Assembly (NCBI GenBank): GCA_951406725.2
Contig: OX597824.1
Span: 45,384,001-45,448,000, forward strand
DNA length: 64,000 bases
From: Octopus vulgaris
Lineage: Eukaryota
Reading direction: 5' to 3'
The notes under the pieces were generated by a model that was not told the origin of the DNA, did not search any database, and saw only the letters and a program-made list of their open reading frames with translations. Positions 1-64,000 of the stretch are shown here, piece after piece; position 1 is the stretch's first letter, and each line of letters begins with the position of its first letter. Position numbers and translations under genes: made by a program.

Positions 1-290
1 TGCTTTTTACGTGCCACCTGCACAGGTGCCAGGGGGGTCCGTCATCGGCCACGATTGGTTGGAGCTTTTAACGTGCCACCGGCACGGAAGCCAGCCAAGG
101 CGGTGCTGGCAACGGCCACATTCGAATGGTGCTTTTTATGTGCCACCGGCACAGAAGCCAGTCGGGGTGGCGCTGGCATCGGCCACGTTCGGATGGTGCT
201 TTTTATGTGCCACTGGCACAGAAGCCAGTCGAGTCGGCGCTGGCTACGGCCACGTTCGGATGGTGCTTATTATGTGCCACCGGCACAAGT
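1..290. repeat. About 67-bp tandem repeat in the RTE 3' UTR (ggtgctttttatgtgccacYggcac...)
   Basis: The unit recurs at about 1, 62, 128, 195 and 262; the same motif is repeated at 5040-5230. Confidence 0.85.
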
Positions 291-1985
291 ATCACAACTA
301 CTATTTCCATTGATATTTATTTCGATGTTCATGTTCATGTTCATGTACTTGACTCAACAGGTCTCCTCAAGCACAGTGGGACGTTCTGGGATCCAGGGTA
401 CTTTGAATGGGCAGGGGCTATGCGGAACTGGTGCAGGAAGCAGCCCGGGTCTTTGCAGTCACAGCATATCTCCAGAGATCTCGGTCCTTCGCCATTGCCT
501 CAGTGAGGCCCAACGCTCTGAGGTCATGCTTGACTACCTCATCCCATGTCTTCCTGGGTCTACCTCTACCCCTGATGCCTTCAACTGTTTGGGAGTGGCA
601 CTTCTTCACACATCTCTCCTCATCCATCCACAGTACATGACCAAACTATCGCAAGCGTCACTCTTGCACACCACATATGATGCTTCTTATGTCCAGCATT
701 TCTCTCAGGGTGCTTACACTCTGTCGTGCATGCACACTGACATTACACATCCAGCGGATCATGCTAGCTTCATTTCTTTCAAGTCTACGCATGTCCTCTG
801 CAGTCACAGCCCATGTTTCACTACCGTGAAGCATGGCAGTTCGCACACATGCATCATACAATCTACCTTTCACTCTGAGCGAGAGACCCTTTGTCGCCAG
901 TAGGGGTAGGAGCTTTCTGAACTTTGCCCAGGCTACCCCCATCCCTCCAGGCTTTCCAGGCCCGTCTCTTTGCACTAATGGCTTTGTCTACTGCACTATT
1001 CCACTACCATGTAACTCTAGGTCTGGAAGGGACTTTGCACCATCCACAGACTTGGTCTGTGGCACTCAGCAAGCTGTCCCGTAGGAATTCCCAGCTACCT
1101 TCTATGTCCGACGTCCGAAGCTCCTCCTCCCTCTCATCAAATTTCTTGATGAGGATGTCCCTAAATCTCTGACCATGTGAAGGGTTCTTTAGCTTCCAAA
1201 TCCTTCTTTTCTGGATTGGTTTGTTTCTTGGAGTCCTTCTGGCCTCAAGCTTAAAGTCACTGATGATTAGCCTATGCTGAGGGATACATTCTTCACCTGG
1301 GAGGGTCTTTGTATTTAAGAGCGACCCTGCCTTCCGCTGTATGGTGAGGATGAAGTCTATTTGGCTAGCGGAGTCTCCTGACTGATAGGTTATAAGGTGG
1401 CAGTCAGGCTTCCTGAATTTAGTGTTGCAGATTAAAAGGTTACATGCATCACAGAATTCCAGTAGTCTAGTTCCCTCATCATTTCTGGTGCCAATACCAT
1501 GGCCACCATGTACCCCAGTGAAGATACCCGATTCCCGCCCAATATGCCCATTAAAGTCTCCACCCACAAAGATGAGGTCCTTGCCACTAGTCTTTGAGGT
1601 AGCCTGTAGAAGGGTATCATAAAAGTGGTCCTTCTGATCATTTGGTAGTCCCGCTTGTGGGGCATAGGCGGAGATAATCGTAGCTGTGCCACTCTGTAGG
1701 ACCAACCTGAGCTTGAGCACTCTATCGCAAATCCTGATAACCTCTATGACCTTATCCACCCATTTCTCCGCAAGGAGAATGCCTACACCCCCTACACCAT
1801 CCATGTTACCTTGCCAGAAGACTTTGTACCTATGTGCCTTGCCTGTGAGGACCCTAGCTGAAGCACCTCTCCATCTTACCTCTTGTATGCAGCATACATC
1901 AACCCGTCTTCTCTCAAGCATCTCTACAATCTCACTAGACCTACCTTTCAATGTACCAACATTGACAGTGCCAACTCTGAAAACT
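1..1985 (-). mobile_element. RTE-clade LINE, internally deleted (APE endonuclease, C-terminus and 3' UTR present; RT absent)
   Basis: ORF 1004..2104 has APE motifs (GTVNVGTL, CCIQEVRW, SAYAPQ, GGDFNGH, SQIDFIL, QHRLII). ORFs 658..975 and 418..627 give the RTE C-terminus (KGRLYDACVRTAMLHGSETW, RGRGRPRKTW). The 3' UTR runs off the window start. Confidence 0.92.
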
Positions 1986-3280
1986 GGGAAGGAGATGTGG
2001 GGAGGAGGGGAGCAATTTAGATATGAATTAAAGCATAGGCAAAGCATAATTATAACAACAACAACAACAGCAGCAGCAGCAGCAATAAGAAATGAATTTA
2101 TCACATCATTTCTGGCTGTCCAATCTTTACAGAATCAGTGTACACAGATGTGACTTAGTCAAGAGCTATGCCAATTGGGCAATATGCTGCCTCTTCAACA
2201 TGAAAACTGAGAAGAAGTATGAACCTATATCAAACGTGATATAATACCATGATATAGGTATAATAATCTAGAATATTCTTGTCTAGACTAACATGGAGAC
2301 CAAGGCAAACTGGTTAGATGCAGCTACAAGAACCTTTGTTCTCAGGCATCTTGATCCTTTATAACCAAAATGTCTCCAGGAAAGGAGCTAAAAAGCTATC
2401 AAAAGGATCTTGAAATGGAACTAAACAGGATGTAGAGTATAAAAATAAGAACAGTTGTAACTATAAGCACAAGTTCTGAAATTCAGTGGGAGGGGACTAG
2501 TCAATTACATTGATCCCGATTATCAACTGGTACTCATTTCATCAACCCTGAATGGATGAAAGGCAAAGTCAACTTTGGTGGAATTTGAACTCAGAACATA
2601 AAGATGGATGAAATAGCACTAAGTATTTTGTCTGGCATTCTAACAATTCTGTCAGCTTGTTATCTTAGAAACAGTTGTAATAATAACTTATGCTTTATAT
2701 AAGATAAAGAAGAACATGACCAAAAGCATAAATATAATTCCAGGGCTTGTAACTGCATAACCCTTGCCAGGCACATTCCACGTTCTATACAAGACACTTT
2801 TAATTCAATAACATGACTCACACAATATACTTTGTCTCACATATACAGTTCTACATGTGTACAATTCAATAAAATACATAACTCACACGGCATATTACAT
2901 AAAATAACATGACATGCTCTTACATAATTGATTCCTAATACTGTACTGTCCTACGCACCACCACTAACTTACACAACTATCACCCAATAATATAACAGAA
3001 CCTTCACATTCCATACTCCACATAAATTCATCCCAAACTATTTTTAACTATTGCTCCCTTCCTTACACTAATACACTTTCAACCTTCCACTTATTTAACA
3101 AAGTTAATCATCTCATGAAAAATCACAGCCAACAGGTTGATCACTATTAAATGATTACTTGCACGTAAATCATTTCATCAATATAACATACAATGTAAAA
3201 TCAACATTTCAACCATTAATATAACTAGATTACACACACACACACAATAAATATTGAATAATAATATTTTTTGAAAATTA

Positions 3281-3430
3281 TGGCATGGCTGTATGGTAAG
3301 AAGTTTGCTTCTTAACAACATGGTTCTAGGTTCAGTCCCACTGCATGGCACCCTTCTTCTACTGTAGCCATGGGCCAACCAAAGCGTTGTGAGAGGATTT
3401 GGTAGATGGAAGCTGAAAGAAGCCTGATGT
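3281..3430 (+). mobile_element. tRNA-derived SINE family C (representative copy)
   Basis: A-box tggctgtatggt, B-box ggttcagtccc, body ggatttggtagaYggaaRctgaaagaagcc. Other copies at about 33067-33365 (+), 25060-25185 (-), 60800-60890 (+) and 62255-62385 (-). Confidence 0.7.
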
Positions 3431-3443
3431 GTGTGTATATATA

Positions 3444-3874
3444 CAGGTCGTCATCTTATGACCTAATCCGACTTGCAACTGATCGACTTTATGGCAATAA
3501 TACATAGTCCAGTTGAAATCTTAAGGGTTTAATTTCTTAGAAATTAACTCAATTACAGATGACATCAGCTAACATATGACATTGAAGATCTACAGCCAAA
3601 CACCAATCTACAACAAATTTTTATGCAAGTTTTGCAACTGTTTCTTAACACTACATTGTGTATTTCTTGTATTTGCATTCTTTGGTACTTTTTTAAGTAC
3701 AAATAATACTGTTGTAGTATAATACAGAATGCTGTGTGTGACTTTTACCTGAGAATATACTTTAAGAATGTAAAAATCTAAAACAAAGCTATGCAGGCCT
3801 ATAGGCCTTATGGCCAAATTGGCTTAAGACCAGTCTGTCGGAACCAATTGTGGTTGTAAGTTGATAATGACATG
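3444..3874. mobile_element. Tc1/pogo-like MITE
   Basis: Imperfect TIRs caggtcgtcatcttatgacc / ggttgtaagttgataatgacatg, with TA on the left and subterminal repeats. Confidence 0.5.
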
Positions 3875-3880
3875 TTTTTT

Positions 3881-3934
<54 letters not shown>

Positions 3935-3982
3935 ATATATATATGTAAATACATTGCTGCTCTAACTTTTAGACAATATATT

Positions 3983-4014
<32 letters not shown>

Positions 4015-4439
4015 CATACATATATGTGTATATATGCATGTATGTGTGTTTGTGCATGTATTTGTTCCAAACCACTGATTAATAACTGGTGCCTCAGCAT
4101 GGCTGCAGTCTAATGACTCCACCACTACCACAGTATTGTCCTTAGTATGCCATAAAATTTTCCATTGTCCTTCAGAAGGTTGTACTGTTCAGTACTCTAT
4201 ACAGATAACTACTCAACACTAATATAACACAACCCACACAGACCATTCAAAATACAAATCACGACCAAACAAAAATTACACAATTCACATAATGGATATT
4301 GTATACAACAAGCTAAAGAAACACTAAAATAACACCAAAACTAAGAAAATAAACCCTCACAGCAATGTAAAAATAGCTTTAATACACAAAAACAATCACA
4401 ATCCTACATTCTTAAAAGACAATTTTGCATGCCACACCT

Positions 4440-4730
4440 CAGGAACATGGAGGTGCAGTAAGTAGAACCTCACAGGAAACTGTTGGAAACTTGATAGTAA
4501 TATTAATAACAATAGATGGATTGAGGAAATAGGCATAAAACTTAGTTTAGTGCAGCTCTGGAAAACAATATTATTAAGGACAGCTAGGATAGGAAGGCTC
4601 TTGACATCTAAGGTTACTTGTAGCTGGATGTTCGAAATTTTTATCTTTCCAACAGTCTAATCTGTTGTGTGTCTATGAAATAATGATGATAATAATAATA
4701 ATAATAATGATGATGATGATGATAATAATA
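4440..4730 (+). mobile_element. 3' end of an R4/Dong-like RLE non-LTR retrotransposon with (TAA)n tail
   Basis: Degenerate QL.KTILL.TAR..R..L type C-terminus (cagctctggaaaacaatattattaaggacagctagg) followed by (TAA/TGA)n. A similar older remnant lies at about 2280-2830, interrupted by a SINE. Confidence 0.5.
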
Positions 4731-4877
4731 ATGGTTTCAAATTTTTCCACAAGAGCAGCAGTTTTGTGAGAGGGGACTAGTCGATTACATCAACTCCAGT
4801 GTTTCACTGGTACTTGATTTATTCACTCCAAAACTCTGCAGAATTTGAACTCAGAATGTAGTGACAGGCAAAATACA

Positions 4878-5292
4878 TCATCATCTTCATCGTTTAGCAT
4901 CTGCTTTCCATGCTGGCATGGGTTGGACGGTCTGACTGAGGGCTGGCAAGCCAGAAGGCTGCACCAGGCTCCAATCCGATCTGGCAAAGTTTCTACAGCT
5001 GGATGCTCTTCCTAATGCCAACCACTCTGAGAGTGTAGTGGAGTCCTTTTTATGTGCCACCAGCATGAGGGCCAGTCAGGTGGTACTGACATTGACCATG
5101 CTTGAATGGTGCCTTTTACATGCTACCAGCATGGGACCAGTCAGCTGGCACTGGCATCAACAATGCTCAAATGGTGCTTTTTATGTGCCACTGGCACGAG
5201 TACCAATCAGGCAGTACTGTCATTGGCCATGACAACGACTTCACTTGCCTCAACAGGTTTTCACAAGCACAATTTATTGCCCAGTGATTGAA
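4878..5292 (-). mobile_element. RTE 3'-UTR fragment (or RTE-tailed SINE) ending in (GAT)n
   Basis: Shares the tandem unit and the ctcaacagg...caagcaca segment with 1-400; catcatcatcttcatc tail at about 4878. Related copies at about 16210-16477 (+) and 60335-60540 (-). Confidence 0.75.
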
Positions 5293-5294
5293 CA

Positions 5295-7690
5295 GTAAGT
5301 TCTTGCTAGCAGAATTGCAGCTAGATCACAGAGTGTGAAGTGTGCTACTCTACTACATGTGGTCGAAGAGGCTATAGGTCAAGTGTATAACTCTTTTGGG
5401 TGAAGTGAGGAAACAGATAACAAGAATTTACGACAAAGTGAAGCAAAAGTTTCAGGAATTCTGTGAACCTAAGAAAAATCTGACGATTGAGAGGCATGCA
5501 TTTTTCACACGATCTCAGAAACCAGGTGAGACAATTGATCAGTATGTGACAGATTTAAAGAATAAATCTAGAACTTATGAGTTTGGGACATTGAATGATT
5601 TGTCTGTGGAATTCTTAGCCATAGACTAAGACTGCAGTATGTGCATATTGAGAAAGAGATGACAGGTATCCTACATGGATGTGAGAAGTTTCATCAGTAC
5701 ATCTATGGGAAAACAGTTCAAGTAGAAAGTGATCACAAGCCCCTTGAAATCATATTTGAAAAACTCTAGTGAAGTGTTCCTCAGAGGTTGCAGAGAATGT
5801 TGCTGCATCTACAAAAGTATGATCTTCAAGTTACCTTCAGACCCGGCAAAAAACTGATTGTTGCAAATGCCTTGAGCAGGGCATATCTTCAAGCCAGTAA
5901 TTATTAGTTTGATGAAACTGAGTGTGATGTGGACTTAATATCAGAACTGCCGATGACCTCAGGAAAGTTGAGTGAATTCAGGATTGCCACAGTGAATGAT
6001 CCCCAACTGCAACTGCTGAAGTCAGTGATTCTATGTGGATGACCAGAAAACAGAAATGATGTTCCAGCAAGTGCGAGAGACTACGGGAATATTCGAAATG
6101 AATTGACTGTTGTTGATGACCTCATCTTCAAAGTTGACAAAGTTGTAATTCCTGCAACACTATGAACAGAAATGTAGAACAGAGTACATGATGCTCATTA
6201 CAAAGTGACAAAGTGCATACTCAGAGCCAAAGATGTTATCTTCTGGATAGGAACGACTGTAAAAATTGAAGAATTTGTATCACGATGTTCTGTGTGCAAC
6301 AAGAACAGAAAGAGTAATCCGAAACAATTGTTGAAGAGCCATGAATTTCCTGACTGTGGGCCAGAGACGGAGCCGACTTGTTTGTGTACAAGAACATTGA
6401 CTACCTGGTGTGTGGGGACTATTTCTCAAAGTACCCTGAAATTGTGAAATTGTCTGACCTATCAAGTAAAGTGACAATCACAACAGTGAAATCTGTCTTT
6501 GCCAGACATGGCATCCCAGATGAGCTCATGACAGATAATGGACTGTAGTTTACAAGTGCAGAGTTCCATAACACAACATCAAGTCTGACATATCCGCAAT
6601 CAAACGGACAAGCTGAGCATACAGTTCCAATAATAAAAAAAAACCTGCTCAAGAAAACAGAAGCTAGTGGCTGAGATGTCTACTTAGCTCTACTTGAGTA
6701 CAAAAATATACCCGTTGACAAGGTCAGTTTATCACCAGCTTAAAAAAAATGAACAAGTGCTTGAAGAGTCACTTACTTATGTCCGATGCCTTGCTGAAAC
6801 CGCAGGTACATGACCAGAAGCAGCTACCTGATAAGCTGAAAGTATGTCAAGACCAGCAAACGTACTAATATGGCAGCAGTGGTAGAGAGTTACCTCCCTT
6901 GACTCCTGCACAGTAAGTCGAGATTCAAGAAAAGCAGTCATAGAAGCCTGGAGTTGTCAAATCAGTTAACACACCAAGATCCTACAATATAACGCCACCA
7001 GACAGTATTGATGAAATCGCCGTCATCTGTGGACAGCTGCTGAGAATCCAATAACTCAGCCAAATGGAGAATGGGAAAAGACTACGAACTGTGATACAGA
7101 TGGGTCTGAGACTACAGACACTTTCTGTAATCAAACTATGAGATCTGGACGAAAAATCAACATGCAGAAACGATATTGAGAGCTGCTGAATTCAAGAAGG
7201 GATCCGTGAAAACAGAGATTCATTAACTGTATCAAATGTTGTATTTCAAGTTAAACAAGCTGAACTGTGTTAATTGCTAGAAAGCATATTTCATTATTCT
7301 TTCCATGTTTGAAGAAGTTAAAGAAATTACTTTCTTAATAACCCCACCCCCACCAAAAAAAAACAAAAAAAACAAATTCATTTATGGACAGTTAAATTTA
7401 AAGAAAATATATTCATGGACTTTGGAGAAAGTTGCTTTATCAGAATGATAATGAATATATAATTGAGTTTATTTGAAGTTGATTATTTAAGTTCCAAATA
7501 TTGCCATAACTTACTTAAACTTCGTGTTTATATTGACTAAAATAATATCTCTTGCAATGTTTGTAAAAAAGAGAGATGTAATGAAAGTGTTTTTCCGTTA
7601 AGATGTGCACACAAAGTATGATGTCACGAGTTTGTGATGTATGATGTAACAAATACGCATAGTAATGGCTGTGCTCTGTGTCATGTCATA
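5295..7690 (+). mobile_element. Degenerate, deleted Ty3/Gypsy LTR retrotransposon
   Basis: Gag fragment (PKKNLTIERHAFFTRSQKPGETIDQYVTDLK), RNase H remnant (ESDHKPLE..., PQRLQRMLL, KYDL), integrase HHCC region and core (FARHGIPDELMTDNG, YPQSNGQAE) with stops and frameshifts. Polypurine tract aaaaaagagaga is followed by TGT at 7577, the likely start of a truncated 3' LTR. Confidence 0.85.
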
Positions 7691-8880
7691 ATTTACAACA
7701 AGCATCATACAAACTGCCTTTCACATTGAGGGAGAGGCCTTTTGTTATCAACAAAGGTAGCAGTTCTCCAAACTTTGTCCAGCCTATTCTTATTCTAGCA
7801 TCTATGGTTTCAGAACTACCTCCTCCACTGCTAACTTGGTCACCTAAGTAACAAAAACTGTCTTCCACTTCTTAGGATCCTCTTGGACATTTGAGGGAGT
7901 CTATTCACTGTACATATCTGGTGTTTAATGTACCTGCAAATTTACTACATATAAAGATTACTTTCTCTGTTAACCTTCCTGTGATACCATTGCACTTATG
8001 TGTCCATAGTTTGCACTGGGCACACCATATGGAGTTTCTACTAACACCTTTTCTTCATATTGAGCAAGGCCACCTCCCTGAAGGACTCAGTGATTTGTTT
8101 GTTTTCCTACTTACTAGGACTTTTGTCTTTGCTAAATTAACTCTAAGGCCCTTTGGTTCCAGACCTCATTTCCACATCTGAAACATTCTTCTCTAGTTTT
8201 AGTAGTGATTCATTAATAAGAACAAATCATCAGTGTAGAGCAGTTTCCAAGGGCAGCCTGTCTCGAATTCCTCTGTTATAGATTGGAAGACTATGATAAA
8301 CAAGACAGAGCTGAGTACTGATCCTCAGTGAACTCCTACTTGTACATTAAATTCCTTGCTTCACTTTCACTTAACTAATAGCATCCCTGCTTCTTGGAAT
8401 CTTCTTAGCCTGAAGGAATACACTCTTCACCAGAAAAGGTCTTCACATTTATGAGTATGTATCTTGCTTCCTGGTGAGAATGTAGTCAATCTGGTTGGAG
8501 TGGTCACTGAGTTTCTAGGTTATCCTGTGACTGGCTAGTTTCCTGAAGTTTGTGTGGCAGATCATTAGGTTATTCATATCACAGAACTCTAGTAGCCTTG
8601 TTCCCTCCTCATTTTGGGAACCAATTCCATAGCCCCCATGTACATTGTGGAAGACCCAGGTGCTGCCCAACATGTCCAATGAAATCACCAGCCACAAAGA
8701 TACGGTCATTTTCCTTTGAGGTAGTCTACAAAAGAATATCATAAAAAGAATCCTTTTGCTCATTTGGCCGACCCAGTTGGGGGCAGAGATAATTGTTGTT
8801 GTGCTACTCTGCAAAACTAGTCTAAGCTTAAGGACCCTATGGCACACTCTGACTACCTCAGTTTTGCAGAGTAGCACAGT
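7690..8880 (-). mobile_element. Degenerate RTE LINE fragment (endonuclease part, RT domain and C-terminal part)
   Basis: ORF 8515..8943 is homologous to the endonuclease of the first copy; WKLLYTDDL RT motif near 8226-8250; FCYLGD and KGSLYDAC in ORF 7686..7868. Confidence 0.85.
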
Positions 8881-8912
8881 AACAATTATCATTATCAGCA
8901 TCATTATTATTT

Positions 8913-9150
8913 GAGCTGACAGAATTGTTAGCACACCTGGCAAAATGCTTAGCGGAATTTTGTCCGTCCTTACATTCTGTGTTCAAATTCTGCTGAGGTC
9001 AACTTTGCCTTTCATCCTTTTGGAGGTTGATGAAATAAGTACCAGTTATGCACTGAGGTTGATGTAATCGACTAGCCCCCTCCCACAACATTTCAAGCCT
9101 TGTGCCTTTAGTAGAAAGGATTATCATTATTATTATTATTATTATTATTT
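8913..9150 (+). mobile_element. tRNA-derived SINE family A (representative copy)
   Basis: B-box gttcaaattc, conserved body gaggtcaactttgcctttcatcctttYggggtYgat..aataagtaccag, (TTA)n tail. Other copies at about 2475-2625, 4733-4875, 18905-19112, 20945-21155, 21160-21340, 36150-36300 and 37643-37855. Confidence 0.8.
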
Positions 9151-10234
9151 CTAAGGCACATAGTCACACATTTTGTGGGGAAGAATAGAGTTGAATTTAT
9201 TGCTTCTGCACTCTCAATACTTGACTAGTACTGATTTCATTAAATCCAGAGATGTAAAAGTCAAAGTCAGCCTTAATATGTATGGACACAAACTGTTTAA
9301 TCCAGCATTCAAATCTTTCTGCTACAGTAATACCATAACAACAGTAGCACCACCACCACCACCACCGCTGTCGCTGCTGCTGCCACCACCACCACTTACA
9401 ACAACATTTCCTTACATAGATACAAGGCCAGATATTTTCCTGGGAGAAGTTGATTAAACTGAACCAAGTACTTGACTGGTATTTTATTTTACTGATTCTG
9501 AAGGGAAAAAAATGTGAAGTTAAACTCAATAGAAATGACTTCAGAACAAATTCCAGAAGACATTTTTTGACTCTCTAACAATTTTGTGGTTCCACTATTT
9601 GAACATATGCTGAACAACCTGAAAATTTTCTAGCTAATCTTCCTCAACTAGTTACTATTCCTATTTATTAATGAATCATTCACTACTTGCTTATTTGTTG
9701 GTATTGTCCTCATTCTGTGATAGAAAATCTAATATTTACTGTAAGAAAGAATCTCTGACCAAAATACCTGTGAATGTAAATGGTATAACAGTATTTCTAA
9801 GACATCTTCAAGCAGTTTTGAGAAGTCTTAAAGAGATGAGGGTAGTAAAATATTGTGTCATTTTTCAGGAATGACCATCTATTTTGGTCTGTTTTTCTAT
9901 GTTTGCATGAGTTGGAACAGGTCTTCTTTAGCATAGTGTCACATTATTTAATGCAGTCCCTCGTCATTTTTTTTGTAAGTTCGAGCTCTTAGAGATGAGC
10001 TGTCACCATTTCTTCATGATTTTTCCACCTGGTTTGCTGGGTACTTCTTTAGCCAACTCTCATCCACCATACACATTACATGCCTAACACTTTAGCATTC
10101 AACCTGGCCATATCTAGCCCAAATATTCTACCTGTTGCAAGTTCAAACTGGTCAGATCCAGCCTCTCACACCTACCCTACAATGTCATTTTAAAAGTAAA
10201 CAAACACATCATTGAAATCTCAAAGTCTCTGGCT

Positions 10235-10260
10235 ATATATATACAGGCATATACATGGAA

Positions 10261-10333
<73 letters not shown>

Positions 10334-10490
10334 CACACACACACACATATATATATATATGTATACACATGTACATATATATATACATACATATATATAC
10401 ACACACATATATATACACATACATATATATATATAAATACATATATATATACACACACATATATATACACTTACATATATAAATATACAC

Positions 10491-10534
<44 letters not shown>

Positions 10535-10560
10535 GTACATATACACATACAGATATATAT
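10235..10560. repeat. Compound (TA)n/(CA)n microsatellite
   Basis: Direct inspection; similar arrays at about 3884-4050, 11766-11822, 13683-13754, 17196-17257 and 26630-26680. Confidence 0.95.
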
Positions 10561-10564
10561 CATA

Positions 10565-11305
10565 TCTATAAAAGGCATGATGTGTGTGTGTGCGTGATTG
10601 TAATTTATGCACGTCCACAAATTAGCATGCAATTAGCACAAAACTCTTTCGCACCCAAGGTAATGTGTGTGTGTGAGAGAGAGAGGGGGAGAAAGATGAA
10701 CGATCTAAAATAAATATATTGTAATTGTTGTGTGAGAAAGTATATATACTATGATTATAAAATATAGTCTTTCAAAAACATCCTGAATTTGAACACTATA
10801 TTTCGTGTTTAAGAAAAAACAAAACATTTTACATTTTATTTTTTATGAACGTCGTCACTTTCTCTCTCTCCTTCTCTCACTTTGCCTTTCCCTTTTTTTT
10901 TGTTTTCTTTATCTTATTTTTTTTTTGTTAGATGCTGTCAAAAAGCTATGGCTGAAAATAGATTTTTATGAACGCCGTCACTTACTTTCTCTCTCTCTCT
11001 CTCCCTCTCTCACTTTGTCTTTCCTGTGAAACTCTCTGCCCCTCTTCCACTTTTCTTTATCTTGTTGTTTTCTTTTGTTAGATGCCGTCAAAAAGCTATG
11101 GCTGAAATAGATTTTTACCACTAAAAGCTATGGCTGAAAATAGAATTTTACCACTATCTGTGGGTGCCTTGGGAAAAATATGTTGACAAAACCCAGATAG
11201 GATGTTGACGAATGTCCTCCTAAAATTTGAGTGACATGCGTGCTAATTTGTGGATGTGCATAAACTACAATCATGTACACACACACACATCTTGCCTTAT
11301 ATATA
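10565..11305. mobile_element. MITE-like element with about 70-bp TIRs and internal direct repeats
   Basis: aaggcatgatgtgtgtgtg..gattgtaatttatgcacgtccacaaattagcatgc is inverted at gcgtgctaatttgtggatgtgcataaactacaatcatg..cacatcttgcctt. Internal repeats of gatgcYgtcaaaaagctatggctgaaa; flanked by (TA)n. Confidence 0.75.
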
Positions 11306-11480
11306 TATACAGATATAAATTAGAAAAAAACCCACCTTTTATCAATTCAACAATGAAAAAATTAAATTATACCATTTAGAAAAAATCATATCTTATCGAA
11401 AAATTAAATATAAGATAAAACATATACCAATGATTAAGTAATGTGCAAAATAATAAATAAAACGTATATATTTGGTAAAA

Positions 11481-11561
11481 TAACTACACGTGTTTCGTGG
11501 CTATATTTAAGAAATGATAACAGTAAAACCAATTCAATATAAATATAGCCACTCTTCAGGT
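11481..11561 (-). ncRNA. Type I hammerhead ribozyme motif (stem I 5'-truncated)
   Basis: AC-CUGAAGA-GUGGCUAUAUUUA-(30 nt)-UAAAUAUAGCCAC-GAAAC-ACGU-GUA/GUUA: perfect 13-bp stem II and palindromic ACACGUGU stem-loop III. Confidence 0.8.
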
Positions 11562-11754
11562 GTGTATGTATTTGAACCATTTTCTATTTTTAATTCTAAT
11601 ATTTATAGCTTGTACTAGTATTATGTATATTACTTAACATGAAGTCTTTTTAGTAGACATTACTTAATGAGAATAAGATTTTATTTAGATGTTTATTAAA
11701 TAAATAAATAATTTAATTTAATGTATATAGATTAAATTATAGTATTTTAGTTTA

Positions 11755-11826
<72 letters not shown>

Positions 11827-12049
11827 AAAATAATTTAATTAATTGTATTTTCTAGTAATGATGTATTATAGTTTATTATTCTTTTCTTATATATGTTAAA
11901 ATTTTATTTTTATAGATAATAATAAATATTTATACCTCTTTATCCTATTTCATATTTACACAAGAATATATTTAAGATATTTTGTATTTTACAAGATTAT
12001 ATATGTATGTTTGTTATTTTATTTAATTAATTATTTTTGTTTTTATCTT

Positions 12050-12132
12050 TAACCTGAAGAGTGGCTATATTCATATTGAATTGATTTTACTGTTATCATT
12101 TCTTAAATATAGCCTCGAAACATGTGTAGTTA
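12050..12132 (+). ncRNA. Type I hammerhead ribozyme motif
   Basis: UAAC-CUGAAGA-GUGGCUAUAUU..AAUAUAGCCUC-GAAAC-AUGU-GUA/GUUA: both core boxes, stems I, II and III, and a GUA cleavage triplet. Confidence 0.8.
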
Positions 12133-12623
12133 TTTTACCAAATATATACGTTTTATTTATTATTTTGCACATTACTTAATCATTGGTATACGTTTTATCT
12201 TATATTTAATTTTTCTATAAGATATAATTTTTTCTAAATAGTATAATTTAATTTTTTTATTGCTGAATTGATAAAAGGTGTTTTTTTCTAATTTATATAT
12301 ATATATATATATTTTGTGAAATTTTATTTAGTATTTCTAAATTAAATTTTTCCCTGTAAGTTTGGAGTAATATTCCCTCATATATATACACACACACACA
12401 TATATATATACATACATATATACAGAGACACATATATATAAACATTTATACATACATATATATATATATATATACACACATAGACACATAATATAGGTAG
12501 AGAAAATCCCAGCTGTTTCCTCTTGAAGCATGTTGGTTAGTCCATTATTATAATCAATAAGTATCTATAGCTACTGCATATTAAAACTGAGAATTATGGA
12601 AATATTATTACCAGAGGTATTGT

Positions 12624-12816
12624 ATAAGAAAACAAGAAAATGAAAATTTTTTGGTATTATTTATTCTCCATTAAACATTTCATTTGCTAATAGGAATTAC
12701 AAAGATTTACATGTTAGATACACATGTAAATCTTTGTAATTATTAATAGCAAATGAAACACAAGTAATGGAGAATAAATAATACCAAAAATCTTCACTTT
12801 CCTGCTTTGTTATATA
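12624..12816. repeat. Imperfect hairpin with about 90-bp arms
   Basis: aattacaaagatttacatgt-tagatac-acatgtaaatctttgtaatt at the centre; ttttggtattatttattctccatta / taatggagaataaataataccaaaa further out. Confidence 0.9.
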
Positions 12817-12849
<33 letters not shown>

Positions 12850-12850
12850 T

Positions 12851-13049
12851 CAGTAGCATCTCAGTTTTCGAACAAGTCTGATCACGAAGAAATCGTGCTT
12901 TATCTCCTGTCTTTCTTATATTCATTTAATACACTATCTCAGTGTAGGAATGCCTCTGATCATGAATAAATCATGCTTTATATATATCTATATATATGAA
13001 AAACACAACTTATTCGTAATCAGAGTTGTTCGAAACCAAGGTACTACTG
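12851..13049. mobile_element. Pogo/Tigger-like MITE
   Basis: TIRs cagtagcatctcagttttcgaacaagtctgatcacgaa / ttcgtaatcagagttgttcgaaaccaaggtactactg, within (TA)n. Confidence 0.65.
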
Positions 13050-13298
13050 CATATATATATACGTATATTTATATATATACATTTTATCATGTGGAACCAT
13101 TAATCCTTACTTTTTTTTTCCTCTCTTGTTTTTCTTTGCTCTCTCTCTCCATTTTTTTTTTTATCTCAGCCCTTTCTGTCAAAGAGCATAGGCTCAAAAT
13201 GTCAAAAACTTTTCCATTCTTCCTGAGTGTCAAACTAATACACTTGTTTGTTGTTCTCTGATGTGTCTTATTTTTTTTTGCTTTCTGTAAATTTGAAC

Positions 13299-13333
<35 letters not shown>

Positions 13334-13336
<3 letters not shown>

Positions 13337-13507
13337 CAAAATAAGAAAATGGAGAAATACATCCAAATCAAATATCAATTACCAGATAATACCCAATCAC
13401 ATACTTTATTAAACCACCACATGGTGGTTTAATAAAGTATGTGATTGGGTATTATCTGGTAATTGATATTTGATTTGGATGTATTTCTCCATTTTCTTAT
13501 TTTGTAT
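13334..13507. repeat. Perfect 86-bp-arm palindrome with 2-nt loop
   Basis: 13334-13419 is the exact reverse complement of 13422-13507; centre aaaccacca-ca-tggtggttt. Confidence 0.95.
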
Positions 13508-13688
13508 TATGAATTTGTGGTAAAACATTTTACTTTTGCCCATATAATACAGTAAATGGATTAATTGCATCGCAATTCTTAACATTTATGTATTAACTTT
13601 GTTGGGTACTTCACTAGCAGTATATTGGATATATGTTATCCCATGGAGGGTTGCATTTACAACCCCTATCTCAATTTGTAACTATATA

Positions 13689-13743
<55 letters not shown>

Positions 13744-13754
13744 AAATATATATA

Positions 13755-15032
13755 TTGGGTTGTTTGGAAAGTTCATGTTGATTTATAGTAGCTTACCTTT
13801 TGACTTATTTTAGAACATGGTTGAGTCCATAAAATAGGATTTGACTACACCTCCATTTAGAGCACAGTTTAAGCTATCTTTTCGTTTATGTTTATGTTTC
13901 TATATCCTGTGTTAATTCTGTAACCCTTTAAAATGGAAGATAAGAAAGTTCATTTTTGGCACTTGATGCTTTTCTTTTTCCATAAAGGGAAAAATGCCTC
14001 ACAAGCATCCAAATAAATATGCGCAGTTTACAGTGATATTTCTTTATCTGAAAGAACTGTACGGAAGTGGTTTGCAAGGTTCTGAACTGGAGATTGTAGC
14101 CTTATTGATAAAGAGCCATCAGGCAGACCATCCACTACAGATGATGATCAAATGAAGTAATTAATTGAGAATAACCCACATTGCACAACCCGAGAATTGG
14201 TAGAAAGCCTCAATTTATCAAAATCCGTCGTTCATGCACACCTGGTAAATCTTGGGTACACAAAGTGCTACGATGTTTGGGTGCGACATGAGTTGAGTGA
14301 GAAGAACCTTTTGGATCGCATTTCCATCTGTGATTCCCTTTATAAACGGAATGAAAACGAGCCTTTTTTAAAGCAAATTGTGACAGGTGATGAGAAATGG
14401 ATTATCGACTGAAATGCTCAGGGAAAGCGATCCTGGAGTAAGCGACACGAGCCACCCTTAGCCACCTCAAAAGCTGGTCTTCACCCTAAAAATGTTTTGC
14501 TTTGTGTCTGGTGGGATTGGAAAGGAATTCTGTACTATGAGCTTCTCCCAAGTAACCAGACAATTAATTCTGAGAAATACTGCACACAATTGGACGTGTT
14601 AAAAGCAGCTGTTCAAGAGAAATGCCCAGAATTGGCCAACAGGAAGGATGTAGTTTTCCAACATGATAATGCAAGACTGTACGTTTCTTTGGGAACCAGA
14701 CAAAAATTGCTGCAGCTCGGCTGGGATGTGTTACCCCCCCCCCCCCCCCTCCATATTCACCAGATGGATTTCCACTTATTCAGGTCTCTGCAGAATAGTC
14801 TTAATGGTAAAAATTTCAATTCCTTGGATGACATAAAAAGATACCTTGACAAATTCTTTGTCATGAAACCATCTCAATTCTGGGAAGGGGATATTTTCAA
14901 GCTAAAGGAAAGATGGAAACACATTGTGCAACAAAATGGTTCATATTTGATTGATTAAAAATGTAATGGCAAGTATTTATTGACCTTTTTCTTTCCTTTA
15001 AAAAATTGGGATGAACTTTCTAGACAACCTAA
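13755..15032 (+). mobile_element. Full-length (about 1.28 kb) mariner DNA transposon, inactive
   Basis: TIRs ttgggttgtttggaaagttcat / atgaactttctagacaacctaa, TA on both sides, typical mariner length. Confidence 0.93.
13933..14958 (+). pseudogene. Mariner (DD34D) transposase pseudogene
   Basis: WVRHEL (WVPHEL-like), IVTGDEKWI, MLCVWWDWKG, FQHDNAR, DFHLFRSLQN. In-frame stops (e.g. near 14012, 14083, 14158, 14410), and the HPPYSPDL region is disrupted by a poly-C run. Confidence 0.9.
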
Positions 15033-15394
15033 TATACATATATAGTGAGAGAGTAAAGCAGAAGCAATTTTGATATTTTTATACCTTATTTTATATACAT
15101 GTTTTAATGAGATAATTACATATCTCTTCAGTACATTGGCAAAATTTGTTTTACTAATAAACTGAAGAAGTGGGTAACTTAACTCACTGAAACAAGTTTA
15201 TATACAAGTATAAAAACGTTTTCTGCTTTACTTATGTAATATAGGTCAAACTCTGTCTTTTAGCTTATCCTTAGATGTGATGATCAAATTTACATTGTAG
15301 TTGACTGTAGAGAATTGATAAATACTGAGCCCTAAATTTACTGGTGACATGCCATGCATGATATTGTGCTGATTACACACACATACATGTTTAA

Positions 15395-15600
15395 CCCTTT
15401 CGTTACCAACCCAGCTCTGGCTCTGAGTACAAATGTCTTGTTTTCATAAGTTTTGAATTAAAATCTTCCACCAGACCTTAGTCACAATTTATGTTCCTAA
15501 CACTTAATGATAACTAAGTTATTTTACTAAATTCTTTGTTATATTAAAAATAATTGAAAGAAACACAGAGCATCTCAAAATAAATACAGTAACGAAAGGG
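15395..15600. mobile_element. piggyBac-type MITE
   Basis: TTAA|ccctttcgttac ... gtaacgaaaggg|TTAA. Degenerate relatives at about 26030-26205 and 26829-27018. Confidence 0.8.
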
Positions 15601-15636
15601 TTAAACATACACACACAGACACAGAAGGAAAAGGTC

Positions 15637-15966
15637 CCCTTTGGTCATGAATGACCATGGGATTGCACTTAGAAAGTTCCTCTCTGAGGCACAAGTCCGG
15701 GCAAAGTTGTTTATAGAAGATCAGCAGTCATCCATACATACCAGCCTCCCTTCTCCATGCCACCGATGTTGTCCAGGGGAAAGGTAAAGTCCAATACAGC
15801 TTGACACTAGTGACACTGCAACTCATTTCTACAGATGAGTGAACTGAAGCAACATGAAATAAAGTGTCTTGCTCAAGAACACAACACACAGTCTGGTCCA
15901 AGAATTGAACTCACTTCTTATGATGATTGTAAGCCTGACACTCGAACCACTGAGCCATGCACTTCA
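15637..15966 (-). mobile_element. tRNA-derived SINE family B
   Basis: The minus strand starts with A-box (tggctcagtgg) and B-box (agttcaattc); about 330 bp; near-identical organisation at 39300-39624 and 44926-45257. Confidence 0.85.
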
Positions 15967-16755
15967 CACACACACACACCCACCCATATATATATATCCA
16001 TGTTTAAACTGAATTTCTTTGCCTTTATTATCATTAGGTTTACTAAGTTGTGGTGAGCAATTGTCGACTTTAAAGTCAAATGCTTCTCAGTAAAGAAACA
16101 AACAATACATTTTAGAATATGTGTTCCTCCTATTTTAACAAACAAGATAATTTGAATGGTTGTCCTTGCATACAAGCATATCTACTATATCTCTTCAGCT
16201 GAGTGATCCTAAGCTTGCATACTCATGGGTGCTGGTACCATGTAAAAAGTACCATTGCCGGTGTCATGTAAAAGTGCCCATACGGGTGGTTTGTAAAAGC
16301 ACCCAGTACATTCTGTAAAGTGGTTGGCTTTAGGAAGGACATCCAGCTGTAGAAACCATGCCAAAACAGACATGGCACCTGGGTAGCTCTTCCACTGGCT
16401 AGCTCTTGTGAAACCACCCAACCCATGCCAGCATGGAAAATGGACGTTAAATGATGAAGATGATTGATGATGATGATATATGTATGGTGAAAACCTGGTG
16501 CAAATGAAGACTGAAGAGCAGTGAGAATGAAATTAACAAAAAACACCACATTGATATAAAGATTATCACATTTTTTTTTATGTTTGATGGCATGTACAGG
16601 AAAATTCAGTTAATAATAATAATGATAATAATAATAATTTACCTTTCTTACTAAAACAAATAAATAACCAAATATTTTATATATATATATTTTTCAAATT
16701 GAGAAATTCAAATGTACCTTAGCACTTTGAGAAAGTAGTTGAAGTAGAAATTAAG

Positions 16756-16809
16756 TTAGACTGACTTTCTCAGCCTATATATATATATAGGCTGAGAAAG
16801 TCAGTCTAA
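16756..16809. repeat. Perfect 54-bp palindrome centred on (TA)7
   Basis: ttagactgactttctcagcc-(ta)7-ggctgagaaagtcagtctaa. Confidence 0.95.
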
Positions 16810-17189
16810 TATATATATATATACACACACAAACATATAGATATATTTTTATATATATATGAAATACATCCAGTATTTGTCTGGAAGACCATAGTTCAAA
16901 TGAAGACTCAATACACATTTATATCGAGTACATACTTCATTTTGATAGCAAGAGGTCCATGGAGAGGTCATCTGTTTCATGGGCCTAGTTGGTATCAGCT
17001 GGGCCTATGAAATGGGTGCTTCCTTGATAGGACCTAACACTATCAAATACATATTTTCATTCTACAAACTTGAAATTGAGTACACTCTTCTTTCTTAGTG
17101 CTAAGACATATAAAGCTCTTACTAATACTGCTATGACTACTCATACACACATGCATGCACATGTGCAAACACACATGCATGCAGAAAAA

Positions 17190-17238
<49 letters not shown>

Positions 17239-17844
17239 TTATATATATATATATATAGTGATCCTATATGCTTAAATTCTAATAATATCCAGATACAGAT
17301 ATAATGGTAGTGATGGTGGTGGTGGTGAAATCAATGGAGTCTAGAGAGTTACATTTTGTTCTTTATTTTTCAGTTTAATTTTCATTTAAATAAGACCTTT
17401 TTATTAAAGAATTCTCTGAAATAATTGAACCGAAACAAAATTATATATATGTATATGAGAAAGAAAATTTTAAGGAAGGGGTGAGTGGAAATATCAAGGA
17501 ATATACATTTAAATAAGCTTATACATAGCACATTATTATTATTCAAGTATAAATTATGTCTGTTCATCTGTTTCTAAAATAAAATAAAGTTTTTAAAAAT
17601 TTTTTATTAATTTTTTTTTTAAACAGGGTGTTATCCCAATCGATGTAAAGTTGCTTCTTTGTAGCAGATGAAACACTGACACATTTTTTTTTTTAAATAT
17701 GACATGGACAGAAATAGCAATGGTGATGTCACCAAATTTATTATCATGTCACTGAATCATTTCTGGTGACCAGATTAAAAAAAAAAACAAAACAAATCTG
17801 GTCATCATTTAATTTCAATCACAATTGACTAATATATATATATA

Positions 17845-17879
<35 letters not shown>

Positions 17880-18291
17880 GCACACACCGTGAAATATCTA
17901 TCATACTCCCAACTCTGTACATCCTGCCCCACATATTTGAATGTGGAAAAAAAAGGGGAGGGGGAACAATCCATAAAACCAACTAAACTGAAGCACCATT
18001 TTAGTCTTACAGAATATGCTCGAAAGCTGACACACATGACATTGTGGAGGCTTGACAGAAGATCTAAAATGCACAAATGTTTAATTCCTTAAAAAAACAG
18101 AAACTAAAAAGTTTAAGTGTGTATACATACATATATATATATATATACACACACACATACACTAATTTATGTTAATTTAAATGTTTTACTAAGATTATAG
18201 GTGATGGAAGAATGGAAAAGATTTCATCAATGCAGACTGTTTCGTCTCTGCCAAGTAGTTCTTTCTTTTGCTTTAAGATCAAACCAAATGG

Positions 18292-18336
<45 letters not shown>

Positions 18337-20407
18337 TTCTGTGTTTTCAGAGATTTCAATTTCTGTGTTCATCTTATTTATGCTTAACCCTTGTAGGACA
18401 AGCAGGCCAATAAGCTGGCTTGTCATTGTTGTTCTATAGAAAGACAAAAGGGTCAATATCTTAAAAAAATATATGTAATTTTCTGTCTATTGAAATTCTG
18501 ATTTTTTTTTTTTATAAACTTTCAAATAATTTATTATTTATGTATCTCATAACAATGGCTTATTTATTTTAGTTTAGAAGCATTAGTTGAATTTGTGTCT
18601 AAAACATTTAAGATCTCTGAGCTGCAGTGAACCATGGTGAACTATAGACAAATGTATTGCAATTCTCTTTCAGAAACAAATATATGATGAAACTATTATT
18701 AATAATTGCATTTAATAATATTAGTTAAAAAACAAAAAGCACCACCACCACAAGTAAACAAAAAACTGGCAACTCTGAGTTGCAAAGGGTTGACCATTTA
18801 TCATTCTGGGTCAACAAAATAAATATTAATGAAGTACTTTAATAATGGACTATAGCATTCACCATGATTCCTACTCTTGTGCCTGTGTTAGAAACCAGCA
18901 TTATAAGATGGCAGAATCATTAATACTTTGGCCAAAATGCTTAGTGACATTTCATCTGTCTTTACATTCTGAGTTCAAATTCCACTGAGGTCGAATTTAC
19001 CTTTCATCCTTTCAGGATTGATATTATAAGTATCAGTTGAATGGTGGGGGTCAATGTAAATAACTTAACCCCTCCCCTAAATTAGCTGATGTTGTGCCAA
19101 AATTTGAAACCAATAATATTATTATAAATGTTATGTAATAGTTATCCACATTCAATTATATCCTGGGATTGACTGGTTTTAATCCTTCCACAAATATCAT
19201 AAATGTAGCAGAGCTGATTCAATTAATCCCAAATTTATATTTATCAATTGAAACTAGGGGTATGAAAGATCAAGATGACTCTCACTTTGTCTAATGATGA
19301 ATAGACTGAGTGGTGAGATAGGAAATGAAATATAATTGAAACAGTTTACATAGTTGGTCATTCTACAAATCAGCAAGGACTTGCTACATTAGCACAAGGC
19401 CATAGACTTGTTTATTGAATTGACATAATTTCTACTTAATTTTAAACAACCTTACAAGGATGAAAGACAAAGCCAATGCAGGGACGATTTGAACTTAAAA
19501 CGGTAATTGGCACTCTGTTGGTTATGCTGACAAGGATCTGAGTTGATCCAATCAATGGAACAGCCTTCTTACGAACTAAATGTGCAAGTGGCTGAGCACT
19601 CGACAGACATGCACACCCGTAACATAGTTCTCAGGGAGATTCAGTGCAACACAGGCTGTCCCTTTGAAATACAGGTGGAACTCAATTTAGCCAGTTGATT
19701 GAACTGGAGCATTGTGAAAATAAAGTGTATTACTCAAGGACTCAATGTGCCACCAGGATTCAAACTCACAATTTTATGATCATGAAACAAATACTTTAAT
19801 TACCAAGTTACCTGTCTTCACTAATGGATATAACTGAATAGTATAAAGCATTTAGCCTGGCATCTACTACTTCACTCCATTTGTCATTGTATTCAAAATG
19901 TCTTTTGTCAAAAGGTATCACCTCAAAGATCCACCCCTCACCAACTGGAAGCTATGAAGCTCATACCTTTCTAGAGAGTAACAGTGGTAGTGTTAAGTGA
20001 AATGCTTTCAACTGAAACTGGGTTGTAGACTTGCTAGATTCATATTGCAAATACCCCCATAACAACAACAATAATGATGATGTTGAAGTTTAGTGAAGAG
20101 CCATAAATTTACAGGAAATGGGAATACTGATTTTATCACTTGGTACGTTTTTTTTGACCTCTGAATTGATGATAGGCAGATTTAACTCAAGTGGAATTTA
20201 ATTAACCCTTTTACTGCAAAAATCAGCTATATCCACTCAAAATTTCATAACCCTCAACAGTGGAAAGCAGTTTTATATACCAATCTATCTTTTGTTGAAG
20301 AATGTTGTGTTTGAAAGTATTTTTTCATTGGGATATGCCAAGTTTATTGAAGTAACATGACATGCAGAAATACCAATGCTGTATTTTTTGGTAGATGTTT
20401 AACATCA

Positions 20408-20475
20408 TTACTGGAATAACCATGAAATTGAATTTCATAGTTACTGGAATAACCATGAAATTGAATTTCATAGTT
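20408..20475. repeat. Perfect 33-bp tandem duplication containing a small palindrome
   Basis: ttactggaataaccatgaaattgaatttcatag x2. Confidence 0.9.
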
Positions 20476-23400
20476 GAAGGGTTATCTTTTACGAAAGATT
20501 TAATTGTGCTCAACTGCTTGGTATTTGGTGCCAATGTTAGAAATCATGATGGCATTGGTAGTTGCATCATCATCAGGACTGCTAACAGGTACAAAATCTC
20601 AAATTTTGTTGATTCCAGAAAAATGAAAAATTAAAGTTGAGCTTGGCAAGATTTGAACTTAATATGCAAAAGGATATGACTAAATACAGTAAGGCATTCA
20701 GTCCAATGCTTTAGTTATTGCTTCTGCCACATACTACCATTTCAATGTTAAAACTATATTATGAGAGGTGATGGGATCACTCAGTTAAATCAACCAACTG
20801 CAGGTCTCGGTATTGATCTAGGAAAGATGAAAGGCAAAGCTAGCCTCAGTGGGATTTGAACTCAAAATGTGTAAAGTTGCTAAGTGCTATGAGACACTCT
20901 GTTTCTACCAATCCATTGCCCTCACAATAACAGCACTAATAACAGTTTCAAATTTTGGCACAAGATCAGCAATTTTGGGGGAGGGGTAACTTGATTACAT
21001 TGACCCTAGTGTTCAACTGGTCCTAATTTTATCAACTCTGAAAGGATGAAACGCAAAACTGACCTCAGCAGAAATTGAACTCAGAATATAAAGATGGACA
21101 AAATGCCACCAAGCATTTTGTCTGGTGCTGTAATGATTCTGCTAGCTTGTCGTCTTAATATAGGCACAAAGCCTGAAATTCTAAGAGAGGGGTTACTTGA
21201 TTATTGGTATTTTATAGACCACAAAGGGATGAAAGACAAAGTTGACCTTGATAGGATTTGAACTCAGAACATAAAACACCCATAATAAATATTGCAAGGC
21301 TTTTTATCTGATGCTCTTACAATTCTGCCAATCCATTGCCTTTGTTTATAATAGGCACAAGGCTGGAAATTTTGTGTGTTTGTGTGTGTTGGGGAGAGGT
21401 TAGATGATAACATCAACCTCAGTTCTTAACTGGTACTTTATTTTATTGACTTCAGAAGGATGGAAAACTAAGTGATCTGGATTAAATTGAACTCATTTGT
21501 AACATCACCTCAAAGACCATATATTATGAAGGAGGGATCAGATGGTTCTCCTTTGCTTAATCCAATTTTATTAATTTTGGAAGAATAAAATGTAAAAACT
21601 TATCTTGACTAAATTCAAACTCAGAGCTTAACTAAATACTGCAAGGCTTTTTCGAATACCGCTCTACCATTCACCACCTCTAATCATAGTTCATGGAATA
21701 TATCAAGATCATGAGGAAAGTGTCAAAAACTACAAGAATTATTGAAATCTTACTAAGTAAGGTGTGTGAAATAACATTGTGCTATCGTTGTTGTCAATGC
21801 CACCAAATGGACAGGTTTGATATACATGTACAAACACACTCAAAGCTTTCTTTTAAAAACAGTTATAAATTAGAGAAATTGTAAATTAGAAGTTCAAATT
21901 ACTGAGAGAGAGAGAGGAGAGAGAGAGGGAGAGAAAGTAAGATGAAAGAAGTTATAAAAAAAAAGAAAAAGAAAATGCCACTTTTTCTGTAGGTCTGATT
22001 AGCTTTGGATATCACAGTGCAAGCAGCTTGAGATTTAGTTATATCATACACACATTAGTAATGTGCCCACATTCACATGAATACACAAATATATTCACAT
22101 ATTCATTCATAAGCATACACACAGGCATAAAACATTTGCATTTAGGTAAGTTAAAAAAGAAAAAAAAATGTTCATGAGTTTTTCTTTTTTAAAAACACAA
22201 TTCCAGCCATTTTTTTTTTCTGTAAATTAAGCATGGATGGAATGATTTCTCTTTATAATGAGACTCTCCAGATATATTTTTACATAACACTCAGTCACAT
22301 TTTTTAGCTTGTTGTTTGTAGGACTCCCATACTACCCAGCACTAATATAGATATTTAATTTTAAAACCATGGGAGATACAAACCAGGAATGCTTAACCAG
22401 TGAGTGTGTTTGTGTGTTTTGGGAAATGGATGTGTGAGTGTGATTAATCTTAAAAACTATGGAAATAAATATTCAGCATATTCTAATTATTATTTTTTTT
22501 CATCAAAACTTCTTTATCACTCAGTTTTTTTTACATTCACTTGAAATTGTAGGTCGCAGTTGTTCAATTACCATCAACTGTGAAATTTTGAACAAATTGT
22601 TGAAGATTTATTTATGCAATTATCTTTAACATTGGCACAATGCCACACAATTCAGAGAACAGGTTTAATGAATTTAACTGACACTAATATGTGACTAGTA
22701 CTTATCTAATCGAACCTGGAAGAACAGAAGGCAGTCAATCTAGGTTGGAATCAAATTGCAAATGTAAATGAACATAACTAAAGACCACAAAGCATTTAAT
22801 CCATTACCCCACCATTTCTGCCACTAACAACCATTTATTTATTTAATTAAAATAAATAGAAAACCAAACACAAGAAAAAAAAAATGGGGTATTGAAATAA
22901 AAATTATAAATAAAACCTACAGCTTGCAACATATATTTTACAAACATCTTCATGTGGTCCTTTATCAGAAAAATGATAATAATTTCATAAACTTCTATTA
23001 TTTTTTCTTTATATATATATATACCTTTTTTCTTTTATGCATTTCAGCCCATAGGCTGTGCCCATCCTGGGGTACCTCCAGTGTTATCACCTTTTCAATG
23101 ACTATTCTTATGCTTTTGGTGAAGGAGGGAGTTTGACATTGCTGCCCTCTTGAGTTTCTTGTTGTTATATATATATATGTATGTGTGTATGTGTACTGGG
23201 AAATTGTTTATAAGAAATCTTAAAAATAGCTGACAAAGGACTCAAAACAGCAATGTCAAATATTTACAGCTTATATTTTAGTTTGGAATAAACACACACA
23301 GATGTACACACAGCTACACATATACATTTTGTGTATATGCACATGCACACACGTCTTTTGTTGATTTGCTTGACTAAAGACGGTGCTCCAGCATGGGCGC

Positions 23401-24374
23401 AGTCAAATGACTGAAACAAATAAAAGAATATATTACATGTAAACACAAAGAACATAAAAATGTTAAACATGCTTTAATTTCACACTTGATCCCTGAAGTC
23501 CATTAATAGTTTCTTTCAACTCAAGACAAAGGGCTTGTATACTAGAAGGGAAGAAAGTCTTTACCTAGATCACTAAAAGATTTATTAAGAAACATCAAAC
23601 CAATGCCAGTTAATTCTATTTCAAGGTAAATCAAATTCTATTATGTCAAATTAAGAAATGCTATTGATAAATATAAGAAGAAATTGTATTTCAATAGATG
23701 AACAATATTGAATTTTCTACTTCTTGATTAAAGATTTATGCTTGTGTATATGTAAATTATTCTTGTCTTAGATTCATTTTTTCAATGTTAGCATGGGTTA
23801 GACAAATACATACATATTTATTGTTGGAATCAATTACTTAACATTTTGCTGACAGATATCACAGTAAGAGGAAATTAGTTTTGATAACCCTATTCTTTCT
23901 TTTAGTGGTAGCATTAGAATAACAAAAATCAAGGGAGAGGATATGAAATTTGTACTGTAGTGTACAAAAGTCTAGTTTAGATATATTATTTTTGTTATTT
24001 CTTTATAATGAAACTAAGAGTAATAAATACAATTTTCACATAATATAGTTTCTTTTTTAAAGCCCAGTAATATATTTCTGCAGGTTTTGGTTTGGAAGAC
24101 CTGTCAATTCTCAGAGTTCACCCTTTCATGATCATATTTATAATGAATAGAACGCTTATGTGTTACAATTAATTGCGATGATAAAGATTTTGGAGGGATT
24201 TAATAAAATCTCTAGGCATTATATAGTGGTATATGTGTGTATCTATATATATTCACCTTTTTATTTCCTGCTGCTCCTATGTTTATTAGTACTATATAGA
24301 TCTATATGACATGTTTCTCAGTTGTGTTATGACTTCCTTACAGCATGTCCACGTTAAGTAGGCTATACAGAATG

Positions 24375-24405
<31 letters not shown>

Positions 24406-26625
24406 TTGGTGCAGATAAGCTGAAGTTTAATATAAATAGTGTAATGAGATTTCATTTCAAATCAAAAATCTTCAGATGGGACATCATCTCAGATGGGATT
24501 GATATTAAAAGGGTTAAACAACTATGGCAATCAGCAAGTGGTAACAAATTAAAACATATACTAAGATTGGGTTGGTAGGCTTCAGTGGTTTTAATGTTTT
24601 TTTTTCTTTTATAGTCATAACCATTTGTATAAAAATATTGAGCTAATATTGTATAGGACTTGTATCTAACTGGTGAAACTGGTACACAAGAAAGAGTTCA
24701 GTAGCTTATATATTAGGTAAGTGCTGACTCTTTCGTTGATGGTATTTAATAGCAGTTTGTGGTGATAGATATTTTTAATTGGTACATATGTGTGTGTGTG
24801 CATGTGTATTCTATAGTTTCATTTAAGCAAAGTGATATTAATAATCAGTTATTAGAATTCAATATGCATCTGCTTTATAGTAAAGTATTAGATGAGTTTA
24901 GGGTGTAATATTAACTAACAAATGGCAAAGGAACAGGAATCAAGTCATCAACTTCATTGACTTGCAGCTATTTCTGCAACAGGAAGTAGTACACTTAGAG
25001 CTGAGTGCTTGTGCAATAACTTTTCGTTTCCTTGGAGTTATTATATAAGTACATATACACACAACAGGTTTTTGTCTATCAATTTCCACTAATGCGACAT
25101 TGGTCAACCAAAGTGCTTGGTAAAATGACATGCCCAAGGTACCACACAGTGGGATTTAACTCAAAACCACATTAGTTGCCATGTAAGCATCATGCATATA
25201 GCTCTATATGAAACTATTTCTGTACCGTACAGGATCTACAAATCAAACCTGATCAAGCAGAGCTGAGACAAAGGGTGAAAATTGGAGAGCAGCTGCTGTA
25301 GTGTCTCACACCAAATATGTCAAGCTTCAGGCTAGTATGACATAAAAATCACCTTTCATTTTGTGGTGTTTTACCTATAGTTTTCGTAGTGCTATCCAAC
25401 TGTCTCAGATACCACCATGACAATGCTATTTAAAACTGAATATATAAAATAAAGATATTGAAAGTTAGTAATAATGTTAAAATTGTGCCAGTTATATTTC
25501 TGAGAATTAATCATTAAAAAAAATTCTATTTCAGTTTCTTTTTCCTTCTACTTCAGAATATTTTCCCAACAAATGCTATTAAGGAATTGAATAAAATCCC
25601 TTCTCCATTATATATATGAAGTTAGTCACAGTTGCATTGTATATTACAAGCCAGGGACGAAAAAAAAACAAAAACAACCATGCAACAAAATAATTTTTTG
25701 CAGTTATGAAGCATTTTCTTTAATAGAATCAGAGGGAAGTAACTGAAATATGTGGGTGTCTGATTATATATACCAGTTCCCACACAATGTATAAACCGTT
25801 TATTCCATACTAACTGCTTTCAATTTACATTTTATTCCCAAAACTATATAGGTCATTTTAACCAAAATTGACAAGTGTACTGGAATAAATAAGTAGCTGT
25901 AGCAATTCAAATACAAGTGTATGAGTGATTTTTTAAATTTATTTGTGACAAAATGGGATGAGTCACATATTAGTACATACACCAACTGGTATATTTAATT
26001 TTTTAAACATACTGAAACTGTATCCCCTTTCTATGATGCAAATTTCTCGCTTTAAAAGTGATCTAAATTAAGACTTGACATCAAAATTTCATGTTACTTT
26101 ATGTTCCAAACACCAGACAGTTATTTTACTAAATTCATTATTTAAAGAATCAACTGACACAAAAGAAGTGTATCTCAGCAGAAATATAGTAACAAAAGAG
26201 TTAAACATACTGAATAGTTTATAAAAAAAACATTAAATCAGTTCCTAGTGGTGAGAAAGAAATTATATTTTTATACTTAATGGTGATATTCTTAGACTTG
26301 TTTAAATCTGTCTTAATATACAATAGATAAATATCTCAGCATTAAAAGTCACAAAACCATATGGTTAGTTACTTTACAACAAAATTCCTTTCTATGTCCT
26401 TACATGCTTTAGTGCCTTGTAGGAGAATGTAAGTGAAGAGATGTGAATTCTTAACCAAAGCCAAAAATATATGTTTTTGATACTACAAAAGAATTCTATA
26501 GATGTAAACATCATATGTCATATTTGATGGCAATATTTAATAGAATTCGGCTTTGGATAACGCTTCTCGGTTCTTACTAAAACAAATAGAAAGTTTTCTA
26601 CTTGATTGTCAGGTTTTGTGTGTGC

Positions 26626-26684
<59 letters not shown>

Positions 26685-28232
26685 ACACAAGTGTGGATGT
26701 GTTTGGGTGTACTCATAAGTGAAAAAAAAAGTACAATACATGTATATAGTAGAGTTTATTTCAAAGCTGAGGCAGTACTTCATTGCTTAATGCTATTTTT
26801 TTGTTACTATCATATTCTCAAATAACTTTAACCCTCTGGACACAAACTTGCCTGGTTTTAAAGTAATCTAAATTAGAAACTTCCATCAAATTTTCTTGTT
26901 AATTTATATTCCAAACACTAGATTGAGGAAGTTATTTTACTAAAATCTTCATTAATTTCAAAATTAATTGAAAGAAAAGTGGTGTATTTCAACAAAAATA
27001 TGGTAACAAATAAGTTAAAAACATGCTAGTAACAGGAAACTTGGAATACCAATGGAATGAAACTCCAGTTTTGAATGAATGAATGTATGAATGACTAACA
27101 ATCCAGAGAAAAGCACTATGAAGACTTACGTATATCTCACTCAAAGCGGTCATGTCTTAGACTTATTCTTAAATTACATAATACTTTGATGCACTGGCAT
27201 TCATCAATCCCTACACACACCTTAGTCAAGGTAATATTACCAATATACACATGATGGAACAAAATCACTACTTTTTTTTCAGGTCATTGTAACTTGAGCC
27301 TCTTAATAATTCTAGACTTTTGATATATATTTGTGTAATATGTGTGTTTGTATGTACATATATAAGCATAAACCTAGCTCAGAATTAAAGGACCACATCT
27401 GAACATAAACATAAAAACATTTAAAAAAGCAAACAAAATAAACAAGGGAAATGGTTATAGGGACTCAAAAGTAATTTAATTTTTTTATTATTAATATAAT
27501 TTATTATTACTGATGATTTTCTTTTAGGTACAAGGCCAATCTTGTATTACTAGCCAAGTACCATAAACTTACTGCATGTTTCATTAGTCCTGGATTAATA
27601 CTGGTTAATAACTAGGCATGAGGCCAAATTTTGTCAGGGGACAGGTGGAGTTAATTGAATCGCTGTCAGTATATTACTGGTACTAATTCTATTAACATCC
27701 AAGCCCAAAAAACGATTGTTAAAGTTGACTGCTGGATTGTAAATTGTAGCCTCGAGACAAAAAATTTAATATGAAGTATTTAATTGAGCATTACTATCTT
27801 GGCCATCTCCATTAATAATAACAACAACCACCACAACAATAAAAGACTTTCATGAAGAAATGAACAAGACTGTTTAGTTGGAGTGTGAGAAATAGAGGAA
27901 AGTAAAAATCAAAACTGATTTTGTATGAAAATAAACCACTACGAAACAGGTTTTTGGAAGCTGTGTATTGTTTGATATATGGTTTTTATTTTTCCAAGTT
28001 TATCACATTAATATGCAAATTGTGACACCTAGAATGACAGGCTCAAAGAAGAGTGTGCAGGTCTTCCTCTGTTTTTTTTTTGGTATTTTTTTAAGGGAGA
28101 GGGGATGGAAAAAAAAAGAGGAAGCCTTTTTTTCTTTTTAATACATATATCTTTTGGTTATCAGTTCATAATTTGAAACACAAATTTTTACAGTTAATTG
28201 AAATAAGAAAACATAATACACAAGTAGTAGTA

Positions 28233-28277
<45 letters not shown>

Positions 28278-28499
28278 TAGGCAAATAGAGTTAAGTGTCC
28301 TGCCCAATGACACAGCGCAATGCCTGCAACATGATACAAACTGAAAGCCTGATCCCTTTATCTACACAAACATTGCGCCTCACAACAAGAATAATATTTA
28401 ATGAATAAAAATTAATTAAAAAAAGTCTATATTATTATTTCACAGACACAGACAATGCTTGGGAACCAGTGAATGTGTGTATGTAAAGATATAATATTT

Positions 28500-30318
28500 A
28501 CAAATGTCTATATAAACTCTTGAAGCTGATTCCTCAATTTAAAAAAAAATTTGTTTATTCAATGTTATTTGAAGTTGAAATAATGACCACAAAAAAAAAA
28601 AAAAAACCAAATACAGTAGTATTTAAAAAAAAAATCAAGAAAAATTTAAAAGAGCGAAAAAAAAAAAACCCCAATGTTAAAACATTTCTTAACAGATTTT
28701 ATTTTTTTGTACATGATCCTTTGAACAGAAAAAAAAAGGAAGGAAAACACAGAAAACATTTTTTGTTTTAAATTTACCACCCTTTTTGTTGCATATATAT
28801 ATATTTTCGTAGGTTTTAATTATTTGTATGTTTGTCTGCAGATGGGTGATTGTGAGTGAGTGTGTGTGCATGAATGTACTCATTTGTCTAATACTTCATA
28901 CTTCACATGTAAGAAATTTCATGGACAAGTATGTGCATAATTATATGCATGATTGAGTTTATATGTGTGTTTGTGTGTACTTTATCAGTTAACATACAAA
29001 ATGGGAGTTTTGGAGATTAAGAAGGGAAATTTTAGCTGCCGACCAAGCTTACACACGATACAAAACTTTCTTTAAAACAGCATCAACTGTCATTTGGTTT
29101 TCTGTCTTATTTAAAGGAAGAGACAAGGCAAGAAATGAGAAAAGAAAGAGATAAAGAAAACTCACAAATATTGATCAACTAAGTGAATTACTGAGAGAGA
29201 GAGAGAAAGAAAGAGATAGAGAGAGAGAAAGAGAGAGAGAGAGTGTGTGTGTGTGTGTGTGTGGACAAGTAATGTTAGGAAACTGATGGAAGTGAGTAGA
29301 TAGAAATTAAATATTTGGTCAATAGATTAAGTAAATAAAATGGTATACCCTCCTAAGAAATGTGGTTTGTTAATGCAAACTATTTTCTAAATGACTTATG
29401 AATAACCAAAGACATGTTGTAATAATAATAATACTAATGGAATGAATAGCCTTAGTTTATATACATATATATGTGTGTGTGTATGTGTGTGTGTGTATAT
29501 ATATATATATAAACTAGTTGTTTTTCAAATTTATTTCTTGCAGTCAAAAAACATTAATTGCTCCTTGGAACAGTTTAAAATAGGGTGCAGTTGTGTGTAA
29601 ATATAAATAAGCACAACAAGCAGTAACAGAAAGAGGAACTTAAGTGAGATTTAGTGACACCAAGCTCTTTGGTTGCTTTCTGAGCTAATAAAGGAGTCTC
29701 TGTAATGGTTGCTCAACCCACAAGAAATAGCAGCCAAATCCCCATAAAAATCAAATGCCCTACTATCTTAAAAAATGAAGAACACACTGAATGATGTAGT
29801 CTTAGATACATAGGATTGTATGGTTATGGCAGGAATGCTTTTGATCATACATCAACCAACCAAATACTTTTTCACTTTGTGCTTAAAAGCCTTAACTTTC
29901 CAATAGATTTGTATCTTTGTAACTGTTAAATATTTTTTTTATTTACTTCTGCACAATGCATGCAAAAGACACACTTGCATTCATTTTGTTACTGTTATTT
30001 TCAGATATATATCTCAAAATCTGTAGCTCACCCCAGTTTAGAAAATGATACATAAAAGATGGATAAAGTAAAATAATTTACCAGATTATGCACTAAGAGA
30101 TAAGAAAATCCTGTTTCAAGTCACAAATTATATATATATATATATATATATGTATAAGTTTTTGTGTATGTATGTATGCTTTAAAAAAAAACATTGTGGT
30201 CGACCAGCCAGAAAAAGGTTTGGCTCTTCATTTTTTTCAATATTTGAAAAGATTGTATGAATTAGTCTTGGATTTCTTTCCAAGAAAGTATTTGTTTGAG
30301 AAAGAGAAAAATGGAGAG

Positions 30319-30365
<47 letters not shown>

Positions 30366-30809
30366 AAAGAGAGAGAGAGAGAGTAAAAGAGAGATATGAG
30401 GATTAAAAAATAAATAAAAAGGAAAATAAAAAAAATAACTTATTGAAAGTAATCTTTTATTGAAATAAAACAGCAAGTATTAGTTTATAACTTTACTATT
30501 TTTAATATTACTACTATTATCATCATCATAAACATTATTATAAATAATAATTTTCCTCTTTTTGTTTCTGCTTGGTTTTTAACATATTTATATTGGAGAA
30601 AAAAAAAAAAGAAGAAATCTTTGTGTCGTAGAAGTTACTTCAGACACAAATTTAAATGGGGTGGGGGTGGGGGAAGAAAAAAACTGAAAAATTAGTGAAA
30701 GCAGCTTGTAGTCAACAATTAAATGAATGCCACAGGTGTCATGAAACACCAGTGGTTTCATCTTGACAGATAATGGATCCCACAACATTATTTATATACA
30801 TACATACAA

Positions 30810-30846
<37 letters not shown>

Positions 30847-31774
30847 TATATACATACATACACACATATATATACATATGTATATATATATATATATATA
30901 AATATACATACATATGTATATATATGAGACACACACACACACAGACATACATAACTCACATGTGTTGTGTGTGTGTGTGCATGTATGTATGTGTATATAT
31001 AAATATATATATATATTTATACACACACACATATATATATACATACACATGTATATATCAGACAACAGTTTATAATAATAAATATAATAACTAAAAAAAA
31101 TAAAGAAGTTAGAGTTTAGTTAAAGTATGTGTGTATGTATGTATATATATATATACACATACACACACACATGTATGTATAATGAAAGAGTGAGTGAGTG
31201 AGAGAAAGAGAGACATAAAGAAAGTGATAAAAGCGGGAGAGAGGAGAGCATTAAACAATCATCACTGACAATCAATTTCAGGATTCTCATTTTTTATTCT
31301 TCTTCAGGAATGCCTCATGTTGGTCAAGCAACTGTTCTGTTTTATATTGGTAATTTTCTCATTAACATAATAATTAGCTATGTTATCTTTGTTTTGCATA
31401 CATGTAATTCCATGAGTGAAAAGGTAGCTCAGTGCTCACGCCCCACCCCACCACCTCATTTTCTTTCTTTCTCTTCATTGTTATTATTATTATTATTATC
31501 ATCATATTTGTAAACACATACACACACATATACATATATATACACTGAAATATATGTACGCGTATATGCGTGGATGTGTGTGTATATATATATATATATA
31601 GTGTATATGTGTGTATATACATATATAGTGTATATGTGCGTATATACATACATATATATATATACATACATATGCATGTGTATATATATATACATATATT
31701 TATGCATGTGTATATGTGTGTGTGTGTGTATATATACACACATATATATATACACACCCACATATATACACATG

Positions 31775-31811
<37 letters not shown>

Positions 31812-32293
31812 GCAAAAGAAAGATTACACATTCAACCAGCGGCTGCCATTGTCAAAAAGCAGCAGTATTGAGTTAAGAAAAAGTGACTGGGTCAATTGAT
31901 ACAATACAGACATACCAGATGGCCTTTTTGGGATTTTGTTTGCTTCTTTCTTCCCCATTTTGAATTGTTCAATGTCCAATATGTAAGAGACTCAACCAAA
32001 CCAGCTGGGCCAAAAAGAACCTAGTGTTGTTCATTCTTCATGTTTTAGTTGTAGCCTGTCTGAATTGTGTTTATCTTTGAGTTTGTTGTTGATGTTTGTT
32101 GGGTTTAATTTGTTGGGAGTTTAGTTTTTGTCTATTATATCTTCTTTTTTTCTTTTTTTTTCTTCATCCAGTAGTTCAGCTAGTGACTGTCTGTCTGTCA
32201 CACTGTAATGACCGCTGCACAGCAGTGGGGGGGGAAGTTCTAATTAGCAGACTGCATACTCACAAAGTAGCATTCAACAATGCTATCCAAAAT
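28500..32293 (-). other. Probable Ena 3' UTR (end not defined)
   Basis: Follows the stop codon. U-rich and GU/UA-repeat-rich on the minus strand with few transposon fragments; minus-strand AATAAA candidates near 30456 and 28554. The end cannot be fixed from sequence. Confidence 0.4.
30790..31810. repeat. Compound (TA)/(CA)/(TG) microsatellite blocks in the putative Ena 3' UTR
   Basis: Blocks at about 30790-31060 and 31510-31810; (GA)n at about 30313-30395. Confidence 0.9.
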
Positions 32294-32322
32294 TTATCGG
32301 TTACTAAGTTCTTGGCGTAGGG
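32294..32322 (-). CDS. ena: Ena/VASP terminal coding exon: (A)LRQELSNR*
   Basis: Acceptor ctctttccag|CC; G+CC=Ala completes ...IIDALRQELSNR-TAA, the canonical Ena/Mena C-terminus (IIDAIRQEL). Confidence 0.92.
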
Positions 32323-32545
32323 CTGGAAAGAGAAAAAGAGCGAAGGAAGGAAAAAATAAATTAGTTATTCACTTTTATAAATACACACTATCTACTGATT
32401 TGATTTCTGAAGAGACAAAAAAAAAAAAGAATTTGAATTTTCCCTCCATTTTCTTCCAAGTGAACCCAAGTTAAGAAATAGATACCCATTAGTTAGGTCA
32501 GTAAACTAAGGTGCTGGGACATTGACTGCATAAAATAAAGATTAA

Positions 32546-32756
32546 CCCTTTAGTGTTCAAATTATTCTGCCAAATGTAATGCTTACTTATTCATATTGTT
32601 TTGAATTAATCATGTATTGTCTCATAGCTTTGAGATTTCAGTGATGTTATTCTTTATTTTAGAATGACATTGTAGGGTAGGTGCGAGAGCCTAGACCTGG
32701 CCAGTTTGAACTTAAAGCAGAAGGGGTTGGATATAATCAATATAATTGCTAAAGGG
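32546..32756 (+). mobile_element. piggyBac-type MITE (second family)
   Basis: TTAA|ccctttag ... ctaaaggg|TTAA. Same family as 34416-34637, about 10086-10232 and about 62941-62992. Confidence 0.8.
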
Positions 32757-33494
32757 TTAAATATCACTGCAGGTACTAAGGCAGCTCCTATGTGGTCACA
32801 TGACCTACCAAAGATAGCTGCCATATCTCCTCCAAATTACACCCTATTAAAAGAAAAGCATTAAATAATCTATTCCTTTCAGAAAAATGTAGCATGATTG
32901 TGGCTGTAATGGCTTTGACTATAGCTCTGCTGAATTGGGGCTCATAAAGGGCAAAACAAGACATGTTATTCGTTCTAATCAACCAAATAGGAATAGTTAG
33001 ACTGTATGATCAAGAAACTGCTTTTGGTCAGGTTATTTAAGCATAAAGAAACAAAAACATTCATCACATGGCTGTGTGGCACCTTGGGCAAGGGTCTTCT
33101 ACTTCAGGTTGACAAAGACTTGCGAGTGGATTTGGTAGAGAGAAACTGAAAGAAGCCTGTTGTATATATATCAATATAAAATGTGTGTTTGTCCCCCAAC
33201 ACCACTTGATAAACAGTGTTGGTGTCATTATGTCCCTGTAACTTAGTGGTTTGGTAAAAGAGACTGATAGAATAAGTACCACACTTAAAAAAAAAATTGC
33301 ACTGGGATTGATTTGCTTCACTAAAATTCTTCAAGGTAGTACCCCAGTGTGGTCACAGTCTAAAGACAAAAGATAAATATTATTTATGAAAACTTTTAAA
33401 AGATTGTTGCCTATCTTGATATTTCATGTAGCACACATATCAATATATAAATAAATAAAACATAATAGGTAGTTTCACAATGGTGATCAGAATC

Positions 33495-33870
33495 ATGTAG
33501 GTTTGGATTGGCTGTGGTAGTAAAGGCCAGGTTGGTCCACAGTACTCATGGTGGTAAAAAACAAAGTTGTTCCATGTTGGTTGTTGTAGTAAAAGCCAGT
33601 TAGATCCATGTTAGTAGTGGTGGTAAAAGTCAAGCCAGGTAAGTCCATGTTGGATATGGTGGTAAAAGAAGAGTAGGTCTATGTTGGTCAGGATAGTAAA
33701 AGCAAGGTAGATCCAGGAAGGTCTATATTGGTAGTTGTGACAGTAAAAGTTAGGCAAGTCCATGTTGGTTATGGTTTATGTTAGTGGAGGTAAAGTCAGG
33801 TAAATCCATAGAGGTAGTTGTATAAGCCCAGGTAGATCCATAGTATTGAAGATGGTAGTAAGTAGTAAAA
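33495..33870. repeat. Degenerate 31-36-bp minisatellite (ggtagatccatgttggtagtggtggtaaaagcca) in the last Ena intron
   Basis: The tccatgtt...gtaaaag motif recurs roughly ten times. Confidence 0.75.
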
Positions 33871-34062
33871 ACTTCCACCATCTTTACAGTATACCTACCT
33901 AACTTTTAATATTACTGCAAAAAAAAAAGATTAAGAAAGTGGCAGCAGAAAACATTAGGTAGATCCTTAGTAGTAGAAGATAAGAACACAGTAGATTTAT
34001 GATTGATATAGGTAGATGTAAAGAGTAAATATGAGGTTTGAGAGTAGTGATCAGTAACCTAC

Positions 34063-34208
34063 CATCAATAATATCAAGTTTTACTTTCTGCAGTTCCCTT
34101 CTCATTTCTGCAACAATCTCCTGCTTCAGCAATTCAAAATCACCGGATGTGTTGCCCCCACCATTAGATACAGTGATAATTTCTTGACCAGTCAAGGAAA
34201 GCTTTTGT
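34063..34208 (-). CDS. ena: Ena/VASP exon: tetramerisation coiled coil, (R)QKLSLTGQEIITVSNGGGNTSGDFELLKQEIVAEMRRELQKVKLDIID
   Basis: Within ORF 33899..34252; acceptor tgtttttcag|A and donor G|gtaggt. DFELLKQEIVAEMRRELQKVKLDIID matches the VASP_tetra motif (DLDRMKQEILEEVRKELQKVKEEIIDA). Confidence 0.95.
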
Positions 34209-34415
34209 CTGAAAAACAGAAACGAACAGATTTTTGTTTTTAAAAATAACAATATTTTTGTGCTGGAGTTTGGACAGCCTTAATGTCATAAAAGCTGCCC
34301 TCTGTTTACACATACTCTGGTTTACATAATCTGACAACAATATGCAAATGAAAATCTTAAGCACATTGTCTGTCTCTTCTGCTAATATAATAATCTACAC
34401 TCAATTGTACTTTAA

Positions 34416-34637
34416 CTTTTTAACATTTAAATCAGCCAAATCTGGCCAAAATATTCTACTTGTTTTATTGGTCAAACAAGTCAGATCCAACCTCTCACAC
34501 CTACCCTACAATGTCACCCTAAAAATAAACAGTCACATCCTTGGAATCTCAAAGCTATGAGATAAATGCTTGATTAATTCAAAACAATCTGATTAAATAA
34601 ACATTACATTTGACAGAGTGATCTGAATGCTAAAGGG
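34416..34637 (-). mobile_element. piggyBac-type MITE (second family, opposite orientation)
   Basis: TTAA-flanked; its reverse complement (ccctttagcattcagatcactctgtcaaatgtaatg...) matches the start of 32546-32756. Confidence 0.8.
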
Positions 34638-35711
34638 TTAAAGTGTATACCAATTAGAGCTAAACTTGTAAATCCTTCCATTATTATAACTGTGAAACAC
34701 TTCCTTACAATAGATTCATAGTAGTCAGACTTGTTTACAATAATTTTGGAGTCTGGTAATAAGACATCAAAGCTTCTCTGCACCATTTCTATGTTTTAGA
34801 ATCTCTTTAATGTTTTACGGTTTTCTTTTCCAATTTTTTTTCTGAAATACCTTTAAATAAATATGAACTATATTGTTGTTTCAGCTAATAATCAGTTATT
34901 CACAATTGACAGTTCTGTAAACTATTTAGTCCTTCTCCACAAGTGCAACCTTGTGGAATTCTCTCTGCCCATGTGTCTTGTTCGATCACTACATTGTAAT
35001 AATTAACACTAAATAACAACTATACTAACCTTACTATTGTCCCAACAAGTATGGATAAACAGACTCATTAACAAAAGGACTTATATTTCCTTTGTACTTT
35101 TACTTAAAGCAATCTGTTAATAGGTGACAATTTCAAATAACTTCAATTGGACTGATAGAAGTTGTCATATTTGTATGCTCTCATGGAGCTTCAGTAAATG
35201 AAGTGAAAATCTGACTGAATTAAAACTGGGACACAGTCTGTTTATTGGCAACTTACCTCCCATGCATGCTGTCTGCCTCCAAAACATAAAATACAGTGTA
35301 GTACAACACTGCAATACACGAGATGCAGTTATGCAGAATTAAAATTCACAACTGTCTTGTTGCAAAAGATAAGAATTTTATTTTATTTTATGTACTAAAT
35401 CTAGTTAAACAAACCTCATGTTTTTATATTTTTTTTATCAGTTCTTAAGAGAACATGAAAAAAAAAAAGGAAAAAAAATCTAAAAAGGCTTGTCCAACTG
35501 TTAAATGCAATTTTGGAAGTTTTAATTGGTCTCAAGCAGAAACAGGAATAGTGGTAGTATTTCCCTATAAAGAAATCTCACTCACATATGCATTATTGCA
35601 ATGAGCAAGATCTCCAAGTCTGTTTTATGTGAAGAATATAACTACATATCTATTAGGTATAACTAGTAATGTCAATCCATTAAGCAATATCCAATTTTAC
35701 AAAGATTAGAA

Positions 35712-35746
<35 letters not shown>

Positions 35747-36589
35747 AAACTGATGTTTGGAGAATGTAGAATAGTTTATAAAATACTGAAAGCTTTAAAC
35801 TGTCTGATGTCAATAATTAAACTATGACTCGTAAATGTGTAAAATGAAATCAGTCAAAAGAAAATTGATGATAGAAGAATATAATAAATAATAATAATAG
35901 ATTAAATTTTAGTTGGAATCTTAGATACATGCTTTAGAAAAGATTTTTCTTAGACACAAAGTTAATTTTATTGTGAGAGGTGTTGACTGAATAAATCTCC
36001 CAGCATATTGGTTCCAAGAAGGATTTGAAGTAGGAATAATGAAGCACCAAATTACATATTATAAGGCACCTAAGTCAGTTATTTACTAAGTGTATATTTT
36101 CACAGTTGTGATGCTGCCACTATCATTATTAAAAATAATAGTTTCTTACATGGACATTAGGCCAGAAAGTTGCAGGGATAGAACAGTTGATTACATTGAT
36201 CTCAGTGTTTGGTGGGATTTGAACTCAGAATGTATAGGTATGCAATCACATATTGCAAGGTATTTTGTCTACTGCTCTACTGATTCTGCTACAGCAGTGG
36301 CTTGATCATTATTACTGGTAATAAAACCACACAATGTTGTAATACATGTGATATAACCATATCTAAACTGTATAAACTATCCTTGCTTGAAAGTACAATG
36401 AAGTCTATGCATCACTGATAAGTAATCAAACAGGAGCATGTCTAGAGTTATCTCCCAGACTTTGCTGTGTAACTACTATTTATTAACATTTAATGCTCTC
36501 TGCATTAAATATGTTAACTCATGCTTAGCTATTATCTTTGGTTTACTTGATGACTTCAGATAAATGATAATTTTCTCCAGCACACTATG

Positions 36590-37080
36590 CTGCAGTAGCC
36601 TCTTGAGATCTCCCTTGTGAAATTAAAAATCTCGGTATCAACTCTCACAAATTCTTTCCATCTTTTCTTCAGGTTCCTTTTACTTTCATAGCTTGGCACT
36701 TCTTCACCCAAATATCACCTTCCATACACATCTCATGTCCATACCAGTGCAGTCTTCTCTCTTTCTCACTACATCTGATTCTTCTTATATTCAGTCAATT
36801 TGTGCACTGTCATTCAAACACACTAAACAGCACACATCCTTGGTTGCCTCATTTCATTCCAGCCTTCACATATCATCCACATTCAATGCTCATGTTTCAC
36901 TACCATGCAACAATGAATTTTGTATGCAAGCATCATACAACCTGCCTTTTGGTCAGATAATCCATTTGTTAACAGTAGAAGAACAGCACCCTAAACTTTT
37001 ACAATTTCCTTCCAAGTTAACCACAGCTGACTACTCTGGTGCATCTGCTAACTATAAAGCCTTCTTTCTCTATCAACCCG
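36590..37080 (-). mobile_element. Old RTE LINE C-terminal fragment in the Ena intron
   Basis: Nucleotide similarity to 600-950 (catgtttcactaccatgc...gcatcatacaacctgcctt). Confidence 0.6.
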
Positions 37081-39034
37081 CCCATAGGCCTAAGTTTAAA
37101 CTATAAGGGAGTAAAATTATTAGTTTCATAAGAGGGATAAATGGCTTCAATGAGAAATTAAAACTAAACTTCAAATTTTGTATGCAATTGAGGCTTATCA
37201 AGAAATTATGCTATACCATAATTTCTTGTGTATGTTTGAATCACCTTGTCTTTATATTGTGTGACAGTTGTAAAATGAGTGTCTTTGTGATATAGGCAGT
37301 GTCATTTGTATGCAGTTTTCTGTGAAATCATGTCCAGCTATTATGCTGTTCATGATAATAGTAGTTAAGTCGTCAGGAATTTCAGAGAGGCAGGATGAAA
37401 AGAAATATATAGATTATTCATTATTAGGCAACAGGCTTGAGATAAAATAGAAAGGTGTGGGATTGAATATTTTCAGGGATTCAAGAGAGATGAAGAGATT
37501 TTGATACTAGAAAGTAAACTATTTTCTGTAATCTTCATTGGAAGAAATTAGTGTTATTATAAAGATACTCATGAACTACACTCTTACCAAAAGCATTTAT
37601 TTGAAATTCCCTCATCTGCATTATAACCTCCTCGAAATATTAGTTTCAAATTTTGGCACTAAGCCATAAATTTTGGGGACAGGAGTATGTTGATTACATC
37701 AAACCCAGTGCTCAACTAGTACTTATTTTACCAACACTGAAAGGATGAAAGGCAAAGTCAACCTCGGTGGAATTTGAACTCAGAACATAAAGATGGACAA
37801 AATACCACTAGCTATATTGTCCAGTGTGCTAACAATTCTGCCAGCTTACTGCCTTTACCCACCTTCAAATATCAACTGACAAATTCCTTCTGTGGCATTA
37901 CATTCCAGCCTTTTGTAGTTACTACTTTGTTCAGAAGAGAAGCATTCTCTTTCTACCACTAACTTCCAACATTTCAAATTGAATGTGAAACTCACATGCA
38001 TTACCCAGCTTTCTAAAGTCTATGAAGTTATTCGTATGAACACTCAAAAGATTAATAAGTAAAAGTAATAAACTCAAAACTCCCAATATAACTTAATTTT
38101 CTAAGGGCAATTGTAACCACTTATTTCTGCTATTGTTTTATATCTCTTCTACTTTACAGGAAGATTGGATGAGATGATGAAGCAAGGGTAAGATTCTAGT
38201 AAACCATTAAAGGAATGAAGTGGAGGGAAATGAGTTCACAAAACTTACGGTACTGGAACAACAGGATTGATCCTTCATAACAAAAATAAAAATAACATTT
38301 TGTATATAAAAAAATTTGGAACACAGAAGAAATTAAATTTTTATTATTATAAAGGCTTCTATCAGGACTTTAAGCTTCACTTGTTTGTAGAATCTTGGTT
38401 TGAGCGAAGAGGGGGTGATAAAAAGAATATCTTTTATGTAACTACTTCCAAATTGAAGCACATGCATGTTGTTTAAGACTTGAAAAGCAGACCAAGCAAA
38501 GCCCACGTCCACATCTGAAAAACAGTTGCCTATAATACAGTTCTGGAAACTCCTGTTTTGTCACTGGATGATAAAACTAATATTCCACATCTCTACTCAA
38601 TCTTTGTGCCTTGAAGAAGCCACTTAGGTTTACTTGAAACAGCCAACTACTGAGTCACAACAAATATACAAGGACATCACTTTGATAAAGGCTGTTCTCA
38701 GTGCAATATACATCCAGTAGTCTTAAAATTTAGGCCAATAGCAATCTAATATTATAAGTGTCAATTTGTATTCCTTAAATTCTGCTTAGTTCCAGTTCAA
38801 GGAAGAAGAAAATGACTACCTTCAAATACAACCTTATTTCAACTTCTCAGTTACAGAGAGGTTATCATTAAAAAAAAAAAGGCAGCAGTGTAACTATTAA
38901 AAAAAATGGGATCCAAGAATAAATAGAATTATCTATATAGGTTGAATTATCCATGTGAATTCTGCTGTGGCAAATATGTGAGTATAAGTGTAAAAATCTT
39001 AAATCAAAATGAAATACAATATCCAGCAACAAAC

Positions 39035-39159
39035 CTTTGTGTAACTTTTGGTGATTCTGAGCCATTCTGAGCTTGGTTAAATTTGTTCCCATTACCATTG
39101 GTTGTAGTCTTGTCCCTACTCTTTTTAACTTCAGGAGAAGATGAGCTGCTGTCTGCTTC
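39035..39159 (-). CDS. ena: Ena/VASP exon: EVH2 linker, EADSSSSSPEVKKSRDKTTTNGNGNKFNQAQNGSESPKVTQ(R)
   Basis: 125 nt, acceptor cccattctag| and donor AAG|gtttgt. Phase 0/2 exactly bridges the flanking exons, and the frame is open. Confidence 0.85.
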
Positions 39160-39299
39160 CTAGAATGGGAAATAACACATTACAGTTTGAAATGACAGTA
39201 GTTGGAGTATTATTCATAAAAACAAAGTACTTTCTAAAATCATTTTAAAAGCAGTTACTTCTACTAGAAATATTAAACCCATTTGGTAAAAGGGTAAAA

Positions 39300-39624
39300 A
39301 ACCTTTTTGGTCATGAATGACCATGAGATTTCACCTAGAAAGTTACCCTCTGAGGCACAAGTTTGGGCAAGGTTGTTTAGGGAAGACCAACAGTTGTCCA
39401 TGCATGCCAGCCTCCCCTCTCCATGCAACCAATGTTATACAAGGGAAAGGTAAAGGTCAATACAGCTTGACACCAGTGACATTGCAACTCATTTGTACAG
39501 ATGAGTGAACTGGAGCAACATGAAATAAAGTATCTTTCTCAAGAACACAACATACAGCTCAGTTCAGGAATTGAACTCACTATCTCATGATTGTGAACCT
39601 GATGTTCTAACCACCGAGCCATGT
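39300..39624 (-). mobile_element. tRNA-derived SINE family B copy
   Basis: Homologous to 15637-15966 over its full length; explains ORF 39317..39508. Confidence 0.85.
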
Positions 39625-40937
39625 GACACAATATATCACTTTAAGTTAGTTAGCTAAACAGGGTTTATACCTTTCCAAGCTATAACAATAAAAAATTTTT
39701 TAATTAGTTCTATAAAATTAACAAAATATTTGTTAATTTCTACAATGGCAAACTGTAAAAAGGAGGTGAGGTATGAAGAAACATGCTTAAACAATTCATA
39801 TTATAAAATAATCTTTTCATGAATCCACAAGGAACAATAATATCTAGCCTAAGTTCCTGAAAGGATATTTTTTTGAAATTTAATTTCTGTAGGTCTGGAG
39901 GAAGGGACTGTGCCTATGGCCTTCAAAGACCACCAAGCTCAACTTATGTCCCTCCTGAACATTTGCAAGTTGATGGCCACAGGAAAGACATAAACAAGAA
40001 TGTTCTAGAGGCTCAACATTCTGCAGAGGAAGGCCTGAGATTAGTGGTTAATGCTGACCCCAAGAGTGGGTAATAAGTGAAATGGGAATGCTTCAGTGGA
40101 GATGGTAAGAGACTATTGTAATAGTAGTAGAAAAGGTGAAGAGAGGAGACAACACATCTGTTGACCAGAGGTTAGAGTGTGCTGGTGAGTGACTTCATGC
40201 TTAATCAATTGAGCAGCCTTTTATTGTTGCTTTTCTTTTTTAATACTGTCTAAAACTACATTACCCAATGTATTCCTCCTTTCTGAAGATGGTTAAGCTG
40301 TAATTTGAGGGAGATTTGGTTGCTATTTCCTGCGGTCACACCCTACTACCTTCAAAAGTGAGGCACACACTGGGTAATGTAGCTTTATATATGTAAAAGC
40401 CACTTGACTGATTGATATAATACTTCCCAACGTACTTCAGCTTCTGGTCCATTAATGTACTGTCCCTTTCTCAGCCTTTTCTACCAAGATTAGTAATTCC
40501 TGTTTTTTAAAGATGGCTAGTCTTGTGCTATTTCCACTCCAGCACTCTTAACTCACCCATCCTCAGAACATTGTGTTATATCAGGGTAGGTTAAACCTCT
40601 TTTAGTCTAGATAACAGTCTACTACAAGCAGCTACTCAAGGACTGGTATGTTATTTTCCAACTATAATAGAAACAACAAAATACCTGAAATGGAATATGA
40701 ACTTGCAACTAAAGAGTTGATTCTTAAATTTATTTACAATCACAATGTAAATAAGTAAAATTTGCAGAACTATAAAATCCATGCAACTGTAGTAGCATAG
40801 TTTTGTTGTTCCTTGTTCCCATGCTTAAAGGTTGAATGTCAAGAAATAAACCGATGTGATCTTATTTACATTACTCATCCTTCGCTATTTTGGAACAAGT
40901 CAATCCCCAGTGTTGAGATTTTTAGATCACTGTTGGT

Positions 40938-41244
40938 GTCTTTGGGAAGACCCACTCCACCACCAAATTGAAGTGCCAGCCGTCATAATGTGTTTAAGAT
41001 ATACTATAGGTTAATAGGTTAGAAAGTTGTTCCATAAATTCTTGAAGCAAACTAAACTCATCCTGCAATTTTTTAAAATTATTTATTTGGTCTTTGGAAG
41101 ATCCTCTGCACCACCAAAGTGAAGTTCCATCCATTATAATGTATTAAAATATACTATGGTTTGGTAGGATAGAAAGTTGTTCCATAAATCCTTGAAGCAG
41201 ACTAAACTCCCCCCTCCAATTTTCTTTTTATTATTTATTTGGTC
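40938..41244. repeat. About 150-bp tandem duplication
   Basis: gtctttgg.aga.cc.ct.caccaccaaa...agaaagttgttccataaat.cttgaagca.actaaactc...ttatttatttggtct occurs twice. Confidence 0.85.
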
Positions 41245-42242
41245 TAAGAAAAGAGCTGTGTCCACAACATCTTCAGTAATGTTTTATTCAAGTAGCTGCA
41301 GAAAAAACATGTACAGAGAAGGAATGTCTGACGGTTAATATTTAGGAATGACTGGACATGTTAGTGCAGCACCTACAGGAGGTGGTGATAGTGGACATAA
41401 TATTGGTGATAAAGAAAGGAGACATGAGTTAGTTAAGAATTCCTGAGTGGAGAAGGCATGAGACCAGCCAGCTCCAAGGAACAAAGGATACTAATGGGAA
41501 TAGAGTGTATTTCTAACCACAAACTGTCTTTTTAGTTCATCCAATGCAACAAAAGTAGTGAACTGTAACAAAGGTTTCTGCTATCTACAACTGCAGAAGA
41601 TAAAATCCTAGAACACCCAATCCAATTTATGCCAGCATGCAGAAATGTTGATGATAATGTTGTTGATAACAACAATCACTGTTCATATTGTTAGATTGGA
41701 TTGGATTGCCTATGTTCAGTCCACTGTAGGATGAAGGCCTCAGAATGTTCTCTCCATGAGTTTGAGCTTCAGATCATACTGGTTTGATAAGCTTTCTCTG
41801 TCACACTGGCTCAACATGGCTTGGCAGAAGGTTCATATTGTTAATCAACCTAAATTAACTAAACTCAAGTAGAGTGGTGGTATGGAGGATAATGGTATGG
41901 AAAAGGAAAGAAAAATGTTACAAAATATGCAAATCAAATATTTTCTTTTTCTACGAAAGATTTCCCAGAGAAGCAAATCTCATGTAGGTAAAACCCAAAT
42001 ACTTTACTTTTACTTTGCAGTGAGTGACAGTTAAGCTTAAGAATAGGGTGTACTTTCTAGGCTTGGTTTATGAGTGTTTACTGTATGAATCTACTTGTGA
42101 CATTTCCAACACAAACCATTCTGTGTGTTGGCTATCTATCATTTTTCACTAGAAATATCTTGATTTAGTCTTTTGTACAGAACTAAAATGTACATTCTAT
42201 CATACTGAGTTATAATGTACTACTACTTGACACGATTTTTAC

Positions 42243-42419
42243 CTGTGAGGAGTTCTCAGTCTTGGCACGTCTTGCAGCCAGTTTCCGCTGCATCTCACTC
42301 ATCATGTTCTCAGCTCCAGGTATTAGTGGCCTAGCCAGTGAATTCATCCCTGCCTGGGCAGCATTGCCTGCACCATCAGCACCTGCAGCAGCAGCAGCAG
42401 AAGCAGCCCCATCATCAGG
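42243..42419 (-). CDS. ena: Ena/VASP exon: F-actin-binding block, PDDGAASAAAAAGADGAGNAAQAGMNSLARPLIPGAENMMSEMQRKLAARRAKTENSSQ
   Basis: 177 nt, phase 0/0, acceptor atattccag| and donor CAG|gtaaaa. MMSEMQRKLAARR matches the EVH2 FAB motif (LMEEMNAMLARRRK in VASP). Not in the ORF track; translated by hand. Confidence 0.92.
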
Positions 42420-42896
42420 CTGGAATATATAAATTCAGAACGGAGATGAAATATGTAGAGTATTATATATACATATATAAAGAAAAATAATCAAGGATTA
42501 GTTTGACAGGTTAATTTAAGAAATATATATTTATTAATGGTTAAAATAAATGACAATTTTCAAGTGTCTACTAATTCATCTATTCTATCATACTTGTTAT
42601 ACAAACAAGCAAAATATAACTTTACAAAAACAAACATTTCAAACTAAAATAAACTGTTGCTTAATATCGAACAATATTACTTCAGGAGGAAAGTAGCTAG
42701 TTCTAAAATCTCTAAAAGTAGTAACAATACTAGACAGTAGTGTTTCTTTTGCCACTATAACATGGCTGTTCTATAAAGGTCTATGTTATATTTTAACCCC
42801 AGGAAAACATGTTTTTCCAGCTGGTTAACGACACACAACCTGTGTCCAATATATTGTGAGTAAGGGAGTGAATCACTCCCCTCCAGCTTGGCAAGA

Positions 42897-42941
42897 CCAG
42901 TAGACCATGGCTTCTGGGTCTTTACCCTTCATTGGTACTGG
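42897..42941 (-). ncRNA. Minimal Type I hammerhead-like motif, second copy (sense to Ena pre-mRNA)
   Basis: CCAGUA-CCAAUGA-AGGGU-AAAG-ACCCA-GAAGC-CAUG-GUC/UACUGG; carries an additional GAAAC>GAAGC change. Confidence 0.55.
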
Positions 42942-43213
42942 ACACCTGCCTGTTAGAGATGGCAGTCAATCATACCTACTCAAAATATATAAACACAGAA
43001 TCGGTAGACAGCCACTGATCTTGTAAGGAGCAATGTAGCTAGTTCTAAAATCTTGAAATGAAATATAAGTAGTAGCATTACTAGATGGTAACTTGTTTAA
43101 AAATTTTAGAACTAGCTACTTTGCTCGTTATGAGATCAGTGGCTGTCTGCCACTTCTCTGTTTATATATTATGAGTAGGTATGATTGACTGCCATCTCTA
43201 GCAGGCAAGTGTC

Positions 43214-43256
43214 CAGTACCAATGAAGGGTAAAGACCCAGAAACCATGGTCTACTG
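43214..43256 (+). ncRNA. Minimal Type I hammerhead-like motif with variant core
   Basis: CAGUA-CCAAUGA-A-GGGU-AAAG-ACCC-A-GAAAC-CAUG-GUC/UACUG. Stems I, II and III and the GUC triplet are intact; the core reads CCAAUGA instead of CUGANGA. Confidence 0.65.
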
Positions 43257-44925
43257 ATCTTGCCAAGCTGGAAGGGGAGTGATTTGCTCCCTTACAATAT
43301 ATCGGATACAGGTTGAGTGTTGTTAACCAGTTGGAAAAGACATCTTCCTGGGGCTAAAATGCAGCACATAGTTCTTTATAGAACTGCCATGTTATAGCGG
43401 CAAAAAACCCCCAAAAAACGTTACCATCTAGTATTGTTACTACTCACATCTCATTTAGAGATTTTAGAACTAGCTACTTTGCTCCTTATGAGATCAGCAG
43501 CTGTCTGCCACTTCACTCTTAATATATTGTGAGTATGGACAAACCATGGTCTACTGGTCTTACCAAGATGGAGGGGAGTGATTCACTCCCTTACTCACAA
43601 TATATCGGACACAGGTTGTGTGTCGTTAACCAGCTAGAAAAGATGTTTCCCTAGGGCTAAAATGTAGTGACATTGTTCTTTATAGAACAGCCATGTTATA
43701 GTGGGGGGAGGGGGAAAACCCCCCAAAAACGTTATTGAATATTACTTTATCAAAATTATGATAAAGTTAATCCGCAAATGTCTATAGGAAAAATGCTTAA
43801 GTTTATATTATTTTTCAAAGACAGGAAATTTTCTCTCAGAATATTTGGTGATTATTCTAGACTTATAGTATGTTGGGAAAGAATTTCCTGTCAGAATCCT
43901 AAACTAACTGTAGCATACTAAAAATTTTTAAGAATTGTCAAGCAAATTAATTTCAATTCAGTGATGTGACTACTTAAAGCAATTCCTCTTTTGCTTTGGT
44001 AATCAATCAAGCAGTAAAATCTAAGGCAGTAAGAATGGAGCACTCTTCTGTAGGACACAATAACAGTTATCAATTTGGTATCAGAAACTAGGCTAGTTGC
44101 TCTCATTATCCTGAAATGATCTGTGCATAACTTTACTTCAGCAATTTTTAGTTTCCTTTCCATTGCTTGCACAGAAGTAGGTCTTTTTATATGCCTAGAT
44201 ATACAAAGACATTGTCATTATAGAACCACTACAGCAAGAAGTAACCCAGAAAGAGCTAAGTTCCTTGCATATGGCTGGCTACAGCACAGAACTGATGATA
44301 AGATTATGAGATATTAACACAGATAGCAGGAAACACAAACTCTGTGAGGTTGTCAAGAAGATAGTGCATCAATTGACCTGTTTATCACCAAAATCATGGT
44401 TGCCAATGTGATCTAGGATAAACGACAGCAATAACTTGGTTTAATGAAGAGTAGCAAGGTAAGTCACAAATAAACAAAGATTGCAATCTGGTTTCTGTAC
44501 AGGGTTGAAGCTATTTACCATCCTTTACTCATGCTAATCAGAAAGGTGTCAACGTAACACTTCAGCATTTCTTAAAAAGTCAGGTTTCATATGAACTTAG
44601 AGCAAGTGGGGAGAAACTGCTCTGTATAATCCTCACAGAACAAACACTATAGGAAGCTCTATCCAGATGTGTATCAATGAAGATAAGAGATTTCAGGCTT
44701 AAGAAGTATTTTTTCTGAAACAGTCATTTAATCAGTACTAAAACAATATTAGAGTTGAGGTAATATCAGAGCTCTAAAATGGTTCAATTTATGCCAAGAT
44801 CAACTTCTTTTGGCCAATTAAAAAATACACACAAAAGATAATTTAATATAACTGCTTTCTTAGCTACAAGTTCCTTAGCACCATGTAGATTTGCAACAAA
44901 CTTATTAAATTATTATTATATAAAG

Positions 44926-45257
44926 ACCCCCTTCAGTCATAAATGACCATGGGGTTGCACCTAGAGAGTTACCCCCCAAGGCACAAGTCTGGGCAAGGTT
45001 GTTTATGGAAGACCAACAGTTGCCTGTGCATACCAGCCTCCCCTCTCCATACCACTGATGTTATCCAAGGGAAAGGTAAAGGCAGATACAGCTTGGCACC
45101 AGTGATGTTGCAACTCATTTCTACAGGTGAGTGAATTGGAGCAACATGAAAATGTGAAATTAAGTGTTTTGCTCAAGAACACACAGCCCGGTCTGGGAAC
45201 TGAACTCACTACCTCATGGTTGTGATCCTGATGCTCTAACCACTGAGCTATGCACCT
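44926..45257 (-). mobile_element. tRNA-derived SINE family B copy
   Basis: Homologous to 15637-15966; explains ORF 44943..45134. Confidence 0.85.
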
Positions 45258-46556
45258 TCTATTATTATATAATGATAGGATTATTATTATATAATAATTG
45301 GAGGATAGTAAAGTGACAGACAATAGAGTGCCAAACAAAATGCTTCAGGGTATACAGTTTCAACATTTTACATTCTGAGATCAAATCTTTCTAGATTCAA
45401 CTTCGCTTTTCATATACCTGGAAGTGATAAGTTAACTAAATTGTTCCCAACTTTTCCCAAATCTGTTGCCCTTTACCAATGTCAGAGATCACAGGGGTCA
45501 GAACTGGGATCAGCAATGAGTATTCTGATAACAGTTCATGACCTTCCGTCTGAAGTGAGTTTGCAATTTCACTGCTAAAACCTTTTGTATTGACAAATAT
45601 GAAAACTATCTTTTATTTCCAGTCTTCTCTATAAAATGAAAACTTTATGCATATTTAGGAAATCAATATTATATTAAAAAAAAACAAGAAAACAATAAAA
45701 AACAAAACATTATTACTATTATTATTAAGGGGTGCAGATAGCTGAAATAGTAGAATGATGGATTAAATGTCTTCCTGTATTCAGTCATGTTCTTTTAAGT
45801 TTGAGTTCAAATGCCAGCAAGGTTATGATAAATAAAATAAGAACCAGCCAAATATTGAGATTTATTATATTAACTGTTACTGCACTATTAAAAATTTGTG
45901 GCTCTATACCTGTATTAAAAAACATGGTTACTACAATAAGATTATTATTCTAACAACTACAGAAATAGCGAAATTAGTACAGTTGAAGATGCCCAACTAT
46001 TCTAAGTTCAATTCACATTGAGACTGACTTCACTGTTAACGCTCCCTCCAAGTTTGATAAAAGTATCAGTTTTATATATTATAGCTCAATCAACTATATT
46101 CTGCCATCTATGCATTAATAAAAACTAATACTACTAACTGCTACATGAATGAGTTTGTGCAACAGATTGGAAGACTGACAAATTATTGTGCTTGATTCTG
46201 TGTCAAGTTTCAATAAAGACAGTTATTTGTGCATCTGAGAGTTATTTTGCTGAAAAGTACACCTATTTAAAAAAATTATTACTATTATTATTAACTATGC
46301 TTATTGCTATAGTAATCAAGCTCATTCTACTTCACACAAGGTATTCATGCCTTTTCAAATTTATAAGCAATGCAACTTTTCATTCTGCCTCCTCTAAATG
46401 TTAAGCTTCTTTGTTATATAAAAGAATTGTCATTTATTAAAAAAATAGCTAGGAAAGACAGAGAAAAGTTCAGTCCAAACAGTATGCAGTATCTACTTCA
46501 GCTTGCCATATTTCTAACATGATTGTAGCCAACTAAGTTGTTTCTTCCAGCCTTTA

Positions 46557-46790
46557 ACCTTTTGCCTGCCCACAGCATTTTCATAAAATTTTCTGAAATG
46601 TCCATGCTTGTTTTTATACTTTCAGTTAGCCCTTATTTCACATGTTCTGAGTAATAAAAAGCTCTCCTTCCATACATCCCAAGTTACTCTGACAGTTGAA
46701 ACAAATTGAGCATGTGTATCACATATGATGCATGGATGCCAGGGAAATATGTCCTGTGTGTCACATGTGATACACTGGACAGGCAAAGGG
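46557..46790. mobile_element. piggyBac-type MITE (third family)
   Basis: TTAA|ccttttgcctgccc ... ggacaggcaaaggg|TTAA. Confidence 0.7.
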
Positions 46791-47845
46791 TTAAGATTTT
46801 AAAAATAAGCAACAGTTATATACATAGGTCAATACATTCAATTATATATTCATTCTCCTTTATAAAAAGGGACATATGTCTTGACAATAAAAAAAAAAAC
46901 CCATTTAATCACTATTATCAGCTAGAAATTCTAATGAAAATTATCCAGCATTAATTAGACTACATGGAGCCAACTTGTTTAGTAATATTGGAAAATTAAA
47001 TAGCTATTTTTATAGAATGTCTGGAAATTAGAATTAATCTAAGGTATCTCATTTTGTCCATAAAACAACAACAAATAAGTAAAAAGAGTAATATATGGCA
47101 AATAAAAGAATATCCTTAATCATATACGTCGATACTGTGATAAGATATTGCTTTCACATGACAAAAAATGAAACTAAAATAAAAAAGACCTAAAGTATAT
47201 ATGCAATAAAATATTTAAAAAACCCTTTTATATCAGTGATTTACCTTTTTTTTAAAACAAGAGTTTTTTAAAAATTAGACATTTTAGGACAAAAGTATGT
47301 GTAAGTAGAAGAATAATTTCCTATGATATAAAATTACTGAAGAATTCAGTTGATGTACTTTCACTACACAATACATCCAGCTTGCTATTGTTTGCCAGTA
47401 GAGAGCGAAGTTGGCATGAAGCCAAGCAGCTGGGAGAATTTGGCCCATTTATAGTGCTAGTTGAGAGAAGCTGTTAAAGATAAACTTCAAGTGCAAGATA
47501 ACAGCTGATTTTGCTTCTTGTGAAATGTTCAACAATGATGGACTGAATACCGACAATTGAAGATGAGCCAAGTAGGAACATTATGATAAATAAAGAGTAA
47601 AAGAAAAAAGAAACAAAACACTAAATTAATTTTGGCTTTGAACAAATTAATAAAGCTAGTTCATATAGTAAATATGAGATCCATAATGAGACAATATGTA
47701 ATATTACTATAGATTATTTAAAGATCTAAAATATCTTTATATACAAAATTCTCATTCAACATTAGAATAAGAATGAAATTTCCTATTACAAGTGGCTGTG
47801 GATGGATGCATATTGTATTTGAGTAGATGAGCAACGGAGGTAGTA

Positions 47846-48507
47846 CGAGTGGAAGAGCTAGTGCATGTGGGAGCGGGAGAGCTAGTCCGCGTGGGAGTGG
47901 AAGAGCTAGTCTGCGCAGGAGTAGAAGAGCTAGTGTGCGTGGGAGCGGACGAGCTAGTGTGCGTGAGAGCGGACAAGATAGTGTGCGTGGGAGCGAACGA
48001 GCTAGTGCGTGAGAGAGCAGAAGAGCTAGTGCACGTGAGAGTGGAAGAGCTAGTGCGCGCGGGAGTGGGAGAGCTAGTGCGCACGGGAGCGGGAGAGCTA
48101 GTGCACGCGGGAGCGGGAGAGCTAGTGCACATGGGAATGAAAGAGCTAGTGCGCGAGAGTGGAAGAGCTAGTTCACACAAGAGTGGAAAAGTTACTGCGT
48201 GTGAGAGTGGAAGAGCTAGTGTGTGTGAGAGTGGAAGAGCTAGTGTGTGTGAGAGTGGAAGAGCTAGTACGTGTGAGAGTGGAAGAGCTAGTGTGTGAGA
48301 GTAGAAGAGCTAGTGCATGAGGGTGAAAGAGATAGTCCATGTGAGAGTGGAAGAGCTAGTGCATGTGAGAGTGGAAGAGCTAGTGCATGTGAGAGTGGAA
48401 GAGTTTGTGTGAGCTAGTGCATAAGTGAGTAGAAAAACAAGTGGAAGTGCTAGCACATGAGTGAGTAGAAGAGTTAATGCATGATTGAGTGGAAGAGCTA
48501 GTGTGTG
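47846..48507. repeat. 24-bp minisatellite (gagtggaagagctagtgcRYgtga)
   Basis: More than 20 units with internal variants, degrading toward the right; purine-rich on the plus strand. Confidence 0.95.
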
Positions 48508-51500
48508 ACTACTGGGAGTGAATCCAAGTGCATGGTGGATGAGTGAGCAAATATTATTTCAGCAAGATTTTCTATTACAAGGTTCCTGTGAATGTTGATA
48601 GCTACTAAAAATTGCTCACTCTGTCTGACAGGCAAAGTATTCTGGAGCTTATACATAGTTTAGTCATTGAGAACTAGCTACCTCCCAGGAAGGATCTGAA
48701 CCCCAAATTGAAAGCTAATGTAGCATGTCACTAATAAAGTACTTGTTACCTATGAAAGTGATCTGTACTTCTTTTCACAGTTATGTGGATTGGCTCGCGG
48801 AATATAAAACATCTTTGGCAGGGTGACAGTACAGTGTCAGTAACAAGATATAGAGAGCTTTTTAAGTGATAAGTAATCAAGAATGACAAGATGGCTCATT
48901 TGCTATTCTATAAAACACAAGAATTAAATGCACTAAGAATTATTGAAAAGAAATAATTTTAGTACTATCTTTAAATAAATGCAGCTGGGTTAACAGAGAA
49001 AATTCTTTTGATTTTCTATAAAACAAGAAAATACAAGAAATTGATCAGGTAATGGCATGTATAAAAAATAATCATTAAGTAGAAGAGCTGGTGTCTGAAC
49101 AATTGAGTAGCAGGAAGAAAGAGTATGTAGGCAAGTAATCTAAAGTTGGACATAAGAATAAAAAAACAAACAAGGCATATTCTATGCATAATTCTCCCTT
49201 TCTGCTACATTAGCAAAAGAAATATTTGACACTATATTAAAACCAAGTGAAAGCTAATGAAAAGTTTCTCAACTATTGTTAATATTTGAATGCATTTTGT
49301 ACTACTAAATGGCTATAACCATTGACAACTGAAATAAATTAGGTTTCCATGTCAATATGCTTGAGAATGTATTTCTATTTTATTTTACTTTTCTTACAAT
49401 TGATAGCTTACTTAGCATATGCATACATCCAAAAATAAAGACTGTACAAGAAAAAATTCTGACAAAACTTTTTTTTAATGGTAGCTCGCTAGCATGGGCG
49501 CTGTCTGAAGAAAGAAACCTACAGAGTAAATAATTTATCCAAAAATATTTTCTAACTTTGATAGTTTTTGAGATGCCAGAATAGATAGTGAAGTAACTAT
49601 ACTATAGAATAAGTGAGGCACTTAATTTCTTTGTGGAAGGATATGTTGAATTAGAAGGAATAATTATAGTAAGAAATAAAAAGGTTTAAATCTTAAAATA
49701 CTCATCAAATATTGATAAAGTTAATCTATATCCACTTTAAATATATCAAAATGATTAAAATTAAACTTTTGTAGTGTATGATTAACAAACATTTAGTTCA
49801 AGAATTAACTAAATTCTGAGAATGTGTGTGTATATATATATGAAATAAATATTGATCTCTCATATAATAATTAAAAATAAACAAAGATAATTGAAAGGGA
49901 ACATTTAAGAACAAATTTGAGAAAAAGAATTAAAAAAAACTCAATAAAGAGTGCAATATTTCATGTAAGATCCACAAGACTCATTGGTTAATTTCATCTG
50001 ATTGACAAAACAAGCATTTCTTATGAAAAAGTGAAAAGAAAATCATCAAAATGCAGATTCACAACAACATGCAACCATGCCAGAACACTGATGCATGAAC
50101 TTGTCTGAATTAAGTTGGCAAACATTAACCAAAAACTGGAGCCGTAAGTAAATGACTTTCAAAGATTAGACACTGCAAATATTATTAAGAGAGAAACAAG
50201 AGAGCAATCAGAATAGTAGTGTTTAGAAATAAGGGAGATAACCATTTGCGTATATGAAGGTCTGGATTCAACTATAGTTAGTATGTTGCAATCAGTAAAA
50301 TGGCATACCACACAAAATGTTAAAACTTAAGTACAGCCAGCAAAAAATGGTCTGTCATATTAATTTTTTGTAGTTTCTTGCCTCACAACCCACAAGCTTC
50401 ACAAACCAAATGTAATGTTTTCTTTCAATCAAACAATTTTTTAAGTTAGAAAAAAAACAACATTCTTCTCTCAAGAAGACAAATGCTTGTCTGAAGTTCG
50501 GTGCAAGCAACAAAAGCCAAAGAGCAAGGGAATGAATTTCACTAGAGAATAGAAAAAAATGTTAAGATAAACAACACTGAAGGAAACACCACCTTACTTG
50601 CTGTTTACTAAATTACTCTCAAGGGCCAAGATTATTCTAGAGAGCTCAGACATTTATTCCTCTTGCCACATATATTAAAGCAGAGACTAAATGATTGAAA
50701 CTGAGTGAAGGGAGAAAAGTTGGTTACAACATAAAGTCAAGTAGTTACATGAGAGTTGAGAGGTCATGACAGATCCAACTGACTGCATGAAACTATATCT
50801 CTGACAGACAGTACAACTCTATAGAGATACCTACAACATAATTTAGAAATGTGACTGGATTACAACTACACTCGACTCTATATAGCAATCATCTGTATAA
50901 CTAGCCAATAAGGGAAGCCTCTATGCACTTGTTGAAGCTGCTAGAAGTAGCCAAATTTATGCCTTACCCTCTTATAAAAAGGAAGAGCCCTTGGGATGAT
51001 AAGGTCTTAGATATACTGTATTCAAAGGAAAAAAATGCACTATTCAGCTATAATTAAAGAGATTACAAACCTGGGTACTAACTGCAGTTGTATTAAGCTA
51101 CAATGGCTGATTTAGCAACCCTTCTTTTATGTATGTAAAAATTAATGTCTTTAAGATTTTTCTCCTTGTTATCTTCTTTAATCAAGAGACAAATCAGTCA
51201 TCTACTTAACTAATTAAACCTCCAAATGAAATATCCTAACATTGCGTTAATATTACTTAAATGCCCCACTAACAAAAAGTTTGTTTTTATATTATGTTCC
51301 ATAATGTTTTATTTAAGAAATGTGAACATTTTCAAGAATAAGTATACAAATTTATGCGGTATTCACTAATGATGAAGTGCCAAGAGAGAACAATACATAT
51401 AACTAACGCATTACATATTAAGTGTATCCAACTAGCTATTTCTTTTATCCTGACAATGTTTCATGCATAGCCAGTCTTACTAACAATATTAATCTACTAT

Positions 51501-51828
51501 CTATGCATTCTGAAGAACTTAAAGTTGCTTGAGTTTTTATCAGAACTCTAAAGATCATTATAAACAACTAAAATGATACACCTATTTGAATTCTTCCACC
51601 ACACAAACACACGTGTGTGTGTGTGTGCAATGAATATGTGAGTGAACATTGATAATTATGAACATCAGAAAAATGTATTCAATATATGTATCGGAAGAAA
51701 ATTTATTTGAGAGTTGGAGCTTGACTAACATGACTGAGTTTTGCCTATCAGCACGTCATGTATATATTTATACAACCCAGGGTTGAATGAATCAAAAAGA
51801 TATCACAAGTCTCCCTCAAGTAACTTAC

Positions 51829-52163
51829 CCGTGCAACAGACTTTAACTTGGCTTTCTGGAGTGCTTCAGCAAGTCCCCCTCCTCCAGTCGGCAGAGGTGC
51901 AGCTACGGCCGAGCTATTTGTTGGAAGAGGTGGTGGGGGAGGGGGTGGTGGTGGTGCTCCAACAGGTGGAGGCTGGGGTGCTACTGGCACAGTAGGAGCA
52001 GCTGGGGGCTTGGGTGGACCGGTCATTGCTGGAGGTGGCCCGGGTGGTGCAGGGGGCACCGGTGGTGCTACAGGCGGCTGAGACGAAGAAGATACCTGTT
52101 CCCTATTAAGAGTTCCAGCAGAGTTTGCCATCATCATAGACTGGGGTGAAGGATCCTTCATTC
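51829..52163 (-). CDS. ena: Ena/VASP exon: proline-rich region (PPVAPPVPPAPPGPPP...GAPPPPPPPPPLP) plus G-actin-binding block GLAEALQKAKLKSVAR
   Basis: ORF 51748..52161; acceptor ctctttacag|GA and donor CGG|gtaagt. The GAB motif resembles vertebrate GLAAAIAGAKLRKV directly after a poly-Pro profilin-loading site. Confidence 0.93.
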
Positions 52164-52405
52164 CTGTAAAGAGAAGTCAACAAAAGTTATTACACTGAAC
52201 ATAAGAATGTGGCCTTTCATAATTTTTATGCTTCTGTCAACCAATCAAGTCTCAGCAGTACGCTTAACACATTTATTTTTGCTGCAGATTATAATTTCAA
52301 TGTTTTCTGGATTGATTGGTTAAGTGTCATAAGTTTAGCTTAAACACTCCCAGAGGTATTGCTGTAATCTTGAGTGAAGCACGTGGCTTAAACTAAAGAA
52401 ACTGG

Positions 52406-52441
<36 letters not shown>

Positions 52442-54423
52442 AGGGAGCAAGAGAGAGGAGAGAGAGGGAGAGAAAAAGAGAGAACACAGATCAAATTGTA
52501 GATTGAAAAGGAAAAAGAAAAATGAGAATAACTTTATTTTCCCACCAAGGATCAGAAACAGGTTGTGGAATCAGTTTTTTGAAAACTTACTTCATATTTG
52601 GTGGTGCATCGATGTTTCACATATCTGAGTTCCAGTCCTCATAAATATTTCAGCTCTGTGGTTAAGTGAAATTAAAGCATCACCAACACCTTTACCATCA
52701 GGGATGTCAGAGGCTGCTTAGTGCTGGAAAAGCTGTCTTTTAATCTCACCTTTATTGTATTCAAACCTTAGCAGCCAATTAAGCATAGTATGTGCTAGGT
52801 ACATACTATGGCTTATTCAGTTGATTGTATCTGTTGATCTTGTTTGGACTTGAACTAAAAAATGCGAGATTCCCCATCACATGACAGTAAAAACTAGGTT
52901 TATTCAAATGACTGTACCCCGAAATTAAAAATTAACCTGATGCTTAGTAAAATCATAATTTTCCATTTCTTCTCTTTCAAAGCACCAAGGATGAGATATA
53001 CAAATTAAGATTCTATATATAATTACATATTAGTCTAAGTTTAATAAAATAAATTCATTATTCATATCATTATTGCTGACAGGTATGGTGTTTGATTGGG
53101 TAATCTACTATATTTATGACTTCTAGGCTATGAGTTCATATTCAGAAAGTATCGAGAAAAAACTTCTATACTTGTCCAAGATTTTAAGATCATTATTTAA
53201 AGCATCATACTTTGCTGAGAATGAACCATAATTAGTACATTTCTCAGCAAAGTTGAACACAATACATTGTACCATGTCCTTAGACAAGGCATGTATAACT
53301 GAGTTTGCCCCAGTTTGCCTGACCAAGAAAAGCAAGTTCAACTCTTACTTCATTCACAGCTGGATGGCTAGGAATAGGAAAGACATTTTATTGTTATAAC
53401 AATTGCTTCAACTCCAGCTGAAATCATTCCACTCTTAGAATGGAAAAAGCAAAAATAGTAAATGGATATAAAACTCACACCAATCATAAAAAAGTACAAC
53501 ATTTGTTGAAAATGGATATTATATGTACATCTCACAAATCTAATACTCACAATCTGAATTGCAAAGAAAATAGCAACTGCCATGGCAGGACAAATTGAAT
53601 GAAGTCAAAATTGTTTTCAGTTTGTGTCTGGAATAATTTCCACACCTGCAAACTAACAGTTACCATAATATACTAGGAGTGTCTGATATAGACACCGAAA
53701 CTGATGAGTAAGAAGTTATTAATATATTTACCAATATTATGAGTGGTACTTGCAATACCACCAATTAAAAAATAAAACAAAACAAAACAACCCTGTATAG
53801 ACAATATCAGAAAAAATATTGCCTCATAATTACTAATTTTGTATTACAAACTCAAGATATCGTTAAAGATGGAGAAACAGGTCTAGGTCCAAGATATGTC
53901 AAAAGAATAATATTAAATGATATTAAAGAAAGCCTTGTCATTTACATTGTACTGGAATATTATTTTGTTTACTTTAAGAAAAATCATTAGCTCTACTTTT
54001 CAGTACTACTTCTAACATGTTGGCCTTCCAACATCAAACAGTTTGGGGGCATCGCGCAAGAGTAAACTCTTCATAGAGTTTACTTGCTTTTGTTGTAGTG
54101 AAACTGTGACTGTATAACTGTCTATTGGGAGCAGCTTTCCCACTTGACTGCTGTCTTAATACACTCAGTACCCCAAAGAAAATGTTTTCATTATGGCTTA
54201 ATAGGCTTCTATATAATATATTTATTTCCTTGATTTGTTGCATCTGGCTGATACCAAGGGAATGTTTTTGATGAAGAAATATACCAACACAAACACAGAC
54301 AAATTATAGATAGAAGAAAGAGGGGGGGGGGGAACAGAAAGAGGAAAGGAGACAAAGTGGGAGATGAAGACTACTACCATTGTAAGGGATTTTGAAGATA
54401 TTTTCTGAGCCATGGTTTCTTAC

Positions 54424-54488
54424 CTATATTGTTAACTCCACCAGACAGCTGACGTTGATGTTGGCTTTTCATTTCATCTCGCTGTATT
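54424..54488 (-). CDS. ena: Ena/VASP (enabled) coding exon, post-EVH1 linker: (x)IQRDEMKSQHQRQLSGGVNNIG
   Basis: Acceptor tattcatttcag| and donor G|gtaaga. It ends in phase 1, matching the GA that opens the next exon (G+GA=Gly). A second in-frame-compatible acceptor 7 nt downstream (tacag|CGA at 54481) is also possible. Confidence 0.7.
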
Positions 54489-57400
54489 CTGAAATGAATA
54501 GAGATTAAAACCCTCATTATTATATAATGCACAATATATTACATTAGCCAACATGAATAGCAACAAGAATGGTACTAATAGTGTTACTATTAGTAATAAG
54601 TAAAACATTTGTTTTATGTTGTCCAAGTCACAATACACCTATATGCATGACCATGTTGGTAGCCAGTGAAATTCTTTGAACAGAATGTAAACACTAACAA
54701 GCATTATATCCAAAATATTTCAAGACATATTAAATGAAGGAGAAAAAAAAATTAGTAGTTGGAATTGAATGTTGATAGAAGTCCTTGACTGATCAACTTG
54801 ACTTGGTGTGTTTGATTGTTTCACTAACCTTGACTAACATCCATCTCATTTGGGCTGTTTACTAGCTTGTGTCACAACATCAGACCAGAAATATTTAAGC
54901 TACTTCAACATCTGAGCTAAATTAGGTTCATCATCCACTTCCCTAGACTCATGCCAGAACATCTCATCACATCTGATGACCATATCAGCACCATCTCCTT
55001 TACCTGTGAACAACTCAGCACCAAGAGGCATGAAAACTTGCAAAACCTTATATATTTCCAACTGTCTTTGTAATAACAAATGTAATAGTCTTGTATAATG
55101 TGAAACTTTTAGAATATAGGCTATTGAATGCTGATGCAATAATACATTTCCTAAGAGTATAAGCAAATAAATAAAGCTTGATGGCCTGAAATAAGAATTG
55201 AAATTAGACTATGAATTTAACTTAGAGAATGCTTCACAATTGTTTATTTCTAATAATGATTTCTAACTTTGGCATAAGACCACAATTTTGTATTGAAAAG
55301 ATACAGCTGAATGAGTCAACTTCAGTACATGACAAGTACTTATTGTCACTAGGAGTCAACTTTGCTTCATGAAAAGTAAAGCTGACTACAGTAGAAATTG
55401 AAGAACAAGAAAAGAATTAAGTCCCAACTCTCTCATTTCTGCCACTCCACTGCCTTACGCATAGTTATAACGACAATCTAATTTAGAGTTAAGAAGTGTA
55501 ACTGGGATGTTTATGTATTGGTGCTTTGGTTACTGAAGTAAATCGATCTGGAAACTAAAATCTGGAAACTAAAATCAAACTGTGAACTACTGAATGAATT
55601 GCTTACATATTTTACCACCACTATATAGACAGTAATAGTAAAAATTAAGCAACACAAGCCTTTGAATAGGCTTTTTATGTCCAGTTGTAAGCAATTTGCT
55701 TTACATATGTCCTTGAAAAAGGTATGAATATCAATTTTGATTTACCTTGTCCTATGCTAATGGAAAAGAAATTGAATAGCCTTAGACTTTTCTTATTTTT
55801 TCTGGAGTCATTAATTCCTTCCATGTAAGCTTACACCTCTTTCAGACCATCACCAATAATTTTTACAAGATCTTATGTAAGCACAGTCTTAATTGAAATT
55901 GCTTTGAACTGGGGCCTGGATGTGCTGCGAAAGAAAATCTCCCAATAGGGGGATAATACCACAGGAATGCAAATCAATATTTATCAATCCCCAAATTTCT
56001 TAAGCATAACTGCAATAACAACTACATGTAAGAAATAAAGGAGCTTTCTTTTATGGGAGTCACTCTACAGAATGTCACTAGGGAAGTTAAAATGAAACCT
56101 ACAGTAGAGATTTAAATAAATCTATGGAGTGAGTAGTGTAAAAATTAGGTAAAGTTATGCAAATAAAGGATACAAAACATTAAGAATTAAAAAATGTAAG
56201 GAAATAACAAAAAATCCAAAAACAATTAGGAAATTTAATTAGAAGTAATTTTAAGTCACCAGTTCAAATGAGGCATTACAATTTTTCTCTGATCACTCTA
56301 GATAAAGACAAAAGGTAGTACCTATATATTTCAGGATTGGTGGAAGAAAGAAAGGATGACACCACAACCTATGCGTTGGTGGAAGTCTGAGATTGCATGA
56401 AGACTTGTTAGGAAATAGAGTTGCAGTCTTTGGGTATCATTCAAGGGGCTAAGCTTGTCATATACAATGGTGAGCTTCTACTAGAATAACTCCCACCTGT
56501 TCCTAACAAGCAGTAACACTATGCAAGGGAGGTTGCAGTAAACAGCTGTACATCAAAACAAGTTATCCTTAATCTGAGAGCGTGTTCAAATGCTTGCAAT
56601 AGAGGATTTCACTAAAGGGACAAATAGTGTTAACCAGGTGATGGATTCACCAATATTTCTGCACTTCAATGCTGGTTGCTTGAATATTTCCATGTATGTG
56701 AAGTTATATGTAGAAATAATAATGTTGGACATACTGTGAATGTGGTAGCAGCAGCAACAACAATCAATTTTCAGGTTGAACTAATGTATTCATGTTTAAA
56801 AAGGAGCAACAAAAATGTTATTTTCTAGAAATTTAGAAGATTATAAAATTTAATAGATGAATTTCTTACAAAGCCAGAAATTAAAGAAAATGTTAACCAC
56901 AACAACATTCATAGGAGATATGAGATGAACAATAAGAAAGTTATAACTAATAAAAAATTGAGATTAAAATGCTAAACTACTGAATGTAAGTCTGTGTTGA
57001 AACTTTACTATGGTATCAATAGTGTTACCTCATCCACAGCAAGGCATATTAATTACTTAAGTTACCACAGCAGTGAAAACCTGCAACCATTATCCAGTTC
57101 CATACCTGAGTGGTCAGTGTTTAGAAAGAATGTTCTACAACAAAAACTTATGGACCAACAGTTCAGATCCAAATTAATACAAATTAGCAAACTCAGGACA
57201 TAAAATTAAAACCTATTAAATGAGCAAATGAAAGAACCTTTAGGTAGTCATTCATCCTGTTGGAAATGACAGCTAAATTGCCTTGAAATCCCACCAAACC
57301 ATCTTAAAATAGGTCACACTGGACAATGTAATCCTGGATAGGTTAGTCACTGATCCAACATCTTTTATCAAAAGTTTGCTTAATCAGGGCTGACCTGGGG

Positions 57401-57799
57401 TTAAAAAGGAGAGGAATATAAAATCGATTAAACTTTTTTGAGGAGAACATGGCTAGTTATCCAAGAACTTTTTGCTCCTTTTATTAGACAATGAGGCTAG
57501 AGTGACATTGCTGATTTCCGTTAGTGTGAATGCTATAACATTCTGCTAACATGCAAGTCATCTCCCACAGTGTATGCCTGGCAGCAGAACCAATTCTTGA
57601 CTATTCTTCCTGATGCATAAAAAAATAATGCAGTAGCAGTAATGTAATGAAAATCAATACCAAGTTGCTCCCTGTTTTTTTCTTTGAGAAACAGCAACAT
57701 AAAAGCATAAATGAAGAAGTTAATATGCAGACCAATGAATGGTGTAAATAATTGGAGGTGCAAGTAGATTTGTTTTCTCAGACCATATTACAATAATAA

Positions 57800-58200
57800 A
57801 GGAATGCTCCAACTTGACATTGACATGACAATATCTTGGGATGGCAATATGGAGTGATCACATGAAAAGAAGGGCCTAAAATATGAAGGACTTAGGGAAT
57901 TGTGTGAAGCATGACAATGGTAGTGTACAGTACTTTCAGTTGAGGTGGGATGTCATGAATTTGTAACGAGATCCAAAATATTCTATCTGGCTGATATTAG
58001 ACATAGGAAAGACAACAGGGCAGTGATCAGTGAACTGCTGAAGGAAACAGAGAATGTTTCAAGGATATAACAAAGACATGTGAAAGAAAGCTGAAAGCTA
58101 AGTATACATCATCAACAAGTAGTAAATCATAATAGTTGCTGCAGAGATTATGAAATGGCTTCAGCTGTATCTGGTTAAGTGTAGAAGCTATAAAAGAAAT
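57800..58200 (+). mobile_element. Degenerate RLE-type non-LTR retrotransposon C-terminus (HERO/NeSL-like)
   Basis: Hand translation gives HEKKGLKYEGLRELCEA*QW*CTVLSVEVGCHEFV, resembling the K..KY..L...C...W.....VEVGCRGF RLE signature. Confidence 0.55.
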
Positions 58201-61200
58201 GCTGGGCCACCAAAAGAACCCAGACACTTAGTAGGGTGAGAATGATATTATGGAAAAGTGCTGAAATCATAGTGATGTTCAGTTGACAAAAATGTTTATG
58301 TACCCCAACTATATGTAAAATAAGCAAAACTCAATTTTGATTTTTCATTTAAGTTTCTCTAGATGGAAATAGTGTTTCTATGATTTTTTATTATTTCTGA
58401 GCCTTTTGTATTAGCAATACTTATCAGTTTTATGTGTGTGTGTATTATTATATTGAGAGAAAAACTGGTTGTGTGGATATGATGGAAGTTGTAGATTAGG
58501 GAAATAAGCAATCAGTACAGGAAGTAGATTGAAGGCACAAGCTACAGATTTAACTCTATACAGGAAATAATTGCAGACTTGCCAAATTGACAAAATGTCA
58601 TGCAGATTTGAAATTGTTTACTTGAATTATAACAATTTTATATTAGCTTGTTTTTTTCCTTTTTATATATATATATATATATTTTTTTTTTTGCCTGGCT
58701 ATCATACTCAAGTCAACTGGATATCTATTGTGTCTTTAAGTGAGGCTACTAAATTTTGATAAGTTAGTCTATGTAACTATTAGAAATCGGCATTAGATCA
58801 TATATGAATGCTACTCGCAATAGACCTGCTTTTTATGAAAAGGGAACTGTTTATCGTATACTCTCAGTGAGATGAGTCTTTAAATGCAAATATTCACATG
58901 AACTACTAGAGCAATAAACTTTTTAAAGCTGGCAAATTACCTGTGCCAACTACAGAAAGATAAAGCTGACCATTGTGTAAACAGACGAATTAACCCAACA
59001 AAGCAGAATAAATAATGATTAAAAAAAAACAAATTACAAATTAAACTTGATGAAGCTGACTACCTCTTACCCTACTCCCTACTTCATAACATTTAAAATT
59101 GAAAAAGAAAAACTAACAATTAATGGTATAGTAATAATACTTTACAAGATTATTCAAGTTATCACAGGTTTACAAGAAACAAAATCAAGAAATAAATATT
59201 TTTAAAGTGTAATATAACAATTTTTGATATAATATTTTAGAGTATTTTAACTCTTAAGATGACAGCAGTTAACAATTAACATTTTATCAAGGGTAAATTA
59301 TTTGAAAATAACTTGATCTAAACTTTTCTATACGTTACATAATCCACTACATTTGGTATACTGATAACAGTTAAAAAATATGGAAACCATTATTTCACAA
59401 GACAGAATGGAAGTATTTTAAAGGTGTGTGTGTGTCTAAGAGCAAGAGAGGAGTGAGAGAAAGGAGATGAAAGAGAGAGACATTAAAAAGATAAGAGATG
59501 AGGGAGAGAGATGAGGGAGAGAGATGGGAGAATAGATAGATGAGAGAGAGGAGTTGATAGAGGAAGTTATAGAATGGGTGATAAGGAAGAGGAAGGGAGA
59601 TAGCAAGAAGAGATTCCCTCACTGCAGAGAATTAAAAATTTGCTTGAAATATAATTCATTTCTGGTAATCTAAGCAATATTCTTCATATATATATATATA
59701 TATACATAGCAGTTCTTTCTTAGATGGTAAGAAAACTGAATTTATGAAACAGTGTGAAGTTAAAGCAGAATGATTATTATTAATCCATATATACTTACTG
59801 ATCTTGTAAAAAGTGTAGCAGATTTTAAAGGCAAAATATCAGTGTTACAATTATTTGTAGGAGAAAGTTAAATAAATCCAGCAAATCTTGAGTGCAGAAA
59901 CGCTCTCTTGGATGAAGCAAACAAACTGAGTATAAGGACAAATTATGTACTTATTTACTTTTTTCTTTTTTTTAAACACAAAGAACTTTTTATTCTAAGA
60001 GATGTAAAGGGTCACAGTGGTTTCATTGTATTTTTCTCACATGACATGTTGGTAAATCGCCTATCTATCCAACAGAAGTGTTACACATTTTACATACTTA
60101 TCATTTAGTAGGATGTTCAGCTTAATATCTAAGGTGTAGCTTCCAGGAATAAGTTCTCTTTCAGCTAAGTTTCTTTTCTATTGTTTTTGAGAAAAGTATC
60201 ACTTGACTTTCCTGTAGACTGCAAGCCCACACCTTTCTTAAAACATTTCCGCTTTAATCTTTTGTATAGAAAGTCTACCATTCCATTTCTGAATTCATCA
60301 TATGAACAATCCAATAACTTGATTAGAGACTAACATCGTTATCAATTTATGTTCGCTTTCCATGCTAGCATGGGTTGGATAGGTCATCACAGCTTAAGTC
60401 AACTACCATTGGGACTACAGCTCCAAAAGACTATGTGCTTGTATGTGTCATTTGGCTTGGTTTCTATGGCTGGATGCTGTTCTTTTAACTCCAACCACTT
60501 TATATAGGATACTGGGTACATTTTTTTTCAATACTAACACTTGAGAAGTTGAATAGTCTTTGATGAAACAGGACTAGAGAAACACAATAACCCTCTGCCC
60601 ATTTAGCTACACTCTTTGGAAAATTCATTTATGAAATGAGTTCTACTTCTTACTAAAGAGGTGTAATCGATATTTTAAGAAATTTAGACAAGGAAATATA
60701 TCAGGCATTTGTTGTTTTCCATTCTTTTATAGATTGCTCCACATCCATCTTATAAATTAGAGAGTTCTATAAATTTTTCTTGAACAATTTAAAGGTAAGA
60801 GATGACTGTGATTAAGTTAATTTCATAACCACATGGTTTCAGGCTTGATCCCACTACCTGGCATCTTGGACAAGTTTCTTCCACTATAGACTTGGATTGA
60901 TCTGCTAGCAATAGCAGTCATATGTCCCTCAAATTGTATGGTACTATTTTAAATAAAGAAGGATATTTTAGACAACATAATCTCTGAGACAATAAAACAG
61001 GATAGTTATAGTTGAAACACCTTTAATAATAGGACTGCTTGATTGGGCTGACCTGGGGCTAAACAACAACAGGATGCATGAATGTATACATGTGTGTATA
61101 ACTGTTTGTATGTATGAATGCAAGCACACATTCCTTATGTACTCATTCTATGCGCATGCTTTCTGTAGCTACAATGTATTACATTGTCATGACTATGAGA

Positions 61201-64000
61201 TATAATTACTGCTGTTGAGATGTGGAAAGTTAAATTGTAATGACCAATCAAATCAGATATTCACTATCTTCTTTTCCTTTTTAAGAATCATTAAATTAAA
61301 AAATTTTTTCTTCCTTTTTGATAATGACAGCAGAAGTTTCAGTGCTTTTCTTCATAAATTTCATTTTATATCTATTTGAAATATTTTCTCCCTTCAAAAT
61401 TATGGTTTTAGTGATAAACATGAGCAAACTGATGCTTAATCAAGTCTATTTTACTTGAGAGTTTGAAACAGAACTGCCACCCCACTCTCCCAAACAAACA
61501 ATACAAAACAGGTAAAGAATGGCTTGAGCAATTTTACTGCAATCAGCTTCTGCCTCCAAGCAAAAATACGGTTTTTCAGGTATCAAGTTATCTATTTTGT
61601 TTCCAAAGATCTTGCATTCTAATCAATCACTGTTCTTCAGAACTCTTTCGTAAGGTATCAGCAATTAATTTTTTCCATTATCTATTATATGCCATTGATT
61701 AATAGAGAAGCAAGTAATGATGTAGAGTATACAAAGATACTAAGTTATTGTGGTATATGGCTTAATTATATAACATCTTTATAACACTTGTACATTTTTC
61801 CATTTAGATTCCACATAACTGGATAATATCACTACACTTGATGGACAACAAGCTTTTCTCTGAGTAAAAGGAATATTTTTTTTCAATAACACAAAAATAT
61901 CTTCCCACTTTTAGTATTAAGCAATAGTAACTCGATTTCTTTGATCAAATCATATGCTATACAGCAAGATCACCTTATAGTGTTGGCAAACCTTTGTCCT
62001 CATATTCCCTATGCTAATGTGGGCTGGATGTTTCTACAAAGTACACACCCTAACAAGATTGATACACAGAAATATAAGTATTCATTTCTTCAATCAACTA
62101 AACTGAAGTACCTGCTCACTAAATAAATGGTTGAGTATTCAACAGACATGCGAATCCTCAGGTAGAATCAGTATGACACCATGTGTGATAAAGCTGGAAC
62201 TTTGAATTACTGGTACAAACCACCCAGTGTATCTTCCAAATAGTTTCTGTCTAGTCAGTTTCAATCATGAGGTTTAAGTTGACCTGAGGTTATGACATAT
62301 GACACTTGCCCAAAGGCCATATGGTGGGGATTGAACCCAGAGCCTTGTGATTGAGAAGCAAGCTTCTTAACTGTATGTCCAAGCTATGAGTAGTCTGACT
62401 GAAGTTATAAGGGAACACACCTTTCTAAAGGACAATGTAACATATGTAACAAGTTGCTGGAAATAGCAATATCAGCAACCACCAACACTGCTTATTTCTT
62501 ATATTCTGAAGTTTAATCTATCAGTTAATAAAACAAGTTTGAAAGTTTTGTAGTAGATATAAATTTTAACCATCCAACCATGATGAGCTATTTTTCAACT
62601 ATGGCAACCTGTTTCCTAAACATTTTATTATAAAAAAGTATATCAATAAGTACAATAAGTACAAAGAAATTTATAACAGCTGTGATATGATGGTGGACTG
62701 CTGCAGGTATTACAATGTGACAAGGTAGATTCTACTAACGTACACAGTCTACTTAACTGACTAAAAGTTATCACATCTGAACATCAAGAAGTAATAAATC
62801 TTTGTCAATTTTCACAAATGATTGTCTGGAAAAGACACACACACACACACACACAAAGCTAAAAGAACATAGGATTAAGACAACTTATTTAACTCATGTG
62901 ATATCAACTAGTCACAAACAGCTTCTGTGTTTGTATTTAACCCTTTAGCATTCAGGTTACTTTGTCAAATGTAATGCTTATTTATTCACACTGTGCTCCT
63001 AACACTAGCTTCATAAAAAAAGTTAGCTATTTTACTAAAACCCTCCAAATTCTTGATTATTTCCAAAACTAGAGCAAACAGAGTGTGTTTCAATAGAAAT
63101 ATTAAACTAACATTTTGCATCTGAAATTCATACAATAGCAATTGGTAGAAAATGATGAATTTTAATGACTTTACAAAGTAGCTGAATCTTTGTAGCAAGT
63201 AAAAATATGGACTCAGAAAAGAAACAGAGCAGGAATTATATGCTGGTTATTGATAATAGCAACAATTTAGGTAAATGAATTTGGAATATAGGAATATAAC
63301 TATAATAAAAGATGGATAGAAGTAGAGAATCATGAAGAGAAGTGGGAGGATACAAAGCTGATCTGACACAAATCGGTGAGACAGTTAGTGGGAGAAGTGG
63401 TTATAAACAGGTAGTGATTGAGACTGGTAGTTTAACCCCACCCCAATAAGAAAACAAAAAACCCTCAAATATCAGTTGATGTCCCAATGGCAAACTAGTT
63501 GTCACTAGTTACATATATAAAAAAAGATAAAAATCATTGCCATTAACAAACAAGTTGTAATACATTATAGCCAATTAAAATTAGAGATCCACTGATAGCA
63601 CCAATCACTTATCTATCCAACAAGAAAGAGCAAGTTATTAAGCTGCATTATCAATTAACAGTCTCAAAATTAACATAAGATTGTTAAGATCAAGAATAAA
63701 TTGCATGCAAAAAAGGGAAGATAGTTGTAAAGCAACTAGAACATGTTTAAGATTGATAATTAAGCTTATAGGCATAATTTATTCCTCAGGTTTTCTATAA
63801 CAAACCTGTTTGTAAACTAGCTGAGTGACAAAAAAATTGAGGGCTAAGTTTATCATAAAGATAAATAATGGAACACAGATGAGGTGGTGGTGGAGGGGCT
63901 ATGTAAATACAGCTTAAAGTAACCAAGTGATTCAACTTATCATCACTTCCTCTCAGAGGTCCCAAGCCAAAGTTTTAGCATCTTGTATCCTGCAGCTAAT

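Follow-up and report, generated by a model that had tools for sequence, protein, structure and literature searches.

In metazoan Penelope-like elements (PLEs), hammerhead ribozymes combine a large helix II with a short helix I, a small palindromic helix III and the pair G10.1-C11.1; most copies are solo and truncated, with action as dimers predicted, and dual motifs on opposite strands lie 100 to 700 bp apart (PMC4209133). A short palindromic helix III has been linked to cleavage as a dimer (PMC4209133; reviewed in PMC6765202). An inverted, 5′-truncated copy adjoining the 5′ end is described as typical of PLEs (PMC8557442), and inverted pairs of this architecture have already been published for them (PMC4209133, PMC8557442). 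Work in vitro with a Penelope-like protein showed that it cuts and extends AT-rich DNA on both strands, found hammerhead cleavage to be dispensable and detected no RNA reads ending at the cut (PMC11167929), and the role of hammerheads in endonuclease-bearing PLEs has been called unclear (PMC8557442).

Several described groups invite comparison with the octopus element reported here. Hydra-clade C-terminal EN+ PLEs target (TA)n and carry a type I hammerhead in sense orientation near the 3′ end, with a stem I of 4 bp, a short helix III and, in 12 of 26 rows, a cut after A; Penelope-13_HM has a 5′-truncated inverted copy and a hammerhead on both strands (PMC8557442). That a PLE can harbor a long helix II insert is known from PLE-X1_sMoe and PLE-X1_sTam of Selaginella, whose loop II measures 34 and 29 nt, with a 9-bp stem II in the former; unlike the octopus element, these are endonuclease-less plant elements with a 28S rDNA target (PMC8557442). 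Animal non-LTR retrozymes are likewise noncoding and of low GC content, carry a type I hammerhead and are tied to PLE terminal repeats (PMC7229834; bioRxiv 10.64898/2026.07.22.740005); they are defined by head-to-tail units and circular RNA (PMC7229834), whereas head-to-tail units are absent from the octopus locus. No cephalopod is named in the Results and Discussion of PMC4209133. An O. vulgaris repeat library includes 31 recently active Penelope-like families (PMC13282606), and neither "hammerhead" nor "ribozyme" occurs in the main text of that report. Our literature search, whose reach ended short of this library, found no description of the octopus family, which may already be catalogued there.

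Here we analyze a locus within a 64-kb stretch of Octopus vulgaris DNA (the window). We interpret it, with a probability of roughly 0.85, as head-to-head 5′-truncated copies of an abundant octopus hammerhead repeat, most likely made in one insertion by a PLE reverse transcriptase/GIY-YIG enzyme at (TA)n. Among the named kinds, the element is closest to the Hydra-clade PLEs; the locus has no open reading frame (ORF), and the likeness comes from the hammerhead, the target and the layout. The three helix features given above for metazoan PLEs recur in it, together with the G10.1-C11.1 pair and the opposite-strand motifs, as do the target, the sense hammerhead near the 3′ end, the 4-bp stem I and the short helix III of the Hydra clade. 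With Penelope-1_NV it shares the GTGG/CCAC base of stem II (PMC8557442).

RESULTS

Layout of the locus. The two arms lie in inverted orientation at 11313-11561 and 12052-12294 (11301-11561 and 12052-12312 with the flanking TA), and a gapped alignment gives 95.2% identity over 248 columns, with 10 mismatches and one 2-nt gap (Table 1). The inverted arms of about 250 bp that an earlier, sequence-only reading had described are thus real, but its picture of two arms plus a spacer has to be revised: the sequence between the arms is repetitive too and, on the right side at least, represents the upstream body of the element. This spacer contains an internal duplication of about 120 nt (11706-11814 versus 11828-11934, 74%), inside which the (TA)29.5 run lies, and the last 30 to 35 nt of 11824-12049 correspond to what the family has 5′ of the hammerhead. 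Given that the duplication spans the central TA run, the forward copy appears to be continuous across this run, which no listed contig bridges. A 5′ truncation with an inverted 5′-truncated copy at its 5′ end is present at the locus. Neither a direct pLTR tandem or direct repeat of the arm nor a one-sided tail of 30 to 40 nt was found at the locus, both arms ending at the same base.

The forward copy measures 735 nt and lacks an ORF, with a longest stop-free stretch of 50 codons. It contains no PLE reverse transcriptase or GIY-YIG ORF, as expected of a truncated copy, and none of the 222 ORFs of the window matches a Pfam family of this kind, in line with the earlier claim. Because a 5′-truncated copy of 735 nt would be without an ORF with either kind of parent, this does not bear out the nonautonomous nature proposed in the sequence-only reading; the odds are about even between a parent PLE with coding capacity and an extended AT-rich 3′ region and a noncoding derivative.

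Table 1. Features of the octopus locus, with positions counted from the start of the window.
Feature	Position	Strand	Basis
Left (TA)n-rich target flank	11298..11312		From sequence
Inverted 5′-truncated copy of the element's 3′ end, ending two bases into stem I	11313..11561	-	Arm comparison and family contigs
Left hammerhead core	11481..11561	-	Descriptor match, sequence, folding
Head-to-head junction, 2-4 nt overlap between copies	11558..11561		Family contig ends
5′-truncated start of forward part, AT-rich (16% GC), repetitive	11559..11764	+	Family contigs, computed composition
(TA)29.5 run within degenerate internal duplication	11765..11823		Repeat analysis
Upstream body of element, 12% GC, no ORF	11824..12049	+	Family contigs, computed composition
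Right copy, complete type I hammerhead motif	12050..12132	+	Descriptor, folding, family letters
166-nt 3′ segment past predicted cut; fixed 3′ end, then (TA)n	12129..12294	+	Family contigs
Right (TA)n target flank	12295..12312		From sequence

The element sits among remnants of other mobile elements, about 22 kb from an Ena/VASP exon. On its left it is adjoined by nested short duplications; these, tandem units of 65 to 67 nt and a 150-nt dimer lie at 1-287, 5048-5210, 40938-41245 and 10840-11156 of the window. A near-perfect palindrome of about 143 nt (12648-12790, -72.6 kcal/mol) lies 350 nt to its right and resembles a small MITE or foldback element; a weaker second hairpin with a TA run at its center follows at 12948-13031 (-24.8 kcal/mol). 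The other remnants comprise LINE endonuclease sequences at 1004-2134(-) (Pfam Exo_endo_phos) and 8515-8982(-), which may be of RTE type, a broken LTR retrotransposon pol at 5378-6545(+) with RNase H, integrase zinc finger and core (Pfam), and a mariner-type transposase at 14161-14958(+) with HTH and Transposase_1 domains. Exons of an Ena/VASP gene were recognized at 33902-34279(-) (VASP tetramerization domain) and 51751-52176(-) (proline-rich), the latter matching an Octopus vulgaris Ena/VASP-type protein with 100% identity across 79% of the query, which marks the window as octopus DNA. A 24-nt tandem array at 47847-48403 (23.5 copies) has open frames on both strands and no Pfam match.

Two hammerhead copies with a long helix II. 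A hammerhead descriptor run on both strands of the whole window gave three matches, at 12054(+), at 11559(-) and, weakly, at 8233(-). The first predicts a cut after 12128, the very position named in the sequence-only reading, and the second a cut at 11485. Two matches with a stem II of at least 10 bp were observed in the window, compared with none in 100 dinucleotide shuffles; given that 12054(+) and 11559(-) are copies of one sequence, they amount to a single independent observation. The match at 8233(-) was dismissed as chance level, 12 of 100 shuffles matching at that stringency.

In the left copy, the CUGAAGA box (11559-11553) is followed by a stem II of 13 perfect base pairs, as had been claimed, a 30-nt loop, GAAA and the palindrome ACACGUGU, and stem I comprises only 2 bp. 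The right copy has CUGAAGA at 12054-60, helix II at 12061-12116, GAAA at 12117-20 and helix III at 12120-27; its stem I (12050-53/12129-32), read earlier as UAAC/GUUA, is complete there and only there, and its stem II has two mismatches, at 12072 and 12115. The core (12054-12128) lies in sense orientation, 166 nt from the element's 3′ end. Two of the earlier statements hold for only part of the structure. The palindromic helix III attributed to both copies is perfect on the left but broken on the right (ACAUGUGU), and the 30-nt loop has the stated length in the left copy but is not single stranded: 7 additional pairs form in it and leave a 9-nt terminal loop. The helix II insert is 56 nt long (13 bp plus 7 further pairs); folded on its own, it reaches z scores of -4.1 in the right copy and -5.6 in the left, in each case against 500 base shuffles. 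This helix is indeed unusually long, the 26 Hydra-clade rows (PMC8557442) having at most 7 bp and a loop of at most 10 nt, and the helix II of metazoan PLEs 6 to 8 bp (PMC4209133).

An Rfam search, which the sequence-only reading had suggested as a check, returned no hammerhead among 61 matches at an E value of ≤10, and no match of any kind at the gathering score over the whole window; miRNA matches near the element all scored below gathering, mostly on TA/CA runs or simple hairpins, and were discarded. The 56-nt helix II insert evades standard ribozyme searches such as Rfam.

The family in public contigs. Evidence on the family was drawn from assembled contigs of public runs. In four runs with three organism labels, 1,416 to 3,015 contigs per run matched 467 bases of the element, and a fourth organism label also has family contigs, showing that the family is an abundant octopus repeat. 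Summed contig depth, which is not a copy number, is highest at 12129-12294; for run X2 it ranges from ∼300 to 4,100 at 11830-12005 and reaches 447,000 in the 3′ arm. Past 12294, loose ends start with TA runs in three of the four runs, those in which such a row is listed (15, 13 and 11 contigs). At the locus both outer arm ends abut TA runs as well, supporting the (TA)n target proposed earlier, which is that of EN+ PLEs of the Hydra, Naiad and Neptune types, and a TA target-site duplication is unreadable inside these runs.

The family majority letters A at 12115 (93 to 98% of depth), C at 12123 (91 to 96%) and C at 12128 (84 to 89% in the four runs) restore stem II and the helix III palindrome and change the cut triplet to GUC, so that the GUA triplet noted in the sequence-only reading belongs to a minority. 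Both arms have in common seven letters that differ from the family majority, as expected from one template or subfamily. Variation among family contigs falls mainly within loop II, where the strongly mixed sites 12092 and 12094 lie inside the 9-nt terminal loop. Lesser variants, at 12116 (C to T) and at 12102, retain G-U pairs; G at the position of 12051 in one run and C at 12131 (3 to 10%) are both compatible with stem I, with linkage unreadable. Given that the tables list columns rather than linked haplotypes, no two-sided compensatory change is demonstrable from them. No variant occurs at 12117-12122 or 12124-12127 among the 40 listed of 60 variant rows, or at 11530-11561 among the 40 listed of 50, in tables that seem unable to show variants in the outermost 30 or so bases at either end of the compared stretch. 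The CUGAAGA box was masked in one contig comparison and lay at contig alignment ends in the other, which makes for a weak test of its conservation.

Further contigs point to diversity within the family: recurrent loose ends at 12085 suggest a subfamily with a longer loop II and those at 12190 one with a diverged 3′ segment. A 100-nt contig of run X3 (depth 47) is identical to 11589-11688 and may represent the locus itself or a copy very close to it; in this run, too, GUC prevails. A 382-nt contig of run X15 (depth 42) extends from upstream into the CUGA box; that this run is RNA is a guess, and its 10 contigs were not counted as expression. Pattern scans for the element in metagenome contigs, prokaryote genomes and viral contigs gave no match.

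Truncation and inversion joints. In all four runs, loose ends of family contigs past 11561 (9, 15, 6 and 1 contigs; 31 in total) resemble the reverse complement of 12015-12051, with an agreement of 0.82 to 0.84 in the three multicontig rows, and do not match 11562 onward. Given that the family thus extends upstream like the right copy, the left arm is a 5′-truncated inverted copy rather than the terminal repeat of a MITE, which also supports the view that its end inside stem I is due to 5′ truncation. Pieces of the arm end at 11558-11561 and pieces of the forward part begin at 11558-11563; the two 5′ ends thus joined overlap by 2 to 4 bases, and the junction has no TA run. Loose ends before 11559 come from two contigs in run X2 and one in X3. 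Opposite-strand joints also occur elsewhere in the family, at 12086/12242 in all four runs and at 12149/12193 in two, with 12189/12140 and 12174/12152 listed in addition. Judging from the length of its sides, the 12086/12242 joint would be head-to-head; for the others the direction is not given.

Origin of the unit and alternative explanations. A single insertion into (TA)n is the best reading of the unit, which would consist of an inverted 249-nt copy and a forward copy of about 735 nt. According to this model, a PLE enzyme would nick both strands of a TA run, cDNA would be primed twice from the element's 3′ end, one product would halt after about 735 nt and the other after 249 nt, and the two would be joined via the 2- to 4-nt overlap (microhomology). 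Where the family is active, its hammerhead would be expected to cleave after GUC while paired into a dimer through the ACACGUGU palindrome. The Penelope-type origin put forward earlier gains support from the inverted truncated copy, the (TA)n target and the sense type I hammerhead. From the 4 to 5% divergence of the arms, and a scale on which 0.09 corresponds to 25 million years (PMC13282606), the insertion would be roughly 6 to 7 million years old.

The parent could also have been a non-LTR retrozyme with a unit of over ~700 nt, copied from circular RNA by PLE enzymes, the locus then being a two-armed insertion of less than one unit. We regard this as possible; it overlaps with the PLE insertion and differs from it solely in the parent. 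The 735 nt without an ORF and the upstream reach of the X15 contig (if RNA) are in its favor, and retrozyme units of 51 to 972 bp are on record, many families being mostly monomers (bioRxiv 10.64898/2026.07.22.740005). The head-to-tail hammerhead repeat implied by the retrozyme suggestion of the sequence-only reading is absent from the locus, a longer unit being compatible with the range to 972 bp; against a retrozyme, the forward copy also lacks a second hammerhead or unit repeat, the family sequence before 11559 does not resemble the element's 3′ end, and no circle-type joint is among the joints listed. An unlikely alternative to a single event is that two members of the same subfamily inserted independently, one at the other's 5′ end, 11559-11764 perhaps being a different repeat. 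The family does target TA-rich DNA, the listed contigs leave the central TA run unbridged, and seven of eight polarized arm differences fall in the right arm, which two separate insertions fit equally well; this 7-to-1 split is, however, not significant (two-sided binomial, ∼0.07). Moreover, a junction that joins two 5′ ends outside any TA run, the seven minority letters common to both arms and the internal duplication that ties the two sides of the TA run together all argue against separate events.

With its long inverted arms, TA flanks, missing ORF and high abundance, and with a mariner remnant 2 kb away, the unit has the looks of a DNA transposon of MITE or foldback type, with terminal inverted repeats of 250 bp and a duplicated TA target, whose hammerhead would be a fossil or a coincidence. 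This explanation is largely refuted, and we give it next to no weight: the family goes on at 11561 into the upstream sequence of the right copy and not into the left inner flank, inversion joints lie at varying places in family contigs, nothing else in the window, the mariner remnant included, matches the arms, and the hammerhead motif is missing from all 100 shuffles. The sequence-only reading had likewise held that the unit is not a MITE. It is also quite improbable that we are dealing with the 3′ end of a Naiad-clade PLE, with a hammerhead that escaped descriptors limited to a spacer of 7 to 17 nt. Octopus Naiads do target (TA)n and have long AT-rich 3′ regions, Naiad_Ovul being flagged "HHR_half_core" (PMC8557442). 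However, the short motifs of the element are absent from the supplement of PMC8557442, the 3′ ends of Naiad_Obim, Naiad_Ovul, Naiad_Omin, Naiad_Esco and Naiad_Adux given there look unlike it by eye, and the core context (GTGG..CCAC-GAAAC) is nearer to Hydra-clade rows such as Penelope-1_NV. A motif search combined with inspection by eye revealed no identity with the 3′ ends of Naiad_Obim, Naiad_Ovul, Naiad_Omin or Hydra-1_Obim, the last of which has a hammerhead of different sequence. Inspection of the five cephalopod Naiads by eye did not support reading Naiad "half cores" as full long-stem hammerheads.

Ribozyme activity at the locus. Both hammerhead copies of the inserted PLE-type repeat are probably dead. 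They lie on opposite strands, which leaves one per transcript and no dimer within a single transcript, and the arms of a read-through transcript are predicted to pair over 235 to 239 bp. The folding figures are to be taken as hints, because the program ignores the noncanonical core: they put the active monomer fold above the predicted minimum by 11 kcal/mol in the right copy and 16 kcal/mol in the left, and the palindrome self-duplex at -10.3 kcal/mol for the left copy (8 bp) and -6.0 kcal/mol for the right. In the right copy, the prediction pairs the CUGAAGA box with a hexamer that lies directly 5′ of stem I (12046-12060; probabilities of 0.65 to 0.97), a pairing that may hold the monomer inactive; on the left, it has junction sequence pairing across the cut triplet. 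The hexamer is also present in the loose ends of the family. No ORF overlapping the hammerhead, of the kind known from Anolis PAc, was found.

Candidate copies that begin just past the predicted cut. Among the 24 listed of 562 loose-end rows, seven of the eight "before" rows with an agreement of ≤0.6 lie at 12136 (three runs; 14, 15 and 6 contigs), 12142 (three runs; 9, 12 and 9 contigs) and 12148 (one run; 4 contigs), and several of these loose ends finish in TA runs. They look like the 5′ ends of copies with unrelated flanks, 8 to 20 nt past the predicted cut, whereas TA sites number 37 across 12060-12290. Depth increases across 12136-12148 in all four runs and is not monotonic along the arm. 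It is conceivable, though we consider it rather doubtful, that the commonest short copies, starting 8 to 14 nt past the cut, were templated by the 3′ product of the ribozyme (∼165 nt) and spread as a mini-element. There are rival accounts: 12142-12148, where alternation extends furthest in the arm, may be a preferred place for junctions or nested insertions, alignments can be clipped to 12136 by the mismatch at 12135, and one short subfamily would be enough to yield the same picture of breakpoints.

IMPLICATIONS

Leaving the breakpoints aside, the locus represents a commonplace insertion that belongs to a known class and is probably dead, and inverted pairs of this type resemble MITEs. If the long helix II evades Rfam and short-spacer descriptors, similar hammerheads in other PLE families may have been missed. 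An abundant family with copies that start just past the cut, if this holds true, might record cleavage in vivo and would make the role of the hammerhead testable from the genome.
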